From the NCBI GenBank assembly GCA_964615415.1, contig CAZTNI010000002.1, positions 4,873 through 68,872 of the forward strand: 64,000 nucleotides of DNA. Reading direction: 5' to 3'. The stretch is from an uncultured Candidatus Saccharibacteria bacterium. GTDB lineage: Bacteria > Patescibacteriota > Minisyncoccia > Phycocordibacterales > SBAW01. Under the pieces are notes generated by a model. That model did not search any database and was not told where the DNA came from. It saw nothing but the letters and a program-made list of their open reading frames with translations. Numbering within the stretch: position 1 is the first letter of the stretch; every line of letters starts with the position of its first letter. This document shows positions 1 through 64,000 of this stretch, piece by piece. The translations under genes were made by a program, and so were the position numbers.

Positions 1-50
1 TTGGAGATACGCTACTGTCGGCACTTTCGTGGGGCGACAAGTCAATTAAC

Positions 51-1892
51 ATGATAGGCAAGTGGAACGATCTTGGTATTGCAGTGGCGCTGCTGCTACT
101 CATCACTATTCTGCGTCTTGAGTTTTCGTCGTTGGTCCGTATGCGAGTGCTTGGTTTAGGAACACTTGTGGCCGCACTCTGTGTACTGCTTAGTTTTATT
201 AATTTCTCGTTTGTGTGGGGGTTGCTCTTTGTGGTGCTGGTGGTGGTGATCGTATTTAAACTGCTGCATGCTCCTATTGCACCTTCTGAGGAGCGACAGC
301 TTAATTGGCGTCAGCATATGCCATGGGTAAGTTTCGCTGCAGCGGCACTATTGGTGGGAGGATTGTTTTTCGGCACAACTGTTAACGCGTTCCTTACCCA
401 ATATTTCCCGGTAAGCGCAGTCGAAGTCCGTCCCTCGTTCTCTTCTACTCGTGCAGTAATAGACGCAGCTCGAGGTGACTCGGTCACAACACTGCTCCTT
501 GGCACTGGACCAACAACGTTTAACGAATCGTGGCTCATGCACAGGTCTGCTGATGTGAACCGTTCGCTCTTCTGGAATCTCGACTTTGTAGTTGGATTTT
601 CGACGGTTGTTACAGCTGTAGGGACGGTGGGTCTCGTAGGCGCACTTGCGTGGCTTGTAGCTCCACTGTTGGTGGCTGTCGCCTTTTTGCGCGCACTACG
701 TACCCAGTTGTTTCGTTCTCGAGAACGCACTATGGCACTTACCTTTAGCTTAGGGAGCCTCTTTCTCGCGTTTTCGTATATCTTCTATATTCCAAGCCAG
801 AATCTTGTGCTGCTTGCCTTTGGTACGATGGGTGTGGCCTTTGGGTTCCTTTGGCGTTCTGCGCAAAAAGAGCGAGATGTTGAAGAGGTTGATTCTACTC
901 GTATAGCTACTTTGGGTCGTGCACTTGTTGCGCTTCTTGTTGTTGTGGTGGTATTTGCGAGCGCGACACTTACGATTCGTCGTGCGCTTGCAGATGTCTT
1001 TGTGTTACAAGGACAGAGTGCTCTCGTAGCAGGGCAAACAGATGCTGCGCTATTTCAGGCAACTCGTGCTGCATGGTTTGAATCTACAGACAATGTACAC
1101 CTTCTCTCGCTCGCAGCAGGGTTTGTACAGTTACAACAAATTGCAAACGACTCTTCAGTACCTACGGCTACGGCACAAGAACGTTTTTCTACAACCCTCA
1201 CTGCTACGATTGCTACAGGAGAACAAGCAATGGTGCACATGAAGGAAGACTACCGGCCGTATGTGCTCATGGGGAACATCTACAGTTTCTTGGCGTCGCT
1301 TAAGGTCCAGGGTGCCTATGAAAATGCTCGCGCTGCGTATGAAACTGCTGCTCTGTATAATCCAAAAAATCCAGAAATCCCGCTTGCACTCGCGCGTCTT
1401 GAGGCAGCACAAGGCACTGAGGCTCGTGCTGAAGCTGCCGTAACAACCGCACTTACGTTGAAACCTGACTACACGGATGCAATTCTATTTGTTGCGCAGC
1501 TTGCAGCTGCAAAGAATGATATTCAAGGTGCGATCCGTGCGGCAGAGGTTGCGGTACAAACAGCTCCTGGTGTTTCTTCAATTTGGTTCCAGCTTGGGCT
1601 CTTGTATTACACTAACAACGCTATGGATAATGCGATTGTTGCCCTTGAACGAGCGATCCAACTCACCCCTGAATACGCAAATGCAAAATACTTCCTCGGT
1701 CTTGCGTACTACAAGCAAAATCGCGCACAAGACGCTATCCGCTTGTTTGAACAACTTCAGCGAGAAAATCCTGATAACACTGAAGTTTCTCTTATCTTGA
1801 GTAATATGCGCTTCGGTAAGCAGCCGCTCGATGGAGTACAGCCTCCAGCAACGAATCCTGAGGACCGAAGCACGGCGCCTATCTCCGAATAA
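51..1892 (+). CDS. polytopic membrane protein with C-terminal TPR repeats
   Basis: N-terminal ~300 aa of hydrophobic helices; C-terminal tandem TPR-like repeats (A..Y..A/G helix pairs, e.g. YFLGLAYYKQNRAQDAIRLFEQL). Confidence 0.6.
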   Translation: MIGKWNDLGIAVALLLLITILRLEFSSLVRMRVLGLGTLVAALCVLLSFINFSFVWGLLFVVLVVVIVFKLLHAPIAPSEERQLNWRQHMPWVSFAAAALLVGGLFFGTTVNAFLTQYFPVSAVEVRPSFSSTRAVIDAARGDSVTTLLLGTGPTTFNESWLMHRSADVNRSLFWNLDFVVGFSTVVTAVGTVGLVGALAWLVAPLLVAVAFLRALRTQLFRSRERTMALTFSLGSLFLAFSYIFYIPSQNLVLLAFGTMGVAFGFLWRSAQKERDVEEVDSTRIATLGRALVALLVVVVVFASATLTIRRALADVFVLQGQSALVAGQTDAALFQATRAAWFESTDNVHLLSLAAGFVQLQQIANDSSVPTATAQERFSTTLTATIATGEQAMVHMKEDYRPYVLMGNIYSFLASLKVQGAYENARAAYETAALYNPKNPEIPLALARLEAAQGTEARAEAAVTTALTLKPDYTDAILFVAQLAAAKNDIQGAIRAAEVAVQTAPGVSSIWFQLGLLYYTNNAMDNAIVALERAIQLTPEYANAKYFLGLAYYKQNRAQDAIRLFEQLQRENPDNTEVSLILSNMRFGKQPLDGVQPPATNPEDRSTAPISE

Positions 1893-1897
1893 CGACG

Positions 1898-3586
1898 ATG
1901 GTCCGCTTGCTTTTGTTGGCTGTTGGCAGAGAGGTCCGCGGCATGCACCAGGCCGCGTATGTGCTGGCAGGTTTTGCGTTCGGCTCGCAACTTCTGGCAC
2001 TGGTGCGTGACCGGTTGCTTGCGGGAACGTTCGGTGCTGGTTCGACACTCGACATCTATTACGCTGCGTTTCGTGTGCCGGACCTGTTGTTTGCAACCGT
2101 TGCGTCGCTTTTGTCGCTCTACGCACTGCTTCCGGTGCTCTCAAAATTTGAGACCGAAAGCAATGGGCTTGTAGCATCTTTTTTGCGACAAACACTCCTT
2201 GTCTTTTTTGTCGCAATGGGTGCCATTGCTGCGTGTGTTGCAGTGGTGGCACCGCAGTTGGTTGACCTTACTGCGCCAGGCTTAGCTGCAGACCCAGCAG
2301 CGCGGGATCAATTAATACTCTTGGTGCGCATTTTGCTGCTTCAGCCGATATTTTTAGGAGCGTCTAATATTGTTGCAGCGCTTACGCAACTTCGGCATCG
2401 TTTTTTTCTGTACTCTATTTCGCCACTTCTCTACAACATTGGCATCATTATCGGCATCGTCTGGTTGTATCCGGAGTTCGGTGTGACAGGGCTTGGATGG
2501 GGAGTAGTGTTAGGAGCGTGTTTACACCTGTTGGTGCAGCTACCCTTCTTTTTTACAGAGAAGTCTGCGGGGCATATTCCTCAGACTACGCTGTGGCGAT
2601 CTCTCGGTAAGGTGTTGGTACTCTCGGTGCCGCGCACTATCGCACTTGGTGCAGGACAAATTTCACTCCTTACGCTTATCGCTATGGCGTCCTTTTTTGC
2701 ACCGGGCTCTATTTCTGTATTTATGTTTGCGTTTAATTTGCAAGCGGTACCTCTTACTATTATTGGTGTTTCTTACTCTGTTGCTGCGTTTCCTACACTG
2801 GCGCGATTCCACGCAGAAGGGAACACTCAACAGTTTGTTGCTCATATTGAAACCGCACTACGCCACATTTTGTTTTGGTCTATTCCTGCAACGGTATTGA
2901 CGATCGTGTTGCGCGCGCAAATTGTGCGTATTGTCCTTGGTTCAGGCGCGTTCGACTGGAGCGCCACCCGTCTGACTGCGGCAGCACTCGCGTTTTTTGT
3001 TATTTCTCTTGCTGCGCAAAGCATCTCGCTCCTTATTGCGCGTGCGTACTATGCAGCGGGGCGTACTGCGACGCCGCTTGTGCTAGGTGCGCTGTCGGTG
3101 TTTGTCTCGATCGTCAGCGCGGTTATGTTAGTGAGTATCTTCCACAGCTCGGCACTCACACGCCACTTCCTTGAGGCACTCTTCCGTGTGGACGATATGC
3201 CAGGCACTACGGTGATCATGCTCGCGCTTGCGCTAACACTGGGAGCATTACTCCAAGCAGGAGTGGGGCTGTGGTGGTTTGTACGCGACTTTTCAGTGTC
3301 TTTGCGGGGCCTGGGCAGGCTCTGTTTCCAGAGTTTTGGGGCTTCAGTTGTTGGAGGTGCGTGTGCCTACATAGCGCTTACGGGCATGGGCGCACTCGTT
3401 GACATCAATACTGTGATAGGTATTGTGGCACAGGGCGCAGTCGGTACTGTGGTGGGGGTAGCAGGTACTCTCGTTATTCTGTACACTCTTGCTAATCAAG
3501 AGCTTTCAGAGGCTGTAGCGGCCCTTAAACGCCGCTTTAAGGACTCTCCGAAGGTTGTTTTGGAGCCGACAGACGTCTCTTCCTAA
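1898..3586 (+). CDS. murJ: lipid II flippase MurJ/MviN
   Basis: MviN-type N-terminus (AGTFGAGSTLDIYYAAFRVPDLLF), 14-TM-like hydrophobicity, 562 aa. Confidence 0.85.
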   Translation: MVRLLLLAVGREVRGMHQAAYVLAGFAFGSQLLALVRDRLLAGTFGAGSTLDIYYAAFRVPDLLFATVASLLSLYALLPVLSKFETESNGLVASFLRQTLLVFFVAMGAIAACVAVVAPQLVDLTAPGLAADPAARDQLILLVRILLLQPIFLGASNIVAALTQLRHRFFLYSISPLLYNIGIIIGIVWLYPEFGVTGLGWGVVLGACLHLLVQLPFFFTEKSAGHIPQTTLWRSLGKVLVLSVPRTIALGAGQISLLTLIAMASFFAPGSISVFMFAFNLQAVPLTIIGVSYSVAAFPTLARFHAEGNTQQFVAHIETALRHILFWSIPATVLTIVLRAQIVRIVLGSGAFDWSATRLTAAALAFFVISLAAQSISLLIARAYYAAGRTATPLVLGALSVFVSIVSAVMLVSIFHSSALTRHFLEALFRVDDMPGTTVIMLALALTLGALLQAGVGLWWFVRDFSVSLRGLGRLCFQSFGASVVGGACAYIALTGMGALVDINTVIGIVAQGAVGTVVGVAGTLVILYTLANQELSEAVAALKRRFKDSPKVVLEPTDVSS

Positions 3587-3589
3587 CCC

Positions 3590-5380
3590 ATGCAACACAT
3601 CCGCAATTTTTCTATCATTGCCCATATTGACCACGGCAAGTCGACCCTTGCTGATCGTTTTTTGGAGTTAACCGGCACTATCGAGAAGCGCAAAATGCGC
3701 GAACAGGTGCTCGACTCCATGGAACTTGAACGTGAGCGCGGCATTACCATTAAGATGCAGCCAGTGCGTATGCAGTGGAAGGCAGAGGATGGGAAGGAGT
3801 ACATCATTAACCTGATAGATACCCCGGGCCATATCGACTTCTCTTACGAAGTATCTCGCGCGCTTACCGCAGTAGAGGGCGCTATTTTGCTTGTGGATGC
3901 GACACAGGGAGTGCAGGCACAAACGCTGACGACGCTGCGCACTGCGCGCGATTTAGGACTCGTTATCATTCCCGCCCTTTCTAAAATTGACTCTCCGCTT
4001 GCAGAGGTTGAAAAAGTAAAAGAGCAGGTGTCCCAGCTTCTTGATGTACCTGCAGGTTCTATTTTGAGTTGCTCAGGCAGAACAGGGGAAGGCGTAGAGG
4101 AATTGCTTAAGGCCGTTATAGAGCAAGTGCCGCCTCCAAAAGCAGAAGTAGAAACCACCGCGCCGAAAGCGCTCGTGTTCGACTTTCAATATTCCGACCA
4201 TCAGGGCGTTATTGTGTACCTGCGCATGTTCGAAGGACAAATTACAAAAGGTGACACGTTAGAATTTGCTGCTAGTGGACGCAAATTCCAAGCACTTGAA
4301 GTGGGAACGTTCTCGCCACAACCAAAACCACAAGAAAAGTTAGGTACGGGAACCATTGGCTACGTAGTGACGGGCATTAAAGAACCGGGCGTATCGCGCG
4401 TGGGCGACACTATTCGCTCAAAAGTGGGGAAGACAACGCCGCTTTCCGGCTATGCAGAACCAAAGCCGGTGGTGTGGGCCAGTGTTTACCCAGAAAGTCA
4501 GGATGATTTCCCCCTCCTGCGGCAGTCTCTTTCCCGATTGCAGCTTTCGGACTCGTCATTGTCGTTTGATGAAGAATCTTCGGGCGTGCTTGGTCGCGGC
4601 TTTCGCTGCGGTCTGCTCGGTATGCTCCACTTGGAAATTGTGACCGAACGGTTGCGTCGCGAATTTAACCTCACGCTTATTGTTACAACGCCGTCGATTA
4701 CGTATGAAGTAGAGACAGGGAAAGGAAAACGCGTAACGGTATATACGCCGTCGATGTTCCCGCCGTATGGGGAAATAGAACGAGTGTGGGAACCGTATAC
4801 CAACATAGAAATTATTCTCCCTGCGCACTATTTAGGTGCTATTACGCCGCTTTTGTTTGATCATGAAGGAGTGGTTGACTCTACGGCAAACTTTTCCGAA
4901 GGACGATTGATGCTTAAGGTAACAATGCCTCTGCGTGAACTGATGCGCAACTTTTTTGATAAAATCAAAAGTCTTTCAGCAGGATATGCGTCTATTTCGT
5001 ATGAAATCCGCGAGTTACGCGAGGCGGACGTTGCACGGCTCGATATTGTGGTTGCAGAAGAGATCGTCCCTGCGTTTACTCGTATTGTTGCAAAGCGTCG
5101 AGTTGAAACAGAGGCGATAGCTGCGGTAGAAAAACTCTACGGTATTTTGCCGCGACAGATGTTCGCTACGAAAATTCAAGGTCAGGCACTGGGGCGCATC
5201 GTCTCTTCTCGCACGTTGCCTGCGATGAGTAAAAACGTGACGCAGCACATGTACGGCGGCGACAGAACTCGCAAAATGAAGCTCTGGGAGAAGCAAAAGC
5301 GAGGTAAAGCCCGCATGAAAGAAAGCGGGAAGGTAAATATCCCGGAAGAGGTCTTCCTGAAGATGGTTAAAAACGACTAA
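3590..5380 (+). CDS. lepA: translation elongation factor 4 (LepA)
   Basis: NFSIIAHIDHGKSTLADR G-domain, DTPGHIDF, LepA-specific C-terminal domain; 596 aa. Confidence 0.95.
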   Translation: MQHIRNFSIIAHIDHGKSTLADRFLELTGTIEKRKMREQVLDSMELERERGITIKMQPVRMQWKAEDGKEYIINLIDTPGHIDFSYEVSRALTAVEGAILLVDATQGVQAQTLTTLRTARDLGLVIIPALSKIDSPLAEVEKVKEQVSQLLDVPAGSILSCSGRTGEGVEELLKAVIEQVPPPKAEVETTAPKALVFDFQYSDHQGVIVYLRMFEGQITKGDTLEFAASGRKFQALEVGTFSPQPKPQEKLGTGTIGYVVTGIKEPGVSRVGDTIRSKVGKTTPLSGYAEPKPVVWASVYPESQDDFPLLRQSLSRLQLSDSSLSFDEESSGVLGRGFRCGLLGMLHLEIVTERLRREFNLTLIVTTPSITYEVETGKGKRVTVYTPSMFPPYGEIERVWEPYTNIEIILPAHYLGAITPLLFDHEGVVDSTANFSEGRLMLKVTMPLRELMRNFFDKIKSLSAGYASISYEIRELREADVARLDIVVAEEIVPAFTRIVAKRRVETEAIAAVEKLYGILPRQMFATKIQGQALGRIVSSRTLPAMSKNVTQHMYGGDRTRKMKLWEKQKRGKARMKESGKVNIPEEVFLKMVKND

Positions 5381-5518
5381 CCAGTCTTATATAAGAAGAG
5401 AGAAATATGAGAGGACCATCGAGGCGATGATCGCTACACCAAGTATCCACGCCAAAATGCGGGTGACTCTCTCTCGATTCTTTCCAAACATGCCAAACAT
5501 AAGGGTATACTACCATGT

Positions 5519-5911
5519 ATGCTCGATTACAAAAAGAACCCCCGGGCTCATGTGGTGCCGAAGTTCCTCCTCCATTGCACAATAAGCCTCTTACTGCTTG
5601 TTGTGGCAGTATTGGTAGTCCGAGCTGCTTGGCACATGTACGGCAAATTTGCGACAGCGTCTGCTGCAGCGGAAGCCGCAAAAACAGAACTCTCTCATAT
5701 GGAGGAGCAAAAAGCGAGTGTGAGCGAAGCTATAGCTGAACTGTCTTCAGAGCGAGGAGTGGAGGCAAGTGCGCGGGAAAAATTTGGTGTTGCAAAGCCG
5801 GGCGAAGGGGAAATACGCATCATCCGAGACAAGGAAGGCGTAGGAACGCTGCCTTCTCAAGATGATCAAAACATATTGAGTCGCATTTTTAATGCGCTGT
5901 TTGTGTGGTAA
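5519..5911 (+). CDS. septum formation initiator (FtsB/DivIC-like)
   Basis: Single N-terminal TM helix, coiled-coil, REKFGVAKPGE motif resembling the FtsB ARERLGLVKPGE motif. Confidence 0.55.
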   Translation: MLDYKKNPRAHVVPKFLLHCTISLLLLVVAVLVVRAAWHMYGKFATASAAAEAAKTELSHMEEQKASVSEAIAELSSERGVEASAREKFGVAKPGEGEIRIIRDKEGVGTLPSQDDQNILSRIFNALFVW

Positions 5912-5916
5912 AAATG

Positions 5917-5987
5917 TGCGGGATGCGAGAATCGAACTCGCGCCTACTGCTTGGGAAGCAGTCGTCCTACCACTAAACTAATCCCGC
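5917..5987 (-). tRNA. tRNA-Gly (anticodon CCC)
   Basis: Hand-folded cloverleaf on the minus strand: acceptor GCGGGAT/ATCCCGC, anticodon stem ACTGC/GCAGT, loop TTCCCAA, T-loop GTTCGATTC. Confidence 0.8.
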
Positions 5988-6037
5988 AGGCTTGACAGCC
6001 ATGGTATACTGAAAAGTAAGTAATAACAATAATTCCT

Positions 6038-6280
6038 ATGGACAAACACGTTACTATCTACACCACCCCGACTTGCCACTTTTGCCAAATGGCAAAGGAG
6101 TTTTTTGCTGAAAAAAATATTCAATACACTGCGTACGATGTAGCAGCAGACGCGCAAAAGCGTACAGAAATGATCCAAATGACGGGACAGCTCGGCGTAC
6201 CGGTTATCGTTATCAATGACGACATTATGGTCGGGTTTGACCGCTCGCGTATTGCACAAAAGCTCGGGGTAGAGGCATAA
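6038..6280 (+). CDS. glutaredoxin-like thioredoxin-fold protein
   Basis: 80 aa, CHFC redox motif at the N-terminus, GVPVIVIND, glutaredoxin/NrdH-like length. Confidence 0.8.
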   Translation: MDKHVTIYTTPTCHFCQMAKEFFAEKNIQYTAYDVAADAQKRTEMIQMTGQLGVPVIVINDDIMVGFDRSRIAQKLGVEA

Positions 6281-6291
6281 TCGCTGTTACA

Positions 6292-6363
6292 GCCTTCGTA
6301 GCTCAATGGATAGAGCAATCCCGTCCTAAGGGAAAGATGTAGGTCCGATTCCTGCCGAGGGCA
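6292..6363 (+). tRNA. tRNA-Arg (anticodon CCT)
   Basis: Acceptor GCCTTCG/CGAGGGC, anticodon loop GTCCTAA, T-arm GGTCCGATTCC. Confidence 0.8.
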
Positions 6364-6656
6364 TGATATGTGCTAAAAAGCGTTTTTGTGCTATAGTTTT
6401 TGGCGTGGAGTCGGAGCGTCAGCAGATAGAAGAACTCAAACAATTGGTGCGTCGGAACATTGAAGTAAGCACTGAAACGAGCAAGCTGGTACACAGCATG
6501 CAACGCCAGGCTCGTTGGAGTTCTATCTTTCGTATAATCCGCATAGTAGTGCTTATAGCGCTTGCCGGAGGTGTGTACCTCTACTTGCAGCCCTATGTCG
6601 AACAAATACGTGATGCGTACGACCAGGTGCGGGGTTTTATTCCAGGAGGAAATTAA
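6363..6656 (+). CDS. hypothetical small membrane protein (start uncertain, may be internal GTG)
   Basis: ORF with a C-terminal TM helix (IIRIVVLIALAGGVYLYL). The annotated ATG overlaps the last base of tRNA-Arg, so the true start is probably downstream. Confidence 0.3.
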   Translation: MICAKKRFCAIVFGVESERQQIEELKQLVRRNIEVSTETSKLVHSMQRQARWSSIFRIIRIVVLIALAGGVYLYLQPYVEQIRDAYDQVRGFIPGGN

Positions 6657-6662
6657 TAATAT

Positions 6663-6738
6663 GCCGAGGTAGCTCAGTTGGTAGAGCATTTCCCTGAAGA
6701 GGAAGGGGTCGCCGGTTCGAGCCCGGCCCTCGGCACCA
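6663..6738 (+). tRNA. tRNA-Phe (anticodon GAA)
   Basis: 76 nt with encoded CCA; anticodon loop CTGAAGA; GGTTCGAGCC T-arm. Confidence 0.9.
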
Positions 6739-6754
6739 AGGTTTTAAAATTTAT

Positions 6755-7264
6755 TTAGTTAGAGCGGACTTTAAGTTTTGCTTGGCGGCCTTTGTCCATT
6801 TTTGGAAGGCGGATGACGAGGAGTCCGTGTTTTTCCACTGCCTCAGCATCTTCAATATCTACTTCGACAGGAAGGACGATCGTGCGTGAAAAAGTACCCC
6901 AATAAAGTTCTTGGAAGAAAAAGTCACCAGCCGTGCCTTCAGTGTGTTGCTCGCGTTTGCCGCGGATAGTAACCATGTCGCGCGTAATGGATACATCAAG
7001 ATCTTCAGGACGGACGCCTGCGATCATGGCTTTAATAACAATATGAGTCGGCGTTTGGTATACATCAACAGAAAGCTCGCCTTCAACCTCTTCCTCAACT
7101 TCTGGAGCAGGGGCAGCTGCTAGAGGCTGTGCCGCACGTTTTTCTGATTTACGGGTAGGGACAGCAAAGCCAGAGCCGCTTTCAAGATCATCAAAAGAAA
7201 AGTCGTTGTCTGTTCCCGAGCTTCCAGTCAGCCATGTAAAGAGAGATTTCTTTTCCCGTGCCAT
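6755..7264 (-). CDS. Hsp20/alpha-crystallin small heat-shock protein
   Basis: Alpha-crystallin domain pattern (VDVYQTPTHIVIKAMIAGV...GLLVIRLPK); 169 aa. Confidence 0.85.
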   Translation of the reverse strand: MAREKKSLFTWLTGSSGTDNDFSFDDLESGSGFAVPTRKSEKRAAQPLAAAPAPEVEEEVEGELSVDVYQTPTHIVIKAMIAGVRPEDLDVSITRDMVTIRGKREQHTEGTAGDFFFQELYWGTFSRTIVLPVEVDIEDAEAVEKHGLLVIRLPKMDKGRQAKLKVRSN

Positions 7265-7270
7265 AAATAA

Positions 7271-7960
7271 TTAACAATAGTCCTTACTAGGATTTTTAAC
7301 GCGCTCTACTAAAAGTAAAATAGCGACGATGCCGAACCAGATACACAGGAATACCCAGAATGTTGCTCCACCGTCTCCTTTTAGTATAAAAAAGTTAAAC
7401 AATGTGTGCAATACAATTGCAAGGATAAGTCCTACTCCTGCAGCGAAGATGCGTACGCGAGCAGGCTTGTAGAACGAGAGTGCAAGCGCAACACCGACCG
7501 TTGCTGAGGCGAGCGTGTGGAGCAGTGTTGCGCCTATAAAGCGCAAGTCTCCCGTAACAATGGTGCGCAACATGTCTCCAGTTCCAAGCGGGCCCATAAG
7601 AAAAAGCGCATTCTCAAGCGCAGAAAATCCTAAGGCCGCGGTGACCATGTACACAACTGCATCAAGCGGCTCGTCAAACGCTCGCGAGCGGAGCGCGACA
7701 ACGTACGCCGCTAAGAACTTGAAAACTTCCTCAATACCTGCCCATGCAAGAAGGAGGAAAAAACCAGAATAGTATTCTGCCGCTAAGCGCTCAAGCTGGA
7801 GCACAAAGGGCAGTACTACCACCATACCGGCTATAAATGAAAAGAATATGTAGCGCTTCGGCTCGGGCTGACAGCGGTCTTCAAGGAGCCAGAACGCAAG
7901 CCACAGAAGGGCAGGTAGAAATCCTCCCAAAAAGGCAAGTAAAAGAACCGTAGACTCCAT
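7271..7960 (-). CDS. PrsW-family intramembrane metalloprotease
   Basis: Multi-TM protein with the EEVFKF (EExxK), FSALEN (FxxxE) and HTLFNF (HxxxN) motifs in the PrsW arrangement. Confidence 0.65.
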   Translation of the reverse strand: MESTVLLLAFLGGFLPALLWLAFWLLEDRCQPEPKRYIFFSFIAGMVVVLPFVLQLERLAAEYYSGFFLLLAWAGIEEVFKFLAAYVVALRSRAFDEPLDAVVYMVTAALGFSALENALFLMGPLGTGDMLRTIVTGDLRFIGATLLHTLASATVGVALALSFYKPARVRIFAAGVGLILAIVLHTLFNFFILKGDGGATFWVFLCIWFGIVAILLLVERVKNPSKDYC

Positions 7961-7995
7961 ACAGCTCTAGTATAAACCAGGTTTTTTGAGTGAAT

Positions 7996-10170
7996 CTACG
8001 CTGGCCACTGTTCGACCATAAGAAGGTCTTTCTTTCCTGGCATACTATCCCAAATTTCTTCTGTTACGAATGGCATAAATGGGTGGAGGAGTTTAAGCGA
8101 GTCAGAAAGTATGGCAATAAGCAGTCGTTTGCGCGAAGCAACTTCTTCCGCAGTGCCTGTTTTAAATATCTCCTTACTTTCTTCAAGAAGGTTTGCGGCA
8201 AAAATATCCCATACGTAGTGGTAGAGTTTTTCTGCGGCCATGTAGATGCGATATTCTTCCATGTCTTTGGTTGCATCTTGTGTAACTGCGTCGAATTGCG
8301 TCCAATACTCCTGATCTTTTGCTGTGTATGTAGTAGTACTATCTGCATCAGAAGCGTTTTCGAGGGTAAAACGAGTGATGTTCCAGAGTTTGTTAGAGAA
8401 AAGTTTATACCCGTTTATCTTTTGTTCATCAAATTTAACATCACTGCCGATAGCAGAGCCGACCATAAGTCCCATGCGCAGTGCGTCCGCGCCATATTTG
8501 TTGATGATATCGAGTGGGTCGACACCATTATTGAGTGACTTGCTAAACTTTCGTCCATCTTTTGCACGCACCAGACCGTGGATCAAGACTTTTTTAAACG
8601 GTACTTGCCCGAGGTGGAACCCGCTCATAAGTATCATGCGTGACACCCAAAGCGGCAGAATCTCGTACGCCGGCGACATGAACGACGTTGGATGGAACAC
8701 TTCAAGGTCTTTTGTTTTTTCTGGCCAGCCGAGGGTAGAAAATGTCCAGAGTGCGGAAGAAAACCAGGTGTCGAGTACGTCCTCGTCTTGATTCCAGCCA
8801 TCGCCCTTAGGTGCAGTAACTCCGCAATATACTTCTTTCCCCTTGTACCACACCGGAATACGGTGTCCGAACCAAATCTGGCGGCTGATGCACCAGTCGT
8901 GCAAGTTTTCTATCCAATGGAAATAGGTTTTACGAAAGCCTTCCTGTGGCATATCAACAGCGCCGCTTTCTACGGCCGCTTTCATCATCTGTGTCAGTGT
9001 GACGGTGCTGCCGCTTTTGATGCCGGGGATTTCGGAGTGGGGGATGGTAAATGGTTTATTAACGGCCACAAACCACTGTTCCATAATCTGCGGTTCAATA
9101 GTTGCTCCTGTGCGCTCTGAGGTTGCTATGTTGTGTACGTAATTGTCTTCAATTTTTACGACAAGACCTTTTTGTTGTAATTTTTCTACAATCTTCTCGC
9201 GAGCCTCGCTGATTTTCATGCCTGCAAACTCTCCAGCAATAGGAAGGAGCTTGCCGTATTTGTCGATAATCTGTTCTTTGTCGAGTTTATATTTTTCGGC
9301 CAACTCAAAGTCCACCATAGAGTGCCATGGGGTAATGGTCATGGCGCCCGTGCCTACTTCGGGGTCGCTCGCAGCGTCTTTAATAACAGTTGCAGTTATC
9401 GGGCCGTTGATCCACTCAAGGTCAATGGTTTGACCATGCGTAAATTCTTTGTAGCGAGGGTCGTCAGGGTGCACAACAATATATTTGTCACCAAACTTTG
9501 TTTCAGGACGGGCAGTGCCTATGGTGAACGGACCGTATTTGAAGTAATAAAACTTTGATTTCTCTTCTACGTATACAACTTCATCGTCAGAAATGGTGGT
9601 CTGCCCCTTTGGGTCCCAGTTAACGATGCGGTGGCCTTTGTAAATAAGCCCCGCGTCATACATATTTTTAAACGCGGTAAACACAGCTTTGTTGCGCGTT
9701 TCGTCCATCGTGTACGCGTAGCGTGACCAGTCGAGAGAAGCGCCCATACGACGCACTTGGGAGAGGATGGTGCTCTCGCTATTTTTAGCAAACTCATGGA
9801 CGCGGCGTACAAGTTCGTCGCGGCCAAGATCGTGACGACTCTTCCCTTCGTCTTTTTGAATATTTTTTTCTACACGGGCCTGGGTAGCAATTGCAGCAGA
9901 GTCTGTGCCAGGTATCCAAAGCGCTTTTTTGCCGCGCATGCGATGGAAGCGTATAACAATGTCTTGCAAGGTGTCTTCATATGCGTGACCCACATGCAAC
10001 GTGCCGGTGACGTTCGGCGGGGGAAGGACGACAGTAAATGGCTCGGTACGTTCACCAGGCAGGTTGTCTGGGTTAAAGTAGCCGCTTTGCTCCCATTTTT
10101 TATAGATTTCGCCCTCCACCTCTTGTGGGTTGTAGGGTTTTAAAAACTTCTCGGGCACCTGTTCACTCAT
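7996..10170 (-). CDS. valS: valyl-tRNA synthetase (short form, no C-terminal coiled coil)
   Basis: PPPNVTGTLHVGHA HIGH region, KFSKSLNN KMSKS motif, editing and anticodon-binding regions; 724 aa. Confidence 0.9.
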   Translation of the reverse strand: MSEQVPEKFLKPYNPQEVEGEIYKKWEQSGYFNPDNLPGERTEPFTVVLPPPNVTGTLHVGHAYEDTLQDIVIRFHRMRGKKALWIPGTDSAAIATQARVEKNIQKDEGKSRHDLGRDELVRRVHEFAKNSESTILSQVRRMGASLDWSRYAYTMDETRNKAVFTAFKNMYDAGLIYKGHRIVNWDPKGQTTISDDEVVYVEEKSKFYYFKYGPFTIGTARPETKFGDKYIVVHPDDPRYKEFTHGQTIDLEWINGPITATVIKDAASDPEVGTGAMTITPWHSMVDFELAEKYKLDKEQIIDKYGKLLPIAGEFAGMKISEAREKIVEKLQQKGLVVKIEDNYVHNIATSERTGATIEPQIMEQWFVAVNKPFTIPHSEIPGIKSGSTVTLTQMMKAAVESGAVDMPQEGFRKTYFHWIENLHDWCISRQIWFGHRIPVWYKGKEVYCGVTAPKGDGWNQDEDVLDTWFSSALWTFSTLGWPEKTKDLEVFHPTSFMSPAYEILPLWVSRMILMSGFHLGQVPFKKVLIHGLVRAKDGRKFSKSLNNGVDPLDIINKYGADALRMGLMVGSAIGSDVKFDEQKINGYKLFSNKLWNITRFTLENASDADSTTTYTAKDQEYWTQFDAVTQDATKDMEEYRIYMAAEKLYHYVWDIFAANLLEESKEIFKTGTAEEVASRKRLLIAILSDSLKLLHPFMPFVTEEIWDSMPGKKDLLMVEQWPA

Positions 10171-10221
10171 GTTGCAAATACTACGCCAAATAAGGCTTTT
10201 TTAGAAGGGTCAAGCAGACCC

Positions 10222-10250
10222 TTGACAAAATTTATGTATTGGTATATAAT
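10222..10250 (+). promoter_or_regulatory. consensus sigma70-type promoter (TTGACA-17-TATAAT)
   Basis: Exact TTGACA at 10222-10227, 17-nt spacer, exact TATAAT at 10245-10250. Confidence 0.6.
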
Positions 10251-10256
10251 TAAGTC

Positions 10257-10455
10257 AGGAAGATAGGATAGTTCTTGGGCCGATGCGGAGGTTCCGACCT
10301 TCAGCGTGACGCCGAGAAGACAGTTCTTATCGATATATTGGTCGGGATTATACTAACCGGCTAATTTCTCTCAGGAAATTCCAGAGAGATCGATATAGAA
10401 AGGAAGCATCCTTCTTCCACTCCATTCGACCCGTCACATTGTGGCGGGTCTTTTA
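10257..10455 (+). ncRNA. candidate small RNA (about 200 nt), identity unknown
   Basis: Bounded by a perfect consensus promoter and a strong intrinsic terminator. No plausible ORF. Internal direct repeats (AGTTCTT x2, ATCGATATA x2) and a GGAAGCA motif. Confidence 0.4.
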
Positions 10456-10458
10456 TTT
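10428..10458. terminator. rho-independent terminator (bidirectional; serves tsaD and the sRNA candidate)
   Basis: GACCCGTCAC-ATT-GTGGCGGGTC 10-bp stem followed by TTTTATTTTT, with an A-rich flank on the other side. Confidence 0.7.
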
Positions 10459-11544
10459 TTGTATAGAGAGATTACCGACTGCGCGGAAGTCCTCGGTTGT
10501 GGCGTCTTGTTTGCCGGACAGAGCGCGGGCAAGCGCTGCTTCGGCGATCATGATCGCGTTGTCGCCGGTTATAGAAAGTTCGGGCAGGCGGAATTCTACT
10601 TCAGGGAAATCTTTTGTAACTAATTCTTGCAATTTTTGGCGTAAAAATTTGTTTGCTGCAACGCCACCGCCAATCACAAAGGTTTGTGCGCCAGTTTCCT
10701 CAAGTGCTTTCCGGGTTTTTGCTACCAATACATCCGCTACCGCATCTTCAAACTCTTGCGCAAACGCTGCTTTTTCGTCGTCGTTCAATTCTTTACCCTT
10801 GAGTGCATACAAAGCTGCAGTTTTGAGGCCAGAAAAAGAGACGTCGCAGGTGTTTGTGCCAATCATAGGACGTGGAAGCCGAACGGAAAAATTTTCAGCC
10901 AAAGGTCCTCGGTTCTCCTCGAGGACTCGGCCAGACCTTGTGTCTGCTAATTTTTCCGTTCGGCTTTTCTCTGCTAATTTTGAAATGTGTGGGCCGCCTG
11001 GGTAGGGCAAGTTAAGCATGCGTGCCACTTTGTCGAACGCTTCGCCGACGGCGTCGTCTAATGTTTCGCCAATTTTTTCGTACTGGAACCATTCGCGCAT
11101 CAAAACAAACTCGGTGTGGCCGCCAGAAATAAGAAGGGCGAGGACGGGGAGCTGCACGTTTTCTAATTTTCCGTCGCGAACAAGAGAAGAAAGAAGGTGG
11201 CCCTCCATGTGGTTGGCCGGAATAAGAGACAAGTTCTTTTCTTGTGCAATTTGTTTCGCAAACGTAATGCCGGTCCACAGTGCTGGTTCGAGGCCAGGAC
11301 CTTGAGTTACCGCAATTGCATCGACTTCTTCATTTTTAAATTCTTCAAAGAGGACAGGAAGGTTTATTTGGTGTTCGCGCTTGGCGAGGTTGGGGTACAC
11401 GCCGCCATACTGTGCATGGAGCTGTGCTTGCGAGAGGAGGGCGTTTTTAAGTACAGAAAAAGAGAAACCGCCTTCGGTTTTGGTTCCTTCAACAAGAGCG
11501 ATGCCAGTTTCATCGCACGAGGTTTCGATCGCAAGAATTTTCAT
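10453..11544 (-). CDS. tsaD: tRNA N6-adenosine threonylcarbamoyltransferase TsaD (Kae1/Gcp)
   Basis: MKILAIETSCDETGIALVEG N-terminus and an ASKHA-fold; start taken at the internal Met because the longer ORF overlaps tRNA-Val. Confidence 0.9.
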   Translation of the reverse strand: MKILAIETSCDETGIALVEGTKTEGGFSFSVLKNALLSQAQLHAQYGGVYPNLAKREHQINLPVLFEEFKNEEVDAIAVTQGPGLEPALWTGITFAKQIAQEKNLSLIPANHMEGHLLSSLVRDGKLENVQLPVLALLISGGHTEFVLMREWFQYEKIGETLDDAVGEAFDKVARMLNLPYPGGPHISKLAEKSRTEKLADTRSGRVLEENRGPLAENFSVRLPRPMIGTNTCDVSFSGLKTAALYALKGKELNDDEKAAFAQEFEDAVADVLVAKTRKALEETGAQTFVIGGGVAANKFLRQKLQELVTKDFPEVEFRLPELSITGDNAIMIAEAALARALSGKQDATTEDFRAVGNLSIQK

Positions 11545-11620
11545 TGGTGCGCGGTAAGGGACTTGAACCCCTGGCCCTCCCCACGTCAAGGGGATGCTCT
11601 ACCAACTGAGCTAACCGCGC
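11545..11620 (-). tRNA. tRNA-Val (anticodon GAC)
   Basis: 76 nt with CCA; anticodon loop TTGACGT; acceptor GCGCGGT/ACCGCGC; abuts the tsaD start codon. Confidence 0.85.
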
Positions 11621-13468
11621 ATGTGGCAAAAACAATACCAGAATTTAGAGAGGTTGTCATTGTGGCGGTATACTATTCTAATGCCTCGGTGGATAGATTC
11701 GATAGGGAGTGCTCGTACTCCTCTGCGGTTCTTTTTTCTAGTTTCGAAACCATATCTCCGTTTCGCGGTGATTTCATCACTGTGTGTAATCGGAGCTTCG
11801 TTTTTGAATGTTTTTAGTAACTACCTTTTTAAACTTATTGTCGATAATTTAACGCTCGGTCCTCAAGGTGGAGGAGTGACGTTAGTGTGGTTTTGGACCG
11901 GAGTGTATGTGTTTGGAATCGCAGCGCAAGCCGCTTTTTGGCGTATCAGCGGTTTTGCAGGTATGCGTTGGTCGGTAGGACTGCGTGCGACGGCCGGCTA
12001 CCTGCTCTCGTTTTATGTGACGCAGCATAGTATCGACTATTTCCATGGACGTTTTGGTGGTGCTATTGGCGGCAAAATAGGAAACGCTGCCGAGTCTTTA
12101 AAAAAGATAGCCGAAGGGTATTTGTGGGGCCACTTGGATTTGTTTGTGGCTCTTGGTACTGGCGTTGTGTTGACGTTTGTTACAAGCCCGCTTTTGGGAT
12201 GGATATTTTTGAGCTGGACGGCGGGCGTGACGTCAGTGAGTTACTTTATGGCACGCAAGCGAGCGGTGTTTTCCTCGGCAGCGACCAATGAAGACACTCG
12301 GGTACGCGGACGGATTATCGATATGGTAACCAATATTGCAGCCGTACAGGATTTTGCTCGTCGAACACATGAACTTCTGTTACTACAGCCATTTTTGCTA
12401 GCTCGCTATCGTGCTGGAATACGAAACTGGACGCATGGAGAAATAAGCAGGATCTTGGTAAATATTTTTCAAGTGGTGTTTATTGCTCTTATCTCGTTTG
12501 CGTCTATATATATCTGGACTACGGGGGCACTTTCTGTCGGCGATATTGTGTTGATACTTACGCTTACCATCAGTCTCTCGTATCGTGTTGAAGAGCTAGG
12601 AAGAGCATTGAGCGATTTTGGCGAACGATATGGAGAAATTCAAAGTAGTTTGGATGATATTCTAATCACCTACAGCGTACAAGATGCTCCAAAGGCTCGC
12701 GCGCTTGTGGTAACTGAGGGGGCGATAGAATTTAAGAACGCATCTTTTGTATACGTGGACGGGAAGCGAAGTGTCCTTAACGATTTCTCGCTTACTATTC
12801 CCGCAGGACAAAAAGTCGGCTTAGTAGGAAAAAGCGGTGCGGGGAAGTCGACACTGCTCAAGCTCTTGCTGCGGCAGTATGACGTTGCGAGTGGTGAAAT
12901 AGTTATTGATGGTAAAAATATCGCACAAGTGACCCAAGAAAGTCTTCGAGCTGCTATTGCAACGGTGCCGCAAGAGCCGCTGTTGTTCCATCGCACGATT
13001 AAAGAAAATATTGCATACGGAAAGCCGGATGCGACACAGAAAGAAATTGAAAAAGCTGCAACGCTTGCGTATGCACACGATTTTATCGAAAAACTTCCAC
13101 ATAAGTATGACACGTTGGTGGGTGAGCGCGGGGTAAAACTCTCAGGCGGAGAGCGTCAGCGTGTTGCACTTGCGCGGGCTCTCTTAAAGGACGCAAAAAT
13201 TCTTATATTAGACGAAGCCACCTCGTCGCTCGACAGCGAAAGCGAAGCTGCTATTCAAGAAGCGCTTCATGCCCTCATGGAAGGTAAGACGGTTATTGCT
13301 ATTGCGCATCGCCTTTCAACGCTTAAGGAGATGGATCGTATTGTAGTTTTGCAAGAAGGAAAAATTATTGAAGACGGCTCGCATGTGGAACTGCTAAAGA
13401 AAGGAGGAGTATATGCAGGCCTGTGGGAACACCAGTCAGGTGGTTATCTCCAAGAAGATGAAGAATAG
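11621..13468 (+). CDS. ABC transporter, fused permease/ATPase (MsbA-like exporter)
   Basis: Six-TM N-terminal domain; Walker A GKSGAGKST, signature LSGGERQRVALARAL, Walker B ILILDEATS. The start is probably an internal Met (around 11681). Confidence 0.85.
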   Translation: MWQKQYQNLERLSLWRYTILMPRWIDSIGSARTPLRFFFLVSKPYLRFAVISSLCVIGASFLNVFSNYLFKLIVDNLTLGPQGGGVTLVWFWTGVYVFGIAAQAAFWRISGFAGMRWSVGLRATAGYLLSFYVTQHSIDYFHGRFGGAIGGKIGNAAESLKKIAEGYLWGHLDLFVALGTGVVLTFVTSPLLGWIFLSWTAGVTSVSYFMARKRAVFSSAATNEDTRVRGRIIDMVTNIAAVQDFARRTHELLLLQPFLLARYRAGIRNWTHGEISRILVNIFQVVFIALISFASIYIWTTGALSVGDIVLILTLTISLSYRVEELGRALSDFGERYGEIQSSLDDILITYSVQDAPKARALVVTEGAIEFKNASFVYVDGKRSVLNDFSLTIPAGQKVGLVGKSGAGKSTLLKLLLRQYDVASGEIVIDGKNIAQVTQESLRAAIATVPQEPLLFHRTIKENIAYGKPDATQKEIEKAATLAYAHDFIEKLPHKYDTLVGERGVKLSGGERQRVALARALLKDAKILILDEATSSLDSESEAAIQEALHALMEGKTVIAIAHRLSTLKEMDRIVVLQEGKIIEDGSHVELLKKGGVYAGLWEHQSGGYLQEDEE

Positions 13469-13649
13469 TTAGAGCGTTTCTATCGATGTAACGCGCATGA
13501 TGCCATCGTTCCATGATGTAAGGCATGTATGTCAGCCTCTTCTGTCTCTTCGGGGCGAATAGGGAAAATTATTGACATTTTTTGTACTTTAATGTAAAAA
13601 TCTTTTCGGTACTGAACGTCCTTTATAGGGCAAACACAAGGAGAGGGTA

Positions 13650-13883
13650 ATGAGCTTTTCAGACGCGTGGGTGTGGTTCCTTGCTGGAATCGCAATTTTC
13701 GGCGTGTTGGCGATGTATTCTTCCCGGCGACACCGCCAGGCGGTGGACAACGCTGCGCGCTCCGGTACGGGCGACGTCCGGCAACTGGACGAAGAGCTTG
13801 GCCGCGGAGGCCTTCGTCTTCTGTGGTGGGCAATCACCATCATTTTCGTTCTTCTCTTTGTCGCCTCGCTTGTTGTGAAGTAG
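13650..13883 (+). CDS. small 2-TM membrane protein (GC-rich), paralog of the 14246 gene
   Basis: Shine-Dalgarno AAGGAGAGGG before the ATG; two hydrophobic helices; own putative promoter (TTGACA at 13574) and terminator. Confidence 0.5.
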   Translation: MSFSDAWVWFLAGIAIFGVLAMYSSRRHRQAVDNAARSGTGDVRQLDEELGRGGLRLLWWAITIIFVLLFVASLVVK

Positions 13884-13910
13884 TACGTCTTCGAGCGACC
13901 TCGACAAAGC

Positions 13911-13942
13911 CGCGTCAGTGCACTGCACTGACGCGGTTTTTT
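13911..13942 (+). terminator. rho-independent terminator
   Basis: CGCGTCAGTG...CACTGACGCG 10-bp stem followed by GTTTTTT. Confidence 0.7.
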
Positions 13943-14167
13943 CTTAAAAAAGATATTACTGAATGTTAGTTACTGCTGCACCGAGGTAGTACGGCCAAAT
14001 GACGATAGCAAGCACTCCTTGCCAAAACCCTAATTGCAAATACCCAATAGTAAAAAGCCATGCTGCAAACCAAAAACCTCCTGATACTGTGTGGTTTTCA
14101 ATTTTAATTTTTTCCATATGCCTCCATCATACTCCTTTTTGGAGAAGGAAAGGGGTATGGAGAAGTA

Positions 14168-14195
14168 TTGACAAAATGATATAAAGGTGTATAAT
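14168..14195 (+). promoter_or_regulatory. sigma70-type promoter (TTGACA-16-TATAAT)
   Basis: Exact -35 and -10 hexamers 50 nt upstream of the 14246 ORF. Confidence 0.55.
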
Positions 14196-14245
14196 TAAAC
14201 AGTAAGTCCTTCCCGTTTCGGGGCAATAAACAACAGGAGACCGTC

Positions 14246-14527
14246 TTGGATTTCATCGCTCAGTATTGGTGGTTGTGGCTCATTGGCCTGCTAATCTTTG
14301 GCGGGTTGATGACCATCAATCAGCGTCGTCGCGTACGAGGCATGATGCGGCCGATGTCGAATTTCCCCTCGAACCTTTCCTTCGGGGAATTCGACAAGAG
14401 CTTCCAGCAAGCCGCCGACAGCTTCCAGAAGGGCTTCGGCTCGATGATGCTGTTCTGGGTTCTGTTCGTTGCCTCTGGCGTTCTTCTACTCATCTCTGTG
14501 GTCGTCAACATTTTCCAGGCGATCTAG
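14246..14527 (+). CDS. small 2-TM membrane protein, paralog of the 13650 gene
   Basis: W-rich first helix (WWLWLIGLLIFGGLMTINQRRRVR versus WVWFLAGIAIFGVLAMYSSRRHRQ in the paralog); own promoter and terminator. Confidence 0.5.
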   Translation: MDFIAQYWWLWLIGLLIFGGLMTINQRRRVRGMMRPMSNFPSNLSFGEFDKSFQQAADSFQKGFGSMMLFWVLFVASGVLLLISVVVNIFQAI

Positions 14528-14549
14528 CCTAGATCAAACGACACAGAGA

Positions 14550-14580
14550 AAGCCGCTGCCTTAACAAGCAGCGGCTTTCG
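14550..14580. terminator. rho-independent terminator (bidirectional)
   Basis: AAGCCGCTGC-cttaacaa-GCAGCGGCTT perfect 10-bp stem followed by TTCGATTT. Confidence 0.65.
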
Positions 14581-14649
14581 ATTTCGCCACCTGGCGATCA
14601 TGGTGGGCAAAAGAAAATACCGCCCGAAGGCGGCACTTTCTTTTACCCA

Positions 14650-14721
14650 TGACCTCACGGGGAATCGAACCCCGATTTACGCCGTGAAAGGGCGCTGTCC
14701 TAACCGTTAGACGATGAGGCC
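14650..14721 (-). tRNA. tRNA-Glu (anticodon TTC)
   Basis: Anticodon loop CTTTCAC; T-arm GGGGTTCGATTCCCC; acceptor GGCCTCA/TGAGGTC. Confidence 0.8.
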
Positions 14722-14772
14722 GTAGACACAAATATAGCCTAAAACTTGAAAAAATGGTACTTTGTGTCAATT

Positions 14773-14900
14773 GGAGAGATGGCTGAGTGGATCAAAGACA
14801 AACTGCTTTGTCTTTGATCCAGTGCCTGTGGCAAGCGCCGTTGTGAGCTTGCGAACAGGCGCTCGGTGGGCGAACTGGTTCGAACACCCAGTCCTCTCCA
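14773..14900 (+). ncRNA. aberrant tRNA-Ser-like element (128 nt) with a 28-nt palindromic insertion
   Basis: The first 18 nt are identical to the downstream tRNA-Ser (GGAGAGATGGCTGAGTGG). The acceptor 3' strand (CCTCTCC) and a T-arm-like stem (ACTGG/CCAGT) are present. The D-loop carries a perfect 12-bp hairpin, ATCAAAGACAAA-CTGC-TTTGTCTTTGAT, and the anticodon region is expanded. Confidence 0.35.
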
Positions 14901-14919
14901 GTACAGATACAAAGTATCT

Positions 14920-15009
14920 GGAGAGATGGCTGAGTGGTCGAAGGCACCGCACTCGAAATGCGGCGTACCCGAAAGGGTACCGTGAGTTCGAATCTCACTC
15001 TCTCCGCCA
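14920..15009 (+). tRNA. tRNA-Ser (anticodon CGA)
   Basis: 90 nt with CCA; anticodon loop CTCGAAA; long variable arm GTACCCGAAAGGGTACC. Confidence 0.9.
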
Positions 15010-15127
15010 GATGCGGCGCAGAAGCTGCTTTTTTAATACTCCTGTTCACCAAAAATTAATACCAAAGGTGGTCAAATGGATCGGTGTCGACAATGATTTA
15101 GTAGACATAACCGAATTCGCATCCATT

Positions 15128-15364
15128 ATGAAAACAGCAGCAAAAATTATGAGTGTTCCGCTCACGTGGGCGGTCCTTGGTGCCTCAGCAGCGCTTGCGC
15201 AAACAAGTACTACCACTATGGGAACAACTACAACACCAGGTGTACCGAACACCGGCGCAGGAGGCGATTTGCTCACCAATGTGCTCCTGCTTGGCATTTC
15301 AGCGGCAGCTGTAGTGGCAGGCATCGTGTATTTGGTTCGCATGCGTGCAACCCCAGCTGAATAA
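15128..15364 (+). CDS. minimal sortase substrate: signal peptide + Thr-rich 16-aa mature segment + VPNTG sorting signal
   Basis: MKTAAKIMSVPLTWAVLGASAALAQ signal peptide, TSTTTMGTTTTPGVPNTG, then a hydrophobic stretch and an RMR basic tail (classic cell-wall sorting signal). No good Shine-Dalgarno sequence. Confidence 0.5.
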   Translation: MKTAAKIMSVPLTWAVLGASAALAQTSTTTMGTTTTPGVPNTGAGGDLLTNVLLLGISAAAVVAGIVYLVRMRATPAE

Positions 15365-15376
15365 TATAGATCGACA

Positions 15377-16057
15377 GTGACTAGCGGATGCCTCAAGCGG
15401 CATCCGCTATTCATACTGTCTTTCGAATTGTCTCGTTACTGTATGTATATGGAGGAACGTATGCGACGCTACACACTAGTAGGTGCACTCACGTTGGTTG
15501 CAGCGTGTGTGTTTGTTGGCACGGTAGTGCGTGCAGTTTTTTATGCGCCCGATGCAGAGAGTCCGGTGCTTATGGAAGAGGTGTCGTCTGCGAGAGGAAT
15601 TGGCGTACCGACGCGCCTGCACATCCCGGCTGCGGGAGTTGATGCTTCGGTACAGCGAACAGGTATTACGACAAAAGGAGCCATGGCAGTTCCAAGTAAT
15701 TACGCTGATGTGGGGTGGTATAGGTATGGTACTCGACCAGGAGAAAAAGGGAGTGCGGTTATCTCAGGCCATCTTAATAACGGTTTTGGGCTCGATGGAG
15801 TGTTTGCAGATCTGTCGCGATTGAAACGGGGAGACGAAATTTTTGTTGAAACAGATCGTGGCGAGGAGATGCGGTTTGTTGTAGTAGAGGTGGAGACATA
15901 TCCATACACAGAGGTGCCTACAGAATTTCTGTTTAATAGGAAGGATGTTCCGCGACTCAATCTTATTACGTGCGACGGTGCATGGGTGGGGAGTGAAAAA
16001 ACTTACGATCGTCGGCTTGTGGTCTATGCTGAGTTTAGGGAAGCGGATCAAATATAG
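15377..16057 (+). CDS. sortase (transpeptidase)
   Basis: N-terminal TM anchor; catalytic His in AVISGH, Cys in LNLITCDG (TLxTC), Arg in YDRRLVVYAE. The start is probably the internal Met at about 15449. Confidence 0.8.
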   Translation: MTSGCLKRHPLFILSFELSRYCMYMEERMRRYTLVGALTLVAACVFVGTVVRAVFYAPDAESPVLMEEVSSARGIGVPTRLHIPAAGVDASVQRTGITTKGAMAVPSNYADVGWYRYGTRPGEKGSAVISGHLNNGFGLDGVFADLSRLKRGDEIFVETDRGEEMRFVVVEVETYPYTEVPTEFLFNRKDVPRLNLITCDGAWVGSEKTYDRRLVVYAEFREADQI

Positions 16058-17408
16058 ACGGCGTGAGGCGGGTGTTGGTGAGGATATCGGCAATACGTTT
16101 GCCGCCATAAACTGAGGGCAGGATGCCAACGCCATTGCAGCCTAGGTTGTACATAAGGACCGGGTTGCGTGGTTCGGTGCCGACGCGGCGCACACCGTTT
16201 GGGGTATAGCCCATGAGTCCATGCCAGCAAAATGCATACTCGGTTCCGCCCTCAGGATAATTTTTATAGTTATGCACCAAAAACTCGTCTATTTGCCCGT
16301 GCGACTCGTCCGAACAGGCGTCGCTCCGAAGATAGGTTGCTTGGTCGGGGAGTACTTTCTCTGGTCCACCGGTACATATAAGGTTATACGAAACATTGCC
16401 TTCGTGTTCGTGTGGACGACGGGTAAGGTAGTAGTACGGCTCACCCGTAGGATCCTTCGTTTGTGTAGCGTTTTTGGGGAAGTAGCTAATTGCTGTGGGT
16501 GAGTTTGCAAGTGGCTCTATGTAACCGGCCATGTAGCCGATCCGACCATTTACTAAGTGATGGAAATTTGGTTCGATCTCCTTTCCTGCGTTGTTTGTAA
16601 TATGAAAATTTTCAAAGCCGTTCGTGCAGAGAATGATGCGTGACGCGGTTATAGTATGTGTAGCGACTGTGGCTACACCGTTTGTACTCCCAAGGACCAC
16701 TGTCTTTACCGGACTTTCTTCAAAAAATGAAAATCGATCGGTATATTTCGTGGAAAGATATCCAACCAGCTCTTCTGTAAAGAGCGCACTATTCATGCAT
16801 CCTTTTTGAAAGGAGATGCATGCAATATAGTCTGTATTTTTCGCTTCAAGGAGCGATAGTATGTCTGCGTGTGGCGCGACTGTGTAAAGGTTTTTGTATT
16901 CCGGAGGGATGTGGGCAAGGATGGGCGACTCAGCGGCAACGACAATTTGTTCTGGCTGCAGTCCGCCTGCGACACGTAGCGCATTATTTTTAAAGTAGTG
17001 CAGCAGTTGTTCCTCTGTGGTAACACCGGTGTAGCCCGTAAAACGGTAGAGTGGTGTGCGTAGCTTTGCAGTAGCTAGTATCTCGTCAATAAGTGTCCAT
17101 GCAGACTCGACCGAGCGTTGTCCGTCGATGGCGCGTTCGAGTCCAAACTCTTCTACAAGTTCAAAGAGCGGCCGCTCGAAGTAACTCGTCACTTGGCCGG
17201 CGTTATGACCGGTGGCGCCATGAGCAATTTTGTCTGCTTCAAGCAATACAACCGTTTTGTCTGTTTTTGTGAGTGTAAAAAAAGCAGTAACGACTCCTGC
17301 AATACCACCGCCTACAATAAGCACGTCGGTAGAAAGGTCTTGTGCAAGGGGGATAACGGGACGAGTGCGAGCAAGTTGTTTGATCCAGGGAGATTCGTTC
17401 GGGCGCAT
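16035..17408 (-). CDS. FAD-dependent oxidoreductase (DAO family)
   Basis: N-terminal dinucleotide-binding motif DVLIVGGGIAGVVTAFFL; 457 aa. Confidence 0.75.
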   Translation of the reverse strand: MRPNESPWIKQLARTRPVIPLAQDLSTDVLIVGGGIAGVVTAFFTLTKTDKTVVLLEADKIAHGATGHNAGQVTSYFERPLFELVEEFGLERAIDGQRSVESAWTLIDEILATAKLRTPLYRFTGYTGVTTEEQLLHYFKNNALRVAGGLQPEQIVVAAESPILAHIPPEYKNLYTVAPHADILSLLEAKNTDYIACISFQKGCMNSALFTEELVGYLSTKYTDRFSFFEESPVKTVVLGSTNGVATVATHTITASRIILCTNGFENFHITNNAGKEIEPNFHHLVNGRIGYMAGYIEPLANSPTAISYFPKNATQTKDPTGEPYYYLTRRPHEHEGNVSYNLICTGGPEKVLPDQATYLRSDACSDESHGQIDEFLVHNYKNYPEGGTEYAFCWHGLMGYTPNGVRRVGTEPRNPVLMYNLGCNGVGILPSVYGGKRIADILTNTRLTPSIFDPLP

Positions 17409-17410
17409 GA

Positions 17411-18334
17411 CTAGTGAGCTTTTAGGTAAAAGTAGATATCTTCAAGTGCTTTTACTGCATCTCCAGCGGCGATGTTGTTTTGATGATAGAGGCCATCCGA
17501 GCAGTCACCCGCAGCCCAAATACCTTCTACTGAAGAGCGTTGCGATTTACCATCCACTTTGACCCGGCCCCATTCGTCCATTGCAACGAGTCCTTGTACA
17601 AGTTCGGTTGCAGGCACCATGCCGATTTCAACAAAGATGCCCATAACCGGAAGTTCAGTCTGTTCGCCGGTTGCAGTATTTTTAACTACCAAGCTACTCA
17701 CAAAATTTGTACCTTTTACTTCAGTCGGAATAGTGTTGGTGAGTGCCTTCATGTTAGGGTGCGCAAGGACTGCATCGACCGTTGCTTTGTCTGCTTTTAA
17801 GAATTCTGCGCCGCGGCTGATAAGCGTTACTGACTTGCAGTAGGCAAGGAGCTGTGCGGCGGTTTCAAACCCAGCGTTGCCGCCTCCCACAACCGCAACA
17901 TCCATACCACCGAAGAGCGGCCCGTCGCACGACGCACAGTAGGTAACACCTTTGTTTTCAAACTCTGCAGCGCCTGGAACCTCGAGCTTTCGGCGCCAGC
18001 CGCCGGTCGCAATAAGTACTGCGCGCGCTTCGTAGGTGTGTTGTGTAGTGGCGACAGAAAAACCGCCTTCTATCTTTGTTACTTTAGTGGCCTTTTCTCC
18101 TAAGCGAATGGTGACAATGTCTGCTGCATAGGCGCGTAGGTGAGCATCAAGCGACTTTCCTAAATCGAGGCCAGAGATTTTTGGCGTGCCGATCCAGTTT
18201 TGTATCTCGGTCGAGTCAGTCGACTGACCGCCAATAGTTTCAGCAATAAAAATTGTATTGAGGCGCTTACGTGCAGCGTACACTCCGGCAGCAACACCCG
18301 CAGGTCCACCACCAATAATTGCAAGATCATACAT
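17411..18334 (-). CDS. trxB: thioredoxin-disulfide reductase
   Basis: YDLAIIGGGPAGVAAGVYAAR FAD motif, CASC redox-active disulfide (CASCDGPLF), NADPH-binding motif VAVVGGGNAG. Confidence 0.9.
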   Translation of the reverse strand: MYDLAIIGGGPAGVAAGVYAARKRLNTIFIAETIGGQSTDSTEIQNWIGTPKISGLDLGKSLDAHLRAYAADIVTIRLGEKATKVTKIEGGFSVATTQHTYEARAVLIATGGWRRKLEVPGAAEFENKGVTYCASCDGPLFGGMDVAVVGGGNAGFETAAQLLAYCKSVTLISRGAEFLKADKATVDAVLAHPNMKALTNTIPTEVKGTNFVSSLVVKNTATGEQTELPVMGIFVEIGMVPATELVQGLVAMDEWGRVKVDGKSQRSSVEGIWAAGDCSDGLYHQNNIAAGDAVKALEDIYFYLKAH

Positions 18335-18449
18335 GTACTATAGGGTACTAGGTTTGCAAAGAGTAGGCAAATAATCATTGAATCTTCTAGGATGTCGTGG
18401 TAAAAAGCTGCTTAGAAACCAGGTCTTCATAGTAAAAAAGAGGTCACCA

Positions 18450-19223
18450 ATGGGACAAAATATCCCTGACTACACGCTTGATCATCCGGAAGTGCAGGAG
18501 GCAAAAAAAGCGTATCAAAAAGCACATCCAGTTGTAAGTGCACAAGAAGGTATGTTTGAGCGCCTCTTTGCTCTTTTCAAGCAACACGCCTCATTTGTAG
18601 AAATAGCGAGGAAAGTGGGCACTTCCAGGCTCCATATTAGTAAAGCGTACGCATTTTTTCGTCCCTTCTGCGAAAATAAATCCCACCGGGAACGGCGTAG
18701 TTATACTGAAGCGCGAGTGCGAGCACAGAAACGCCTTACGGTTGAGAAAACAGGAGTACCTCCTTCCCCTCAGGTTAGACTCGTGATGAATAAAGCACGA
18801 GAACTTGGATACCGGGTGGATATGGTAGCTCATTATGTAGATAAGGAAGGGATGTGGATGCCGTATAAGCGCTTGCTGCGGATAAACTGGCGCATCTGCG
18901 CAGTGATGCGAGGGACTGGCTTTTTTTCAAATGGACACCCATCAGGACGTGCAGTCTTTCATGTTTCTCAGTCAGTGGTAGTAGGTGCTGAAGCAGTGAT
19001 CTTTCTTGTAGAGACGGAGGGTAAAAGGGCACGATTCTTTATAGTGCCGTCTAGCGTAGTTGCAGCAGCTTACTTTGAAGGAACAGATAGGACGCACACA
19101 ATCATCGCCTTTTCGTTAAAGAAAAGGAAGAGATGGGGAGGGCCATCCTCTCGAGTGGACTATCTCGAATATGAGGATCGGTGGGACGTGCTCGCTGATG
19201 ATATTAAAAAAGCTCAGGCCTAA
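18450..19223 (+). CDS. hypothetical protein with a possible HTH
   Basis: Good Shine-Dalgarno (AAAAGAGGTCACCA) before MGQNIPDY; helix-turn-helix-like FVEIARKVGTSRLHISKAY; no recognisable catalytic motif. Confidence 0.5.
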   Translation: MGQNIPDYTLDHPEVQEAKKAYQKAHPVVSAQEGMFERLFALFKQHASFVEIARKVGTSRLHISKAYAFFRPFCENKSHRERRSYTEARVRAQKRLTVEKTGVPPSPQVRLVMNKARELGYRVDMVAHYVDKEGMWMPYKRLLRINWRICAVMRGTGFFSNGHPSGRAVFHVSQSVVVGAEAVIFLVETEGKRARFFIVPSSVVAAAYFEGTDRTHTIIAFSLKKRKRWGGPSSRVDYLEYEDRWDVLADDIKKAQA

Positions 19224-19239
19224 GTCTGAGCTTTTCTTT

Positions 19240-20442
19240 TTACTTAATTTTTGGTCGGCGGAGGAAGGAAGGGACTGCGCTCCACTCATCATCGTCTTTC
19301 TCTTCCGGCTTCGGCTTCATTTCAGTATTCAAGAGAGGTTTTACGTCCTCTTTTTCCTTAATAACTGGAGCTGATGGCGCGTTGTAGATTTTACCTACTG
19401 GAGGGAGGTCGAGCTCCTGTTCTTTAGGAGCGCTAGACTCGCTGCGGCTGAAGTTAAAGAGCGGTGTGCCGCGTGGAGCAATGCCGGGTGCAGGGAAGCC
19501 AGTTGCAATAACGGTAACGCGGATCTCGTTCTTCTTGAGTTTTTCGTCGCGCACTGCGCCGAAGATGATCTTTGCGTTCGGGTCGACAGACTCGGTGATA
19601 ATTTTTGCAGCCTCGTGCACTTCAAGCATACCGAGGTCTTCGCCGCCAGCGATAGCAAACAAAACACCCTTTGCGCCATTAATTGAAAGTTCGATAAGTG
19701 GAGACGACACCGCAGCTTGTGCAGCAACCTGTGCGCGATTTTCGCCCGATGCAACACCGACACCCATGAGCGCGGTGCCTGCATTTTCCATAACTGCACG
19801 AATATCGGCAAAGTCGACGTTGATGATACCCGGGTTGGTGATGAGGTCAGAGATACCCTCGACTGCTTGCTTAAGCACATCGTCACACATAGCGAACGCT
19901 TGCTTAAGCGTAGTGTCTTTACCTACCGTTGCAAGGAGGCGATCGTTCGGGATGATGATCAGTGCGTCAACTTCTTTGCGAAGTTCTTCGAGGCCTTGTT
20001 CAGCAAGACGCATGCGCTGCGCACCTTCGAATGAAAATGGTTTCGTCACAACGCCGACTGTAAGCGCACCAAGTTCTTTTGCAGTTTTTGCAACAACAGG
20101 TGCAGCGCCAGTGCCGGTACCGCCGCCCATACCACACGCAACAAAGACCATGTCAGATCCTTTAAGAACCTGCTGGACTTCTTCTTTTGTTTCTTCGGCT
20201 GCGCGCTTGCCGATGTCTGGATTCATACCAGCGCCAAGGCCGCGCGTGAGGTTTTTACCAATATGAATTTTCTTTTTAGAGAGAGATTGATGGAGATCTT
20301 GTGCGTCAGTGTTAACGTTGATGAAGTCAACGCCGCGCATCTTTGACTCAACCATGTGGTTGACCACGTTCTTGCCAGATCCGCCTACTCCGACGACTCG
20401 TATACGTGCAAATGATTCAACTTCAGGCTGTATTTGCGGCAT
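19240..20442 (-). CDS. ftsZ: cell division GTPase FtsZ
   Basis: GVGGSGKNVVNHM, tubulin signature GGGTGTGAAPVVA, C-terminal conserved peptide DDDEWSAVPSFLRR. Confidence 0.95.
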   Translation of the reverse strand: MPQIQPEVESFARIRVVGVGGSGKNVVNHMVESKMRGVDFINVNTDAQDLHQSLSKKKIHIGKNLTRGLGAGMNPDIGKRAAEETKEEVQQVLKGSDMVFVACGMGGGTGTGAAPVVAKTAKELGALTVGVVTKPFSFEGAQRMRLAEQGLEELRKEVDALIIIPNDRLLATVGKDTTLKQAFAMCDDVLKQAVEGISDLITNPGIINVDFADIRAVMENAGTALMGVGVASGENRAQVAAQAAVSSPLIELSINGAKGVLFAIAGGEDLGMLEVHEAAKIITESVDPNAKIIFGAVRDEKLKKNEIRVTVIATGFPAPGIAPRGTPLFNFSRSESSAPKEQELDLPPVGKIYNAPSAPVIKEKEDVKPLLNTEMKPKPEEKDDDEWSAVPSFLRRPKIK

Positions 20443-20522
20443 AGTGACTCGCAGTATACCACTTACACAGGGAATGCAAACCCCTACACTCAAAAACCTA
20501 TGTTTGACAACATTTTTTCCCT

Positions 20523-21701
20523 TTAGGGAAGAAACTTTTTAAACCAGCGCCAGAGGGCTTTCGGTAGCTCGCCGAGAGAACTTTCTTCTTGTGGTTCAAA
20601 GTCGCCCCCTTGGTTGAGTCCCCAGATGGTGAGACCATATGCAACAGCCCATGAACCATCTTTTAATTGCATTTTAGAGCCAGGCCCTTCTTCAATAGAG
20701 GCGGTGCGAGAAGGAAGGTGCAGTACTGCTTTTGCTAAATCTGCCATGGTCTGCACGGAGGATCCTCCACCCGTTAAAATAATGCCGCCGGGGAGGAGTT
20801 CGTTTTTACCGATCTTTTTTAGATGTGCCTCAACGAGTTTAAACATGTCCGACACGCGATGCGAAATAAGTTCGTCTATTTTTCGTTTTGGAAATGGTGC
20901 ACCAAGGACCGCGCCTTGTTTTAATTGTTCGGCTTCTTCGGGAGAAATGCGCAACCCGAGCGCGATGTCGTGTGTAATGTCAGACGATCCCATAGGAAAT
21001 ACTTTTACGGAAATCGGAATATCATCTTCAAACACGATAATCGAAAGAGTTTCTGAACCGATGTTTGCAAGGACACAGCCGACGCGCTTTTGCATTTTGC
21101 CGAGCGCGACAAAACTTGCTGCAAGCGGGGAGGCCACAACGTCTTCAACCTCGATTCCTGCTTCCTCGACAGCGCTGACCAGGTCGTGCACATGGCGCTC
21201 AAGCGCGGTGATGAATAACGTTTCAACAGAGAGGCGCATGCCTTTCATGCCGACAGGAGTTTTACCCATCACTCGCGACCCGTCGACTGCAAACCGCAAG
21301 GGAATCGTATGAATAATTTTTCGGTTAAGTGTTGCTGCTGGGGCGAGTGCGCCTTCGCTTGCTGCAATTGCGCGCGGCACATCGCGTCCCGTTATTTCAG
21401 AGTCACCCCGCTCGACAACTGTTTCTCCACGAGAAAAAGCCTCGTCGAGCCCTGCGCCGCCAACACCCACATACGCGCGTTTTACCTTAACCCCAGCGGC
21501 TTTAGAGGCCTGGTTCACCGCTGCAGCAATACTGCGTGCGACGTCTGGTGTGGAAATAATATAGCCGTGTTTGAGTCCGCGACTTTCTGCGTATCCAGTT
21601 CCTAAAATTTGAGGAGCTTCACGAGGGTTGCTTGGATGAGCGGCGATGACTACTTTGACTTGGTACGAGCCGACATCAATTCCTGTGACGATTTTTTGCA
21701 T
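20523..21701 (-). CDS. ftsA: cell division protein FtsA
   Basis: Actin/Hsp70-fold; MQKIVTGIDVGSYQVKVV N-terminus; gene order ftsA-ftsZ. Confidence 0.9.
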   Translation of the reverse strand: MQKIVTGIDVGSYQVKVVIAAHPSNPREAPQILGTGYAESRGLKHGYIISTPDVARSIAAAVNQASKAAGVKVKRAYVGVGGAGLDEAFSRGETVVERGDSEITGRDVPRAIAASEGALAPAATLNRKIIHTIPLRFAVDGSRVMGKTPVGMKGMRLSVETLFITALERHVHDLVSAVEEAGIEVEDVVASPLAASFVALGKMQKRVGCVLANIGSETLSIIVFEDDIPISVKVFPMGSSDITHDIALGLRISPEEAEQLKQGAVLGAPFPKRKIDELISHRVSDMFKLVEAHLKKIGKNELLPGGIILTGGGSSVQTMADLAKAVLHLPSRTASIEEGPGSKMQLKDGSWAVAYGLTIWGLNQGGDFEPQEESSLGELPKALWRWFKKFLP

Positions 21702-22054
21702 AGATTGAAACGCTTGAGCAACCGCTCTTCCGCGTCATCCATTGTATCACTATGTTCGTGGCCCTTTATATGGAGTAACCCGTGGATAAAGAGATATCCT
21801 ATCGTGTATTCGCCCTTCCCTGAGGGACAGATAATGATCTCTCCCACATGTGTAGAGAGGGGAAATGCGAGCACGTTCGATACTTTGTCTTTGTGCTTGG
21901 TTTGCTTTGTAATACTGCGCGATTCGGCTGCGGCAACGAATACTAAAGAGATTTCATGGCGCTTTCCAAGTACTGCCTCTTTGATGCGCTGAAAAGGCAC
22001 CGGAGGAATTTTAGTCCGGGTGCGATTAGTGATAGAGAATGAGTCGCCCGACAT
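21650..22054 (-). CDS. ybeY: rRNA maturation endoribonuclease YbeY
   Basis: HGLLHIKGHEHSD matches the H3xH5xH zinc motif. Confidence 0.8.
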   Translation of the reverse strand: MSGDSFSITNRTRTKIPPVPFQRIKEAVLGKRHEISLVFVAAAESRSITKQTKHKDKVSNVLAFPLSTHVGEIIICPSGKGEYTIGYLFIHGLLHIKGHEHSDTMDDAEERLLKRFNLCKKSSQELMSARTKSK

Positions 22055-22060
22055 TGCGTA

Positions 22061-22318
22061 TTAGCCGCGGCGTGGACCTCTGCCTGGAGTGCGTTCGAGC
22101 ATTTTGCCGAGCTTGATAAGCTCTGCAACCTCTTCGCGACGCTTGATAACCTTGAGTGTCTGCTTTTTGCGGACCTCGCGAGATTTAATGCGAGAGAAAT
22201 AGCGGCGGCCACGGACGCGCGGTACGATACCTGCTCCCTGGACACGCTTAGAAAAACGGCGGATCAAATTCACCGTCGTTTCGCCATCGTTTTTCTCTAC
22301 TTGTGCATTTACTGTCAT
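22061..22318 (-). CDS. rpsU: 30S ribosomal protein bS21
   Basis: Basic approximately 85-aa protein; IRRFSKRVQGAGIV...RRYFSRIKS aligns with the S21 RRFKR...GVL...R.FYEKP pattern. Confidence 0.7.
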   Translation of the reverse strand: MTVNAQVEKNDGETTVNLIRRFSKRVQGAGIVPRVRGRRYFSRIKSREVRKKQTLKVIKRREEVAELIKLGKMLERTPGRGPRRG

Positions 22319-22343
22319 GCCGGAAAATAATAGCACAAGGGGC

Positions 22344-23516
22344 TTATACTCGCAAGGTTTTGAGAAAACGGGGAATTTCCTTGAGTTGAACGGTTACTTG
22401 AGCGCTGTTTTTCATCGAGCGAACGATGACGGTACCGTCTAGGGCCTCGCGCTGGCCAATAATAAAGAGGTGGGACACCCCTTGGGCGTGCGCTTCGGCA
22501 AGCTGAGAAGAGAGTCGGCTTGCGTCAAACGACTGGAGCACTGGTACGTTTGCGGTGCGGAGCATGTCGAGGACAGAGAGGCCTTGGAGTTTCGCACGGG
22601 TGCCAAGCTGGGCAAAGTACACCTTCGGTTTGCGCGTGGTGACTTGGCAGGTGAATGACGACTGGGTAGCGCCCTTTTTACGGAAGAATACGCTTGCTGA
22701 GACACCGACACTGTTTTTAAAGCGATGTTCGCGCTTAAGGTATTCGTCATAGCGGCCCCCGAGCGAGCTGACAACCGTCGCATCTGCGCCATCCATGTCG
22801 ACAGCAAACGTAACGTGTTGTCCACGGTCGTCGCCCACCAAAGCGTCATCAAGTTCGTATGGGAGACCAAGGTTTTCCAAGTGCTCAAGGATCGAGCGGA
22901 AGTGCACGCGACTTTTTTCTGAAAGGAAATGCATCGGACGTGGACCTTCAAGTGCAATTTGACGGTGTGCTTCAATACCATCGCGGTAGAGGAGGAGCGG
23001 ATTTTGCAAAATGTCTCCGCGCTTCGTTTGGTCAAGACGGTCTGCGTGCTTGCGTACAAATAAAGCAATTTCGCGTTGGAAGCGCTGTTGTGAGTCTTTG
23101 TCGCCAAGTGCGTTAACCCGGATGCGCGACACGGGGAGGCCCCATTCTTCCATGATCATGGCAAGTGTTTTAAGGAGCACAATTTCTCCAACACTTTCAC
23201 TCGAGCCTATAACATGGAGGCCAAATTCCCCAACATCGCGTGGGTTGGTGTCTGCCAAGTAGGGCAGGTGGGTCGGAGACGGGGTCGCATAAAACGCCAA
23301 GACAGGCTCCTGGGGACGTAGCGACGCGTATGCGCTACAAAGTTGTGATGATGATTGGAATGTAAATGCTCCTCGTACTTTTTCAAACTGTGTGCTCGAG
23401 TTTCCCTGCTCGCGCAATGCCTTCTCTACTTCGCGCATGGGGCGGAAGCCGTAAAATGATGATACGTCTGCAGCGTGCTTAAGGAACGATGCTGGAGAGA
23501 CTCGTGCGGTTGCCAT
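22344..23516 (-). CDS. hisS: histidyl-tRNA synthetase family protein (divergent)
   Basis: Class II motif 3 GGRYD (SLGGRYDEYL) and a C-terminal anticodon-binding-like domain (SHLFIIGQREALDGTVIV); the N-terminal motifs are divergent. Confidence 0.55.
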   Translation of the reverse strand: MATARVSPASFLKHAADVSSFYGFRPMREVEKALREQGNSSTQFEKVRGAFTFQSSSQLCSAYASLRPQEPVLAFYATPSPTHLPYLADTNPRDVGEFGLHVIGSSESVGEIVLLKTLAMIMEEWGLPVSRIRVNALGDKDSQQRFQREIALFVRKHADRLDQTKRGDILQNPLLLYRDGIEAHRQIALEGPRPMHFLSEKSRVHFRSILEHLENLGLPYELDDALVGDDRGQHVTFAVDMDGADATVVSSLGGRYDEYLKREHRFKNSVGVSASVFFRKKGATQSSFTCQVTTRKPKVYFAQLGTRAKLQGLSVLDMLRTANVPVLQSFDASRLSSQLAEAHAQGVSHLFIIGQREALDGTVIVRSMKNSAQVTVQLKEIPRFLKTLRV

Positions 23517-23545
23517 ATATTGAGCGGATGTCTAAGAGCTAGTGG

Positions 23546-24235
23546 CTAAAAGGACTGAGGCGTGCTGCCGGGAAAAATTGAAAGAGTGGACAGCGGCAGG
23601 AGTCGCACTAAGGCTCGTCCTACAATATGGTCTCGAGGTAAGGGACCCCATACGCGAGAGTCAGAACTTTCGGGGCGGTTGTCGCCCATAACAAAGAATT
23701 CGTCTTGTCCGAGTGTGAGTTCTAGGTTGCCGCCGTTTCCTTCGTTTACGACGTATGATTCTTGCAGTGTCTCCCAGGTGGTGCTTTGTGCGCTGCGTAC
23801 ACTAACAATGCCGCCGGAAATGCGAACTGTTTCGCCTGGTGTGCCGATAATGCGCTTAATAAAGTACTGCGTTGGATCCTTTGGATATTTAAAGATAACA
23901 ACATCGCCGCGGTCTGGTTCTGTAACGCGGTAGGAAAGCTCATCTACAATCAAGTACTGGCCGTTTTCAAACGTTGGGTCCATTGATGCGCCGCTTACGA
24001 TAAACGGCTGGGCGATAAAAAGACGCACCGGAACAACAATAACAACCGCAATAAGAGCAAATTTAAGGAGTTCTGTGAAAAAATTCTCACTTTTCTCCTG
24101 TGGCATGCACATCATTGTATGCGACCCGCAAAACAATGCAAGCGGTTGATGCAACCACAAAGCACATAGTGCGAGAAAAATAGTCTGGCCCGAGAGGCTC
24201 CGAGCCGATACGGGAGAACCGAGGACTTTTTTCAC
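23546..24235 (-). CDS. lepB: signal peptidase I
   Basis: Catalytic Ser box SGASM, box E GDNRPESSDSRVWG. Confidence 0.85.
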   Translation of the reverse strand: MKKVLGSPVSARSLSGQTIFLALCALWLHQPLALFCGSHTMMCMPQEKSENFFTELLKFALIAVVIVVPVRLFIAQPFIVSGASMDPTFENGQYLIVDELSYRVTEPDRGDVVIFKYPKDPTQYFIKRIIGTPGETVRISGGIVSVRSAQSTTWETLQESYVVNEGNGGNLELTLGQDEFFVMGDNRPESSDSRVWGPLPRDHIVGRALVRLLPLSTLSIFPGSTPQSF

Positions 24236-24266
24236 GTACTATGTGCTTTGTGGTACTCTGTTGAGT

Positions 24267-24818
24267 ATGCAATGGGTACTAGCAGGCCTCGGAAACCCAG
24301 GTGAAGAGTATATTGGTACCCGCCATAACATTGGGCGCGACATATTGGGCGCTATTGTAGAGAAAGACGGAGAGAAAAATACTCTTTTTGGCAAGAAGGC
24401 TAAGGTTATTTTCCCCGACACCTACATGAACAACTCGGGGAAGGACATTAAGGCTGTGGTAAAGACGGTTAAAGCAGCTGAAGGTCTTATTGTGGTACAT
24501 GACGACGTCGACCTGCCGCTTGGGAGAGTAAAAATCTCTTTTGGTTCCGGTCCTGGAGGGCATAATGGCGTTAAGTCAGTGCAAGCCGCAGTGAAGACGA
24601 AAGACTTTACGCGTATTCGCGTAGGGATCTCTCCATCGACTCCTATGGGCAAGCTTAAAAAACCAGATGGTAGTGAACTCGCGGACTTTGTCTTAGGAAA
24701 ATTTAAACCAGCGGAACAAGAAACACTTAAAAAAGTCCGCAAAACGGTTGCCGATGCACTTGAACTCATTCTTACAGAAGGTAGAGAGCGTGCAATGACC
24801 GAAATAAATTCCAAATAA
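24267..24818 (+). CDS. pth: peptidyl-tRNA hydrolase
   Basis: WVLAGLGNPGEEYIGTRHNIG N-terminus and Pth-fold length. Confidence 0.9.
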   Translation: MQWVLAGLGNPGEEYIGTRHNIGRDILGAIVEKDGEKNTLFGKKAKVIFPDTYMNNSGKDIKAVVKTVKAAEGLIVVHDDVDLPLGRVKISFGSGPGGHNGVKSVQAAVKTKDFTRIRVGISPSTPMGKLKKPDGSELADFVLGKFKPAEQETLKKVRKTVADALELILTEGRERAMTEINSK

Positions 24819-24822
24819 AAAT

Positions 24823-24855
24823 AAAACAGCTCTTTAAGAGCTGTTTTATTTTCGG
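24823..24855 (+). terminator. rho-independent terminator
   Basis: AAAACAGCTC-tttaa-GAGCTGTTTT followed by ATTTTCGG. Confidence 0.7.
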
Positions 24856-24964
24856 GGCGGAGTAAAACAAGTTGAGCAGGGGCTCCGCAGGCGCGACGGC
24901 GCCGAGGCTGAGCAAATTTCTAGCAAGAAATTATGAGTACCCTGCGAGACTTCGTTTTACGGAG

Positions 24965-26080
24965 CTATTTCTTCTCTGGAGTTCCGTAGGTCAATGCCAT
25001 GCGCATGTCCTTCGGCTCGAAGAGGGAGATAGTAAACGGATAGCGCTTGCCGAGTTCGAGTGCCTGACGAAGTTTTTCCTCGCTGCCAAACTCTGAGACG
25101 TGTACCAAGCCCGCGATGCCTTCCTCGATAGAGGCGAGTGCGCCGTGCTTGTTGAACTTGATGACAACGCCTTCGACTTTGTCGCCCTTGTTGTAGCGCT
25201 TGCCAGCCTCGCTCCAAGGATTTTCCTTGAGTGCTTTGACTGAAAGCGACACTTTGCCGTCCTTGATGTCGATAATTTTTACCTTGACGCGGTCGCCAAC
25301 TTTAAAGAAGTGGCGTGGATCATCAACAAGACCCCAGTCGATTTCAGAAATGTGTACGAGACCCTCGAGACCTTCTTCAATCTTCACGAAGACGCCGAAG
25401 TCCACCATGCCGGTTACCTCGCCTTCAACAACATCGCCCACCTGGTATGCGGCGATAAGCTGCTTCTTCTCTTTGTCGTCAATACCTTTTTCAGAGAAGA
25501 TAAGTTTGCCTTCCTTTGGAGATGCGCCAATAAGCGACACTGCGAGTTTTTCGCCTACCAACTTGCGGAGTTCATCAAGGATCTTGTCCTTGTCGCCATC
25601 CATAACGCGTGGGTAGTGCTCGGCCTTAAGCTGAGATGCAGGGAGGAAGCCTGCGATACCCTGCCACTCCATAATGAGACCGCCCTTGTTTGCCTCCTTA
25701 ACAACGAGCTCGAAGATAGTCTTGTTTTTAACTGCCTCTTCTGCCTCTGCCCACATAAGAGCCTGGCGAGCTTCCTTGAGAGAAAGTTCGATGTAGCCTT
25801 CCTTGCTGGTCGTAGAGATAACCTTTGCAGCAATGCGGTCGCCAACGTTGGTGCGCTTAATAACCTCGCGGGCATTCAAGTACTCGCGACCGAAGATAAC
25901 GCCGGTACCAAACGGCGGAAGGTCGATGTAGAGGCGTGCGCGGTCGAGCGCAATAACTGGACCCTCGACAATGTCTCCTTCTTTCGGAGGAGTAGGGGCC
26001 TTCTCTGCATATCCATGCATGAGGGTAACAACAGAACCGTCTTCTTTCGCAATATCTGCGACAGATTTCATAGCTGACAT
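24965..26080 (-). CDS. rpsA: 30S ribosomal protein S1 (short, four S1 domains)
   Basis: Repeated S1 OB-fold modules (GDIVEGPV, GDRVKVKIIDI and similar); 371 aa. Confidence 0.9.
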   Translation of the reverse strand: MSAMKSVADIAKEDGSVVTLMHGYAEKAPTPPKEGDIVEGPVIALDRARLYIDLPPFGTGVIFGREYLNAREVIKRTNVGDRIAAKVISTTSKEGYIELSLKEARQALMWAEAEEAVKNKTIFELVVKEANKGGLIMEWQGIAGFLPASQLKAEHYPRVMDGDKDKILDELRKLVGEKLAVSLIGASPKEGKLIFSEKGIDDKEKKQLIAAYQVGDVVEGEVTGMVDFGVFVKIEEGLEGLVHISEIDWGLVDDPRHFFKVGDRVKVKIIDIKDGKVSLSVKALKENPWSEAGKRYNKGDKVEGVVIKFNKHGALASIEEGIAGLVHVSEFGSEEKLRQALELGKRYPFTISLFEPKDMRMALTYGTPEKK

Positions 26081-26214
26081 AAAATAATATTGATTTGTAC
26101 GATGGGTCCCTCAGGTCGAGGATTAATCCCATGCGCTTTACCTAATAATATCGAGTGAACCGATATTGCGAGCAAGAATAGCACAATTTTTAGCCTTTGC
26201 AAGGCAATAGAAAA

Positions 26215-26240
26215 GGCCGCCGCGATAGGTCGCGGCGGCC
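26215..26240 (-). terminator. rho-independent terminator (minus strand)
   Basis: GGCCGCCGCGA-tagg-TCGCGGCGGCC perfect 11-bp stem followed by TTTTCTATT on the minus strand. Confidence 0.65.
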
Positions 26241-26254
26241 TGTACTGAGTGTGG

Positions 26255-26631
26255 CTACGAGAGAGCCGGTCTGCCCCAAAGGGGAAGGTAGGAGGCCCCT
26301 CGGGAGAGAAAGGCACCGACGGAATGCAGGGCTCCCCGAAACCGATCGCCGAGTGAAGGCTGCACCAGCGCTTCGAGTTCGACGATGACGATATCGAGCA
26401 TGGGGCCGAGTTCCTTGTCGCCGGGACCGAAGTCGAGACGACCATCTTCGTTGATAGCGAAGAACGGTTCAGGAACGGGAATCACTTCTCCCCCGCGCTG
26501 GCGAGCAAACATACCCGCCTCGTTCGAGAAGAACTCCGTGGTGGAGTTCGGGTCGAGCTGGGACGCGGCCGCCGCTACGACAAAGCATGCGCAGCCAGGA
26601 CCACAGCCAACAAAGCTTCTCTGTTGCATGG
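26255..26631 (-). CDS. hypothetical protein (GC-rich island)
   Basis: Shine-Dalgarno GGAAG before ATG (MQQRSFVGCGPGCAC...); about 65% GC against a roughly 50% background. Confidence 0.4.
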
Positions 26632-26790
26632 AGCTTCCTTTCGTTGTGGGTACATCGTCCAACCAGGATGGGTGGGCATGGCTACTATACAACGATATAA
26701 GAAAAAGAAAATGCCCCCGTTTTGCTTTCACAAAACGGGGGACTTGGGGGAGCGTCAGCGTGGAAGGATGAGGGGAAAACCCCCTCGAGA

Positions 26791-27321
26791 TCAGGCAGCG
26801 ATACGCTGCCTGACGTTGTCGTTGGCGACAGTCAGCCTCTGGGCGCCGCCACCTCCGGGGCGGCGAGCCGTGCCGAAGCCGTGATCCACTTCGTGACGGC
26901 GAAGGCGGATCGTGCCACCGCGCCGGCCGAACCGAATCGTCGGGTCGTGCACGAGGGCGATGAGACCGTAGTCCGAGTCCTGGATAGGCACCGGGACGCG
27001 GTCGTTGTCGGCGCGGGCGAGGAGCATCGTGTAGAAGTCCTCGAACGGGTCGGCATCGAGCCGCGGCGGCGGTGTGGTCCAGTCATCGAGCGGATCCATC
27101 GGGATCGTGAGCGTGACCATGCCGGAGGCAGCGCCATTGCCGAAGGCGAGGTCCATCACCATGGCATCGAGAGGCGGGCCATGCAGGCCGACCATCACGA
27201 TTTCGAAGTCGGGGGTGATTCCGCCACCACCGCCAGGGTCTGCCGAAAGCGGACCGGCTGTGGCGTAGGGGCCGCAGACAGCCGCGACGGCGGCGCCTGC
27301 GAGAAGAAACGTGCGTTTCAT
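26791..27321 (-). CDS. secreted hypothetical protein (GC-rich island)
   Basis: Strong Shine-Dalgarno AAGGAGGAAGG; signal peptide MKRTFLLAGAAVAAVCG; Gly/Pro-rich. Confidence 0.55.
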   Translation of the reverse strand: MKRTFLLAGAAVAAVCGPYATAGPLSADPGGGGGITPDFEIVMVGLHGPPLDAMVMDLAFGNGAASGMVTLTIPMDPLDDWTTPPPRLDADPFEDFYTMLLARADNDRVPVPIQDSDYGLIALVHDPTIRFGRRGGTIRLRRHEVDHGFGTARRPGGGGAQRLTVANDNVRQRIAA

Positions 27322-27830
27322 TCCGCCTTCCTCCTTCTGTTGCTAAAGAGCAGTTACGCCTCCGAATATACTCCAGTTGCAAAAAAGCGCAATAAGGGGC
27401 GTGTGCATAAAAAAGCCCCTCATTTTGAGGGGCTTTGGTTTGGGAGCGGTCTGTTGGTACGAGCCCTATTTTGTTTTCTCTCTTGGTAGAGAAGAACACT
27501 CAAGGGTTGTTCGTCGCTAGACTCCTTTGCCTCGTCAGAGGCGGTTCGTCGATCGGCGTGCCGTTCGTGGCTACGCCGTCATGGATGAGAGGTCGGCGCC
27601 GGCGTCATACTACTGGAGGGTGAGCGTGCGCTTCATCGAGCACTCCTGTGGTTGGGCCCAAAAGGACAGTACTTCTTAACTATACACCCAACGGGTATGT
27701 TTGTCAAGCTCTACCAAGTGTGTTCTAAAAATGGCCTAAAATAAGGCTTTTTAAGCCTATTTGCGAGTGTATACAAAACGAGCCCCATCGGCGAATGTCG
27801 ATGGGGCAGTAGTGAAAAAGGTCGAGACGG

Positions 27831-28046
27831 CTAGTCGAACTGGCCGCCCAGCTGGTGCTGGTGTTCAGCCTGCTGTTGCTGCCGAGGCGTTGCCCAGTGT
27901 TCGCGCTGGTTAGGCTGCGGCCCAGCAACGTCGCCGTCGATGTGTACGGGTTCGTGTGCCGGTTTTGCCGCCGGTATGTCCGGCAACTTGTTGTGGGGAC
28001 TTTGGGGGACGCCGCTCTCGTGTAGCTTGTGATGACCGGAAACCAA
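27831..28046 (-). CDS. hypothetical low-complexity protein (TTG start)
   Basis: Shine-Dalgarno AGGGAGAG before TTG; followed by its own hairpin terminator (CCCCATCG...CGATGGGG plus T-run); GC-rich. Confidence 0.3.
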   Translation of the reverse strand: MVSGHHKLHESGVPQSPHNKLPDIPAAKPAHEPVHIDGDVAGPQPNQREHWATPRQQQQAEHQHQLGGQFD

Positions 28047-28197
28047 GAGACTCTCCCTATTTGTATGTGGTGGTAAGATCTTGTTCGTTCCGACAAGAAT
28101 AACTCGAGTCAGACAACCTATTTACTATAGTTTTCAAGCTACATTCAGTCAATCTGTGAGTGGTGGAAGACTCTAAAAGATGCTATAATGAAGGGGT

Positions 28198-28815
28198 ATG
28201 GTTATTAACTACCTTGGCGGCGAGTGCTTCAAGATAACTCAGGGCGACCTCACGATAGCGTTTAACCCTCCTTCAAAAGATTCTAAGTTAAAGAGCCCGA
28301 AATTTGGTTCGGATGTTGTCTTTACGTCAATGAACCATGAAGACTTCAATGGTATTGAAAACGTCTCCTTTGGCGACCGCGAGCCATTTATTGTGAGCGG
28401 TCCTGGCGAATACGAAGTAAAAGGTGTTGCGGTGCGTGGCTTCGGTACCGACTCGACCTATGGCGGTGAGAAAACGATCAATACTATTTATAGTATTTTG
28501 CTCGAGGGAACGACGCTCTGCTTCCTAGGTGCCTTGGGTACTGGCGACTTGCCGACCGCCGCGAAGCAAGAACTCGATGAGATCGACATTCTTTTCCTCC
28601 CGATTGGTGGCGAGGGAGTTTTGGACTATGCAGCTGCATACAAGCTTGCGGTACAATTAGAGCCGAAGGCGATTATCCCGATGCACTACACGCCAGAAAG
28701 TTTGAAAGCCTTTTTGAAAGAAGCGGGCGAGACGGTTGCACCGGTTGAAAAACTGACCGTAAAGAAAAAAGATCTCGAAGGTAAGGAACAAGAGATCGTC
28801 GTGCTCCAATCGTAA
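28198..28815 (+). CDS. MBL-fold (Lactamase_B_3 / UPF0173-like) hydrolase homolog, metal motif degenerate
   Basis: VINYLGGECFKIT..., DVVFTSMNHEDF in place of HxHxDH, C-terminal IIPMHYTP. Confidence 0.6.
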   Translation: MVINYLGGECFKITQGDLTIAFNPPSKDSKLKSPKFGSDVVFTSMNHEDFNGIENVSFGDREPFIVSGPGEYEVKGVAVRGFGTDSTYGGEKTINTIYSILLEGTTLCFLGALGTGDLPTAAKQELDEIDILFLPIGGEGVLDYAAAYKLAVQLEPKAIIPMHYTPESLKAFLKEAGETVAPVEKLTVKKKDLEGKEQEIVVLQS

Positions 28816-28816
28816 T

Positions 28817-29065
28817 ATGAAAAAATATATCCACCACATGCGCACTGAGCGCACACCACACCAGCGCCGACAAGCCGCACTGCAAATTGCGAGCATCGTC
28901 ACCGCGGTGTTGTTTGTGGGCTGGATAGCAACACTCGGCGTGCGCCTTGCAACGACCGACAAACTTGCAGATGAAAACACGACGCAGTTGGTGTCGTCTG
29001 TCGAAAGTGGCGTCGAGGCACTGCAAGCGGGGTGGGAAGCATCGTACTATCAAACAAATCGGTAA
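28817..29065 (+). CDS. small membrane protein
   Basis: 82 aa with one TM helix (AALQIASIVTAVLFVGWIATLGV); start overlaps the upstream stop (operon-like). Confidence 0.4.
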   Translation: MKKYIHHMRTERTPHQRRQAALQIASIVTAVLFVGWIATLGVRLATTDKLADENTTQLVSSVESGVEALQAGWEASYYQTNR

Positions 29066-29078
29066 TTACTAATACGGT

Positions 29079-31544
29079 ATGGCAGAAGAGGAGAAGAAAC
29101 CAGGGAATAATGGCAATGGCATTGTAGGCCGCAATATTTCGCAGGAAATGCGCGAAGCGTACTTGGACTACGCTATGTCCGTTATCACCTCGCGCGCACT
29201 CCCGGACGTGCGCGACGGCCTAAAGCCAGTGCACCGCCGCATTCTCTACGCGATGCATCGCATGGGTCTTACCGCAGGCAGCCGCTTCCGCAAGTCGGCA
29301 ACAGTGGTGGGCGATGTGCTTGGTAAGTACCACCCGCACGGCGACGCGTCGGTGTATGACGCGATGGTAAAAATGGCGCAGGACTTTTCTATGCGCTACC
29401 CGCTTATTTTGGGTCAGGGTAACTTCGGTTCTATCGACGGCGACTCTGCTGCAGCTATGCGCTACACCGAGGCAAAGATGTCTCGGCTTGCAGACCAACT
29501 CCTGGGCGACTTGGACAAAGACACGGTTGAGTGGCGTCCGAACTACGACGGGACTCTTAGAGAGCCTGCGGTACTTCCGGCCGCAGTGCCAAACATTTTG
29601 TTAAACGGTACGCTCGGTATCGCCGTGGGTATGGCGACGTCTATCCCGCCGCACAACCTCAAAGAGCTTTCTAACGCGCTCCAGCATTTGATAGATAATC
29701 CTTCCGCAACGGTAGAGGACTTGATGGAATTTGTGTCTGGTCCGGACTTTCCAACCGGCGCCGTTGCGTTTAATAAAAAAGATCTGCTCCATGCATACTC
29801 GACCGGCCGCGGCGGCGTTGTGGTGCGCGGCAACGCAGAAATTGTTGAAGACAAAAAGGGTAACTTCCAGATTGTTATCACCAGTCTTCCATACCGCGTA
29901 AACAAGGCAGACATGCAAGAGCATATTGCCGACTTAGTGCGCGACAAAAAACTGGAGGGCATCCGCGCAATGCGGGACGAGTCGACCCGCGACATTCGCG
30001 TTGTGCTCGACTTAAAGCAGGGTGCGCACCCGCAAAAAGTTTTGAACTATCTCTACAAGCACACGCAGCTTGAGGACACCTTCCACTTCAACATGGTGGT
30101 GTTGGTTGATGGCGTGCCGCAGACGATGTCGCTCAAGGGCATCCTTGAGGAGTTTATTAAACACCGTCGCGAGGTAGTAAAACGCCGTACGCAGTTTGAC
30201 CTTACGAAGGCACAGGACCGCGAGCATATTCTCCTTGGTCTTAAAAAAGCGCTCGACCACATCGACGAGATCATCAAGACGATCCGTGCATCGAAGGATG
30301 TTGCTGACGCTCATAAGAACTTGATGAGTAAATTTAAATTCTCTGCACTGCAGGCAACGGCTATTTTGGAAATGCGCTTGCAGAAGCTTGCAAACCTTGA
30401 GCGCAAGAAGATCGAAGACGAACTCGCAGAGGTACAGGCCCTTATTGCAGAACTGACAGACCTTTTGAAGAGCGACAAGAAGATGCTCGGCGTCGTCCGC
30501 AAGGAAATCGGCGAAGTGTCCGAGAAATACGGCGACGACCGCTTAACGAAAGTTATGAAGGGTGGCGCAGGCATCATTAATATTGAAGACTTGGTGCCAG
30601 ACGAGGAGCAGGTACTTGTTATGACGCAAGGCGGTTACGTAAAGCGTACTAACCCAGAAGAATTTAAGCGCCAGAAGCGCGGCGGTGTGGGCGTTATCGA
30701 CCTCGACACAAAAGAAGAGGACTTTGTAACGACCTTCCTGACGACCTCGACGCACAGCGACGTGCTCTTCTTCAGCGACCAGGGTAAGGCGTATCAAATT
30801 AAATTCTATGAACTTCCGGAAGGGAAGCGCTCAACTAAGGGCAAGGCGTTGGTGAACTTCCTCTCGCTGACTGACACAGAAAAAGTGTCTTCGATCCTTC
30901 CGATGCGTAAAAATCAGAAAGAGGGCGAGAAGTTCCTCTATATGATCACCAAACAAGGTGTCGCAAAGAAGGTAGATGCAACTGCGTTCCACGACGTGCG
31001 TCGCAGCGGCCTTATTGCTATTAAACTCCAAAAGGGTGACGAACTTATTGCAGCACTCTTGGTAGAAAAGGGTGATGAAATTCTCCTTGCTTCAGCAAAG
31101 GGTCAGTCGATTCGCTTTAAGGAAAGTGATATTCGCTCGATGGGTCGCGCAGCAGGTGGCGTGCGCGGTATGAAGTTGGGTAGTGGCGACACCATCGTAA
31201 GTGCCGACGTTGTTAAGAAGGGTCAGAAAAACCTAGAGATCTTGGTAGTGTCGCGCAACGGCTTTGGCAAAACAACACCAGAAAAAGAATACAAGGTACA
31301 AAAGCGCGGCGGCAGCGGCATCAAGACCGTTAAAGTAACTCCAAAGACCGGCCCACTCATTGCATCGAAAGTAATTTCGAAAGAAGAGGGTGTAGGCGAA
31401 GACGAGATTGTAGTTATCTCCCAGAAAGGCCAAGTGATCCGCACTGGTCTTGCAGAAATCCCATCACTCTCAAGAGGCACTCAAGGAGTAAGAATAATGA
31501 AACTCCGCGATGGTGACGCAATCGCCAGCTTTGTTTGTATCTAA
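29079..31544 (+). CDS. gyrA: DNA gyrase subunit A
   Basis: [28 protein letters not shown] with the active-site Tyr region; GyrA-box-like QKRGGVG; 821 aa. Confidence 0.95.
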
Positions 31545-31556
31545 GTGTACTATTCT

Positions 31557-32795
31557 ATGCCTTCCAGTAAAGAAAAGGGTGATCTGCTGGAAGAGATAAT
31601 TGAAGAACTGTGCGTAGGAATTAAAAATGTAAAAGTATCACGAAATTTAAAAATAATTGGTAAAAAAACTAAAGAAGAAAGAGAAATCGACGTTTATATC
31701 GAAGGAAAACAAGGAGTATTTGATATAAAAATTGCAATTGAATCTAAAAATTATGGAGAACCAGTGGGTGTTGAAAAAGTTGAGAGTTTCAAAGCAAAGT
31801 TAGAAGATATTGCTGCTGATTTAGGTGTAATGGTGTGTCCAACTGGATTTACAGAGCCAGCAAAAAAACGAGCAGAGTTTGACGGAATTCAATTATTTGA
31901 GGTGTATGATGAACGGCTGGGTAACAGCAAATGGTTTATTCCTATTCGTTTCATTGAACCTGAATTAACAAAACATCGCTTTACTTTTAAAGGGAGGGGA
32001 GGTGGTCCTTTCTCAATATCTATAGATTCACAAAAATGGAGATTTCATATAGAAGGGAAAATACTCACAACTGAAGAGTTCACCACCTATCTGTGGAATA
32101 AAGGAAAGATTCCTCAAAAAGCAGGTGAACATAAAATTGATCACGGCGCAGTCGTTATTAGTGAAGAAGGGAATCCAGATAAGGTGCAATATTGTGAAAT
32201 AGAAGTAGATGTTGTAGTTGAAGAGCGATATTTTTTAAAATTAATTCCAGCCTCTTTTCTTAAAAAAACTTCTGAAAATAAACAAAATTTCCAAATCAAA
32301 TTAGATCTCTATTCTAAGGAAAAAGACATGTTAAATAATGGTTGGAGAAAATTTCTCACTTTAGAAGAAATGAACCAAGCGGCAGATATTGAAAATCAAC
32401 CAGAAGGAATTAGGGGTTTAATATTGCATCCGAAGTATACGTATGAGTATGCTAAAAAGCACGAATTGCGTTTGCATCCGCGACCTTTCGAAAAGATTCG
32501 CAGCGGCAAGCAAATAATCGAGTCGCGGCTCAATGATGAAAAGCGTCAACAGATTAAAGTCGGGGACCATCTTGTGTTTGCTTTGCGGCCAGATTTTGTA
32601 GAAAAAGAAGAGGTGGAAGTGGTGGAGCTAATCCATGCGCCCACATTCCGCGACCTATTTCTTTCGCGTCCACTTACGGAATTTGGTATAGAAGATGGAA
32701 ACATTGAGCGAGTAGAAAATATGTACGAATACTACTCCAAAGAAGATGAAGCAAAATACGGAGTAGTTGGTATAAAATTTAAAAAACATGGCTAA
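31557..32795 (+). CDS. Mrr-like PD-(D/E)XK nuclease fused to a C-terminal ASCH (PUA-like) domain; candidate modification-dependent restriction endonuclease
   Basis: N-terminus: EIDVYIEGK ... IKIAIESKNYG (D...ExK restriction-endonuclease core). C-terminus: FEKIRSGKQIIESR...IKVGDHLVF...VEVVELIHAPTF...YGVVGIKFK matches the ASCH fold (compare E. coli YqfB). The N-terminal two thirds are about 32% GC; the ASCH part is about 47% GC. Confidence 0.65.
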   Translation: MPSSKEKGDLLEEIIEELCVGIKNVKVSRNLKIIGKKTKEEREIDVYIEGKQGVFDIKIAIESKNYGEPVGVEKVESFKAKLEDIAADLGVMVCPTGFTEPAKKRAEFDGIQLFEVYDERLGNSKWFIPIRFIEPELTKHRFTFKGRGGGPFSISIDSQKWRFHIEGKILTTEEFTTYLWNKGKIPQKAGEHKIDHGAVVISEEGNPDKVQYCEIEVDVVVEERYFLKLIPASFLKKTSENKQNFQIKLDLYSKEKDMLNNGWRKFLTLEEMNQAADIENQPEGIRGLILHPKYTYEYAKKHELRLHPRPFEKIRSGKQIIESRLNDEKRQQIKVGDHLVFALRPDFVEKEEVEVVELIHAPTFRDLFLSRPLTEFGIEDGNIERVENMYEYYSKEDEAKYGVVGIKFKKHG

Positions 32796-33264
32796 ACCTC
32801 CACAACAGTCGCCGGATTTTCCTGATGCTTTTTATCGTGTGACGGTAAAGGGGATCTGTGTGCGTGATGGAAAAGTGCTTTTTGTGCGCGATGTCACGAA
32901 TAAACATCGTGTAAATGGTTCTTTAGAGCTTCCTGGTGGCGGGCTCGATTTTGGCGAAGATATAGAAAAAGGTTTTGTGCGCGAGGTGCAAGAGGAAATG
33001 GGTTTGAAAGTAAAATGGATGTCCAAAAAACCTTTGTATCTCTGGACGTCGAAACAGGGGTCGAGGCGGGGAATGGAATGGTACTGGGTGCTTGTGCTCG
33101 CATATACGTTTGATGTAGAAGATTTTAACTTCACTCCTACTGACGAATGCAGAGAGTTAGTTTTTCTCTCTAAGGAAGAAATGAAAGAACGTCGCGACGA
33201 CATGGCAACCCAGATTCAATTTTTGGTTGAATATTTTGATCCAAAGGATTTTGAAAATAAGTAG
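32788..33264 (+). CDS. NUDIX hydrolase
   Basis: Nudix box GGGLDFGEDIEKGFVREVQEEMGL (GX5EX7REUXEEXGU); the ATG overlaps the upstream stop by 8 nt. Confidence 0.85.
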   Translation: MAKPPQQSPDFPDAFYRVTVKGICVRDGKVLFVRDVTNKHRVNGSLELPGGGLDFGEDIEKGFVREVQEEMGLKVKWMSKKPLYLWTSKQGSRRGMEWYWVLVLAYTFDVEDFNFTPTDECRELVFLSKEEMKERRDDMATQIQFLVEYFDPKDFENK

Positions 33265-33343
33265 AGCAGATGGTTGACTAACTGAGGTTTTTGTACTATT
33301 ATAGTTTCGGAACTTCCTTACACACAACAGGAAAGGGAATCAC

Positions 33344-33841
33344 ATGGGTTTCTTTAGCTTCTTTTTTGGCGGGAACAAGAAGCCTGCGCGCCAGCAGTGG
33401 CCGCAGGACCGCTTTGTCCCGCCTCCGCCTCCTCCTGCGTCTGCTCATACTCATCGGCGGAAGCCGAGGTATGTCATCGGTCCGAATCGGAAGGTGTTCT
33501 ACCCGCAGCCGAATGGGACCTATCAGGCCGATGACGGCGCGGTCATCAACTCTGTCATCCTCCAGGGCTTGCTCGCGGATGGTGAGGTGGGCGGGTACCG
33601 TGCGGTTGAGACGTTGCCGGCTGACCTGGTGCGTCATCCGCAGCCGCCCAGCATGGGACACGGCGTGCCGGTCTTCGACGCTCATGCGCATCATCGCCAT
33701 GACCACGGACTGCATCATCGTCATGAACCGGCTCACACGCCTTCCGGCTTCGATTCAAGCCCGTCCCTGGGTGGTGGCTCTGACACAGGCGGTGGCTCTT
33801 CTGGCGGGGGCGACTCCGGTGGCGGAGGTGGGAGCTTCTAG
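33344..33841 (+). CDS. Pro/His/Gly-rich low-complexity protein (GC-rich islet)
   Basis: Shine-Dalgarno GGAAAGGGA; PPPPPP, HAHHRHDHGLHHRHEP and GGGSSGGGDSGGGGGS tracts; own terminator. Confidence 0.5.
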   Translation: MGFFSFFFGGNKKPARQQWPQDRFVPPPPPPASAHTHRRKPRYVIGPNRKVFYPQPNGTYQADDGAVINSVILQGLLADGEVGGYRAVETLPADLVRHPQPPSMGHGVPVFDAHAHHRHDHGLHHRHEPAHTPSGFDSSPSLGGGSDTGGGSSGGGDSGGGGGSF

Positions 33842-33865
33842 CACTCTTGTTCTTCTATAATATGC

Positions 33866-33900
33866 AGCCGCGGCACAAAGTGCCGCGGTTTTTCTTTTTG
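33866..33900 (+). terminator. rho-independent terminator
   Basis: CCGCGGCAC-aaa-GTGCCGCGG followed by TTTTTCTTTTT. Confidence 0.7.
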
Positions 33901-33939
33901 TGGTATAACTCCGGTTAGAATTGAACCCGGGAGACAACG

Positions 33940-34362
33940 ATGCAGACAATTGAAGACAAACCAAAGGTAATAGAAAAGGTTGCGTGGACATACATACGCG
34001 ACGGCAAAGTGCTCATGGCTCGCTCACGTGAACAAACACTTTTTTATTGCCCTGGCGGCAAGATAGAGAGTGGCGAGACGCACGTGCAAGCGCTTGTCCG
34101 AGAAATCGACGAAGAGCTTGGTGTCAGTATTGTCCCTGACACGATAGAGGCGTTTTGTTTGGTTGAAGGTCCGGCGCATGGCCGTCAGGACACGCTGCTC
34201 CGCATGCACTGCTACACGGCAGACTATGTAGGAATGCTTACTCCTTCGGGAGAAGTCGAAGAATATGATTTTCTTGGTACTTCCAAAGAGGATCTGGCGC
34301 GAACAACCGAGTCTGGCCGCCTCTACCTTGCGCAAGTGCAGGTGCGCGGGCTTATTGCCTAA
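33940..34362 (+). CDS. NUDIX hydrolase (MutT-like)
   Basis: Nudix box GGKIESGETHVQALVREIDEELGV. Confidence 0.8.
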   Translation: MQTIEDKPKVIEKVAWTYIRDGKVLMARSREQTLFYCPGGKIESGETHVQALVREIDEELGVSIVPDTIEAFCLVEGPAHGRQDTLLRMHCYTADYVGMLTPSGEVEEYDFLGTSKEDLARTTESGRLYLAQVQVRGLIA

Positions 34363-34416
34363 GCGCCTGCATTTGCTACGATGCGCAGTATCTAGCTTTC
34401 AACAAGGGAGAGTAAG

Positions 34417-34713
34417 ATGACGCTTAAGCAGCGTCGGCGCATCAAGCGCCGGAATGGAATTCATGTGCCTACCCGCGCTTCGAAGCGCGGGTGGAAGGCG
34501 CGGGGCTTTATGGCCCTTGCTTTGGCACCGACGCCGCCGCGCGCTCCGGAGCCGGTCGCGGTACGCACTGTGGCGTCCAAGCCTCGTGTGTTGCCGGGGT
34601 CGACCCCTACGAAGCCGAGGGTCGCGCAGTTGCCGGAGTCGCTCATGAAGCCGGTCAGGCGCCCTCGGCGCAAGCAGCCGCATCCCGACGAGGAGCTTGC
34701 AGCAGCCGAATAG
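34417..34713 (+). CDS. small basic Pro/Arg-rich protein (GC-rich islet)
   Basis: Shine-Dalgarno GGGAGAGTAAG; KQRRRIKRRNG; own strong terminator. Confidence 0.5.
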   Translation: MTLKQRRRIKRRNGIHVPTRASKRGWKARGFMALALAPTPPRAPEPVAVRTVASKPRVLPGSTPTKPRVAQLPESLMKPVRRPRRKQPHPDEELAAAE

Positions 34714-34735
34714 CCTGCACTGTTCTTTTAATATC

Positions 34736-34766
34736 GCCGCACCCTCACGAGGGTGCGGCTTTTCTT
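34736..34766 (+). terminator. rho-independent terminator
   Basis: GCCGCACCCTC-acga-GGGTGCGGC followed by TTTTCTT. Confidence 0.7.
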
Positions 34767-34821
34767 AATCGTATCTTTAGCGGCACTGTAAGAAAATAAG
34801 ATCTCACACATCATATAGGGT

Positions 34822-34974
34822 ATGAGAGCGCGATATTATTACTATAGAGACACTGCTGGGGTAACCCTTCTAACACTTGCGGTAGTCACCGCATACTCGC
34901 TCTGGGGTGCCCATGTGCTTAAAGCAGAGAGTTCTGTGGGAGCGGTCTCACAGGCTGTCGCTGTAGAAAGTTAA
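34822..34974 (+). CDS. possible 50-aa hydrophobic peptide
   Basis: Hand-translated: MRARYYYYRDTAGVTLLTLAVVTAYSLWGAHVLKAESSVGAVSQAVAVES. Weak RBS; could be a leader peptide for the 34994 gene. Confidence 0.2.
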   Translation: MRARYYYYRDTAGVTLLTLAVVTAYSLWGAHVLKAESSVGAVSQAVAVES

Positions 34975-34993
34975 TAGTACTATTCACCTATAT

Positions 34994-35743
34994 ATGATGA
35001 ATAAGCAATTTATTGCAGGGTTCGTGCTCGCAGCCTTGGTGCTGGTCGGAGCAGTTACCTTTGCTTCGTGGAATGGGGGCGGCACGCCTGTGGATTCCGG
35101 CAACACGTCGAGCGGCTTGTCGCAGGCAGACAAAACTCGTTTTATTGATACTGTGCGCGCAAAGGTTGTGGCGGAAATCGGTCAGCCGATCGAAGGCTAC
35201 GAGCCGTTTATGTTTATGCGTGTGTATCCGGGGTTAATCGCGCAGGATTTCAACAACATAGATGCGCTCATTGGCCGCTATGTGGTAGCTAATGGTCAGG
35301 TAACCTACGACCTTAATGGCGAACAGGAACTGCATTCTGCAGCTCGTGCGATTTCCGACGAAGGCATGGAGCAGTTGTTTCTGAACATTCTTGCCCGCAT
35401 AAGTTTGATGGCCGGCAGCGACCAGGTTGATGGCGTCTTGAATGCAATTAGCGCAGCTCCAGGTCCGGATCCGACTGTCGGCACAGGAACTGAGACGACG
35501 CTTACGGGCAAGATCACTTGCCTCCCGCACAAGGGTGACGGTCCGCACACTATGGAATGCGCATTCGGTCTGGTGACCGCCGAGGGTAACCACTATGCGC
35601 TGCAAAATCTGTGGGATGTTGCACCGACTATTACCGACACCGAAGTGCGCGTACGTGTTACCGGCGTAGTTTCTACACCGGCAGCGAACGAAAAATACGA
35701 CATTGTTGGTGTTGTAAAAGTAACAAAAGTAGAAAAACTCTAA
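34994..35743 (+). CDS. membrane-anchored/secreted hypothetical protein
   Basis: N-terminal signal anchor (FIAGFVLAALVLVGAVTFA); followed by a terminator. Confidence 0.6.
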   Translation: MMNKQFIAGFVLAALVLVGAVTFASWNGGGTPVDSGNTSSGLSQADKTRFIDTVRAKVVAEIGQPIEGYEPFMFMRVYPGLIAQDFNNIDALIGRYVVANGQVTYDLNGEQELHSAARAISDEGMEQLFLNILARISLMAGSDQVDGVLNAISAAPGPDPTVGTGTETTLTGKITCLPHKGDGPHTMECAFGLVTAEGNHYALQNLWDVAPTITDTEVRVRVTGVVSTPAANEKYDIVGVVKVTKVEKL

Positions 35744-35755
35744 ACAATGTTTCCA

Positions 35756-35782
35756 AAACTGCCCCACTCGGGGCAGTTTTTC
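35756..35782 (+). terminator. rho-independent terminator
   Basis: AAAACTGCCCC-actc-GGGGCAGTTTTT. Confidence 0.7.
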
Positions 35783-35798
35783 GGTATATACTTGGGGA

Positions 35799-36342
35799 GA
35801 TGAACGACAGTTCGTTTTTAAATCCTCTCCAAGCAGTTGCCGCGGCGCATGTGCACGAAGGCATGCATGTTGCGGACTTTGGTAGCGGGTCCGGCTTTTT
35901 TGCTCGCGCAGCTGCGCGGGAAGTGGGCGAGCACGGGGTCGTATGGGCGATAGACATTAACCGCGATCTTCTGCCACGACTGAAAACCATCGCGCATGCT
36001 GAAGGCTTGCGTAATGTCGAAGTGCTCCACGGTAATGTGTCAGAGGAAAAGGGGAGCAACTTGCCGCCCGACTCTGTCGACCTGGTTATAGCAGCGAACG
36101 TGTTATTTACGCTTGAAGACAAAGAAGGCTGCGTTAAGGAAATAAAACGCGTACTTAAAAAGGGTGGCCGCGCTTTGGTTATAGACTGGTCGGACTCTTG
36201 GGGCGGCTTGGGTCCGCACAAAGACCATGTGCTTACGGAGGCAGATGCGCGCGAGCTGTTTGAAAAACATGGGTTTCTTACGAGCGACCCCATTCCTGCG
36301 GGTGCCTACCACTGGGGATTTATCGGTAGGAAAAAGTCGTAA
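35799..36342 (+). CDS. class I SAM-dependent methyltransferase
   Basis: Motif I VADFGSGSGFFA; motif post-I WAIDIN; Shine-Dalgarno GGGGAG. Confidence 0.8.
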
Positions 36343-36364
36343 GGTGCGGCACTATTAAGCAAAC

Positions 36365-37657
36365 ATGTCTACATTTCAAATTATTGTGCTCGGTATATTT
36401 GGCGCATTAGTGCTCCTTGGTGTCGGTGTGTTTGCTACGATGGGGGGCTTGGGTAACAGTAATGCGGTGGGGAATGTAGTGGTGTGGGGTACGCTGCCCG
36501 CACTGACGGTCAACGAGGCACTAGCAGAGGGAGACAAAGACATATTGGGAGGTGTGTCGTATGTATATAAAAATCCTGCTACGTATGAAAAAGATTTAGT
36601 AGACGCTATGGCGAGCGGCAAGGGTCCGGACCTCTTCTTGATATCGACCGAAGAGGTAACTACCTTTGCCGACAAAATCATCCCTATTCCGTATCGCTAT
36701 GTCTCGCAGGGTACGTTTTTAAACTCGTTTATAGACGGCGCACAACAATTCCTAACTCCGCAGGGCGCACTCGCGCTACCGTTTACGATCGACCCGCTTG
36801 TTATGTACTGGAACCGGGACCTCTTTGCGGGTGCAGGTGTTGCAACGCCGCCGGTCTACTGGAACGACTTTTTAGAATTGGCGCCGAAAATAACGTCGTA
36901 TAACGTTGGTTCTGCGGTAAAGAAAAGTAGCGTTGCTCTTGGCGAGTGGCGCAATGTCGACCATGCAAAAGAAATTTTATACACGCTCTTTATGCAAGCG
37001 GGTGACCGTGTTGTGGTGCGCGGGAGTAACGGTACGCCTACGTCAGTCTTTGGGGAAAATACCGCGCGCGTAAACGGTGCAGCGGAGTCTGTGGTGCGCT
37101 TTTATACCGAATTTGCCAACCCGACAAAAACCAGCTACTCGTGGAATCGTTCCCTCCCGCGCTCGCGTGAAGCATTTATTGCCGGCGACTTGGCAGTGTA
37201 TTTTGGGTTAGTGAGCGAGGGAAGCAGTTTTGTCACTCGCAACCCTAACCTGCGCTTTGGTGTAGCGGAAGTGCCGCAGATTGAGGGAAATAGCTCAAAA
37301 TTTACCTACGGCTTACTGAGTGGGCTCGCTATTGCCCGCACGGCGCGCAATCCAAACGGCGCCGTTGTTGTGGCTCAAGAGTTATCTGGACCGGCAGTTG
37401 TTGCGGCGCTTGTGGGCACGACCGGGTTGCCGCCGGTCCGACGCGATGTCTCGGTAAATACCACCGCGAACGCCAGTGTTGGAATTGCTATAAAGTCGGC
37501 GTTGTACTCGTGGGGCTTCCTTGACCCTAATCCACTGGAGACCTCTGCCGCATTTCAGACCATGATAGAATCCGTAATAAGCGGGGCAAATACGCCAAGC
37601 GAAGCAGTGCGGGATGCTGCACAGGAACTTCGTTCACTTATGCCTTCGTCTCGATAA
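36365..37657 (+). CDS. extracellular solute-binding protein (ABC transporter SBP, family 1-like), membrane anchored
   Basis: N-terminal TM anchor, then an SBP_bac_1-like pattern (GPDLFLISTEEV, DPLVMYWNRDLF, VYWNDFLEL). Confidence 0.7.
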   Translation: MSTFQIIVLGIFGALVLLGVGVFATMGGLGNSNAVGNVVVWGTLPALTVNEALAEGDKDILGGVSYVYKNPATYEKDLVDAMASGKGPDLFLISTEEVTTFADKIIPIPYRYVSQGTFLNSFIDGAQQFLTPQGALALPFTIDPLVMYWNRDLFAGAGVATPPVYWNDFLELAPKITSYNVGSAVKKSSVALGEWRNVDHAKEILYTLFMQAGDRVVVRGSNGTPTSVFGENTARVNGAAESVVRFYTEFANPTKTSYSWNRSLPRSREAFIAGDLAVYFGLVSEGSSFVTRNPNLRFGVAEVPQIEGNSSKFTYGLLSGLAIARTARNPNGAVVVAQELSGPAVVAALVGTTGLPPVRRDVSVNTTANASVGIAIKSALYSWGFLDPNPLETSAAFQTMIESVISGANTPSEAVRDAAQELRSLMPSSR

Positions 37658-37660
37658 CGT

Positions 37661-38071
37661 ATGATACGCACATTTTTTGTAACTCTGGCACTCCTCCTTT
37701 CGCCGCTATTTGTCTTTGCACAAGGAGGAGGGTTTGATACACCAGGTGGTGGTGTTGATACTGCAGGAGGAGGAGTCGACAATGCCTACTCGCTCCAGAA
37801 TCCTCTTAACGTTAGCTCTGTTCCGGAGCTCCTCGACCGATTTTTCCAAGCGATTCTTATAATTGTAGTGCCGTTTGCGGTTTTGTTTATTGTCTACGCT
37901 GGTTTTCGGCTTATTCTTGCGCGTGGTAATCCGAAGGAGCTTGCAACCGCGAAGCGTCAGCTCCTTTATACACTGCTTGGTATCGCAATTGTTATCAGTG
38001 CCTCAATCATCATCAATATCCTGATAGACACCGCGTGTCAGGTTGATATTAGAGGTGTGTCTGACTGCTAG
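37661..38071 (+). CDS. pilin-like small protein, copy 1 (signal peptide + 2 TM; VirB2/TrbC-like architecture)
   Basis: Signal peptide ...VFAQ; Gly-rich mature N-terminus; helix - NPKELATAKRQ loop - helix; ends in NILID. Confidence 0.55.
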   Translation: MIRTFFVTLALLLSPLFVFAQGGGFDTPGGGVDTAGGGVDNAYSLQNPLNVSSVPELLDRFFQAILIIVVPFAVLFIVYAGFRLILARGNPKELATAKRQLLYTLLGIAIVISASIIINILIDTACQVDIRGVSDC

Positions 38072-38073
38072 CT

Positions 38074-38409
38074 ATGTTTGAAGACGTCCGTACATTTGCA
38101 GACTTTGTGGCCGTTATAGTCGGCTATGTAAACCTTATTGTAGGGTTGTTAGCCTCGATAGCGTTGTTGATGTTTTTAGTAAACATTGTGCGTTTTGTAT
38201 TTGAAATCTCGAGCGGAAAGTATAAAGCAGAGCGTAAAAAGGCAATTATGTGGAGTGTTGTTGCGCTCTTCGTCCTTTTTTCTATTGCAGGCATTGTCCG
38301 TGTGTTGATGGTTACATTGTTGCCTAACGAAACGTACCGGGAGTCCTGGACCACAGACCGTACAAACTACCCGAACCAGTACCCGGTCGACATAGACTCG
38401 CTTAACTAG
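38074..38409 (+). CDS. pilin-like small protein, copy 2
   Basis: The same helix - basic loop (SSGKYKAERKKAIMW) - helix module; starts 3 nt after copy 1. Confidence 0.5.
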   Translation: MFEDVRTFADFVAVIVGYVNLIVGLLASIALLMFLVNIVRFVFEISSGKYKAERKKAIMWSVVALFVLFSIAGIVRVLMVTLLPNETYRESWTTDRTNYPNQYPVDIDSLN

Positions 38410-38488
38410 TTGTCCACAGGAAGGCCCGCTGGGCCTTGAGGCAGGGGTTGGGTCTGCTACAGTTAAGGCATATAAGTATTAATATTGT

Positions 38489-38836
38489 ATGAAAAAGTTA
38501 CTTGCAGCTTCGTCTTTGATATATGCTCTTCCGTTCGTTGCGTTTGCACAGACAGACGCAAAAGATACTATTACTCAGCTTGTGGAAGCACTAGGAGGTA
38601 TCGTAGATCTTCTTATCCCAATAATGATCGGTTTGGCTCTCGTTATCTTCTTCTGGGGTCTTATCCGCTTCGTATTTAACCAGGGTAGCGATAAAGCAGC
38701 AGCTGCTAAGAAGTACATGCTTTGGAGCGTTATCGCACTCTTCATCATGGTGTCTATCATGGGCATTATCGGAGTGATCCGCACCACCTTGGGTGTTAAC
38801 GAGGATTCAACTATAAAGGCTCCAAGTATTAACTAA
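38489..38836 (+). CDS. pilin-like small protein, copy 3
   Basis: Signal peptide ...AFAQ; LIPIMIGLALVIFFWGLIRFVF - NQGSDKAAAAKKY - MLWSVIALFIMVSIMGIIGVI. Confidence 0.55.
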   Translation: MKKLLAASSLIYALPFVAFAQTDAKDTITQLVEALGGIVDLLIPIMIGLALVIFFWGLIRFVFNQGSDKAAAAKKYMLWSVIALFIMVSIMGIIGVIRTTLGVNEDSTIKAPSIN

Positions 38837-38842
38837 TTCTGA

Positions 38843-39118
38843 ATGGATCCGCGCTCGTTTACACAGAGTCTCTCGGACAATGTTATCCAGCCCTTCATAC
38901 TCTTGTTCTTCGCGCTCGGGTTCCTGATCTTCGTCTACGGTATTGTGGAGTACGTGTGGGGTCTTTCGACCGACACGCTTGCTAAGGAAAACGGCAAGAA
39001 GCACATGCTCTGGGGAGTCATCGGTATGTTTATCATGGCGGGTGCGTATGGGATCTTTAACCTCATGGTGGATCTGATAGGCGCTCCAGTCGGTGTCGAC
39101 ACTATCTGGCGAGACTAA
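38843..39118 (+). CDS. pilin-like small protein, copy 4
   Basis: FILLFFALGFLIFVYGIVEYVW - AKENGKKH - MLWGVIGMFIMAGAYGIF; same module. Confidence 0.5.
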   Translation: MDPRSFTQSLSDNVIQPFILLFFALGFLIFVYGIVEYVWGLSTDTLAKENGKKHMLWGVIGMFIMAGAYGIFNLMVDLIGAPVGVDTIWRD

Positions 39119-39135
39119 AAAACAGACAAAAGAAA

Positions 39136-39170
39136 AACGGCGGGCCCTGAAAAGGGTCCGCCGTTTGCGT
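39136..39170. terminator. bidirectional rho-independent terminator
   Basis: AACGGCGGGCCC-tgaaaa-GGGTCCGCCGTT with an A-run upstream and TTGCGTT downstream. Confidence 0.7.
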
Positions 39171-39181
39171 TGTAGAAGGTA

Positions 39182-40063
39182 CTAGAAACAGACGTAGAGG
39201 CTGGTGCGTGGTGAGTGCGGAATGCAGAGCGTGTGCGAGATGGTCGCCTCTGCGGTAACTGCCTGCACCGAGTAGATGCTGTACGCAGTTACCACCACGT
39301 CGCCGCGCACACAGGCGCGGTCTATCACCACTTCGCCCGCGCGGTTGAGGAAGGCAACACAGCCCGACTCGACCACCCAGCGTAGCTCGCAGCCGTTTGC
39401 ACTGATTACTCGCGGTTCTTCTCCTGCCCGAAGGGGGAGAAGTTCCGACGTGCCAGGGCACGCGGCTGCTGCTGCACTTTCAGAAAATGGCCACCACATT
39501 GTCTCTACGATCTGGGCGCGTGCCGAGGAGACGAGCCCCAAGGTCACAACGACCGCAAAGAAGGTGAGTGCAAGATGGTTAGGCTTCATCGCGCCGGGGC
39601 TTATCATCGAAATGATGATGAGGACGACGAGGTAGGCGATCGACCCCACGAGAATACCCACCAAGATAAGAAGAGCGATGTCTGTCACGAAGGACAAGAC
39701 CGGCTCTGGGATCACCCTGGTAACATTCTCGTACACTTCCGGCGGCACAATCGTCACGAGGGCGGTCAGGCCGATGGTAAGGAAGAGAACCGGAGCCCAT
39801 GCCCACCAGTACCGCCAGATGCTGCTTCGTCCGGACGATGTGTCCGACGAAGAGGTTTCAGAGGCGTGTTCCTCGTGCCCATGATCCTCCGCGTGTTCGT
39901 CGTGGTGGTCGTCTGCATGATGGTCGGTGTGAGGTGCCGGAGCAGTCATGGTCTCCTTGATCCTTTTGGTGCGACGATGGTCGCGATACAAGCCAAGGGC
40001 GACGATACTGAAGAGCAGTAACGCCCCCACTAGAGCAAGTGTTGCTATCTGTCCTACTGTCAT
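39182..40063 (-). CDS. polytopic membrane protein with a His-rich loop and a C-terminal soluble domain (possibly NfeD-like)
   Basis: HTDHHADDHHDEHAEDHGHEEH tract; four TM helices; C-terminal approximately 100-aa soluble domain; start overlaps the upstream SPFH gene stop (ATGA). Confidence 0.45.
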   Translation of the reverse strand: MTVGQIATLALVGALLLFSIVALGLYRDHRRTKRIKETMTAPAPHTDHHADDHHDEHAEDHGHEEHASETSSSDTSSGRSSIWRYWWAWAPVLFLTIGLTALVTIVPPEVYENVTRVIPEPVLSFVTDIALLILVGILVGSIAYLVVLIIISMISPGAMKPNHLALTFFAVVVTLGLVSSARAQIVETMWWPFSESAAAAACPGTSELLPLRAGEEPRVISANGCELRWVVESGCVAFLNRAGEVVIDRACVRGDVVVTAYSIYSVQAVTAEATISHTLCIPHSPRTSLYVCF

Positions 40064-41370
40064 GGAGTGTCAGGTCCTTGTGGCGGAGTAGTGCCGCTGG
40101 TACGGTTTCTCCGGTCAGGGTTGCGCAGAGCGTCGAGAATAGCCACCTGTACTGGATCAACGGACGGGCCGCTGGTGCCAGGGAGGATAACCATTCCGCC
40201 TGCTTCGCCGGCAGCTTTCGCTGCACGGACCATTCCTTCGATGTGCGGAATCGCTTCCGCACCTGGGTGAGTCTTGAGAGCCTCGCCCTGTTCGCGAATG
40301 TCGGCTGCCTTGCCTTTTGCGCGCTCTTCCATCGCCTGACGGTCGATGCGAGCAATGGCGAGGTCGCCGAGAGCATCATATCGACTCTTGTCAGACGGGC
40401 TGATGTCGAGTACTTGGACAGAGGGAAGTGCGATGCCGAACTCAACGGCAGCGCCCTGCATGATGACGCCTCTTATAATGCGACCATTCTCGTTGAGAAT
40501 AGTTTCTTCGAGCTCGCGCACTAGCGCAGGACTTTCCGCCGACAACACAGCTTCAAGAGGCCGGGGCCTCGTATAATGCGTTACCGAGTCAGAGATCGTT
40601 GCGATAAGACGTGTACCCCAGTCGTCGTCCGAATTGTACGCAGTGAGGTGCGGATTGAATACCCGCGCTATTGCGTTGACAAGGATTTCGACCGGGATCT
40701 TGTCCTTCGTGTCGGCAGCCGGTACCCGCAAGGGGAACTGGAAGTCGCCGACGCGATAGTGGTCGCTCCAGTCAAGGAGTCGACGAAGTTCGATCTCGCC
40801 ACCGCTTTGCGTGATCTTCTTGAAGTGCTCAAGAGGATAGGTGCGGACTTTCTGGAACGGGTAGATGCCGGTAAAGACAGCACCCGTCAACCAGTACACC
40901 CACTCCTTCCACAACCAGAAGAGAATGCTGAGCGGCGAGTAGAAGATCCAGAGTATTGTCCATATCCCGTACAATCGCTTGGTGGGAAATGGAATAGGAT
41001 CTGAGCCGCCTGAGTAGATAGAAGGGACTACCTCCCAGTAGTGAACGTCTCGGATGGTGTAGCCGCTTGCAGGATCTTCGCCGAGGAACATCTTGTCGTG
41101 CGATTTCATAATCGCGTACTTAAAGAGGTCGCCTCGCTCGATTATCTTCACCTTCTCGGGTTCGATGTAGGTGAAGTAGCCAAAGTCCGACTTCTCGTGG
41201 TCTGGTGCTGTGCCGAGGTCGTCGTGCACGGTGTCCGTAGTGCCGCGGTATTTATTTGGCCTGTTGGTGAGTCTGTCGATAAGACCCGGCCACAATGGCA
41301 GCAGAAAGAGAAACAAAACTACGCTACCAAGAATGCCCAGTGCGTAGCCAAGAACCGGATCTACGATCAT
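40060..41370 (-). CDS. SPFH/band-7 (stomatin/flotillin-like) domain protein with an unusual 180-aa N-terminal 2-TM region
   Basis: SPFH core pattern (TKDKIPVEILVNAIARV...VEFGIALPSVQVLDISPSD) plus a coiled-coil tail; about 60% GC. Confidence 0.65.
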   Translation of the reverse strand: MIVDPVLGYALGILGSVVLFLFLLPLWPGLIDRLTNRPNKYRGTTDTVHDDLGTAPDHEKSDFGYFTYIEPEKVKIIERGDLFKYAIMKSHDKMFLGEDPASGYTIRDVHYWEVVPSIYSGGSDPIPFPTKRLYGIWTILWIFYSPLSILFWLWKEWVYWLTGAVFTGIYPFQKVRTYPLEHFKKITQSGGEIELRRLLDWSDHYRVGDFQFPLRVPAADTKDKIPVEILVNAIARVFNPHLTAYNSDDDWGTRLIATISDSVTHYTRPRPLEAVLSAESPALVRELEETILNENGRIIRGVIMQGAAVEFGIALPSVQVLDISPSDKSRYDALGDLAIARIDRQAMEERAKGKAADIREQGEALKTHPGAEAIPHIEGMVRAAKAAGEAGGMVILPGTSGPSVDPVQVAILDALRNPDRRNRTSGTTPPQGPDTP

Positions 41371-41485
41371 GTTTTTTCCTTTCGAAGAGCTAGGGTTGTG
41401 CGGATATGCACCGCTCTGCGGCGCATTTTATCATATTTCGAGCAAAAAGTCAAGCTACAATAGCCTTATGTTGCAACGTATTTTG

Positions 41486-41567
41486 TGGGCGAGGGGAGAC
41501 TCGAACTCCCAATCCGTGAGGAACGTGGTCCTAAGCCACGCGCGTATACCAATTCCGCCACTCGCCC
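41486..41567 (-). tRNA. tRNA-Leu (anticodon TAG)
   Basis: Long variable arm; anticodon loop CTTAGGA; acceptor GGGCGAG/CTCGCCC. Confidence 0.85.
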
Positions 41568-41653
41568 GTATAGTTCGATTGTAGTCTAAGAAAGATCATT
41601 TGTCGCCGGAGGGTATAGAAATTTTCTCATTTTTGTTGTAATTTATAGAAATC

Positions 41654-41726
41654 GCGCCCATAGCTCAGTTGGTAGAGCTGCTCCCTCTTAAGGAGAAGGT
41701 CGTAGGTTCGAATCCTACTGGGCGCA
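41654..41726 (+). tRNA. tRNA-Lys (anticodon CTT)
   Basis: 73 nt; anticodon loop CTCTTAA; GGTTCGAATCC T-arm. Confidence 0.9.
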
Positions 41727-41735
41727 CAAATTGTG

Positions 41736-42599
41736 CTAAAAAAGTTTTCCGGGCATGAATCGCCACAGGAGTGGCGGGAGTTCCACAAGGTGTGTACAGA
41801 ATTGTTTTTTAAATTGCGAAAATCCTTTCCAGTGTTTGTCTTTGCCAGGGCCCCAAAATAATCCTAAATGTACAAAGCGCACACCCCGAGTAGCTGCCTC
41901 TCGGTGCCAGTAGTCCATGAGTCCGATCATGAGCGGGTCTTTACTTACTTCGTCTTGTATAAAGCCTGCTATGTAGTAGGTGCTTTTGGTGCTAGGCGAC
42001 CATAGGGTGGAGATCCCTGCCACTACTCTTCCTTTTGCGTCGCGGACACCGTATAGCTCGGTGTACGGTGTGTTTTGTATACAGTTACGTTCTGTGTAGG
42101 CAAGTTGCTGGTCGCCAATGTTTCTATACACAAAACTTTTTTTGTATGCAGCACTAAATTCTTCCATCGTAATAGGAGTGATTGTGTATGTGTTGTTCGC
42201 AACAAGAGTGAGCCATTTTTTGCAATAGCGTTTTGCAGTCGGTGCCCACGCGTCGTGGTAATCAGAGTTAAGGCTAAGGTCCGCGAAGCCGATTATTTCC
42301 GCAGGGCGTTTTGAAAATTGGTGCCATCCTTTTGGAATATCGCGGCGCCGCACGCGCGACCATGCAATAAAGCGAGGCGGCGGTGTACCAATGCGTGCTG
42401 CACTCGCAAGGTCTGGCTCCGTGTCGCTTATATATTTTTCAAAAAAAAGAGGCCAAATACCCCAGCGCAATCCTTTAGGGTGGGTGAGCAGTTCAAGAGA
42501 TTTTTGTGAGGAGGGAGGAGCGGTGGTGAGGTGATACTCAGGCCACTCTTCTTTAAGAGAGCATTCTTGGGGAATCGTCGTTTTAAAATGATCCTCCAT
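41736..42599 (-). CDS. FemAB-family (GNAT-fold) aminoacyltransferase-like protein
   Basis: C-terminal pattern IGLMDYWHREAATRGVRFVHLGLF...WKGFSQFKKQF resembles the FemAB/MurM C-terminus. The longer ORF upstream is a translation artefact of tRNA-Leu. Confidence 0.45.
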   Translation of the reverse strand: MEDHFKTTIPQECSLKEEWPEYHLTTAPPSSQKSLELLTHPKGLRWGIWPLFFEKYISDTEPDLASAARIGTPPPRFIAWSRVRRRDIPKGWHQFSKRPAEIIGFADLSLNSDYHDAWAPTAKRYCKKWLTLVANNTYTITPITMEEFSAAYKKSFVYRNIGDQQLAYTERNCIQNTPYTELYGVRDAKGRVVAGISTLWSPSTKSTYYIAGFIQDEVSKDPLMIGLMDYWHREAATRGVRFVHLGLFWGPGKDKHWKGFSQFKKQFCTHLVELPPLLWRFMPGKLF

Positions 42600-42609
42600 A
42601 TGTACTACT

Positions 42610-42700
42610 TGGTGCCGGGAGTGGGAATCGAACCCACACGAGCGTTTAACGGCTCCCAGGATTTTAAGTCCTGTATGTCTACCAATTCCATCATCCCGGC
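42610..42700 (-). tRNA. tRNA-Leu (anticodon TAA)
   Basis: 91 nt with CCA; anticodon loop CTTAAAA; long variable arm. Confidence 0.9.
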
Positions 42701-42728
42701 AATACACGCCATGATAGATGCGTATGCG

Positions 42729-43643
42729 TTAGTACGCAATACCAGCAATAGTGTCTCCTTTGCGCAGTGACATAGTTTCCTTGCGCCACAAGACGGTACC
42801 GCTTCGAGGCGCCTGCACACTTTCTGTAAGGGTGTCCGTGTAATTTCTATAGACGCCAAGTTCTTCTCCTTCTGTAATGGTGCTGCCTTGGTGTGTCGGG
42901 GTAAACAGGCCGTTTTGTGGTGCGTGCACTTTTTCGACATGGGTAAAAATCGTAGAGGGTGCTGTAGCGCGATAAGTAGCGGGAGGGATCATCCCATACT
43001 GTTGCATGACCGATTCTGTCCATGCTACTTGTTGTGCGACCATGTGTGCCTCGCGGGTGCCGCGGCCTCCTGCTTCGGTTAGAACGTGTGCGCAGTTGTG
43101 GTTTGCAAGGATTACTGCCTGCTCGCTTCCTCTCGCTGTTTCCTGTACCACAAAAGCAGCGGGATTGGTTGCGAGCCACGCTGCAGTACGAGCATCGACT
43201 GTTTCTATTCCTGTGGTGTATACCCACACAAAAGGAGTAGGTATGGTTTCAGTGAGTGCGCCTGCGTGCAGGTCGACCCAGCAGTCGGCGTGGAACGCAT
43301 ACGTTTCGGTAAGCCAGTGCATGAGTTGGTCGGTTGCTGTGCCGTGTGCCTTGCCGGGGAATACAAACTTAGGGTACTTGTTGTCGACAGGATTCTTACT
43401 GGTTTCCGCCTTAAATCCTTCAATGTTTACAATCGGGATTAAAATAAGTCTTCCTGCAAAATCTCGAGTCTTGTATTTTTTGTGTAGCGCGTACACAGCT
43501 TCAATTCCTGTATACTCGTCTCCATCCATGCCAGCGGTAACAAGAAGAGTTTTGCCTGGGCGTGTACCGGTATGTTCGAACACCGGGATATTTTTAGTGA
43601 TGGGTTGCAAAGAAGACGATGTCTTAAAAAAACGCCGCAACAT
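42729..43643 (-). CDS. AstE/AspA-family (succinylglutamate desuccinylase/aspartoacylase-like) zinc hydrolase
   Basis: LLVTAGMDGDEYTGIEAV (GxHGxE-like Zn site) and DLHAG second metal-ligand region. Confidence 0.6.
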   Translation of the reverse strand: MLRRFFKTSSSLQPITKNIPVFEHTGTRPGKTLLVTAGMDGDEYTGIEAVYALHKKYKTRDFAGRLILIPIVNIEGFKAETSKNPVDNKYPKFVFPGKAHGTATDQLMHWLTETYAFHADCWVDLHAGALTETIPTPFVWVYTTGIETVDARTAAWLATNPAAFVVQETARGSEQAVILANHNCAHVLTEAGGRGTREAHMVAQQVAWTESVMQQYGMIPPATYRATAPSTIFTHVEKVHAPQNGLFTPTHQGSTITEGEELGVYRNYTDTLTESVQAPRSGTVLWRKETMSLRKGDTIAGIAY

Positions 43644-43686
43644 GTGCTGAGCATAGCATGCGACCCGTGCATGATAAAATGCTGCA

Positions 43687-45201
43687 ATGGACGAAACGCT
43701 GCGCGACCTTCAAGACGACCTGACGGAACTGTATGAACTCGTGATAGGGGCGCATACTAAACTAGTTGCGTATGAGCACAGGCTCGACTCTTCGCGCGCT
43801 GTGTTCTATTCTCCAACCTTTTCCTATCTCAAAACAACAAGTGCTGCGTTAAAGGAACAATGTGCTTCCGTGCGGGATGATATACAAAAGTTACTCAATA
43901 CTGTTGAGCAGTGGACTACAGAGGATGTTCCTCGACTGTGCGAAGCAAAAAAACAGTACGCAGACCTTGTGCGCGTGTTCTATAGCACGCTTGGGTCGGT
44001 ATTATCTGCCGACTTGTGGCAGTCGCCGTCGTTTGTACACTCCGCTATGTCCCAAGCTGGTCGAGAAACAGGAAGCATTGGCGCTTCAGAAAATGATTAC
44101 AAACGAGACTTACATGCCGAGGAAAAGAAATACAGTAATTTGTTCGTGCAAGAATACATTGACCACAGTATGCGATTTTCTCCCGTTGCGTATGCAACGA
44201 ATAGCGGCATGGCCGCTGTTACTACAGTGCTTACTCATCTGGTAAAAACTGTAGAGCCTCAGGACGTGGTGCTTGCGGGGAAGTCTAGTTACTTTCAAAA
44301 CAAATGGGCGCTCGAACATATATTCCCTGGAAAGGTAGTGTATGTTGATGAGTTTGATACAGAGCAGATTATCGAACTTGCGCGGACGCGTCGCCCGGCG
44401 CTGGTATTTCTCGACTCGTTGTGTGGTGCCGAAGCACTACCTGTGCCAAATCTGTCGGTGTTGCTGCGGTCATTGGTCGAGGTGTTGCCGAGTCGTGCAA
44501 CGATAGTGCTAGATAATACTGGGCTAGGAGTGCTGTATCAGCCACTTAACGATGTGCCACTTCGCGCAAATGGGCCACGGCTACTGGTGGTTGAAAGTTT
44601 GATTAAATATCATCAGTTCGGGTTTGATCGTGTAAATGCAGGAATTGTATGGGCGCCAAAATTTGCTGAACGAGGGCTTTTCCAAGCACGGATGCACCTC
44701 GGCACTATTATTCCTGAGGCGTCTGTGCTCTCACTGCCTACTCCTAATCGCGTCCTACTTGAAAAACGTATGCGTCGGGTAGGAAGAAACGCTTTCTATC
44801 TTGCACAAACTCTTGATGCTCGTCTGGTGGACAAGCAAAGCAGTATTTCCCATGTTGTATATCCAGGGTTGCCGTCGTATTCGGGATACGCGTGGACCAA
44901 AGACCTCCCATTTCAGGGTGGATTTATCGTCTTGTCGTTTAAAGAAAAATATAAAAACGTAAAACGGTACGATGCGTTTATTCAGTCCGTGCTTATGCAT
45001 GCAAAAAAAGCAGGAGTAGACCTAATTGGCGGAACGAGTTTCGGGTTTAATACGACTCGCGTGTATGTGACCGCACGCTACGCAACAGACATAACAGAGC
45101 CCTTTGTGCGTATTTCCGCAGGCACAGAGACGCGACAAGAAATTGAAGCAGTTGCCCAAGTACTTGTGCGCGCTATTGATGATGTATCTTCTGCCTCATA
45201 A
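43687..45201 (+). CDS. PLP-dependent Cys/Met-metabolism family enzyme with an extra approximately 150-aa N-terminal domain
   Basis: C-terminal two thirds match the cystathionine gamma-synthase/lyase fold (LVVESLIKYHQFGFDRVNAGIV with the PLP-Lys context; GTSFGFNTTRVYVTARYA...RISAGTE). Confidence 0.6.
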   Translation: MDETLRDLQDDLTELYELVIGAHTKLVAYEHRLDSSRAVFYSPTFSYLKTTSAALKEQCASVRDDIQKLLNTVEQWTTEDVPRLCEAKKQYADLVRVFYSTLGSVLSADLWQSPSFVHSAMSQAGRETGSIGASENDYKRDLHAEEKKYSNLFVQEYIDHSMRFSPVAYATNSGMAAVTTVLTHLVKTVEPQDVVLAGKSSYFQNKWALEHIFPGKVVYVDEFDTEQIIELARTRRPALVFLDSLCGAEALPVPNLSVLLRSLVEVLPSRATIVLDNTGLGVLYQPLNDVPLRANGPRLLVVESLIKYHQFGFDRVNAGIVWAPKFAERGLFQARMHLGTIIPEASVLSLPTPNRVLLEKRMRRVGRNAFYLAQTLDARLVDKQSSISHVVYPGLPSYSGYAWTKDLPFQGGFIVLSFKEKYKNVKRYDAFIQSVLMHAKKAGVDLIGGTSFGFNTTRVYVTARYATDITEPFVRISAGTETRQEIEAVAQVLVRAIDDVSSAS

Positions 45202-45781
45202 ATACGTTGTGCAGTCAGAAAAGAACGGCCCTATAACCGTGCAACAGTTTCTTAATCGTGTAACAGTCTACGCAGGAGGTTTCGAACAGACGGGTCCGTA
45301 TGTAACCGGGTTGTGGCGTACTGCGCTACGCAAAGTTGCGGGAGCGCCTGTAAAGCGAGTATTGCTTTTGGGGTTAGGTGGAGGTCGCCATGTAAGAGAA
45401 GTAGAAAAAGCGTTTCCGAATGCAGCGATTACGGCAATAGAGTGGGATCCTGCTATGGTTGCTATAGCAAAAAAAGTTGCAGGGTGGCACACAGAACCAA
45501 CGATAGTAGTAGGAGACGTTTATGATGTGGTTCCGACGTTGCCGTCTCATGCATACGACCTGATATGTATAGATGCATTTTTTGGTGATACTCCCGAACC
45601 TCGGATTGCGGAAGGAAACACACTCCAGGCACTACAAAAAATTCTTGCTCCGAACGGCACTATTTTGATTAATATTTCTCGGCATCTGGAGTTTATTTCA
45701 GCTTTTGAACAAGTGTTTTCAGTAGAAGAGGTGTGGAAATTTAAACAAAATACCTGCGTACGAGCGAGCGCTAAACACTAG
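45179..45781 (+). CDS. spermidine-synthase-like (class I SAM MTase fold) protein
   Basis: VLLLGLGGGRHVREV, ITAIEWDP, DLICIDAFFG - spermidine/spermine synthase family pattern. Confidence 0.55.
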   Translation: MMYLLPHKYVVQSEKNGPITVQQFLNRVTVYAGGFEQTGPYVTGLWRTALRKVAGAPVKRVLLLGLGGGRHVREVEKAFPNAAITAIEWDPAMVAIAKKVAGWHTEPTIVVGDVYDVVPTLPSHAYDLICIDAFFGDTPEPRIAEGNTLQALQKILAPNGTILINISRHLEFISAFEQVFSVEEVWKFKQNTCVRASAKH

Positions 45782-45789
45782 TTTTAAAG

Positions 45790-45817
45790 AAAAAAGCCCA
45801 GGTAAGGGCTTTTGTTT
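45790..45817. terminator. bidirectional rho-independent terminator
   Basis: AAAAGCCC-aggtaa-GGGCTTTT followed by GTTT. Confidence 0.7.
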
Positions 45818-45826
45818 AACTAAGTG

Positions 45827-46216
45827 CTAGTTGATTCTCTGAAGAAGTTCAGTCAGGTCGGTGACTTTGTCTTCGTTGATCTCTTTACGATGTTGATCGG
45901 TCACGTGCTCGTAGAGCTCGCCGAAAGGATGATGTCTGAATGAGCCTATGACCGAGTCGGTCACAGTTTCATGATAAAGCACATTTCCGTTTTCGTCTTG
46001 GAATGAGAACGCAAGATAGACCCCTTCAATCCAATTCTTTAGCTCTATGGAGACAGACAGAATTTTTCCATCACCCATTTCAAAACGATAGAGATTTTTT
46101 ATGCTTGTATCTCTTGTGAACGACTTAGAAAGAAGTCGTCGCACAATTTCGGTCTGTAGTTTCTCCTTGGGGGAGAGGTAGCGCTTCGCGAGTGCGTTGT
46201 CAATTGCTTCCAACAT
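45827..46216 (-). CDS. hypothetical protein
   Basis: ORF starting MLEAIDNALAKRY; no recognisable motif. Confidence 0.4.
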   Translation of the reverse strand: MLEAIDNALAKRYLSPKEKLQTEIVRRLLSKSFTRDTSIKNLYRFEMGDGKILSVSIELKNWIEGVYLAFSFQDENGNVLYHETVTDSVIGSFRHHPFGELYEHVTDQHRKEINEDKVTDLTELLQRIN

Positions 46217-46280
46217 TGAGACCTCCACAGAAGAACAATCAAAAAAACTATAACACAAATCTACAGAATATCAAAACTAG

Positions 46281-46352
46281 AGGCCACGGCGGGAATCGAA
46301 CCCGCGCATGAGGGTTTTGCAGACCCTTGTCTTACCACTTGACTACGTGGCC
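46281..46352 (-). tRNA. tRNA-Cys (anticodon GCA)
   Basis: Anticodon loop CTGCAAA; discriminator U73, as is typical of tRNA-Cys. Confidence 0.9.
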
Positions 46353-46389
46353 TTTTACGAACCCTTTTACTCTAGCGCACTCGGCGGAC

Positions 46390-46704
46390 TTACGAAAGTT
46401 CGTCGAGGCGCTGGCGGCTTTTCTCGCCTTTGTCGATCTGGAACTCGATGTGCGGCATAAAGACGCCCTTGATGCGTTTTTGGAAGAACTCTGAAAACTC
46501 GCCGCGGTTCCGGTTGGCGAAGGCGAGTGCGGCTTCCTCTGCACTTTCTGGAAGGACCGTAATGTAAATGATGCCGCGTTTGTTGTCGTCTGAAAGTCGC
46601 GCAGCAGTAACGGTGACGAGAGAGTTGCGATTCGCTTCGCGAACAAGGAATTCTGCAGCGACTTCTCTGAGTGCGTCAGTAATTTTGTCGTGGCGGTTAT
46701 TCAT
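46390..46704 (-). CDS. rbfA: ribosome-binding factor A
   Basis: RbfA pattern (R..KITDALREVAAEFL...LVTVTAARLSDD...IYITVL); immediately downstream of infB. Confidence 0.85.
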   Translation of the reverse strand: MNNRHDKITDALREVAAEFLVREANRNSLVTVTAARLSDDNKRGIIYITVLPESAEEAALAFANRNRGEFSEFFQKRIKGVFMPHIEFQIDKGEKSRQRLDELS

Positions 46705-46710
46705 AGAGTG

Positions 46711-48249
46711 CTACACGATAACAGTTTTAAATGACTCGATTCGGTCGCCGGCTGCAACATCAGCATTTGTTTTTACCATTGCGCCAAACTCTGATCCACT
46801 TTCAACTTTTTTCGCTGCAGTTTTTTGCGACTGGAGGCTCACAATCTCGCCCACGCCAAGTTCGAGGTCGCGGCGCATGATCTTTACTTCCGCGCCTTGG
46901 ATAAGCTCGCCCTCTTCGACACGACCGCCGAGTACGGTGCGTCCTTTGGTAGTACTAAAGATTTTTAGAATTTTTGCTGCGCCGGTTTTTTCCTGGCTTT
47001 GGTGGCGAGGGCGGCGCTTTTCGAGCTCTGCTCCTAGCCACTCAGTGAGTTTGTAAATAATGTTGAAGACAGGAATTTCTACACCAAGACGCTCGGCAAG
47101 GTCGCGCGCAGGGCTGTCTACTTTTACGTTAAAGCCTACAACGATGCCCGGGGTTTTGCCGCTCCCGACCAAGCGTACGTCGCCTTCTGAAATAGGACCG
47201 ACTCCTTGCGAAAGGACGCGCACTTCAAGCTTTTCAAACTTCGGCAGTTTTTCCATCTCGTGTACGACCGCATCGCCTGTCCCGGCAACGTCGGTTTTGA
47301 TAACCAGGGGAAGGACCATGCGCTCGCTTTCTTCGCTATCAAGAGATTGGGCCGCGCGTGTGGTGGTGCGCTTTTGGAGTTCTGCTGCAGTATCTTCTTC
47401 CGCTTCGCGTTTAGACTCTACCGCGTGCCACTTGCTGCCCACCGCAGGTAGGGTGCTGAACCCGATGATGCGAACCGGGCTTCCTGGTTTTGCTTCTTTA
47501 ATCGGTTTGCCTAAAAAGTTTTCCATGATGCGTACCGGAGCGAAGCTGCTGCCGGACACTACGTACTCGCCGCTCATAAGCGTGCCGTTTTGCACGATAA
47601 GTGTTGCAGAGAGGCCGCGCTTACCATCCACATTTGCTTCGATAACAAGGCCTTCGCCCGGAGCGTCGTGGTTTGCACTCAGTCCTTCCATTTCTGCAGC
47701 AAGGAGAATAAGGTCAAGGAGTTCTGGAATACCTGCGCCTGTTTTGCCCGAGACCGCAACGCACGGTACGGTGCCGCCCATGCCTTCTATAAATATGCTG
47801 TGTTCAAGGAGTGATGCTTTTGCGCGTTCGATATTAACGCCAGGTTTATCAATTTTAGTGAGTGCGACAATGTAGGGGATGCCAACCTCTTCGATCAGCT
47901 TCAGTGCCTCCATGGTTTGCGGCTTTACACCCTCTTCGCCAGAGACAACCAAAATAGCCACGTCTGCAACTTCCAGTCCGCGGGCGCGCATAGCCTTAAA
48001 TGCTTCGTGACCTGGCGTGTCGAGGAAAGTGATGCGGTGTTTGCCCGACGCGTTTTCGTGCTCGGCTTCATATGCCGAGAGGTGTTGTGTAATACCGCCG
48101 GCTTCTGTGTCGACGACGTTGGTGCGGCGGATATAGTCAAGAAGCGTCGACTTTCCGTGGTCGATGTGTCCCACAATAGCAACGATCGGGGGGCGGACCC
48201 CCGCTTCTAGCGCCTTATCTGCCATACTTGACGACCAGTATATATTCAA
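46711..48249 (-). CDS. infB: translation initiation factor IF-2 (N-terminally minimal)
   Basis: VAIVGHIDHGKSTLLD, DTPGHEAF, and the C-terminal IF-2 beta-barrel domains; 512 aa. Confidence 0.95.
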   Translation of the reverse strand: MNIYWSSSMADKALEAGVRPPIVAIVGHIDHGKSTLLDYIRRTNVVDTEAGGITQHLSAYEAEHENASGKHRITFLDTPGHEAFKAMRARGLEVADVAILVVSGEEGVKPQTMEALKLIEEVGIPYIVALTKIDKPGVNIERAKASLLEHSIFIEGMGGTVPCVAVSGKTGAGIPELLDLILLAAEMEGLSANHDAPGEGLVIEANVDGKRGLSATLIVQNGTLMSGEYVVSGSSFAPVRIMENFLGKPIKEAKPGSPVRIIGFSTLPAVGSKWHAVESKREAEEDTAAELQKRTTTRAAQSLDSEESERMVLPLVIKTDVAGTGDAVVHEMEKLPKFEKLEVRVLSQGVGPISEGDVRLVGSGKTPGIVVGFNVKVDSPARDLAERLGVEIPVFNIIYKLTEWLGAELEKRRPRHQSQEKTGAAKILKIFSTTKGRTVLGGRVEEGELIQGAEVKIMRRDLELGVGEIVSLQSQKTAAKKVESGSEFGAMVKTNADVAAGDRIESFKTVIV

Positions 48250-48285
48250 TTGTTCATAATTGCGAGCTGTGGTTAGATTGACTGT

Positions 48286-49488
48286 ATGTTTCCACTATTC
48301 TCAAAAAAACGCATCTATGTGGACGCAGCGGCTGCAACACCGCTCTCGGTGCGTGCAAAAAAAGAGCTGATCCGCTTGCTCAACCTCTTTGGCAACCCGG
48401 GTGCCTTGCACGACGAAGCAGTGTTTGCAAAAAACGAGCTAGAAACCGCGCGAGAAAAGATCGCCCAAGTACTCGCCGCACAAGCAGAAGAACTTATTTT
48501 TACGGCAAGCGGTACGGAAGCAAATAACTTGGCGATCCAAGGTGTGTTGCGTCCGCTTCTTGCAAAACATGGCGAGTTGCATGCAATCGCGTCGCGTATT
48601 GAACATGCGTCGGTCTTGGAACCACTGCGCGCGCTCGAACGCGAAGGACTGTACGTGACTGAACTCGAAGTAGACAGCGAAGGGTTTGTGACACTCGAGT
48701 CGCTTAAGGAGGCGATTACCGAAGAAACGGTGTTTATTTCTGTGCAGCTCATTAATAGCGAGGTTGGCACCATTCAAAACGTAAAAGAAATTTCTAAACT
48801 GGTACGCCAGGTGCGCAAAGAGCGCACTGCGAGCGGAAGTACGCTGCCTCTCTTTATACATAGCGACGCCGCACAAGCACCGCTTTGGCTTCCTCTTAAT
48901 ATAGAGAGTCTTGGTGTCGACCTCCTTACCCTTGATGCACAAAAAATACTTGGTCCAAAGGGTGTAGGGCTCCTGTATGTACGCCGCGGTGTGCCGATTG
49001 AACCGATTCTCTGGGGTGGGATGCAAGAGCGTGGATACCGCGCAGGGACAGAAAACGTGCCGCTTGCTGGTAGTTTTGCTGTTGCGTTTCTTGATGCGCA
49101 AGAGCGTGTGGAAGACTGCGCGCAACAAACGGCAGCGGTGCGCGACTTTTTAATAACAGAACTCAAAAAAGCATTCCCTGACGCAGTGATACATGGGCCT
49201 ACTGGTAAGGAGCGTGTGGCGAACAACGTCAACGTGTCTATTCCGGGTCTTCTGGGCGAGATGGCGGTTATTGCACTGAATAAGGAAGGAGTGGCAGCCT
49301 CGACGCGCTCGGCATGTAGTACCGGGGAAGAGAGTGTCTCCCATGTGTTAGAAGCGCTTGGTATATCGCAGCAAACAGCGCTCGAAGCATTTCGGCTTAC
49401 GTTGTTACCGTCAGCAACAAAAAATGAAATGAAGGCTCTCGTGCAAGCGCTGCTGAGGGTTGCTAGGACCCATCGTCGCGTGGTATAG
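48286..49488 (+). CDS. cysteine desulfurase (class V aminotransferase, IscS/NifS family)
   Basis: PLP-Lys region LTLDAQKILGPKGVGLLYVRR and the active-site Cys loop SACSTGEE. Confidence 0.9.
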   Translation: MFPLFSKKRIYVDAAAATPLSVRAKKELIRLLNLFGNPGALHDEAVFAKNELETAREKIAQVLAAQAEELIFTASGTEANNLAIQGVLRPLLAKHGELHAIASRIEHASVLEPLRALEREGLYVTELEVDSEGFVTLESLKEAITEETVFISVQLINSEVGTIQNVKEISKLVRQVRKERTASGSTLPLFIHSDAAQAPLWLPLNIESLGVDLLTLDAQKILGPKGVGLLYVRRGVPIEPILWGGMQERGYRAGTENVPLAGSFAVAFLDAQERVEDCAQQTAAVRDFLITELKKAFPDAVIHGPTGKERVANNVNVSIPGLLGEMAVIALNKEGVAASTRSACSTGEESVSHVLEALGISQQTALEAFRLTLLPSATKNEMKALVQALLRVARTHRRVV

Positions 49489-49521
49489 TTTAGGGTATCA
49501 GCGTCCTTTACTGTACACACC

Positions 49522-50325
49522 ATGGATCTAGAACAGCTTACTAAGCATCAGATCGTACTACTCACGCTTCTTGTGTCTTTTGTTACGTCAATTGCCACAG
49601 GAATCGTCACGGTCTCGCTTATGGAGCAGGCGCCGGAAGGGGTAACCAGGGTGGTCAATCAAATTGTTGAGCACACCGTCGAAAAAGTAGTTCCCTCAAC
49701 CCAAGGCGCAGCTGTCATCTCCACGGAAAAAACAGTTGTGGTGAAGGATGATGATCTTGCTGCCCAATCGATCGCGCAAGTGCGGAAGGGAATTGTCCGT
49801 GTTGTCGCAAAGGGGAGTGACGACCTTGTCGCTCGCGGCGTTATCACAAACGCAGATGGCGCAGCACTGACAGACAAAGCAGCTCTTCAACAAGCAAAGT
49901 CCGATACATTTGAAGCAATTCTCCCTTCCGGAGAGCGTGTGGCGCTGGAGGTCGTAGCAAACGGAACAAGTAGTCCCTTTGCAACACTGAAGTTAGCGCT
50001 TGGCACCACCACCGCGGTCACTCCTATTTCATTTGCCGACATCCATAAGCTATCGCTTGGTCAAAGCGTGATTCGGATCGGCGGAGTAGGAAGCGATACG
50101 GTAGGAACCGGCGTTGTTGCCTCGCTCCCTGATGCACAGCCAGGAGAATTCACAAAAGTAGAAGCAAGTGTTTCGTCAGTAACCCCCGGTTCAGTACTTA
50201 TTACCTTGTTTGGGGAAGTTATCGGTCTTGTCATTAGTGCACCTTCGGCAGATTCCACTACCTATATATCTCCTGCATCTCCTGCTGCCGCCCCAGAAGC
50301 AACTGTAACCGTTCCTAATTCTTAA
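49522..50325 (+). CDS. membrane-anchored trypsin/HtrA-like fold protein lacking the catalytic Ser and His (pseudo-protease)
   Basis: [10 protein letters not shown] in place of the ILTNNHV His box; [16 protein letters not shown] in place of GNSGGPLVNxxGEVIGIN; a retained [10 protein letters not shown]-like Asp-region scaffold. Confidence 0.4.
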
Positions 50326-50332
50326 AATACAT

Positions 50333-53029
50333 ATGCCACCATTTAATCACTTCACCACAAAAGCAAAGGAAGCGGTGCGACGAGCTCATGAGCTCGCTGT
50401 TGAGCGTGCGCAAAATCAGGTCTCTCCGATGCACCTGCTCGCGGCACTCCTTATACAAGAAGAGAGTTTGGTGACAACGGTACTCGATAAGCTCGAGGTA
50501 GACGTTGTGCTGCTTACCGACACCGTGCTCGAGTCGCTCGAAGCAGGTTCAAATGGTTCGGTGCTTTCACCGTCCTACCAGCTTTACCTGACGCCAGACT
50601 TGGTCCAGGCTCTTGAGCGTTCAAGTAAGGTTGCAGCAGAACTCCACGATGAATTTGTTTCGACTGAACACCTTTTTATTGCAATTCTCGATATTCCTGG
50701 CGCTACGCGCGACTTGCTTGCACGTTTCCGCATTGCGCGCGACAGCGTTGTTCGCACGCTTACTGAGCTTCGCTCAACAAAACCAACAAGTACCGAGCAG
50801 AAGAAATTCCGCGCGCTACCAAAATATACACGCTCACTTACCAAGCTTGCGCTTGAAAACAAACTCGACCCAGTTATTGGTCGCGACGAAGAAATTCAGC
50901 GTGTGATCCAAATTCTTTCTCGCCGTACGAAAAATAATCCGATTTTGATCGGTGAAGCCGGCGTTGGTAAAACTGCTATTGCAGAAGGTCTTGCAAGTCG
51001 TATTGCAACTGGCGACGTGCCGGACTCATTGCGCGACAAGGACCTGGTGTCGCTCGACTTGGGCTCTCTTATTGCCGGTACCAAGTATCGCGGCGAATTC
51101 GAAGAGCGCCTGAAGGCGATTATGAAAGAAATCGAGCGCTCAGAAGGGAAGATACTTCTCTTTGTTGACGAAATTCATACCATGATTGGTGCCGGTGCGG
51201 CAGAGGGCGCTATGGATGCCTCAAATATGCTGAAGCCCGCTCTGGCTCGTGGCGACCTCCACTTGATTGGCGCGACGACACTGCGCGAGTATCAGAAGCA
51301 TATTGAACGCGACCCGGCCTTCCAACGTCGCTTCCAACCGGTTCATGTGCTCGAGCCATCGCTCGACGATGCAACTTCTATTTTGCGTGGACTTAAGGAA
51401 AAGTATGAGCTCTTCCACGGTGTACACATTACCGACGACGCGATTGTGTCGGCGGTGCAGCTTTCTGCGCGCTATATTCCAGACCGCTTCCTTCCGGACA
51501 AAGCAATCGACCTTATCGACGAAGCAGCATCATCGCTGCGCATTAGTTTGGAAAATAAACCACCAGTTCTTGAAGACGCACATCGCAAGATTATGCGCCT
51601 TGAGGTTGAAAAAGAGGCGCTTCGCAAAGAAGCGGAGTCTGAAACGGGCGGCCGCGATGCAAAGGCACGCGTAAAAAACATTGAGCGCGAAATCGCAGAA
51701 CTCAAAGAAAAGACGAGTGAAATCGAGATGCGCTGGAAAAACGAGAAGCAAATTCTCGCCGACATTAAGAGCATCAAAAAAGAACTTGAAGGTTTACGCA
51801 TTGAAGCCGAGGCGGCAGAGTCGACGGTAGACCTCTCTCGTGCGGCAGAAATCCGTTACGGCGAAATTCCGTCGCTTGAACGCGAACTCGAACAAAAGAC
51901 CAAGCGTCTTAAAAAACTCCAAAGTACTCGCCGTCTGCTTAAAGAAGAAATCAGCGGCAACGATATTGCAGGAGTGGTGTCCAAGTGGACCGGTATTCCA
52001 GTCTCACGCATGCTCGAAGAAGAGGCAGAAAAACTTTCTCGCATTGAAGCGGAGTTGGAGAAGCGCGTGGTTGGACAGTCTGAAGCAGTACAAAAAGTTG
52101 CGGATGCGGTAAAACGCTCGCGCGCAGGTATTGCTGACCCGAACCGCCCCATCGCCTCATTTATGTTCCTTGGCCCAACCGGCGTCGGTAAAACAGAGCT
52201 CACGAAAGCACTCGCGGAGTTTATGTTTAACGATGACAAGGCACTCATCCGCGTCGACATGTCGGAATACATGGAGAAGCACGCCGTCTCGCGCATTATC
52301 GGTGCTCCACCAGGCTACGTGGGTCATGAAGAGGGAGGAACGCTTACAGAGTTGGTGCGTCATCGTCCATACGCGGTGGTGCTCTTCGACGAAATTGAGA
52401 AGGCTCATCCAGAAGTATTCAACATTCTTCTCCAAGTGCTCGACAACGGACATTTAACTGACTCAAAGGGTCGCAAAGTTAACTTCCGTAACACGATCAT
52501 CATCATGACTTCGAATATTGGTGCGCAGCACATCGATAAGATGGAGCAGATTGGCTTCAATATTGCAGGCAATGATGCTGAGCAGTACAAGATGGCTAAG
52601 GAACGCGTGCAGCAGTCTCTTAAGGACTACTTCCGTCCAGAATTCCTTAACCGTATCGACGAAACCATTATCTTCAACATCCTCTCTCCAGAGGCAGTTA
52701 AAGATATTGTGTCTATCCAGGTGAAGGAGGTTGTAGAGCGGCTCGCTCAAAAGGATATTACGCTCACGCTGACTCCGGATGTGTATACGTTCCTCGGTAA
52801 AGAGGGCTACAACCCACACTACGGCGCTCGACCACTCCGCCGCCTTATCCAGGACAAGATCCTGACCAAGATCGCAAGCTTAATGGTCTCGCGCGGCGTA
52901 CTCTCGGGCGGCAGCGTTACAGTAGGAATGAAAAACGGTGAGTTTATCTTCGATGTAAAGAAAACAGGGAAGAGTAAGGGGATGAAAGTAACGTCCGCCG
53001 CAATAGCAGAAGAGAAGATTGGGGCGTAA
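50333..53029 (+). CDS. clpB: ATP-dependent chaperone ClpB
   Basis: Two AAA+ modules ([15 protein letters not shown]; [15 protein letters not shown]) with the long middle coiled-coil; 898 aa. Confidence 0.95.
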
Positions 53030-53035
53030 AAGAAA

Positions 53036-53066
53036 AACCGCCGGGAATATCCCGGCGGTTTTTTGT
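53036..53066. terminator. bidirectional rho-independent terminator
   Basis: AACCGCCGGGA-atat-CCCGGCGGTT followed by TTTTGTT. Confidence 0.75.
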
Positions 53067-53431
53067 TATCGTCCGTAGCGGACTATAGGTATGAGTGCAC
53101 CGCCAACAAGAGGCGAGCTGTACATGCTCATCTGCCGCACACGAGGTGTGTAGTAGAGCGGACGGAAGACGCTTCGAGGAGACGCTCCGGCAATGCGCCA
53201 GCCATTCCACCTCAGGAACCAGGGCAGGCGGTAGGGCTTTTTCTTTGCTCGCACCAGCTGGTTGTAGCAGATGTCGAGGACGATGCCGGAGACTATGATG
53301 ATCGTAATCCCAGCTACTTCTGCGATGAAGAGTAGAGTAAGTACCAGTCCGTCCATAAGTACGAATATAAGTGGAGCAAGGAGTGTGCCCGCCGCAGTGC
53401 CCAAGGCAAACACGATAAGAAGGAGTTCCAT
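53066..53431 (-). CDS. small polytopic membrane protein
   Basis: Shine-Dalgarno GGAGG 5 nt upstream of ATG (MELLLIVFALG...); three hydrophobic helices. Confidence 0.5.
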   Translation of the reverse strand: MELLLIVFALGTAAGTLLAPLIFVLMDGLVLTLLFIAEVAGITIIIVSGIVLDICYNQLVRAKKKPYRLPWFLRWNGWRIAGASPRSVFRPLYYTPRVRQMSMYSSPLVGGALIPIVRYGR

Positions 53432-53542
53432 CACAGCCTCCGTTGAAAGTGCATTTCTGGAGACACTATACAGGAAATTTGTTTTGGGAAAAGAAAAGCC
53501 GCCCAACCGAAGTCGGGCTAAGCCTTTCTTCGGGTGGGCGGG

Positions 53543-53737
53543 TTAGGTTCTGTTGCAGCGAGTAATGATTTCGTCTTTGATAGCCGAGATCATTTCGTTG
53601 CGAACAGGATTCATGCTGTCTCCTCGTGCGCCTGCTCTGACTTCTCGCTCGAGTTTATCCACTAGCTGTTGAGGGGTTAGTGTTTTTACATGATCAGATA
53701 CGGCCACCTTGTTTTCCTTCTGTTGCGCGGGAAACAA
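53543..53737 (-). CDS. hypothetical 64-aa protein
   Basis: ORF only; no motif. Confidence 0.25.
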   Translation of the reverse strand: MFPAQQKENKVAVSDHVKTLTPQQLVDKLEREVRAGARGDSMNPVRNEMISAIKDEIITRCNRT

Positions 53738-53988
53738 CTGCTCGAAGGCGTTTTATCATAAAAATATTAAAACGTCAAATTAGAGAGGGGAGGATTCGGT
53801 CACAAATAAACTTTTATCGTCACAAAAGTTTTTCGCGACCCCGGATTGTCTTGTGCGGACACGAATAATCCTCCGCCGTCGCTACGGATTTTCGCGATCC
53901 CCGCCTCGCGGTTTTGCAAGTGCAAAACATCGCTGCGGCCGCGCACTACGCAAAAATGCCTCCCGCAGGGGAGGCATTTTTGTCTTAG

Positions 53989-54071
53989 TGCGCCGGGTAG
54001 GATTCGAACCTACGTAGCCCGAAGGCGACAGATTTACAGTCTGTTGTAATTGACCACTCTACCACCGACGC
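53989..54071 (-). tRNA. tRNA-Tyr (anticodon GTA)
   Basis: Anticodon loop CTGTAAA; long variable arm (bacterial type); followed by a hairpin terminator at 53950-53978. Confidence 0.85.
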
Positions 54072-54133
54072 ATCCACATTAAAATACACTATTTGACCAT
54101 CCTCTGCAAAAGTCGTGGTAGAGTTTTCTGTAT

Positions 54134-55270
54134 ATGCCTCGTAAGCGGAAGGCTCTTGCACTTTTTTCAATTGGTATCGCACTCCTGCTTCCTGTCTTTA
54201 CCTATGCCCAAATACAGCCGAGCGGGGCGGGACTTGTGCCGTGCGGCGTTACACAAGACAGTCCTTTAAGTACAGAAAAAGATGTTGGAGTTGCTACAGA
54301 ATGCGAAGCCTGCCACTTGGTGCAGCTTACGCAAAATATTATCCACTTCCTGATAGGCCTTGCGGTTTCAATTGCAGTATTGATGTTTGCGTGGGCGGGT
54401 ATCCTCTTCTTTACCTCGAATGCAAATCCGGAGAAGATTAACAAAGGTAAGCGCATCTTCGGACAAACATTGTTTGGGTTCCTATTAGCGCTCTGTGCGT
54501 GGATTATAGTTAACACCCTCCTTTTTATTCTTATTGACCAACAGCAGTTCCCGCAAAGCACCTGGTTTGAAGTTGAATGTGCGAAAAGTCGGGCTGTAGT
54601 GGCCGATAAGGAGTTTGGTCAAATCGTGCTCGGCGCTATTGGTAACGTAGAATCTATACCGCTCTTTAAAATACAAGATGGCACCAGGCCGGACGGACAG
54701 TATTCATGTCCTGCTGGCTTTACGTACGACACGACTGCGCGTATGTGTCTGAACGGACAAGGGGGTGCAGAAGAGCCCGACTTTATTGCGCCTCTCGGCA
54801 GTGGAGCATTCACTCCTAATAGTGAAGCTACTGTCGATTTTGGATCTTGCGGAGGGGAGGGAAGTATTGGTAGCAGAATTATGCGGTGTGCCACCTTGTA
54901 TGCGGACTCAAGAGTAAGTTCTGCTAAGTGTAGTCCCAATGTAGATGGAGGAAACCTGGCATGTGCATGTATGGTAAACAAAATTCTTAACGGCGCCGGT
55001 ATTTTGTCTATAGATGCGGACAGTGTTCCTGATATGGTTGCGGCCCTAAAAGCTGGCAGAGGAAGGCAGATTTCTATTCAATCTGCGCAGCCTGGAGACA
55101 TTGTGTTTTGGCAATACACGAGCCCAAGAAGAAGCCATGTGGGTATTTGTGCAACTCCAGGCTGTACCCAGGTATACAGTAATTCCTCAAGTCAGGCCGT
55201 TGTACGTCTCACTACAAGTGATTATCTGGGCGTCGACCCTTCATCTGTTTATCGGATAAATGACTTCTAA
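54134..55270 (+). CDS. fusion: pilin-like N-terminal module (same family as 37661-39118) + C-terminal NlpC/P60-like cysteine peptidase (cell-wall hydrolase) domain
   Basis: N-terminus: signal peptide, CxxC, then IIHFLIGLAVSIAVLMFAWAGILFFTSNANPEKINKGKRIFGQTLFGFLLALCAWIIVNTLLFILID. C-terminus: Cys in NLACACMVNKIL and His in PGDIVFWQYTSPRRSHVGIC (papain-like Cys...His order). Confidence 0.6.
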   Translation: MPRKRKALALFSIGIALLLPVFTYAQIQPSGAGLVPCGVTQDSPLSTEKDVGVATECEACHLVQLTQNIIHFLIGLAVSIAVLMFAWAGILFFTSNANPEKINKGKRIFGQTLFGFLLALCAWIIVNTLLFILIDQQQFPQSTWFEVECAKSRAVVADKEFGQIVLGAIGNVESIPLFKIQDGTRPDGQYSCPAGFTYDTTARMCLNGQGGAEEPDFIAPLGSGAFTPNSEATVDFGSCGGEGSIGSRIMRCATLYADSRVSSAKCSPNVDGGNLACACMVNKILNGAGILSIDADSVPDMVAALKAGRGRQISIQSAQPGDIVFWQYTSPRRSHVGICATPGCTQVYSNSSSQAVVRLTTSDYLGVDPSSVYRINDF

Positions 55271-55274
55271 CTAT

Positions 55275-55754
55275 ATGAATAAATCAATCACCGTACTAAT
55301 AGTTATATGTATCCTTGTGATCCTCGGTGTTGCCGCGGTCTTGTTTTGGCCACGCGCAACTATGCCTGTCCCTAATGAAACACCAGGTCTGCCTGTCTCA
55401 GGGAATTCTAATACTAACGGTACTGTTTCAATTCCGGTTCAAAACGAAGGGGGTGGCAATTCGCAGCTTTCTGCTGAACAACGCGCTGTACAGGAGACGT
55501 ACTGGGCGCCTTTTGTAACCGACGGAAATAACGATAATGTGCGGCTTGGTAATACTGCCGTAGTAGAAGAATGGGCACTCCAAAAGTGGGTAGGAGATGA
55601 GACGGGAGGAGAAGCCCTACTTCGGTACGATAGTGTAAGTAAGGCGTGGGTGGTGGTGGACGTGGGCGGTGGAGCCTGGAGCGTCGATGCACTTGTCCGT
55701 GCGGGTGTACCTGAAAGCGTGGCAGGCTCTCTCCTTAGCAAACTGCGTCAATAA
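55275..55754 (+). CDS. membrane-anchored hypothetical protein
   Basis: N-terminal TM (ITVLIVICILVILGVAAVLF); the start overlaps the upstream gene end. Confidence 0.5.
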   Translation: MNKSITVLIVICILVILGVAAVLFWPRATMPVPNETPGLPVSGNSNTNGTVSIPVQNEGGGNSQLSAEQRAVQETYWAPFVTDGNNDNVRLGNTAVVEEWALQKWVGDETGGEALLRYDSVSKAWVVVDVGGGAWSVDALVRAGVPESVAGSLLSKLRQ

Positions 55755-55812
55755 CAGGATACAGGCCTATATATTGCATATTTGGCATTCTTGGGTTATA
55801 GTCCTAGCACCA

Positions 55813-55972
55813 TATGTCACAGGATAGACTCATAAAACTCGCCTGCCAGAAGTGCAAGCGCATTAACTATTGGTCAAGCAAGAATAAGAAGCTGGTGACC
55901 CGCAAGATCGAGCTGAAGAAGTACTGCAAGTGGTGCAAGGCTTCTACGGTACACAAAGAGGCTAAGAAATAA
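55813..55972 (+). CDS. rpmG: 50S ribosomal protein bL33
   Basis: Hand-translated 53 aa: MSQDRLIKLACQKCKRINYWSSKNKKLVTRKIELKKYCKWCKASTVHKEAKK. It shows the C-x2-C...C-x2-C zinc ribbon and is followed by a terminator. It is not in the ORF track because it is shorter than 60 aa. Confidence 0.85.
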
Positions 55973-55985
55973 CTCTCCTCAACAC

Positions 55986-56015
55986 AAAACCGCCCCCGAA
56001 AGGGGCGGTTTTGTT
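55986..56015. terminator. bidirectional rho-independent terminator
   Basis: AAACCGCCCC-cgaaa-GGGGCGGTTT followed by TGTT. Confidence 0.75.
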
Positions 56016-56017
56016 AT

Positions 56018-56088
56018 CTTGGGCGGACCCACGAGGATTCGAACCTCGATCAACGGTTTTGGAGACCGCTATTCTACCATTGAACTAT
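56018..56088 (-). tRNA. tRNA-Gly (anticodon TCC)
   Basis: Acceptor GGACCCA/TGGGTCC; anticodon loop CTCCAAA. Confidence 0.85.
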
Positions 56089-56179
56089 GGGTCCTTTTTT
56101 GCGACCTTCGCCCAGTTTTCTAGAACTGCATATTCTATCCCGGAACTATGGGTCCTTGGGGTCGAGTATACCCTAAGCC

Positions 56180-57082
56180 CTACCTTTTTAAAAACGCTTT
56201 AGCTAACCGAAGCGCCTCGGTTTTGTTAGCTACCCAGTTAATTTCTTTATTCTTTTTAAACCATGTTAGTTGACGCTTGGCATACTTTTTAATTTCTTGT
56301 TCGAGTTCTGCTAGCATTTCTTCTTTTGAAAGCTTGCCTTGCAGGTGGCGGGCAAGGTAGCGATATTCAAGGCCAAGCATCTCCATGCGTGTATACGAAA
56401 GACCCGCTTTGTGGAGGCGCTTTGCTTCCACGATCATCCCCTGTTGCATGCGTGCCGCCAAACGCTTGGAAATGCGTTTATAGAGCGCAGGAAGGGGGAA
56501 GGTGATACCGAGCCAGAGAACATCATACGGGCTCTCGGTAGTGGGTTCAGGACTCTTCCCTAAAGCTGCTGCGATTTCGAGTGCGCGTACCAACCGTACT
56601 GGGTTGTGTTTGTCGATCGTTTTCGCACGAGCGGGGTCTTTTTTCTCGAGCATTGCAAAGAGTTGTTCGGTAGATTTCTTTTCTAGTTTTTTGCGCAGTG
56701 CGGGGTTTGGTGGAACTTCCGGAAGGACGAAGCGGCCGGTCAGTGTGTCTACATAAAACCCCGTGCCGCCTACAACAATCGGGATGTTGTTGTTTTTTGA
56801 AATTTTTTCAATAACTTGTGTTGCCTGCTTTTTAAAATCATCCGCAGTGAACACTACTTTAGGAGATGCGACATCAAGCAGGTGGTGGGGCACACCCGCC
56901 ATTTCTTTTTTAGTAACCTTACCAGTGCCAATGTCGAGCCCTTTATAGACCTGACGACTGTCAGCAGAAACAACCTCACCGCAAATTTTTTGCGCTAAAA
57001 AGATCCCCAGGGCGCTTTTCCCCGAGGCGGTAGGGCCAACAATGGCTATAACTTTAAGTTTAGACACCTCAAACTTGTACAA
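56180..57082 (-). CDS. miaA: tRNA dimethylallyltransferase
   Basis: VIAIVGPTASGKSALGIFLA P-loop; ADSRQVYKGLDIGTGK. Confidence 0.9.
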   Translation of the reverse strand: MYKFEVSKLKVIAIVGPTASGKSALGIFLAQKICGEVVSADSRQVYKGLDIGTGKVTKKEMAGVPHHLLDVASPKVVFTADDFKKQATQVIEKISKNNNIPIVVGGTGFYVDTLTGRFVLPEVPPNPALRKKLEKKSTEQLFAMLEKKDPARAKTIDKHNPVRLVRALEIAAALGKSPEPTTESPYDVLWLGITFPLPALYKRISKRLAARMQQGMIVEAKRLHKAGLSYTRMEMLGLEYRYLARHLQGKLSKEEMLAELEQEIKKYAKRQLTWFKKNKEINWVANKTEALRLAKAFLKR

Positions 57083-57153
57083 CGATTGTTTAAAAAAGGA
57101 AAGGAGGCTAGAATGCGGTCGGACTTGTACAACGACAAGCAGAGGAGACCGAG

Positions 57154-57822
57154 ATGCGGTCCGAACAGGAATGGGAAGACATCTGTCGTCGCCGAAAGGC
57201 GTACTGGGAACACTCTGGTGACCCCTCGCAACCGCATGTGATTATTACGAGCGAGGATCACAGCAGAGGTTACTTTAACGGAGAACAAGTTCTCCAAGAC
57301 ACGTGGCTTGCGGACGAAATGTCCCGTGAGCTGATCGAGAAACTGGTACAAGCTGGGTTCGATCTTGATTCTATCGACCGAGTGATTGGTCCTGCTATGG
57401 GTGCGGTTACTTGGGTCGACCTTCTTTCTCTTAACATTGGAAGACGTCGGGGCCGTCCGTGTTTGAGAGCGTTCGCTGAGAAAGAGAGCGAAGGAAAGGG
57501 AAAAACCTTTATCTTCAAGCGGGGCGATATTCAGCCGGGTGAACGTGCTCTGACTAGTGAGGATGCTAGCACCAAGCTCGAGAGTGTTGCAGGGACTGAT
57601 AAAGCCTTTATGGATGTCGGCGGCACCACTGTCGACTTCTATGCCCTCATTCTTAATAGATCTGGTAAGACGGAGGTCGGGCCTAAGAAAATCGTTTCAC
57701 TCTGGAAACGAGACTTGCCCACGTGGCCTAAGCACGAGTGTCCACTATGTCGTGCTGGCTCAGTCGCTTTGCGGCCGAAGGGTCGCCAGAACTGGGCTCG
57801 GCTCAACCTAGTAGCAGCGTAG
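57154..57822 (+). CDS. type I phosphoribosyltransferase-like protein (PyrE-like, PRPP motif divergent)
   Basis: N-terminal HVIITSEDHSRGYFNGEQVL...DRVIGPAMGAVTWVDLLS resembles the orotate PRTase hood/loop region; the canonical VLLVDDVLTTG motif is degenerate (ALTSEDASTKLES). Confidence 0.4.
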   Translation: MRSEQEWEDICRRRKAYWEHSGDPSQPHVIITSEDHSRGYFNGEQVLQDTWLADEMSRELIEKLVQAGFDLDSIDRVIGPAMGAVTWVDLLSLNIGRRRGRPCLRAFAEKESEGKGKTFIFKRGDIQPGERALTSEDASTKLESVAGTDKAFMDVGGTTVDFYALILNRSGKTEVGPKKIVSLWKRDLPTWPKHECPLCRAGSVALRPKGRQNWARLNLVAA

Positions 57823-57947
57823 AATGTATAAAAAGGCCGGAGGAATCCGGCCTTTATTTTTTGTGTGGAAAAAGGGAAGGAGTGGGTTGTGCTACAGTGG
57901 GGGCGGAATAGGTTCTTCGCATATATGCGAAATTAAAGGAGAGAACA

Positions 57948-58730
57948 GTGAGAGAGTTGGAGCCAAAGGACTACCTAACGGTCTCGATCGATATCAAGCC
58001 GATGCGGTCTACTGACCGCACGGTGTCGTCTATCGATAGTCGAGCTGCCGAGGCAGAAGCAAAACGCATCGTCTATTGCGTAAAGGACACCGGGGTAACC
58101 ATCAAGCTTAATACGATCCTACGCGCACGTGGCTACGGCCTCATTGCGCATGTGCGTTCGTACGGCTTGCCTATGTTCGTCGACCTAAAACTTTTAGATA
58201 CCACTGCGACGCTTGAGGGAGATGGATTGTTCCTCGAAGAAGTAAGGCCTGAAATCCTTACTGTGGCCCGGGGAGCTGGGCCAAAAGCTATTGAGGCGCT
58301 GCGCCGGCACCTCCCCAATACGGAGCTCCTTTGTGTCGGTGTGCCGACCAGTATGGACGACGAGGAGTGTCGGTGGGCGTATGGAATGACTGTTGCAGAA
58401 ACGCAAGCAGGGCTCGTTGCTTTCGCAGAAAAGGCTTCCTTGCATGGTGTTGTGTGTGCAGGCACCGAGATCGAGATGATGCGGGGTCTGGCAAACAAGC
58501 CTCTCGAGTTCAGTGCGGTTAATATCCGCCCTGCAAATATTTCAATTGTGGGAGATGATCAGAATCCTCACCGTGCCATGACCCCAACAGAGGCGATTCT
58601 GCGGGGAGCGCGTAGAGTCATCATCGGCCGCCCGGTCTGGCAGTCAGTAAACCCGTACGACACGGTTCGTCGACTGCTCGACGAAATAGCTCTGGCGCTC
58701 GAGAAGCGCAAAACGCTCATTGCAGCCTAA
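57948..58730 (+). CDS. OMP-decarboxylase-fold protein (PyrF/KGPDC family)
   Basis: FVDLKLLDTTAT (the D-x-K-x-x-D catalytic region) and a C-terminal VIIGRPVWQSVNPYDTVRRLLDEI phosphate-binding tail. Confidence 0.55.
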   Translation: MRELEPKDYLTVSIDIKPMRSTDRTVSSIDSRAAEAEAKRIVYCVKDTGVTIKLNTILRARGYGLIAHVRSYGLPMFVDLKLLDTTATLEGDGLFLEEVRPEILTVARGAGPKAIEALRRHLPNTELLCVGVPTSMDDEECRWAYGMTVAETQAGLVAFAEKASLHGVVCAGTEIEMMRGLANKPLEFSAVNIRPANISIVGDDQNPHRAMTPTEAILRGARRVIIGRPVWQSVNPYDTVRRLLDEIALALEKRKTLIAA

Positions 58731-58772
58731 AGAAAAGCCCCTGCCAAGTATGGCGGGGGTTCTTTTTACATG

Positions 58773-58856
58773 TGCCGCGGGAGAGAATCGAACTCTCATG
58801 ACCTTGCGATCGAGGGATTTTGAGTCCCTTGCGTCTACCAATTCCGCCACCGCGGC
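58773..58856 (-). tRNA. tRNA-Leu (anticodon CAA)
   Basis: Anticodon loop CTCAAAA; long variable arm; acceptor GCCGCGG/CCGCGGC. Confidence 0.9.
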
Positions 58857-58878
58857 ATGTCTGTGTTAGTATATCTGC

Positions 58879-59979
58879 ATGTCAAAGTTTTACAATAACG
58901 CCATTTTTTGGGTCGATGTCGACAAGATCAAGCCGAACCCCTTCCAACCTCGCAAAGAATTCGATCAGGCGAAGCTCGACGACCTTGCAAAGTCGATCCG
59001 TCAGTACGGCGTTATCCAACCCCTTACCGTTTCTCGTAAAGAAGTAGAGAAGGCGGAGGGCGGTCTTGCCGCAGAGTACGAACTTATTGCTGGCGAGCGC
59101 CGTTTACGTGCCTCAAAAATGGCGGGGATTGCACAGGTGCCGGTTTTAATCCGCGAGGCGTTTGATGACGACAAGACAAAGCTTGAAATTGCGATTATTG
59201 AAAACCTCCAGCGCGAAGATCTTAATGCAATCGACCGCGCAAAAGCGTTTGACCGCTTGGTAAAAGAGTTCGGCTTTAAACACACCGACATTGCAGAAAA
59301 GGTAGGGAAGAGTCGCGAGTATGTGTCGAACACGATTCGCCTCCTCATGTTGCCTCCCGAGATGCAACAAGCGCTCGCAGAGGGAAAGATTTCCGAAGGC
59401 CATACGCGCCCGCTCCTCATGCTTGCAGAGCGTCCGCAGGAGCAAAATACGCTCTTTCGAGAGATTATGTTGAAGCGCCTGACCGTGCGCGACACGGAAA
59501 GTATTGCACGCCGCATTGCGACCGACCGCGTGCGCAAGAAGGAATATCTCTTTAGTCCGGAAGTGTTGGAGATGGAGCGCGAATTGACGCAAGCACTCGG
59601 GACCCGCGTTGCTATTGAGCCGAAGGAAAACGGCGGCAAAGTTTCAATTGACTATATGAACGAGGAAGACTTGCGTGCGATCTTTGCAGCGCTCCATGCG
59701 CGTCTGCAAGGAGCGACGTCTCCTGCTGGGACACAAAAAGGTCTGGCCGAAGTGTCGCCGGAGCTTGGTGGGCAGAGCAACCCTCCTGCTGTGCAAAATG
59801 GTCTGGCCCGAGATGGCGCCGAGCCGATACGGGAGAACCGAGGACCTTTTGCACAGCAGGAGGTTGCGGCAGCTACTCCCGTCTCTTCCGAAGACAATGT
59901 AAATCCCCTTGATGATCGCTCGAAGGAGGAAAAAGAGATCGACGAAAACTCTTTTAATCCAAATTCGTTTTCTATCTAA
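58879..59979 (+). CDS. parB: chromosome partitioning protein ParB (Spo0J) with a low-complexity C-terminal extension
   Basis: ParB box GERRLRAS, HTH region, and the N-terminal IDVDKIKPNPFQPR. Confidence 0.85.
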   Translation: MSKFYNNAIFWVDVDKIKPNPFQPRKEFDQAKLDDLAKSIRQYGVIQPLTVSRKEVEKAEGGLAAEYELIAGERRLRASKMAGIAQVPVLIREAFDDDKTKLEIAIIENLQREDLNAIDRAKAFDRLVKEFGFKHTDIAEKVGKSREYVSNTIRLLMLPPEMQQALAEGKISEGHTRPLLMLAERPQEQNTLFREIMLKRLTVRDTESIARRIATDRVRKKEYLFSPEVLEMERELTQALGTRVAIEPKENGGKVSIDYMNEEDLRAIFAALHARLQGATSPAGTQKGLAEVSPELGGQSNPPAVQNGLARDGAEPIRENRGPFAQQEVAAATPVSSEDNVNPLDDRSKEEKEIDENSFNPNSFSI

Positions 59980-61509
59980 CTAGTTTTTCTTTTCCGCATC
60001 GAGTGCGTTTCTGATGTGGCGGCGGGCAAGCGTCGTTTTTGCTATATCGAGCCATTTTTGTTTCGGCCATGCAGACTTGCGGGTTTCAATATCAACAATG
60101 TCACCGTTGTGGAGCGTGGTGTTAAGCGGCACCATTTTCCCATTTACCTTAACGCCAAAGATGTGGTTGCCAACGTCCGAGTGAATAGCGTAGGCGAAGT
60201 CTATAGGACTTGAGTGTGCAGGGAGGTCGACTACGTCGCCTTTTGGTGTAAAGACGAATACTCGATGCGAAAAGAGGTCAGACTTTAAACTGGTTTCAAA
60301 GTCAGGCTCTTCCATTTCCTCGTCCAAGCGCGATAGCCACTCTGGAGCACTCGGAGGACTATATTTATTTGGGTCGCTCGGGGGTGTCGGATTCGATTTG
60401 CCGCGACGCAGCAAACTCGGGATAAGACTTTTAATCCACACAAAGCTTGAGGCTTTGCCGGTAGTGCCACCCGCCTTTGCTTGTTCCTTGTAGTTAACGT
60501 GCGCAGCGATACCAAACTGCGCCTCTTGATGCATCTCCTTGGTGCGGATCTGTACCTCGACGATCCCGCCGTCGCCAGTAAACACGGTGGTGTGTAAACT
60601 CTTGTAGCCGTTTGGTTTCGGAAAGGCGATGTAGTCTTTAATTTTATTCGGTAGCGGCTGCCAGACATTGTTCACAATACCGAGTACGCGGTAACAATCC
60701 GCCTCGTTTTCAAGTACCACGCGCACTGCGGCGATGTCATGGATATTTCCGATATCGCCTCCTTTGCGCTTGAGTTTTTGCCAGAGACTCCACAGACCCT
60801 TTACGCGGCTATCGGTTTCAAATTTAGTTATGCCTGCGCCTGCGAGTTCTTTTTTAAGTGTGCGCATCATCTTTTCGAGGCGCTCTTGGGTTTCTTTTGT
60901 TTTTTCTGTAAGGAGTCGCTTTGCTTCTGCAAATTCTTCCGGGTATGCGTATTGAAACGCAAGGTCTTCCAGTTCGCGGCGGACAACGCCCATACCAAGG
61001 CGGTGGGCGATAGCAGCGTAAATTTCAATTGTCTCAAGTGCGATGCGTTTGCGTTTTTCTTCCGGCACGTGCTGCAGCGTGCGCATGTTATGCAGGCGGT
61101 CCATCAACTTAATGATGAGGACACGTGCGTCTTCGCTGGTTGCAACAAGGAGTTTGCGCAGCGACTCTCGGTGGCGCTCGGTGCCGCGGTACTTTAGGTG
61201 GCCGAGCTTCGTAACCCCTTCGACAAGAAAGGTAATCTCTTTACCGAACTCTTTTTCAAGAGTTTCCGGCTGTACGTTAACGTCTTCAATGGAGTCGTGG
61301 AGGAGGCCCGCTGCTATCGTTTTAGCGCTCATACCGAGGTCGGCAAGGCCTTTTGCGGTCTCTACCAGGTGGATCAAATACGGCTCGCCAGAGAGGCGTT
61401 TATGGTCTTTGTGGGCCTCTAAAACAAAGTTAAAGGCCTTTTCAACTAGCGCCTTGTCCTCGGCTGTAGGCGAGCCCATCCGCTCCCAGATGTCTTTGAC
61501 AGTAGGCAT
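59980..61509 (-). CDS. rel: bifunctional (p)ppGpp synthetase/hydrolase, RelA/SpoT family (HD + synthetase + TGS)
   Basis: HD motif HLVETAKGLADL...LHDSIED; synthetase region AAVRVVL...HTTVFTGDGGIVEVQIRT; C-terminal TGS (VFVFTPKGDVVDLPAHSSPIDFAYAIHSDVG). Confidence 0.9.
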   Translation of the reverse strand: MPTVKDIWERMGSPTAEDKALVEKAFNFVLEAHKDHKRLSGEPYLIHLVETAKGLADLGMSAKTIAAGLLHDSIEDVNVQPETLEKEFGKEITFLVEGVTKLGHLKYRGTERHRESLRKLLVATSEDARVLIIKLMDRLHNMRTLQHVPEEKRKRIALETIEIYAAIAHRLGMGVVRRELEDLAFQYAYPEEFAEAKRLLTEKTKETQERLEKMMRTLKKELAGAGITKFETDSRVKGLWSLWQKLKRKGGDIGNIHDIAAVRVVLENEADCYRVLGIVNNVWQPLPNKIKDYIAFPKPNGYKSLHTTVFTGDGGIVEVQIRTKEMHQEAQFGIAAHVNYKEQAKAGGTTGKASSFVWIKSLIPSLLRRGKSNPTPPSDPNKYSPPSAPEWLSRLDEEMEEPDFETSLKSDLFSHRVFVFTPKGDVVDLPAHSSPIDFAYAIHSDVGNHIFGVKVNGKMVPLNTTLHNGDIVDIETRKSAWPKQKWLDIAKTTLARRHIRNALDAEKKN

Positions 61510-61563
61510 AGATAATTGAATAGTACATCGTTTTTACCCTTAAAATAAGGGCCTCTTGACGTA

Positions 61564-61592
61564 TTGACAAATCCGTTGTTTGGGTGTATAAT
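61564..61592 (+). promoter_or_regulatory. consensus sigma70-type promoter (TTGACA-17-TATAAT)
   Basis: Exact hexamers at 61564-61569 and 61587-61592. Confidence 0.55.
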
Positions 61593-61619
61593 AAAGGGGT
61601 AAGCACTTTCTCTTGGGAG

Positions 61620-61811
61620 ATGGAAATGGACGAAGAAGAAGTTGCTCGTATCCGCAATGAAGGTGTCCTCGAGATCAAACTCGAAAATGATCTGATGGAT
61701 CTTGATGTTCTGATGGCGGTTGCCAGGGATATCTTTCCGGAAGGTCGTCTCGTTATGACACTTCATCCTAACAAGACTGGTGTGCGTATCCTTAGTCTTG
61801 CTTCTGCGTAG
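61620..61811 (+). CDS. small acidic hypothetical protein (about 62 aa)
   Basis: Shine-Dalgarno GGGAG before ATG; MEMDEEEVARIRNEGVLEIKLEND...; followed by a bidirectional terminator. Confidence 0.4.
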   Translation: MEMDEEEVARIRNEGVLEIKLENDLMDLDVLMAVARDIFPEGRLVMTLHPNKTGVRILSLASA

Positions 61812-61884
61812 AGACAACTAGTCGAGCTCCATCTGACCTACTTCTAGGAATATCGAACTTGGGAAATATGACCCCCTGAAAGCC

Positions 61885-61912
61885 GCCTCCAACTCTGTTG
61901 GGGGCTTTCTTA
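61885..61912. terminator. bidirectional rho-independent terminator
   Basis: GCCTCCAAC-tct-GTTGGGGGC followed by TTTCTTATT; serves both topA and the small + strand gene. Confidence 0.65.
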
Positions 61913-64000
61913 TTCCGCTTTTGCTTTGCGGGCGAAGCCTCTTCGTTTCTTTTCTTCCTTTAGAATTTCGAGTGCTCTTTCAAGAGTGATGGTGTAGACG
62001 TCGTCAGTTTTAAGTGAGCGGAAGTCTGGTTTTGGTTTGGTGTTGTGTGCAATGTATGGACCAAAGCGTCCAACGTTCGCCGTAATTTTCTCTCCTGTGT
62101 CTGGGTGTACGCCAAGCTCGCGTGGGAGTGCAAGATATTTGAGCGCGTCTTCAAGCGTTACATCTTCCGGCAATTTTTCTTTAGGTATAGACGCGCGGCG
62201 CGGTTTTGTTTTTTTACCTTTTACGACTTCGCCCACCTGTACATACGGGCCAAAGCGTCCATTAAGTACATAAATAGGTTCGCCGGTCTCTGGCCAGTTA
62301 CCAAGCGGTTTTGGCGGCTCGTTTGAAATAACTTCGCCGGTTTCTGTGCGTGAACCGGTACAGTCAGGGAAGCGCGTACAGCTCATAAACTTTCCTTGGC
62401 GCGAAAGTTTATAGACCATCTTGCTGCCGCAGATGGGGCACGGGAATTCTTTCGGTGCAGGACCAAGGTCGGTAATCTTGCCGGCCTCTTTGTCTTTTAC
62501 TTTTACTTCTTTGTGGAATGGGGTATAGAAGTCGCGCAATGTTTTTTCATACTCGCGTTTGCCTTCTGCTATCTCGTCCAACTCGTCTTCCATTTCTGCG
62601 GTAAAGGTGTCGCTGATGTACGTAGGGAAGTTATCTTCCAAGAAAGTAGAGACAACATCGCCAGTTTCGGTCGGAATAAGTGTGCGGCCTTCCTTGGTAA
62701 CGTAACCGCGGTCGGCAAGCGTTTTCATAATACTTGCGTAGGTCGAGGGGCGGCCGATACCGCGCTTCTCAAGTTCTTTAATGAGTCCTGCTTCGCTGTA
62801 GCGGGTCGGTGGAGTGGTTTGCTTTTCTTCTGCAGCGACATCCTTTACGTCGAGTACATCGCCACCAGAAACTTTTGGCAATTCTACGTCCTCGCCGCGA
62901 GCATCTGGGTCGGCCTTAAGCCAGCCATCAAACACAACGCGTGAGCCGTTTGCAGCAAACTCCGGCACCTTGCTGTCTTTTGTTTTTGCAATAATCTTCG
63001 TCTTTAAGAGTTTTGCATCTGCCATCTGTGAAGCGATGGTGCGGCTCCAGATAAGTTCATAGAGTTTCTTCTGTTCTGGTGTGCCACCAACCGTCTCTTT
63101 TTCTATGTGTGTAGGGCGAATAGCCTCGTGTGCTTCCTGCGCGTTCTTCGATTTTGCTGCAAAGGTGTGTTCCTCTACATAGTTTTTGCCGTACTTCTTT
63201 TCTATGAGGCCATGCATCGCAGTCTTTGCTTGTGCGGCAAGGTTGGTCGAGTCGGTACGCATGTACGTAATGTGGCCCGCTTCGTACAATTTTTGCGCGA
63301 TGCGCATCGTGTTAGATGGCGAAAGTCCTAGGCGTGTTGATGCGGCCTGTTGCAAGGTCGAGGTAGTAAACGGCGCCTTTGGTGCGCGCTTCATGTCGCT
63401 TTCTGTTACATCAGCAACACTAAGCCCATCTTTTTTGACCGCTTCAAGAATATGATCAACTTGTTTTTTGTCGCGCGGCTCTTCAGTGCAGGTAAGCAGG
63501 AGTGCATCCTTTTTGGGAGTTATTGTGTTTGCAGTGATAACCCAGTAGGTTTCAGGTTTAAAGGCGCGGATCTCACGCTCGCGTTCCATGATGATGCGCA
63601 GCGCGGGCGACTGTACGCGACCAGCAGAAAGTCCGTAGCGCACTTTTTTCCAAATTAATCCTGAAAGGTCGTAACCCACCAGGCGGTCCAAGACACGGCG
63701 CGCCTCCTGGGCATAGCGAAGATGTTCGTCGATTTTGCGTGGGTGTTCAAGCGCTTCTTTAATAGCGTCCTTTGTAATTTCGTGGAAGGCAATGCGCTCT
63801 GCTTTTTTAAGCTTTAGTTCGTCTTGAATATGCCATGCGATAGCTTCGCCCTCGCGGTCGGGGTCGGTTGCAAGGTACACATGGTCTGCTTTGTGTGCGA
63901 GGCGACCAAGTTCTTCAATAATATCCGCCTTGCCGGGCACCACTTCGTAGTGGGGAATAAAGCCGCCTTCAATATCGATCGCTTTTTTGTTGCTCTTTGG
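61910..64000 (-). CDS. topA: DNA topoisomerase I (N-terminus runs off the window end)
   Basis: Toprim/type IA core (DPDREGEAIAWHI, the active-site Tyr region RYSEAGLIKELE) and a C-terminal zinc ribbon CPICGSKM...CTRFPDC. The ORF is still open at position 64000. Confidence 0.9.
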   Translation of the reverse strand, partial: PKSNKKAIDIEGGFIPHYEVVPGKADIIEELGRLAHKADHVYLATDPDREGEAIAWHIQDELKLKKAERIAFHEITKDAIKEALEHPRKIDEHLRYAQEARRVLDRLVGYDLSGLIWKKVRYGLSAGRVQSPALRIIMEREREIRAFKPETYWVITANTITPKKDALLLTCTEEPRDKKQVDHILEAVKKDGLSVADVTESDMKRAPKAPFTTSTLQQAASTRLGLSPSNTMRIAQKLYEAGHITYMRTDSTNLAAQAKTAMHGLIEKKYGKNYVEEHTFAAKSKNAQEAHEAIRPTHIEKETVGGTPEQKKLYELIWSRTIASQMADAKLLKTKIIAKTKDSKVPEFAANGSRVVFDGWLKADPDARGEDVELPKVSGGDVLDVKDVAAEEKQTTPPTRYSEAGLIKELEKRGIGRPSTYASIMKTLADRGYVTKEGRTLIPTETGDVVSTFLEDNFPTYISDTFTAEMEDELDEIAEGKREYEKTLRDFYTPFHKEVKVKDKEAGKITDLGPAPKEFPCPICGSKMVYKLSRQGKFMSCTRFPDCTGSRTETGEVISNEPPKPLGNWPETGEPIYVLNGRFGPYVQVGEVVKGKKTKPRRASIPKEKLPEDVTLEDALKYLALPRELGVHPDTGEKITANVGRFGPYIAHNTKPKPDFRSLKTDDVYTITLERALEILKEEKKRRGFARKAKAE

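Follow-up and report, generated by a model that had tools for sequence, protein, structure and literature searches.

Beside gyrA in the analysed window (the whole 64,000-nt stretch of a Candidatus Saccharibacteria contig), a single ORF encodes a Mrr-type PD-(D/E)XK nuclease joined to an ASCH domain, and its stop codon is overlapped by a NUDIX hydrolase gene. This arrangement is probably a chance juxtaposition, in which a mobile nuclease gene became fused to a resident ASCH gene next to gyrA, and not an evolved system. A solitary mobile Mrr-type gene with a product of ~300 aa would have entered a low-GC slot between gyrA and the resident ASCH gene, and the insertion event would have deleted the nuclease stop codon together with the first three ASCH codons, including the ATG. 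The loss of stop and start would have left one in-frame ORF of 412 aa, unique to the window genome. The resident, housekeeping-type NUDIX neighbour of ASCH would thereby have come to abut the fused gene and overlap it by 8 nt, in a genome where genes are routinely this close. The features of the locus are listed in Table 1.

Table 1. Features of the gyrA–NUDIX locus; positions are those of the window.
Feature	Position	Strand	Remarks
gyrA	29079..31544	+	Conserved left edge of the variable slot, outside any module; 80-91% identical to its counterparts on 11 related metagenomic contigs
Mrr_cat PD-(D/E)XK nuclease domain, residues 1-115 of the fusion protein	31557..31901	+	Pfam PF04471, conserved residues and predicted fold
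Beta-rich C-terminal domain specific to the Mrr-like nuclease family, residues 116-298	31902..32450	+	Target recognition presumed
Fusion junction, codons GCT AAA AAG (A299 K300 K301)	32451..32459	+	Stand where the ancestral stand-alone ASCH gene began with ATG-ACC-ACx
ASCH domain, residues 302-412 and stop	32460..32795	+	PF04266; ortholog of the resident stand-alone ASCH gene
NUDIX hydrolase gene, 158 aa	32788..33264	+	PF00293; Nudix box 32938-33006; resident lineage gene

The fusion ORF lies on the + strand and extends from 31545 (GTG) or 31557 (ATG) to 32795. The ATG start, from which the 412 aa are counted, is backed by the N-termini of homologs. The domain identities proposed in an earlier note on this DNA were borne out by Pfam, which matched Mrr_cat (PF04471) at residues 38-115 with 34.3 bits against a cut-off of 21, ASCH (PF04266) at residues 305-410 with 24.3 bits against a cut-off of 21.2, and NUDIX (PF00293) in the downstream gene with 47.2 bits. 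The two motifs cited for a D...ExK nuclease core (EIDVYIEGK and IKIAIESKNYG) and the four cited for the ASCH domain are all present. The predicted catalytic residues of the nuclease part are E12, D45 (31689-31691), and E62 and K64 (31740-31748). Across 44 family sequences, D45, K64 and E12 are invariant and E62 is nearly so (at least 90%), and the nuclease part deviates in 2 of 54 highly conserved family columns.

The nuclease domain was modelled by AF2 with a pLDDT above 90 as a restriction-endonuclease-like alpha/beta fold, for which Foldseek returned AF1548/1y88 (5.6e-6), AspBHI 4oc8 (3.1e-4), MspJI, BamHI and FokI. By sequence, the nuclease part had no match in the PDB. The C-domain of the nuclease family matched no known reader fold and no solved fold; the specificity of the enzyme would reside in this domain. 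An NCBIfam scan of the fusion protein gave no match. PADLOC returned sub-threshold matches only (PDC-S02, E 0.0022; mREase_IV, E 0.015, 11.9 bits, nuclease core only), and the fusion protein is no recognised defence system by the PADLOC models.

Outside the window, the nuclease is a stand-alone protein. All 43 homologs found in a search of 5.8 billion proteins are ~300 aa long, cover query residues 1 to ~297 and stop 0-10 residues past the YTY, where the ASCH part begins in the window protein. The family is spread patchily over Gammaproteobacteria, Peribacteria, Saccharibacteria, Melainabacteria, Moranbacteria and Nomurabacteria, and the GC content of the nuclease gene is mostly lower than that of its locus. 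The neighbours of the homologs vary and include an HNH homing endonuclease, a serine recombinase, an SF1 helicase and a type I HsdR with YgjP; neither an ASCH gene nor a conserved NUDIX gene adjoined the nuclease in 11 homolog loci. Pfam scans revealed no DNA methyltransferase next to the nuclease, either in the window (gyrA and NUDIX) or on both sides in the same 11 loci, and a type II restriction-modification system with a methyltransferase partner was rejected on this basis. A tblastn search of a phage collection gave no match; plasmid matches were only 30-36% identical, concerned the N-domain and were annotated as ‘restriction endonuclease’. The nuclease gene is solitary, and its distribution suggests that it is horizontally mobile. 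In the window, its product would behave as its stand-alone relatives do: a defence-type or selfish endonuclease without a methyltransferase, perhaps type IV-like.

Synteny with the 11 related contigs covers gyrA and the upstream Lactamase_B_3-like gene (28198-28815). On the 3' side of gyrA, all of them carry a stand-alone ASCH gene (113-117 aa) that is 63-81% identical to the ASCH part of the fusion, begins with M[IT]THEMRLHP and is preceded by an in-frame stop; the nuclease gene was found in none of these contigs. The gap between gyrA and ASCH measures 220-1340 bp in the relatives, with a GC content of 0.38-0.46 compared with 0.45-0.56 for the locus, and each gap holds a different ORFan. In this lineage, probably Patescibacteria/Paceibacteria, the gyrA-ASCH slot is a hypervariable spot of integration; in the window it is occupied by the nuclease gene. 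Genes located 3' of ASCH in the relatives encode RidA, HAD hydrolases, NUDIX and DUF1653.

The ASCH part deviates from its orthologs in 3 of 56 invariant columns. Among solved structures, those nearest to it in sequence are the archaeal Pyrococcus proteins PH0355/2z0t (E 7.6e-8), PF0469/1xne (2.8e-7) and PF0455/1s04 (4e-6). E. coli YqfB, to which the domain had been likened, was absent from the PDB sequence matches even at E<=10. In the region of the GxKxxExR motif, the window protein reads G-K-Q-I-I-E-S-R, in which E and R are kept, the canonical K position is occupied by Q, and a K is located one residue earlier; most close orthologs read G-T-Q-[IV]-I-E-S-R. The positions equivalent to K21 and T24 of YqfB hold Q and E, respectively, and the K21/T24/R26 triad is not present. 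The domain appears to belong to the ExR-type clade and not to the T-type YqfB clade, and the comparison with YqfB did not hold. The same ASCH subfamily is elsewhere joined to effector or nuclease domains, namely HD-CE, NYN and NACHT, with a weak match to REase_MTES_1575; ASCH-effector fusions thus recur and are presumably functional. For the ASCH part, AF2 gave a low-confidence model (pLDDT below 50), as the alignment has no depth in this region, and the model was left out. In the fusion, the ASCH half may still bind or process nucleobases or nucleotides as it did ancestrally, and would be a tethered passenger.

The position of the junction could be placed to the codon. An alignment with six relatives demonstrated that DNA homology to their ASCH genes opens at the fourth codon, CAC at 32460, and the peptide across the junction reads …YTYEYAKKHELR…. 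A compositional step falls at the same point: GC3 rises from 0.226 in the nuclease part to 0.397 in the ASCH part, and is 0.415 in the NUDIX gene and 0.506±0.054 in 21 other genes of the window. Within the 5.8 billion proteins, the window's own protein alone has both halves, and the ASCH part matches different proteins from those matched by the nuclease part. When 1.84 billion representatives were searched exhaustively with phmmer, the top matches covered either residues 3-300 or residues 300-410, and none covered both. In these searches, the nuclease-ASCH fusion is confined to one genome. The sequence across the junction was recovered independently in a second assembly of the run, in which a 943-nt Logan contig (SRR14271367_80975) is exactly identical to window positions 32381-33323, a span that runs across the junction of the two domains and on through ASCH and NUDIX; an assembly chimera was rejected for this reason. 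A look-up of contigs by exact sequence gave none for the fusion protein, and it was the look-up for NUDIX that led to this contig. Around 31545-32460, a search for target-site duplications and terminal inverted repeats gave only chance-level short matches, an observation that counts against the proposed insertion.

The NUDIX protein has a complete Nudix box, GX5EX7REVXEEXGL, at residues 51-73 (G51…E57…R65-E66-V-Q-E69-E70-M-G-L73, as read from the translation). More than 130 full-length orthologs, 46-61% identical and several of them named Paceibacterota or Parcubacteria, occur without the nuclease. In the related contigs L023/L037 and L031, all without the nuclease, orthologs are found 0.3-1 kb downstream of ASCH; the proximity of ASCH and NUDIX is older than the nuclease insertion. 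The scores against NCBIfam fall far below every equivalog cut-off, with 23.6 bits against 156 for NudG (NF007834) and 32.7 against 97.9 for MutT, and the proposed NudG-type role on 5-methyl-dCTP is not supported; the PADLOC match to this protein was weak (PDC-S07, 1.4e-8). We infer that the NUDIX hydrolase is a general housecleaning enzyme for nucleotides, with no link to the nuclease.

The 8-nt overlap between the stop of the fusion gene and the NUDIX gene (ATGGCTAA, 32788-32795) was confirmed, and the earlier note had taken it as a sign of coupling. Equally tight spacing is found throughout the window, where 14 of the 36 pairs of same-strand neighbours overlap or are separated by <=20 nt, and the fusion gene begins 12 nt past the gyrA stop. 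Tight spacing is the norm here, and the overlap is weak evidence of coupling. A scan for promoters and terminators gave counts that did not exceed the shuffle expectation, and it placed no terminator between gyrA and the fusion gene or between the fusion gene and NUDIX.

The earlier note had proposed an evolved three-part type IV module, in which ASCH directs the Mrr nuclease to modified DNA and a coupled NUDIX enzyme sanitises the modified dNTP. This is highly improbable. All three domains are intact, the genes overlap by 8 nt, and the weak PADLOC matches of both proteins (mREase_IV, E 0.015; PDC-S07, 1.4e-8 for NUDIX) would fit such a module, but the parts were not found together in any of the 11 homolog loci or 11 syntenic relatives, nor among the 5.8 billion proteins or the 1.84 billion representatives. 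The three parts also have three compositions, the NUDIX gene is widespread without the nuclease and was near ASCH before the nuclease arrived, the overlap is undistinctive in the window genome, and the NudG and MutT scores are below their cut-offs. With the fusion seen in one genome, the nuclease otherwise stand-alone, and both ASCH and NUDIX resident, the module is by now largely refuted by the comparative data. It is unlikely, too, that we are looking at a newborn functional fusion, i.e., one polypeptide in which the resident ASCH domain now serves as an extra reader of modified bases and targets or gates the nuclease in a type IV-like manner, with NUDIX uninvolved. The arrangement is a singleton, shared by 0 of 43 family members and 0 of 11 related genomes, and its junction is practically without a linker. 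The nuclease family has its own conserved C-terminal domain and hence needs no reader, and a DNA-reader function is without experimental demonstration for any ASCH domain (PMC11037411). Several observations nevertheless favour a functional fusion. Both halves are fully intact, with E12, D45, E62 and K64 conserved, which also counts against chance juxtaposition and implies that the fusion is either very recent, or tolerated or selected; moreover, the ORF was reproduced by a second assembler. PUA-like reader-nuclease fusions are, as the earlier note stated, a recognised theme of modification-dependent restriction (PMC6765204, PMC7897488, PMC11037411), and those of the PUA superfamily are established modification-dependent enzymes (PMC6765204, PMC7897488). 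The effectors to which this ASCH subfamily is joined elsewhere (HD-CE, NYN and NACHT) likewise favour a functional fusion and count against chance. The ties of ASCH clades to restriction-modification contexts (PMC4738411; bioRxiv 10.64898/2026.08.01.741249) also count against chance. Finally, K21 of YqfB is essential for deacetylase activity (bioRxiv 10.64898/2026.08.01.741249), and the Gln found in place of the canonical ASCH Lys, also in most close orthologs, suits a binder better than an amidohydrolase.

The fusion could also be apparent only, if an error of sequencing or consensus (the A5 run at 32453-32457 is one candidate) masks a frameshift between two separate genes, or if the fused ORF is a recent disabling lesion and ASCH is made separately from an internal TTG at 32466. 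Altering the A5 run by 1 nt would close the nuclease ORF after 319 or 326 aa, and the TTG, which corresponds to the ATG of the HEM motif in the relatives and thus to the ancestral second Met codon, is a usable bacterial start; the reliance on a single genome also favours this reading. We consider this improbable, as the junction is identical in two assemblies and A5 is short for a homopolymer error. As ASCH homology opens no earlier than codon 4, the ancestral ATG is truly lost rather than frame-shifted, and a shifted frame would add a tail of ~20-28 aa to the nuclease that is present in no homolog.

The nuclease resembles the type IV PD-(D/E)XK enzymes Mrr, MspJI and AspBHI in its Mrr_cat domain with an intact D…ExK, in its fold match to AF1548/AspBHI/MspJI, and in being a solitary gene without a methyltransferase whose patchy spread suggests horizontal transfer. 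A modified-base reader, expected of a type IV enzyme, is no conserved part of the family, as ASCH is missing from all 43 homologs and the C-domain matches no known reader fold. The fusion shares with the EVE-HNH enzyme VcaM4I, SRA-HNH and PUA + PD-(D/E)XK proteins (Lutz et al. 2019, PMC6765204; PMC7897488) the combination of a PUA-like beta-barrel and a nuclease in one polypeptide. However, the fusions of all three types are conserved families with demonstrated modification-dependent cleavage, whereas that of the window is found in a single genome and unites a mobile nuclease with a resident gene. The ASCH part is similar in sequence to stand-alone ASCH proteins (2z0t, 1s04, 1xne), and its orthologs are also stand-alone, at ~115 aa; the E…R of the GxKxxExR motif is shared with the TRIP4/EOLA1-like clade. 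Human EOLA1 and E. coli YqfB are free N4-acetylcytidine deacetylases. Unlike these, the window ASCH is joined to a nuclease and has Gln for K21 with a Lys one position earlier, and YqfB was undetectable by sequence. The NUDIX protein has the fold and intact box of the housecleaning enzymes MutT, NudG and NudI, and its best NCBIfam similarities are of the MutT/NudI/NudG type, but it scores far below the equivalog cut-offs and is part of a large family of ~155-aa proteins.

Read as a chance juxtaposition, the locus would be a cleanly documented case of a fusion arising from the insertion of a mobile nuclease beside a resident gene, with the ancestral state kept in 11 relatives. It also cautions that, in a compact genome, neighbouring domains and a short overlap do not attest to a functional module. 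Had the locus been a new three-part defence system, as proposed, it would have been a notable find; the comparisons point to a lineage-specific accident of gene order instead. If the newborn fusion were true, it would offer a snapshot of PUA-like reader-nuclease enzymes arising by accretion of neighbouring genes, and could be the first ASCH domain to act as a DNA-modification reader. The widely scattered, uncharacterised family of ~300-aa solitary Mrr_cat nucleases with a conserved second domain is outside current defence models, and is a reasonable candidate defence nuclease.

The gene arrangement described in the earlier note, a 412-aa ORF carrying Mrr_cat and ASCH domains followed by an overlapping NUDIX gene, was confirmed: PF04471 and PF04266 were matched above the Pfam-A cut-offs, PF00293 was matched as well, and the NUDIX ATG overlaps the stop codon of the fusion gene within ATGGCTAA. 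The N-termini of homologs favour the ATG as start of the fusion gene, and the Nudix box is complete (residues 51-73 of the NUDIX protein). From run SRR14271367, a different assembler yielded a 943-nt contig identical to window 32381-33323, including the nuclease/ASCH domain junction. Elsewhere in the window, short GC-rich stretches contain ORFs overlapping on both strands, with Pro/Gly/Arg-rich products.

Features of the window and of the compared loci (L handles) and homologous proteins (P handles)
Feature	Location	Strand	Details
Fusion ORF	31545 (GTG) or 31557 (ATG) to 32795	+	412 aa counted from ATG
Mrr_cat, PF04471	residues 38-115 of fusion protein		34.3 bits; cut-off 21 (Pfam-A)
ASCH, PF04266	residues 305-410 of fusion protein		24.3 bits; cut-off 21.2 (Pfam-A)
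ASCH motif GKQIIESR	32508-32531		E and R of GxKxxExR kept
NUDIX gene	32788-33264		PF00293, 47.2 bits
165-aa ORF	33344-33841		no Pfam match
Terminator-like hairpin	33866-33890		strong; 3' of the 165-aa ORF
Second NUDIX gene	33940-34362		140 aa; 0.7 kb downstream; PADLOC PDC-S07, 6e-14
GC-rich stretches	26200-27400, 33400-33800, 34400-34800		GC 0.62-0.68; window 0.50
gyrA-ASCH slot (L027-L039), examples	L037 5339-6000; L031 5061-6000; L038 3124-4249		
Stand-alone Mrr-like member	L014 2080-6894 (member with its neighbours)		directly 3' of type I HsdR (1066 aa) and YgjP metallopeptidase
Stand-alone Mrr-like member	L018 4579-6894 (member with its neighbours)		adjoins large serine recombinase
Stand-alone Mrr-like member	L010 5070-8054 (member with its neighbours)		flanked on one side by HNH homing endonuclease carrying HNH repeats, on the other by DUF5343 protein
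'RLNDEKR' ASCH homologs examined	P0315, P0246, P0263, P0324, P0320, P0046, P0289; L001 5001-5705		

Among 5.8 billion clustered proteins, 43 homologs of the nuclease part (39-60% identity) were found besides the window's own protein. All 43 are ~300 aa long, and their matches reach no further than the first 71-77% of the query; in the alignment their C-termini fall 0-10 residues past …HPKYTY of the window protein, an end point that coincides with the start of ASCH (…YTYEY/AKK/HELRLHP…). The nuclease half is a complete protein that stands alone as a rule. E12, D45 and K64 are invariant in the alignment and E62 nearly so, which means an intact PD-(D/E)XK site. The AlphaFold2 model (residues 1-300, pLDDT above 90) resembles, in its N-domain, the nuclease cores of AF1548 (1y88), AspBHI, MspJI, Can2, BamHI and FokI.

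Eleven full-length family members were found in species-representative genomes of Gammaproteobacteria, Peribacteria, Saccharibacteria, Melainabacteria, Moranbacteria, Nomurabacteria and others. The nuclease gene usually has a lower GC than its locus, and its adjoining genes differ in every locus (HNH homing endonuclease, DUF5343, serine recombinase, SF1 helicase, trypsin-like peptidase, SepF, GNAT, type I HsdR with YgjP peptidase). None of the 11 loci contained an ASCH gene, and NUDIX genes occurred in just one, 3 kb off. Judged from this pattern, the family behaves like a mobile, solitary gene. No DNA methyltransferase was present among the immediate neighbours in the 11 loci, and the fusion protein was not recognised in a defence-system scan with PADLOC; the family is thus one of Mrr-type nucleases lacking a methyltransferase, for which a type IV-like function, or another one in defence or as a selfish element, would fit. 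The surroundings of the members in L014, L018 and L010 are typical of mobile or defence elements.

Relatives of the window locus were located by a metagenome scan with the ASCH alignment, followed by tblastn. In 11 of 11 related contigs (gyrA identity to the window 80-91%), ASCH has an ortholog with 63-81% identity at a distance of 220-1340 bp 3' of gyrA; it is stand-alone, 113-117 aa long, with M[IT]THEMRLHP as its N-terminus and an in-frame stop codon preceding it. The Mrr-like nuclease was found in none of the 11. A 534-kb contig shows full synteny: Lactamase_B_3, small ORF, gyrA, 216-aa ORFan, ASCH (116 aa), 99-aa ORF and NUDIX. The ASCH half is thus a resident gene. The gyrA-ASCH interval has a low GC in every relative (0.38-0.46 vs 0.45-0.56 for the locus) and contents that differ from one to the next: ORFans, membrane proteins, a DUF4145 protein (L031) or, in the closest relative (L038), three small ORFs. 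It is a hypervariable slot, occupied in the window by the nuclease gene.

DNA homology between the relatives' ASCH genes and the window begins at CAC 32460 (His302). The preceding codons are ATG-ACC-ACx in the relatives vs GCT-AAA-AAG in the window, which shows that the ancestral ASCH start was replaced rather than just read through. A step in composition coincides with the junction: GC3 is 0.226 in the nuclease part (31557-32447), 0.397 in the ASCH part and 0.415 in NUDIX, vs 0.506±0.054 (minimum 0.425) in 21 other window genes. No flanking repeats were found around the inserted nuclease gene. Searching 1.84 billion representatives exhaustively with phmmer gave no protein matching both halves; matches span residues 3-300 or 300-410, never both.

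The NUDIX protein has >130 full-length orthologs (46-61% identity), several named as Paceibacterota, Parcubacteria or Patescibacteria, and orthologs also occur in unrelated gene contexts. In two relatives lacking the nuclease, an ortholog lies 0.3-1 kb 3' of ASCH, and in others RidA, HAD hydrolases, DUF1653 or an HTH protein follow ASCH; the ASCH-NUDIX proximity is therefore loose and older than the nuclease insertion. The earlier note took the overlap as a sign of co-expression. It says little about function, since 14 of 36 same-strand neighbour pairs in the window overlap or lie within 20 nt, gyrA ends 12 nt before the fusion gene, and the window scan found no terminator-like site between gyrA, fusion gene and NUDIX. 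NUDIX reaches no NCBIfam equivalog cut-off (NudG-type 23.6 bits vs 156, MutT 32.7 vs 97.9), and the suggested NudG-like sanitising of 5-methyl-dCTP is not supported; nothing supported a specific protective role. Within NCBIfam, the second NUDIX is most similar to the NudG-type model (40.9 bits vs a cut-off of 156); an ortholog is found at the corresponding place in L023, and directly 3' of ASCH in L027.

The closest solved relatives of the window ASCH are uncharacterised Pyrococcus ASCH proteins rather than YqfB, to which it had been likened. It shares the E and R of GxKxxExR with the TRIP4/EOLA1-like clade. Lysine K21 is reported essential in YqfB and EOLA1 (bioRxiv 10.64898/2026.08.01.741249), whereas the window and the majority of close orthologs (GTQ[IV]IESR) have Gln at the equivalent position; among the orthologs (L027-L039), only the L032-L035 lineage keeps Lys. 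This hints that members of the clade might not act as acyl-cytidine amidohydrolases. A role of ASCH as modified-base reader on DNA has been predicted, never shown (PMC4738411, PMC11037411). The same subfamily ('RLNDEKR') is elsewhere fused to HD-CE, NYN, NACHT, Tpt1/KptA, PNPOx and MsrA, with a weak REase_MTES_1575 match as well. The homolog P0045 has a C-terminal 'LILDGLHR' motif, ParB-like by eye only, and adjoins AAA_33 kinase, DUF1653 and NYN genes.

The evidence best supports an insertion event: the variable slot 3' of gyrA would have received a mobile, solitary Mrr-type nuclease gene, whose reading frame was joined to that of the resident ASCH gene, and NUDIX would already have been present as a neighbour. 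The evolved three-component module of the earlier note found no support: nuclease homologs occur without ASCH, and NUDIX orthologs without the nuclease. Both halves are intact: of 54 columns conserved in the nuclease family the window protein departs at 2, and of 56 columns invariant in ASCH at 3; a functional newborn reader-nuclease enzyme is therefore possible, if rather unlikely. The fusion is a single-genome, new variation on the known reader-nuclease theme, and the more reusable leads are the uncharacterised ~300-aa nuclease family and its unmatched C-domain.

What the first reader, a model, noticed from the sequence alone, without database searches (positions are those of the whole stretch)
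31557..32795. Sharp compositional break inside the nuclease-ASCH gene suggests a recent in-frame domain graft
From the gyrA stop to about position 32455, the sequence is about 30-33% GC. It contains runs such as aaaataattggtaaaaaaactaaagaagaaagagaaatcgacgtttatatcgaagg. This stretch covers the nuclease and middle regions.

The ASCH-encoding 3' third of the same ORF is about 47% GC, and the downstream NUDIX gene is about 45% GC. Both are close to the genome background of roughly 50%.

This pattern suggests that an AT-rich foreign nuclease module was fused in-frame upstream of a resident ASCH-NUDIX pair. That would be a snapshot of defence-gene assembly by domain accretion.
Basis: seen in the sequence. 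Interest (0 to 1): 0.6.

Follow-up and report, generated by a model that had tools for sequence, protein, structure and literature searches.

The report
Foreign nuclease gene fused to ASCH
In one uncultured Adlerbacteria-like (CPR) genome, a complete AT-rich restriction-nuclease gene from a low-GC donor has landed just after gyrA and lost its stop codon, so it now reads straight into the host's own small ASCH gene; this is a clear, apparently unique example of a gene fusion soon after it formed, but its function is untested.

Summary
ORF 31557-32795 (412 aa) is the lowest-GC3 gene of about 59 in the window. GC changes at nt 31530 and 32459 (0.495 | 0.333 | 0.425). The second break falls inside the 12-nt gap (32448-32459) between two unrelated sets of homologues.

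Residues 1-301 are a full-length member of a roughly 300-aa Mrr-type nuclease family that stands alone everywhere else. The closest members lie on low-GC contigs. Residues 305-416 are the orthologue of a standalone 107-116 aa ASCH gene found downstream of gyrA in 12 related genomes.

None of 89 related loci carries the nuclease. No protein among 1.84 billion cluster representatives spans both halves.

The nuclease half's GC3 (0.226) is far below what its own protein sequence would give with host codon usage (0.493). ASCH is within the host range.

- The graft is a whole two-domain gene, not a nuclease module.
- ASCH is resident, but NUDIX1 follows it in only 1 of 12 relatives.
- ASCH is 43% GC, not 47%.
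- The slot is a recurrent insertion hotspot.
- Whether the fusion is adaptive is unknown.
- A single-base sequencing error at the junction cannot be excluded.

The parts
29079..31544 (+). gyrA, the left anchor of the variable region. It is conserved up to its stop codon in all relatives.
   Evidence: DNA alignment A2 shows that similarity ends exactly at the stop codon.
31545..31556 (+). 12-nt spacer (GTGTACTATTCT) between the gyrA stop and the nuclease ATG. The left insertion boundary lies here. No promoter-like site is present.
   Evidence: The GC change-point is at 31530.
31557..32795 (+). The chimeric ORF (412 aa from the ATG). It has the lowest GC3 of about 59 genes in the window.
31557..32447 (+). 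Horizontally acquired Mrr-family nuclease gene: full-length N-terminus, 33.7% GC, GC3 0.226. It comprises a PD-(D/E)XK core and a beta-rich second domain.
   Evidence: It is 40-60% identical over its full length to standalone proteins of about 300 aa. All 15 invariant and 33 nearly invariant family positions are kept. It is absent from 89 related loci. GC3 z = -9.5 against the host expectation.
31668..31901 (+). Mrr_cat (PD-(D/E)XK) catalytic core. The motif residues are D in 'EIDVYI' and E-S-K in 'IESKNY'.
31914..32447 (+). Beta-rich second domain of the nuclease family, with no Pfam annotation. It is presumed to be the nucleic-acid-binding or specificity domain.
32448..32459 (+). Fusion junction (TAT GCT AAA AAG = Y-A-K-K). 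Nuclease-family homology ends before it and ASCH homology begins after it. GCT occupies the position of the ancestral ASCH ATG.
   Evidence: Alignments A1 and A3. In one search, nuclease hits end at query residues 296-304 and ASCH hits start at 299-305. The all-position GC change-point is at 32459.
32460..32795 (+). Resident ASCH module, the orthologue of the standalone 107-116 aa ASCH genes of related Adlerbacteria. It is 43% GC with GC3 0.41.
   Evidence: It is 67-81% identical to standalone genes downstream of gyrA in 12 relatives. It differs at only 1 of 46 invariant columns. PDB relatives by sequence are 2z0t, 1xne and 1s04.
32466..32468 (+). TTG (Leu) where all 12 orthologues and the outgroups have ATG (the Met of 'HEM'). 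That Met is the start codon in some ASCH homologues.
   Evidence: P0061 and P0078 start at this Met.
32505..32528 (+). ASCH octapeptide motif G-K-Q-I-I-E-S-R. Gln occupies the position of the catalytic Lys in GxKxxExR.
   Evidence: Gap-free alignment A4. The same Gln is present in all 12 orthologues and in P0133, P0134 and P0139. The motif's role is taken from bioRxiv 10.64898/2026.02.27.708502.
32788..33264 (+). NUDIX1. Its start overlaps the end of the fusion ORF by 8 nt, so translational coupling is likely. It is a generic Nudix hydrolase.
   Evidence: Pfam NUDIX, E = 2.8e-12. It is below every NCBIfam cut-off. An orthologue lies next to ASCH only in L095.
31545..35784 (+). Variable region between gyrA and the conserved methyltransferase gene (35785-36342). 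It is a mosaic of segments with different composition.
   Evidence: Synteny across 80 loci. Segmentation. Terminator-like hairpins at 33866-33890 and 34736-34759.

Best explanation
This is a recent gene fusion created by horizontal transfer followed by loss of a gene boundary.

Shown:
- In Adlerbacteria-like CPR genomes the stretch downstream of gyrA is variable. It usually contains a standalone ASCH gene of about 110 aa.
- The slot between the gyrA stop and the ASCH start repeatedly takes up unrelated, lower-GC cargo genes.
- In this genome the cargo is a complete solitary Mrr-type nuclease gene: a PD-(D/E)XK core plus a beta-rich second domain. Its codon usage matches its closest homologues, which lie on low-GC contigs, and not this host.
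- The nuclease's last few codons and stop codon, and the ASCH start codon, are gone. One 412-aa ORF now joins a near-complete nuclease to a near-complete ASCH through about 3 linker residues.

Inferred:
- The junction arose by a small deletion or indel.
- With only 12 nt after gyrA and no promoter- or terminator-like site, the chimera is transcribed by read-through from gyrA. It is probably translationally coupled to NUDIX1 through the 8-nt overlap.
- Both halves probably still fold and work as before, because all family-conserved residues are intact. The nuclease would act as a solitary enzyme of the Type IV (modification-dependent) kind that needs no partner methylase. ASCH would act as a PUA-like nucleic-acid or modified-base binding module. 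In this lineage ASCH is probably a binder and not an ac4C deacetylase, because Gln replaces the catalytic Lys.
- Whether tethering ASCH retargets the nuclease is unknown. I put an adaptive, function-changing fusion at about 25-30% and a tolerated neutral passenger at about 50%. The rest is split between a sequencing artefact and a transient deleterious state.
For: - Two non-overlapping homologue sets abut at the junction.
- Standalone nuclease homologues end 2-15 residues after the last conserved motif, for example P0019 '...GYTYNI*'. Standalone ASCH orthologues begin 'M.THEMRLHP', which aligns codon for codon with the window's 'AKKHELRLHP'.
- gyrA - ASCH synteny is seen in 12 relatives. ASCH identity is 67-81% where gyrA identity is 80-85%.
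- The nuclease is absent from 89 related loci.
- Composition change-points at 31530 and 32459 bracket the insert.
- GC3 of the nuclease part is z = -9.5 against host codon usage; ASCH is z = -1.8.
- Composition in the family follows the host: 0.31-0.36 GC in 33%-GC hosts and 0.43-0.49 in 57-62%-GC hosts. The closest homologues have GC 0.32-0.34 and GC3 0.21-0.26 on low-GC contigs.
- Other cargo occupies the same slot in relatives.
- Conserved residues are intact in both halves.
- No promoter- or terminator-like site lies between gyrA and 33274.
- The nuclease fold is confirmed.
- The nuclease family is solitary and lies in defence or mobile neighbourhoods.
- The same ASCH subfamily is fused elsewhere to DUF559, NYN, HD-CE and NACHT.
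Against: - The fusion is a singleton: one protein cluster, seen on 2 contigs (NCBI and Logan). There is no evidence of selection for the architecture and no independent population support.
- No donor was identified. The best homologue is only 57-60% identical.
- No mobility gene, tRNA or flanking repeat marks the insert, so the insertion mechanism is unknown.
- One extra base at 32448-32452 would restore a nuclease stop (TAA, 32453-32455) and leave ASCH with a possible TTG start at 32466. A one-base error, or a very recent one-base mutation, could therefore account for the fusion itself.
- Expression and activity are entirely inferred.
Confidence: 0.75

Rival explanations
1. The fusion is an artefact. 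The nuclease gene really was inserted, but a one-base sequencing or assembly error at the junction merges two separate genes: the nuclease ending at TAA 32453-32455, and ASCH starting at TTG 32466.
For: - An extra base at 32448-32452 would give the nuclease a C-terminus of family-typical length and a stop at 32453 (frames).
- TTG 32466 aligns with the Met that starts some ASCH homologues.
- In relatives, the stop of the cargo gene abuts or overlaps the ASCH start.
- The source is a metagenome-assembled genome, and the fusion is a singleton.
Against: - The identical 412-aa product is on record from two sources, NCBI and Logan, on 2 contigs.
- The junction is not a long homopolymer; it contains a run of 5 A only.
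- Both ATG codons that could start ASCH in relatives are replaced, by GCT and TTG. That fits a gene that no longer initiates on its own.
- There is no Shine-Dalgarno-like sequence before TTG 32466 (sequence).
Confidence: 0.12
2. The fusion is ancient and its AT-richness is functionally constrained, either by amino-acid content or by selection on the nuclease's mRNA. No recent transfer occurred.
For: The nuclease protein is somewhat rich in Lys, Ile, Glu and Asn. With host codons it would still be only 43.9% GC.
Against: - No relative carries the nuclease or the fusion.
- GC3 is 0.226 against an expected 0.493.
- Homologues range from GC3 0.19 to 0.57 according to their host, so composition is not constrained.
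Confidence: 0.02
3. The whole block (nuclease-ASCH plus NUDIX1) arrived together as one foreign cassette, and the GC step is heterogeneity within the donor.
For: - ASCH and NUDIX1 are both below the host mean (GC3 0.41).
- NUDIX-ASCH fusions exist in other organisms.
Against: - ASCH is orthologous and syntenic in 12 relatives, with divergence parallel to gyrA.
- Those orthologues also have a somewhat lower GC than their own gyrA.
- L095 has ASCH and NUDIX1 without the nuclease.
- NUDIX1 is not specifically related to the NUDIX domains fused to ASCH elsewhere.
Confidence: 0.03
4. The fusion is real and adaptive. ASCH serves as a modified-base reader that directs or gates the Mrr-type nuclease, creating a new modification-dependent restriction enzyme.
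For: - Fusions of a PUA-superfamily reader to a nuclease are an established design for modification-dependent restriction enzymes (PMC6765204, PMC7897488, PMC7641849).
- This ASCH subfamily is independently fused to DUF559 (a Vsr-like nuclease), NYN, HD-CE and NACHT.
- Gln at the catalytic Lys position suggests a binder and not an enzyme.
- Both halves are intact.
Against: - It is a singleton with no recurrence.
- The nuclease family already has its own second domain and works alone elsewhere.
- The linker is only about 3 residues.
- The un-ameliorated composition means there has been little time for selection to act.
Confidence: 0.27

Closest known systems
Solitary Mrr-like (Type IV-like) PD-(D/E)XK restriction endonucleases, Pfam Mrr_cat PF04471; specifically an unnamed standalone family of about 300 aa (P0002-P0054, P0121-P0129)
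   Same: The N-terminal 301 residues are a full-length member at 40-60% identity. All invariant residues, including the D...(D/E)xK motif, are present. The fold matches AF1548, NucS, LlaBIII, AspBHI and MspJI nuclease domains.
   Different: Every other member stands alone at about 300 aa. This one has lost its stop codon and carries a C-terminal ASCH domain. The family's second domain has no solved structural relative.
Modification-dependent restriction endonucleases built from a PUA-superfamily reader plus a nuclease: MspJI and AspBHI (SRA-like + PD-(D/E)XK), VcaM4I and TspA15I (EVE + HNH) (Lutz et al. 2019, PMC6765204; PMC7897488)
   Same: The domain logic is the same: a PUA-superfamily beta-barrel (here ASCH) on one polypeptide with a restriction-type nuclease.
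   Different:
- Modification dependence has not been tested.
ASCH-domain proteins (PF04266): YqfB and TthASCH ac4C amidohydrolases / tRNA ac4C deacetylases (bioRxiv 10.64898/2026.02.27.708502), and Pyrococcus PH0355 (PDB 2z0t)
   Same: The C-terminal 112 residues match ASCH (Pfam; PDB 2z0t, E = 9e-8). They keep G, E and R of the GxKxxExR octapeptide.
   Different: The essential catalytic Lys is Gln in this whole Adlerbacteria clade. Here the domain is fused to a nuclease instead of standing alone.
Stop-codon-loss or boundary-deletion fusions of adjacent restriction-modification genes, for example the experimentally fused Eco29kI R and M genes (PMC3039593)
   Same: Two adjacent genes become one functional-looking ORF through loss of the intergenic boundary.
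   Different: Here one partner is a fresh horizontal acquisition and the other is a resident non-RM gene. The event is natural and has not been tested.

Membership tests
Mrr_cat / PD-(D/E)XK restriction endonuclease (PF04471) | Pfam profile match above the gathering score | tested here: met
   34.3 bits against a cut-off of 21, aa 42-119.
Mrr_cat / PD-(D/E)XK restriction endonuclease (PF04471) | Catalytic D...(D/E)-x-K motif present | tested here: met
   D45 and K64 are invariant, and E62 is E or D across 39 family members. The window has EIDV...IESKNY.
Mrr_cat / PD-(D/E)XK restriction endonuclease (PF04471) | Restriction-endonuclease-like alpha/beta fold | tested here: met
   [not shown]
Mrr_cat / PD-(D/E)XK restriction endonuclease (PF04471) | Endonuclease activity, and dependence on DNA modification | not testable with these tools
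   Requires biochemistry.
Standalone two-domain Mrr-type family of about 300 aa (P0002-P0054) | Full-length collinear homology covering the core and the beta-rich second domain | tested here: met
   Query residues 3-304 align with residues 8-309 of P0011 and similarly with others. Identity is 40-60%.
Standalone two-domain Mrr-type family of about 300 aa (P0002-P0054) | Encoded as a standalone gene of about 300 aa with its own stop codon | tested here: not met
   The window copy reads on into ASCH (412 aa). All other members are 297-340 aa. The exceptions are P0009 and P0047, whose extensions carry no recognisable domain.
ASCH domain (PF04266) | Pfam profile match above the gathering score | tested here: met
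   24.3 bits against a cut-off of 21.2, aa 309-414. PDB 2z0t, E = 9.3e-8.
ASCH domain (PF04266) | GxKxxExR octapeptide with catalytic Lys and Glu, as required for ac4C deacetylase activity | tested here: not met
   The window has G-K-Q-I-I-E-S-R. Gln is at the Lys position, as in all 12 orthologues. G, E and R are kept.
ASCH domain (PF04266) | PUA-like beta-barrel fold | not tested
   Only the nuclease module was modelled. The fold is inferred from sequence similarity to solved ASCH structures.
PUA-reader + nuclease modification-dependent restriction endonucleases | PUA-superfamily domain and restriction-type nuclease on one polypeptide | tested here: met
   Mrr_cat and ASCH are in one uninterrupted ORF.
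PUA-reader + nuclease modification-dependent restriction endonucleases | Architecture recurs and is conserved across genomes | tested here: not met
   No protein other than the query itself spans both halves, among 5.8 billion clusters or the top 150 hits from 1.84 billion representatives.
   Requires biochemistry.
Horizontally acquired gene or genomic islet | Atypical composition and codon usage relative to the host | tested here: met
   It has the lowest GC3 of 59 genes (z = -3.1). It is z = -9.5 against the host-codon expectation.
Horizontally acquired gene or genomic islet | Absent from orthologous positions in related genomes | tested here: met
   Found in 0 of 80 genome loci and 0 of 9 metagenome loci.
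Horizontally acquired gene or genomic islet | Mobility signatures: integrase or transposase, tRNA target, flanking repeats | tested here: not met
   No flanking direct repeat above chance; 960 of 2000 shuffles reach the observed score. No mobility gene fits in the 900-nt insert.

The most novel reading that the evidence does not exclude
The chimera is a working, newly formed restriction enzyme. In this reading, a catalytically inactive ASCH domain (Lys replaced by Gln) reads a modified base, such as an N4-acylated cytosine, in DNA or RNA. It thereby gates or targets an Mrr-type nuclease. That would make it the first ASCH-directed nuclease. It would have been caught at the moment of assembly from a foreign effector and a resident reader, at an insertion hotspot behind gyrA in a CPR bacterium.
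Probability: 0.15. Interest if true: 0.65.

Novelty: new variant of a known kind. Interest (0 to 1): 0.42.

Why it matters
Multi-domain defence proteins are widely thought to arise by shuffling sensor and effector domains. The intermediate steps are rarely seen, because later sequence change erases the evidence. Here the evidence is still legible:
- the two parents are identifiable, a standalone nuclease family and standalone ASCH orthologues;
- the junction is located to within 12 nt;
- the foreign half keeps its donor-like codon usage;
- relatives show the state before the fusion.

The case can therefore be tested directly. One can express the fusion, the two parental halves and a version with the stop codon restored, and ask whether tethering changes specificity.

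The work also shows that the position just after gyrA is a recurrent cargo slot in Adlerbacteria. It flags an ASCH clade that lacks the catalytic lysine, and a nuclease-associated domain with no solved structural relative.

If the fusion turns out to be neutral or an artefact, what remains is an ordinary horizontal transfer into a variable region.

Tried and rejected
- **Flanking direct repeat or target-site duplication.** The boundaries look alike by eye (AAGTGTAC..TATGCC against AAGTATACGTATGAGTATGCT), but the local alignment score of 12 is reached by 960 of 2000 shuffles. The repeat finder found no repeat flanking the insert. Rejected.
- **Vestigial out-of-frame ASCH start.** An ATG at 32449-32451 (frame +1) followed by CTA would give 'ML...', as in some ASCH homologues, if the A-run changed length. 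This is possible but cannot be told apart from chance. It is not used as evidence.
- **Source contig.** The look-up of encoding contigs for P0001 returned nothing on record. The listing of cluster members gave no accession or name. The two contigs therefore cannot be shown to be independent.
- **Solved structure for the nuclease family by sequence.** None found.
- **Carriage on phages or plasmids.** There was no phage hit. Plasmid hits cover only the Mrr core at 30-36% identity, so no vector was identified.
- **PADLOC.** Only weak matches below significance (PDC-S02, mREase_IV) for the fusion. NUDIX1 and NUDIX2 match the candidate family PDC-S07 through the generic Nudix box. Not used.
- **NUDIX1 related to the NUDIX domains of NUDIX-ASCH fusions.** Only Nudix-box-level similarity was found. 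Rejected.
- **Assembly chimera joining two organisms.** Rejected. Both flanks, gyrA and ASCH, belong to the same lineage and are adjacent in relatives. A chimera would need two precise joints, one of them in frame.
Full report
**1. The observation**

The window has an uninterrupted ORF from 31545 (GTG) or 31557 (ATG) to 32795, directly after the gyrA stop at 31544. Pfam finds Mrr_cat at aa 42-119 and ASCH at aa 309-414. The next ORF, 32788-33264, is a NUDIX protein that overlaps the fusion ORF by 8 nt.

The window averages 50.1% GC. The lowest-GC 900-bp stretch of all 64 kb begins at 31551 (33.4%). Binary segmentation of 30500-34400 gives GC 0.495 up to 31530, 0.333 to 32459, 0.425 to 33368, 0.654 to 33836, and then 0.508. 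Within the ORF, the GC3 change-point is at 32424 (support interval 32280-32457; 6 of 2000 permutations reach it). The all-position change-point is at 32459.

GC3 is 0.226 for the nuclease part and 0.411 for the ASCH part (Fisher p = 3e-4). Among about 59 crude gene calls in the window (GC3 mean 0.513, sd 0.092), this ORF is the lowest. The nuclease part is at z = -3.1. ASCH and NUDIX1 are both at z = -1.1, which is inside the native range.

Amino-acid content does not explain the break. Back-translating the nuclease protein with the host's codon usage predicts 43.9% GC and GC3 0.493. The observed values are 33.7% and 0.226 (z about -10). ASCH deviates by z = -1.8.

**2. What the two halves are**

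A search of 5.8 billion protein clusters returned only the query itself as a full-length hit. About 54 proteins of roughly 300 aa cover the first 70% of the query at 38-60% identity. A separate set covers only the last 26%.

An exhaustive HMMER scan of 1.84 billion cluster representatives gave the same split. Nuclease-type hits end at query residues 296-304, and ASCH-type hits begin at 299-305. None of the top 150 hits spans both halves.

In the alignment of 39 nuclease-family members, the window copy has a full-length N-terminus. It keeps all 15 invariant and 33 nearly invariant positions, including the D...(D/E)xK catalytic residues. Family members end 2-15 variable residues after the last conserved motif, so the window copy has lost little more than its stop codon.

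**3. Comparative genomics**

The GyrA C-terminal domain places the window among Candidatus Adlerbacteria-like Paceibacterota. About 29 genomes share 71-88% identity.

Across 80 orthologous loci the backbone is MBL-fold gene, small ORF, gyrA, a variable gap, and a methyltransferase. In distant relatives the methyltransferase follows gyrA directly. In Adlerbacteria the gap holds 0.6-6.5 kb of varying genes.

The nuclease is in none of the 80 loci. ASCH is in three (L008, L010, L015) as a standalone gene of 107-113 aa. In L008 its ATG directly abuts the gyrA stop.

A metagenome scan added nine more loci (L088-L096). In every one, ASCH is standalone, begins 'M.THEMRLHP', lies 0.2-1.3 kb after gyrA, and has no nuclease next to it.

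ASCH identity to the window is 67-81%, where gyrA identity is 80-85%. The window's ASCH is no more diverged than the others. Of 46 columns invariant in the 12 standalone orthologues, it differs at one only. ASCH is therefore a resident, vertically inherited gene of this clade.

NUDIX1 is different. It follows ASCH only in L095 (54% identity) and is absent from the other loci.

The slot between gyrA and ASCH holds unrelated cargo in the relatives: membrane proteins, a DUF4145 protein, a pyrophosphatase-like gene and a HAD-like gene. All of these have a lower GC than their host locus. The slot is a recurrent insertion point.

**4. The junctions**

On the left, gyrA is conserved up to its stop codon in all relatives, and similarity ends there. 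The nuclease ATG follows after 12 nt.

On the right, the window's GCT AAA AAG CAC GAA TTG CGT aligns codon for codon with L008's ATG AAT ACA CAC GAA ATG CGG. Nuclease-family homology runs through E301 (nt 32447), and ASCH homology is secure from H306 (nt 32460). The joint therefore lies within 32448-32459, which is where the GC step is.

Both ATG codons that could start ASCH in relatives are replaced, the first by GCT and the 'HEM' Met by TTG. The Met-to-Leu change is the window's only private substitution at an otherwise invariant ASCH position.

No direct repeat flanks the insert.

**5. Origin of the nuclease**

Family members are solitary genes with no constant partner. They often sit among defence or mobile genes: SLFN/AlbA_2, UvrD, GmrSD, a resolvase, toxin-antitoxin pairs and a Y1 transposase.

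Their composition follows their host. They have 31-36% GC in 33%-GC genomes. In 57-62%-GC genomes they have 43-49% GC, below their flanks. AT-richness is therefore not a constraint of the protein.

The closest homologues (57-60% identity) lie on low-GC contigs with GC3 0.21-0.26, which matches the window copy. This points to a recent arrival from a low-GC donor with little amelioration since. No donor species or vector was identified. There are no phage hits, and plasmid hits cover only the catalytic core.

**6. How it probably works**

Shown: there is one ORF; both halves keep their conserved residues; and no promoter- or terminator-like site lies between gyrA and 33274.

Inferred: the chimera is transcribed by read-through from gyrA and is translationally coupled to NUDIX1. 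The nuclease half acts as a solitary, Type IV-like enzyme. The ASCH half acts as a PUA-like binding module.

ASCH proteins have recently been reported as tRNA ac4C deacetylases that need the Lys and Glu of a GxKxxExR octapeptide (bioRxiv 10.64898/2026.02.27.708502). The whole Adlerbacteria clade, including the window, has Gln at the Lys position. This suggests a binding role and not a catalytic one.

Fusions of a PUA-superfamily reader to a nuclease are a known design for modification-dependent restriction enzymes (PMC6765204, PMC7897488, PMC7641849). This ASCH subfamily is independently fused to DUF559, NYN, HD-CE, NACHT, Tpt1, RlmD, NUDIX and GNAT domains. A functional sensor-effector chimera is therefore plausible. 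It is unproven, because the fusion is a singleton.

**7. Rivals**

- Ancient constrained composition, and arrival of the whole block as one cassette, are both contradicted by the synteny and composition data.
- An assembly chimera is implausible, because both flanks are adjacent in relatives.
- A one-base error or very recent mutation at 32448-32452 remains possible. It would restore a nuclease stop at 32453 and leave ASCH to start at TTG 32466. I give this about 12%. The identical product is recorded from NCBI and Logan, and both ASCH ATG codons are gone.

**8. Verdict**

The compositional break is real. It marks the seam between a freshly acquired, complete Mrr-type nuclease gene and a resident ASCH gene. 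The fusion is unique in the databases searched.

It is a new variant of a known kind: a PUA-like reader joined to a restriction nuclease. As a snapshot of domain accretion it is clean and testable, but no new principle is demonstrated and function is untested. Interest is moderate.

Noticed in passing
window 31545-35784; loci L001-L080: The interval between gyrA and a conserved methyltransferase gene is a variable hotspot in Adlerbacteria, holding 0.6-6.5 kb of differing cargo. In more distant Paceibacterota the methyltransferase follows gyrA within about 50-200 nt. In the window the interval is a mosaic of GC 0.33, 0.43, 0.65 and 0.51.
   Followed up: partly
window 32505-32528; L008, L010, L015, L088-L096; P0133, P0134, P0139: All Adlerbacteria-type ASCH proteins have Gln where the ASCH octapeptide GxKxxExR has its catalytic Lys. 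Outgroup ASCH domains keep Lys. This clade may bind without deacetylating.
   Followed up: partly
[not shown]
   Followed up: partly
window 33344-33841: A 165-aa ORF with 63-65% GC, rich in Pro, Gly and His, with no Pfam or PADLOC match. It is a compositional outlier in the opposite direction. A strong terminator-like hairpin follows at 33866-33890, and a promoter-like site precedes it at 33274-33302.
   Followed up: no
window 32466-32468: The Met of the conserved 'HEM' motif is Leu (TTG) only in the window. It is ATG in all 12 orthologues and in the outgroups, and it is the start codon of some ASCH homologues. TTG could still allow internal initiation of a separate ASCH protein.
   Followed up: partly
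proteins P0055-P0062, P0065, P0116, P0204, P0255: This ASCH subfamily is fused to many partners: NUDIX, GNAT, RlmD methyltransferase, Tpt1/KptA, NYN, DUF559, MsrA, a KTI12-like kinase, HD-CE, NACHT and PNPOx. P0055 and P0056 carry an unannotated C-terminal domain with a 'DGLHR' motif.
   Followed up: partly
protein P0009 (391 aa): Another member of the nuclease family has an extension of about 90 aa of low-complexity, Arg/Pro-rich sequence after the normal C-terminus. It looks like read-through into GC-rich flanking DNA. Stop-codon loss may recur in this family.
   Followed up: no
L015 10914-11606; L095 4345-4995: In relatives the cargo in the gyrA|ASCH slot includes a DUF4145 protein (L015) and a 216-aa membrane protein (L095). 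In L089, L091 and L095 the cargo gene's stop overlaps the ASCH ATG by 4 nt, so genes are very tightly packed at this site.
   Followed up: partly
window 33940-34362: A second NUDIX gene (NUDIX2, 52% GC) lies in the same variable region. Unlike NUDIX1 it has relatives in the same region of at least 10 related loci (29-52% identity).
   Followed up: no

Follow-up and report, generated by a model that had tools for sequence, protein, structure and literature searches.

Four position-conserved VirB2-like paralogues form a pilin-type array beside a solute-binding protein gene in a Patescibacterium

A considerable part of bacterial diversity belongs to the Patescibacteria, which lead their lives attached to other microbes. 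To our knowledge, a pilus has not yet been seen on the T4SS of any Patescibacterium. Of 3,035 Patescibacteria assemblies, 2,417 (80%) encode VirB4, and where a genome has both a pilin gene and virB4, the two lie apart in about 40% of cases (PMC12102498). Tandem arrays of 2–11 divergent VirB2-like pilins have been published for this group (Wang 2023; Quiñonero-Coronel 2025), the more recent survey comprising 441 arrays with a mean identity of 25% and a maximum of 54% (PMC12102498), and in S. epibionticum a series of predicted pilins resides inside the T4SS cluster and is essential (PMC10633639). An array in the 2025 survey consists of at least two PF18895 or PF04956 genes, in tandem or with one non-pilin gene between them. 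The locus described here, with four adjacent PF18895 genes of low mutual identity in a Patescibacterium host, is an array in that sense; it is a typical fresh example of the pilin arrays already described in Patescibacteria and no new kind of system.

The locus comprises four consecutive ORFs on the + strand at positions 37661–39118 of a 64-kb stretch of DNA (the window; Table 1). The original prediction, which had read these ORFs as four paralogous small proteins of conjugative-pilin (VirB2/TrbC-like) architecture from a CPR-like organism, is supported in the main: its coordinates are exact, and each ORF has both a PF18895 match and a positional orthologue in other genomes, which also led us to reject chance ORFs as an explanation. 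Judged from its sequence, the organism is a Patescibacterium of the Paceibacteria/Adlerbacteria group, its GyrA sharing 81–85% identity with GyrA from MAGs that carry the labels Adlerbacteria, Nomurabacteria or “Patescibacteria group”, and the window encodes a sortase, which fits a monoderm host. A search with a 9-sequence pilin alignment returned 23 related array loci, every one of them from a Patescibacteria MAG, as befits a CPR-like organism; the best match in the GTDB representative set is 39–50% identical.

Table 1. Coordinates of the array, its flanking features and further genes of the window discussed in the text.
Feature	Coordinates	Strand	Details
SAM-dependent class I methyltransferase	35800..36342	+	180 aa; Methyltransf_31 75 bits, Ubie_methyltran 47.9 bits
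Membrane-anchored sugar-type (family 1, MalE-like) solute-binding protein (SBP)	36365..37657	+	430 aa; SBP_bac_8 61.8 bits, SBP_bac_1 52.7 bits
Pilin paralogue 1	37661..38071	+	136 aa; PF18895 54.0 bits; PF04956 27.9 bits
Pilin paralogue 2	38074..38409	+	111 aa; PF18895 34.5 bits; start 2 nt past paralogue 1 stop
Pilin paralogue 3	38489..38836	+	115 aa; PF18895 32.5 bits; preceded by 79-nt spacer
Pilin paralogue 4	38843..39118	+	91 aa; PF18895 27.7 bits; start 6 nt past paralogue 3
G+C-rich hairpin with A-run and U-run flanks	39135..39166	.	RNA fold −30.1 kcal/mol, z = −6.2, 0/200 shuffles as stable
Signal peptidase I	23546–24235		
Pilin-module and putative cell-wall hydrolase fusion	54134..55270	+	378 aa; PF18895 39.5 bits

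Family membership was assessed with profile searches. All four copies exceed the 26.6-bit gathering threshold of PF18895 (T4SS_pilin), with E-values from 1.7e-14 to 3e-6, an assignment with which an independent precomputed annotation of the same four proteins agrees, and copy 1 in addition lies exactly at the gathering score of PF04956 (TrbC/VirB2; 27.9 bits, E = 2.8e-6), so that the pilin-type architecture originally proposed holds at the level of protein family; searches of copies 2–4 with the PF04956 profile gave no match. The best NCBIfam match of every copy is NF045849, at 12.8–31.8 bits and thus below its cut-off of 40. The resemblance to experimentally characterised pilins appears weak at the sequence level: hhalign places the array proteins in register with four VirB2/TrbC sequences over the N-proximal Cys, the first transmembrane helix, the loop and the second transmembrane helix, at P = 0.0014–0.005 and a probability of 7–18%; a PDB profile search with a 65-sequence pilin alignment returned no pilin and only chance NuoK matches (E ~0.3), and no pilin was among the matches listed in a structural-neighbour search. 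The PF18895-type family itself is very large, with 58,028 cluster representatives at E ≤ 1e-3. Holin-like and other small-membrane-protein families were considered for the array proteins and rejected. Type IV pilins (T4P, PilA-like) were likewise rejected: their hallmarks are a class III signal peptide (G↓F/M-xxx-E) and, after it, one hydrophobic helix at the N-terminus, whereas the array proteins have AxA-type Sec leaders or none, carry two transmembrane helices and lack any T4P Pfam match.

Each copy presents two strong hydrophobic segments (Kyte–Doolittle 19-residue peaks of 1.8–2.8) around a basic loop, and the loops named in the original prediction (NPKELATAKRQ, SGKYKAERKK, GSDKAAAAKKY and AKENGKKH for copies 1–4) are all found between these segments. 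Paralogue 1 has a Sec signal peptide at residues 1–21 with a predicted cleavage site at VFA↓Q (MIRTFFVTLALLLSPLFVFA↓Q); a linker rich in Gly and Asp leads from there to a QNPL motif and the helical hairpin (54–86 and 91–128) with inter-helix loop RGNPKELATAKRQ, and the C-terminal tail contains Cys127 and Cys136. Orthologues of the protein are 38–76% identical. The AlphaFold2 model of this protein (pLDDT 82.5, above 90 in the hairpin helices) has helices at 2–21, 54–86 and 91–128; such a hairpin is compatible with VirB2/TraA, though too generic to be discriminating. Paralogue 3 carries a Sec signal peptide with a predicted cleavage site at AFA↓Q (MKKLLAASSLIYALPFVAFA↓Q), followed by the two transmembrane helices. 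Paralogues 2 and 4 also have the two helices but no signal peptide: the N-termini MFEDVRTFADF (a short acidic tail) and MDPRSFTQ, respectively, run directly into the first transmembrane helix, and upstream extension is not possible for either, each ORF beginning at the first possible start after an upstream stop. The signal peptide ending in FAQ that had been attributed to three of the four copies is thus confined to copies 1 and 3, and the LW/MW said to open the second helix throughout is there in copies 2–4, copy 1 having LLY instead. Among type-1 sequences the cysteines covary, N-proximal and C-terminal Cys occurring together in 44 of 65 and the N-proximal Cys alone in none of the 65.

The layout is one of two tight gene pairs, each with a signal peptide-bearing member followed by one that lacks it. 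This alternation is nearly constant across the nine closest genomes, the exception being one position-3 ORF without a leader, and position-2 orthologues are devoid of a signal peptide in 8/8 other genomes compared. The succession of small, large and small gaps between adjacent pilin genes recurs across genomes as well. The large gap, between copies 2 and 3, shows no significant RNA structure (z = 0.44).

With a probability of roughly 0.6, we take the four genes to encode VirB2-like pilin subunits of the Patescibacteria chromosomal T4SS, the remaining parts of which would be encoded elsewhere in the genome, and we infer for their products a function in a T4SS pilus or conduit. The proteins would be inserted into the cytoplasmic membrane, their two ends facing outwards and, by the positive-inside rule, their K/R-rich loop facing inwards; signal peptidase I, encoded in the window, would cut copies 1 and 3, the paired cysteines of type-1 pilins would form an extracellular disulfide, and the four pilin types would assemble into a hetero-oligomer, for which the fusion of up to eight modules elsewhere offers a parallel. 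A VirB4-type ATPase and platform would then draw on this membrane pool of pilins to form a short pilus or conduit across the cell wall towards the host cell, possibly assisted by a pilin-anchored peptidoglycan hydrolase. A gene for the latter may be at hand in the fifth pilin-module gene of the window (54134–55270), whose product has, after a signal peptide (TYA↓Q), the invariant Cys cluster PCG…C-x-A-C-H, then a T4SS_pilin hairpin (62–129) and, at the C-terminus, a hydrolase-like domain. This last domain reaches 20.1 bits for NLPC_P60 and 20.2 bits for CHAP, both sub-threshold, and aligns with CwlO at E = 0.9, the Cys and His residues matching in register. For the whole protein AlphaFold2 gave a low-confidence model (pLDDT 56), whose top Foldseek matches, MepS and Tae3, corroborate the NlpC/P60 assignment weakly. 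Homologues of the gene are conserved, as is its position after clpB, and its product is a candidate NlpC/P60-CHAP-like cell-wall hydrolase with a VirB1-like function.

Whether the subunits leave the membrane at all is where a second reading departs, a real if doubtful contender in which PF18895 proteins make up a permanent hetero-oligomeric membrane complex, possibly the channel or stalk base of the T4SS, and not an extruded pilus. In other genomes 2–8 pilin modules are naturally fused in one chain (P0012 has six modules in one uninterrupted ORF), which shows that modules pack side by side in a membrane, and for covalent polyproteins of 6–8 modules, with 12–16 transmembrane helices, a membrane-resident complex is easier to envisage than an extruded filament. 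The absence of a cleavable leader from two of the four copies and the maintenance of the four types in fixed stoichiometric gene pairs point in the same direction, as does the fact that MPF-FATA (Gram-positive-type) T4SSs, ancestral to the Patescibacteria system, normally lack a pilus (PMC12102498; PMC10633639). Against this stand the weak relationship of the family to the filament subunits VirB2 and TrbC, the type-1 extracellular Cys pair and long low-complexity extracellular linker, both of which suggest surface exposure, and the preference for a pilus in reviews (PMC12857230).

The genomic setting of the array was analysed for T4SS genes and for operon partners. No VirB3, VirB4, VirD4 or VirB6 was found in the 64-kb window, in which all ORFs of at least 500 aa and nearly all of at least 130 aa were scanned, in line with the original remark that no VirB4 or VirD4 ATPase lies nearby; the 8 kb to the right of the window hold topA, an RND pump, dprA and serS and no T4SS gene, and the 10 kb on each side of the 23 related arrays likewise yielded no T4SS ATPase, VirB6 or VirB3. 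Since T4SS genes were not found nearby, the link of the array to a T4SS rests on homology and the literature. The flanks are as first described, with an SBP gene upstream, ending 3 nt before pilin 1, and a convergent pair of higher G+C (0.56–0.58) downstream. The SBP matches sugar-binding proteins in the PDB at E = 7e-8, and its orthologues (35–55% identity) lie immediately 5′ of the array in 24 related loci; 22 related loci have a methyltransferase orthologue (35–62% identity) immediately 5′ of the SBP gene, frequently overlapping it by 4 nt. The methyltransferase, SBP and pilin genes form a conserved cluster in which the methyltransferase is the first gene and the SBP the probable conserved operon partner of the array in Paceibacteria. 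Downstream, the hairpin of Table 1 is by its predicted fold a probable bidirectional intrinsic terminator, at which the pilin operon and, from the other side, the two convergent genes would end. Scans for promoter and terminator consensus sequences gave background levels only. The second gene of that pair has a sub-threshold SPFH/Band_7 match (22.5 bits versus a cut-off of 23.6), and neither it nor its 293-aa partner has a homologue in any related locus by BLAST or 4-round jackhmmer, which places the pair outside the conserved module.

This setting invites a third reading, in which the array, the membrane-anchored SBP and the methyltransferase constitute a T4SS-independent device, for example a structure for host-sugar scavenging and uptake or for adhesion. 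The methyltransferase–SBP–pilin order is retained with overlaps or few-nt gaps in over 20 Paceibacteria genomes, whose outer neighbourhoods differ, the region up to 10 kb either side of related arrays yielded no T4SS genes, and the SBP, a bona fide sugar-type protein, has no ABC permease partner among the scanned window ORFs. We nevertheless regard such a device as unlikely: the whole region (gyrA … IF-2, clpB, parB) is syntenic, so that the adjacency may in part reflect general conservation of gene order, arrays of other classes occur without an SBP (as in Woesebacteria locus L027), and the Saccharibacteria array sits within a T4SS cluster. A bolder variant, to our minds improbable, would make the four-type pilin set of Paceibacteria the core of a separate conserved machine and no T4SS accessory, composed of the two pilin pairs, the membrane-anchored SBP, the methyltransferase of the same operon and the pilin-anchored wall hydrolase encoded elsewhere; it would act as a hetero-oligomeric surface conduit capturing host sugars or glycans, with the disulfide-tied type 1 taking the place of a cyclised pilin.

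The evolutionary pattern of the array speaks to the identity of its four members. The four copies are positional orthologues. They are found in matching order in over 20 related genomes, strictly 1-2-3-4 in the nine closest, and 16 of 23 loci comprise four genes that start with type 1 and finish with type 4. Smith–Waterman scores against a distant genome are 175–228 for same-position pairs and 38–158 for every off-position pair; paralogue 4 shares 47% identity with its position-4 counterpart in a distant relative, its GKKHMLWG motif being conserved, and paralogue 3, though 40% identical to paralogue 2, finds its best cross-genome match at position 3. Compared with the closest relative, copy 1 has a dN of 0.175 and the adjacent SBP gene one of 0.206, with dS saturated, and copy 1 would accordingly seem to be under purifying selection. 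We read the array, from these comparisons, as a fixed and ancient set of four non-redundant paralogues. The recent or fast tandem diversification first suggested, with fast-evolving cassettes that would vary a surface subunit in its antigenicity or host range, as for the Bartonella and Anaplasma VirB2 paralogues, is very improbable: low identity within the array (17–40% in local pairwise alignments), the expanded arrays of 5–8 genes in some lineages and the 2025 survey, which raises the possibility (PMC12102498), speak for it, but each copy matches its own array position best in a distant genome, gene order, sizes and the distribution of signal peptides persist from genome to genome, dN of copy 1 does not exceed that of its neighbour, and neither repeats nor recombination cassettes were noticed in passing.

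A T4SS with its pilin series is essential in the one Patescibacteria species with genetics, and for Paceibacteria, the largest class, the present locus gives testable detail: four distinct subunits in two gene pairs and not interchangeable variants, unlinked from ATPase genes and always packed together with the SBP and methyltransferase genes. The multi-module fusions and the covarying cysteine pair constrain how the subunits can assemble.

Compared with known systems, the array proteins resemble VirB2 (Agrobacterium T-pilin), TrbC (RP4) and TraA (F) in small size, two hydrophobic helices and a short basic cytoplasmic loop, and the Cys of the VirB2 NNICTF motif aligns with their N-proximal Cys in hhalign. 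Sequence similarity to these pilins is marginal, however, and the host here is a monoderm. VirB2, TrbC and TraA carry a leader of 40–50 aa on every subunit, whereas here leaders of about 21 aa are found on copies 1 and 3 only, as in the orthologues. VirB2 and TrbC polymerise into an extracellular filament, their mature subunits being cyclised or acetylated, and are encoded in a T4SS operon with virB3, virB4 and virB6, while no virB1 or virB3–B11 adjoins the present array, and in place of the head-to-tail cyclisation of classical pilins most type-1 members have a Cys pair, one at either end, that may form a disulfide. The VirB2 paralogues of Bartonella and Anaplasma/Rickettsiales are likewise divergent tandem copies apart from part of the T4SS genes, but in those intracellular pathogens they are read as variants for antigenicity or host interaction, whereas the present copies appear to be ancient positional orthologues under purifying selection. 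The pilin-like conjugal transfer protein of the Mycoplasma ICE Mbov_0395 family (NF045849), to which the array proteins do not belong, originates in a monoderm that lacks a wall and whose T4SS is of the MPF-FATA type, the class in which the Patescibacteria system is nested. Closest are the VirB2-like arrays of Patescibacteria (SEML1_0006-0019 of Ca. Southlakia epibionticum ML1, the “Sec-secreted array” of TM7x and the 441 surveyed), which have PF18895 in common with the present array and are likewise tandem, structurally alike but sequence-divergent two-helix proteins, from the same phylum and chromosomal, not mobile-element, in location. The surveyed arrays are most abundant in Microgenomatia and Saccharimonadia, and the words “solute” and “gyrA” are not found in the text of that survey (Quiñonero-Coronel 2025, PMC12102498). 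The array described here, in contrast, belongs to Paceibacteria, lies neither within nor adjoining a T4SS gene cluster, and is a fixed four-gene set with signal peptides alternately present and absent, embedded in a conserved methyltransferase–SBP operon.

The four tandem pilin-like genes (copies 1–4) lie on the plus strand at exactly the coordinates of the original prediction, and all four products contain two strongly hydrophobic segments with the short K/R-rich loop that it described between them, giving each a hairpin topology with a basic loop. Pairwise identity among the copies is 17–40%. Against PF18895 (Pfam T4SS_pilin; curated gathering score 26.6 bits) copies 1, 2, 3 and 4 score 54.0, 34.5, 32.5 and 27.7 bits respectively, and since all four exceed the gathering score the claimed paralogy is no chance impression; we regard their assignment to this family as practically certain. 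Copy 1 scores exactly 27.9 bits against PF04956 (TrbC/VirB2), the threshold of that family. The LW/MW reported to open helix 2 is present in copies 2–4 but not in copy 1. Signal peptides had been assigned to three of the four copies, which proved wrong: only copies 1 (…VFA↓Q) and 3 (…AFA↓Q) carry one. Copies 2 and 4 pass from a short acidic N-terminal tail directly into helix 1, and their ORFs start at the first start codon downstream of a stop, with no upstream extension.

Coordinates of the pilin-like genes and associated features in the window
Feature	Position	Strand	Remarks
Sortase	15377-16057	+	
Signal peptidase I (lepB)	23546-24235	-	
Copy 1	37661-38071	+	136 aa
Copy 2	38074-38409	+	111 aa
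Copy 3	38489-38836	+	115 aa
Copy 4	38843-39118	+	91 aa
Hairpin	39135-39166		between array and convergent genes; -30.1 kcal/mol, z = -6.2, very stable
Convergent pair, higher G+C	39182-41370	-	293-aa membrane protein and 436-aa SPFH/Band_7 sub-threshold match
Fifth pilin-module gene	54134-55270	+	378 aa, found by the same array HMM
Membrane-anchored protein	55260-55754	+	164 aa, overlaps 3' end of the fifth pilin-module gene by 11 nt

Searching related loci with an HMM derived from the window copies plus their first homologues revealed a tandem pilin array at all of them except one (L028, with a single pilin-like ORF). Four pilin genes are present at 16 of the 23 GTDB loci; among the other related arrays two have five genes, two have seven, one has eight, and three, truncated by the end of their contig, have two or three. 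When the window copies are compared with a relative that shares just 42% identity in copy 1, the best match of each lies at the same array position, with Smith-Waterman scores of 213, 175, 228 and 198 versus 38–158 for off-position cross-genome pairs, and across the 23 classified arrays type 1 stands first in 20 and type 4 last in 19. In the nine closest genomes, position 1 combines a signal peptide with a long Gly/Ser/Asn/Pro-rich linker and a QNPL motif, positions 2 and 4 encode no signal peptide, and position 3 encodes one in all but one case (the ORF in locus L009). Intergenic gaps follow a small/large/small pattern (2/79/6 nt in the window; elsewhere, for example, 3/101/27, 2/78/24 and 3/97/0), and the array therefore comprises two tightly coupled dicistronic pairs. 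Comparison of copy 1 with its closest available relative (77% amino-acid identity) gives a dN of 0.175 with dS saturated, no faster than the adjacent solute-binding protein (SBP) gene (dN 0.206, dN/dS 0.12), and shows purifying selection. Rather than consisting of freely diverging duplicates, the array has a fixed four-type composition. Positional orthology, fixed order, signal-peptide and gap patterns and the dN of copy 1 argue against the antigenic variation originally suggested and favour four non-redundant subunits.

The flanks are as first described, with the SBP gene upstream and a convergent pair of higher G+C downstream. The family-1 SBP gene stops 3 nt 5' of copy 1 and encodes a membrane-anchored, sugar-type protein of 430 aa; no ABC permease partner for it was found among the scanned window ORFs. 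Orthologues of the SBP (35–55% identical) are encoded directly 5' of the array at 24 related loci, and at 22 related loci the SBP gene is preceded by an orthologue (35–62% identity) of a SAM-dependent methyltransferase gene. In some relatives (L002 9758-9979, L004 3731-3952 and L008 9764-9985) pilin 1 is separated from the SBP gene by an additional 73-aa ORF with weak pilin similarity (E = 3.9e-5 in L008), which the window lacks. Within the methyltransferase/SBP/pilin cluster of related loci, neighbouring genes often overlap at their stop and start codons or stand a few nucleotides apart, and this tight packing recurs in more than 20 Paceibacteria genomes (the first two genes occupying 35800-37657 (+) in the window). 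Because the wider region (gyrA upstream; IF-2, aminotransferase, protease and clpB downstream) is itself broadly syntenic in related genomes, adjacency alone overstates the functional linkage of the array to its neighbours; the tight packing of methyltransferase, SBP and pilin genes is notable despite this regional synteny. The operon probably ends at the hairpin beyond copy 4, which looks like a bidirectional terminator. The convergent pair, whose 293-aa membrane protein has a His/Asp-rich stretch (HTDHHADDHHDEHAEDHGHEEH), falls outside the conserved unit, as no homologue was detectable in any related locus; related genomes also carry a two-gene convergent pair downstream of the array, with no detectable homology to that of the window.

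The window is ordinary chromosome, with murJ, lepA, a class I tRNA synthetase gene, tsaD, ftsA/ftsZ, lepB, an S1 ribosomal protein gene, gyrA, IF-2, clpB, miaA, pyrF, parB, relA/spoT, topA, 13 tRNA genes and a sortase gene. Directly 3' of gyrA, a stretch at 31545-33264 with a G+C of 0.39–0.42 versus ~0.50 encodes a Mrr_cat plus ASCH protein (416 aa) and a NUDIX protein, and may have been acquired horizontally. A scan of all ORFs of at least 500 aa and nearly all of at least 130 aa detected no VirB4, VirD4/T4CP, VirB6 or VirB3 in the 64-kb window, confirming that no VirB4 or VirD4 lies nearby, and none was found in the 8 kb past its right end. When one genome per GTDB species was scanned with a degenerate pattern, relatives of copy 1 were located at 23 loci, all in Patescibacteria MAGs (labelled Adlerbacteria, Kaiserbacteria, Nomurabacteria, Niyogibacteria, Paceibacterota/Parcubacteria, Woesebacteria, Saccharibacteria or generic Patescibacteria). 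As the window GyrA is moreover 81–85% identical to that of the closest MAGs (labelled Adlerbacteria, Nomurabacteria and 'Patescibacteria group'), the guess of a CPR-like organism was right. The sortase and signal peptidase I both fit a monoderm envelope as well as Sec-type processing of pilins 1 and 3.

We favour, at a probability of roughly 0.6, a reading in which copies 1–4 serve as pilin subunits of a pilus or conduit and depend on a type IV secretion system (T4SS) located elsewhere in the genome. The four proteins would insert with both termini outside and the loop in the cytoplasm (N-out/C-out), signal peptidase I would cleave copies 1 and 3, the four types would associate with one another, and a VirB4-type T4SS encoded elsewhere would build from them a wall-spanning pilus or conduit toward the host. 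The fifth pilin-module gene, which follows clpB here and in a relative, bears on this. Its product begins with a signal peptide (…TYA↓Q), continues with an invariant Cys cluster (PCG…C-x-A-C-H, resembling a CxxCH motif) and a PF18895 hairpin (39.5 bits), and ends in a C-terminal domain that matches NlpC/P60 and CHAP below threshold, at ~20 bits each. Three more signals, all weak, point the same way: alignment of this domain to CwlO places the catalytic Cys and His in register, and the top Foldseek matches of a low-confidence model are MepS and Tae3, both NlpC/P60-type enzymes. The protein looks like a pilin-anchored cell-wall hydrolase and is a possible VirB1 analogue; a pilin-tethered wall hydrolase is expected of a VirB1-like helper, which modestly supports a T4SS context for the array. 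Its homologues retain the pilin anchor, with the C-terminal domain swapped in three of seven (P0165-P0167) for one with SCHYGG…AVDF…H-x-H motifs. That domain matches no Pfam family and presumably resembles LAS/M15-type metallopeptidases, in which case wall-hydrolase domains would have been swapped on one anchor. The 164-aa protein encoded next matches NF033672 (copper-uptake-associated domain) weakly (33.5 bits, below the cut-off of 50), and in the relative L033 a 148-aa ORF follows the homologous gene.

An exhaustive search of 1.84 billion cluster representatives returned 58,028 relatives at E <= 1e-3, the top matches including 'polypilins' (P0011, P0012 and P0023) with 2–8 pilin modules in a single chain. 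P0012 (locus L037, 76-1743) comprises six modules in an uninterrupted code-11 ORF of 555 aa, and three single-module pilin genes come after it. By Rosetta-stone logic, the existence of these fused proteins implies that the modules of an array contact each other. The fusions are also no less compatible with a membrane-resident complex than with an extruded filament; that copies 1–4 form such a complex is the main rival to the T4SS-dependent pilus or conduit, and we hold it to be unlikely. Cysteines offer a further clue to assembly. Among 65 aligned type-1 sequences, N-proximal and C-terminal cysteines occur together in 44 and the N-proximal one alone in none; six, the window copy included (C127 and C136), have an alternative pair just past helix 2 and at the C terminus, and eight have none. 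This covariation suggests an extracellular disulfide, which in most type-1 members would link the extracellular ends to each other.

Within the T4SS cluster of Ca. Southlakia epibionticum, which is essential, Wang et al. 2023 (PMC10633639) described a run of predicted pilins. Applying PF18895 and PF04956 to 3,035 Patescibacteria assemblies, Quiñonero-Coronel et al. 2025 (PMC12102498) found VirB4 in 2,417, VirB2-like pilins in 1,948 of the VirB4 carriers, a pilin gene near virB4 in only 1,135 assemblies, and 441 arrays of 2–11 pilin genes (mean identity 25%), findings repeated in a 2025 review (PMC12857230). Since pilin arrays are already published for Patescibacteria, the locus correctly rediscovers a known feature: it is real, its main interpretation is correct, and it is of a known kind. 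Some features may go beyond what has been published: in Paceibacteria, the fixed organisation as four types in two pairs; subunits with and without a leader in alternation; the methyltransferase-SBP operon context, which is constant (searching the text of PMC12102498 for 'solute' and 'gyrA' gave no match); the covarying Cys pair of type-1 pilins; and the pilin-hydrolase fusions.

The link of the array to characterised pilins is real but thin. The best NCBIfam match of all four copies is the Mycoplasma ICE 'pilin-like' NF045849, always below cut-off. In a confident AlphaFold2 model of copy 1 from the 65-sequence alignment (pLDDT 82.5), a signal-peptide helix leads through a disordered linker to a helical hairpin of 33 and 38 residues; the structural check originally proposed is neutral for the pilin reading. 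Beside the position of copy 1 on the VirB2/TrbC family threshold, profile-profile comparison against aligned VirB2/TrbC sequences from Agrobacterium, Rhizobium and Acetobacter (P = 0.0014-0.005, probabilities only 7–18%) places the N-proximal Cys region, TM1, loop and TM2 in register. The putative end-to-end disulfide of type-1 pilins would, by analogy, recall the head-to-tail cyclisation of VirB2/TrbC.
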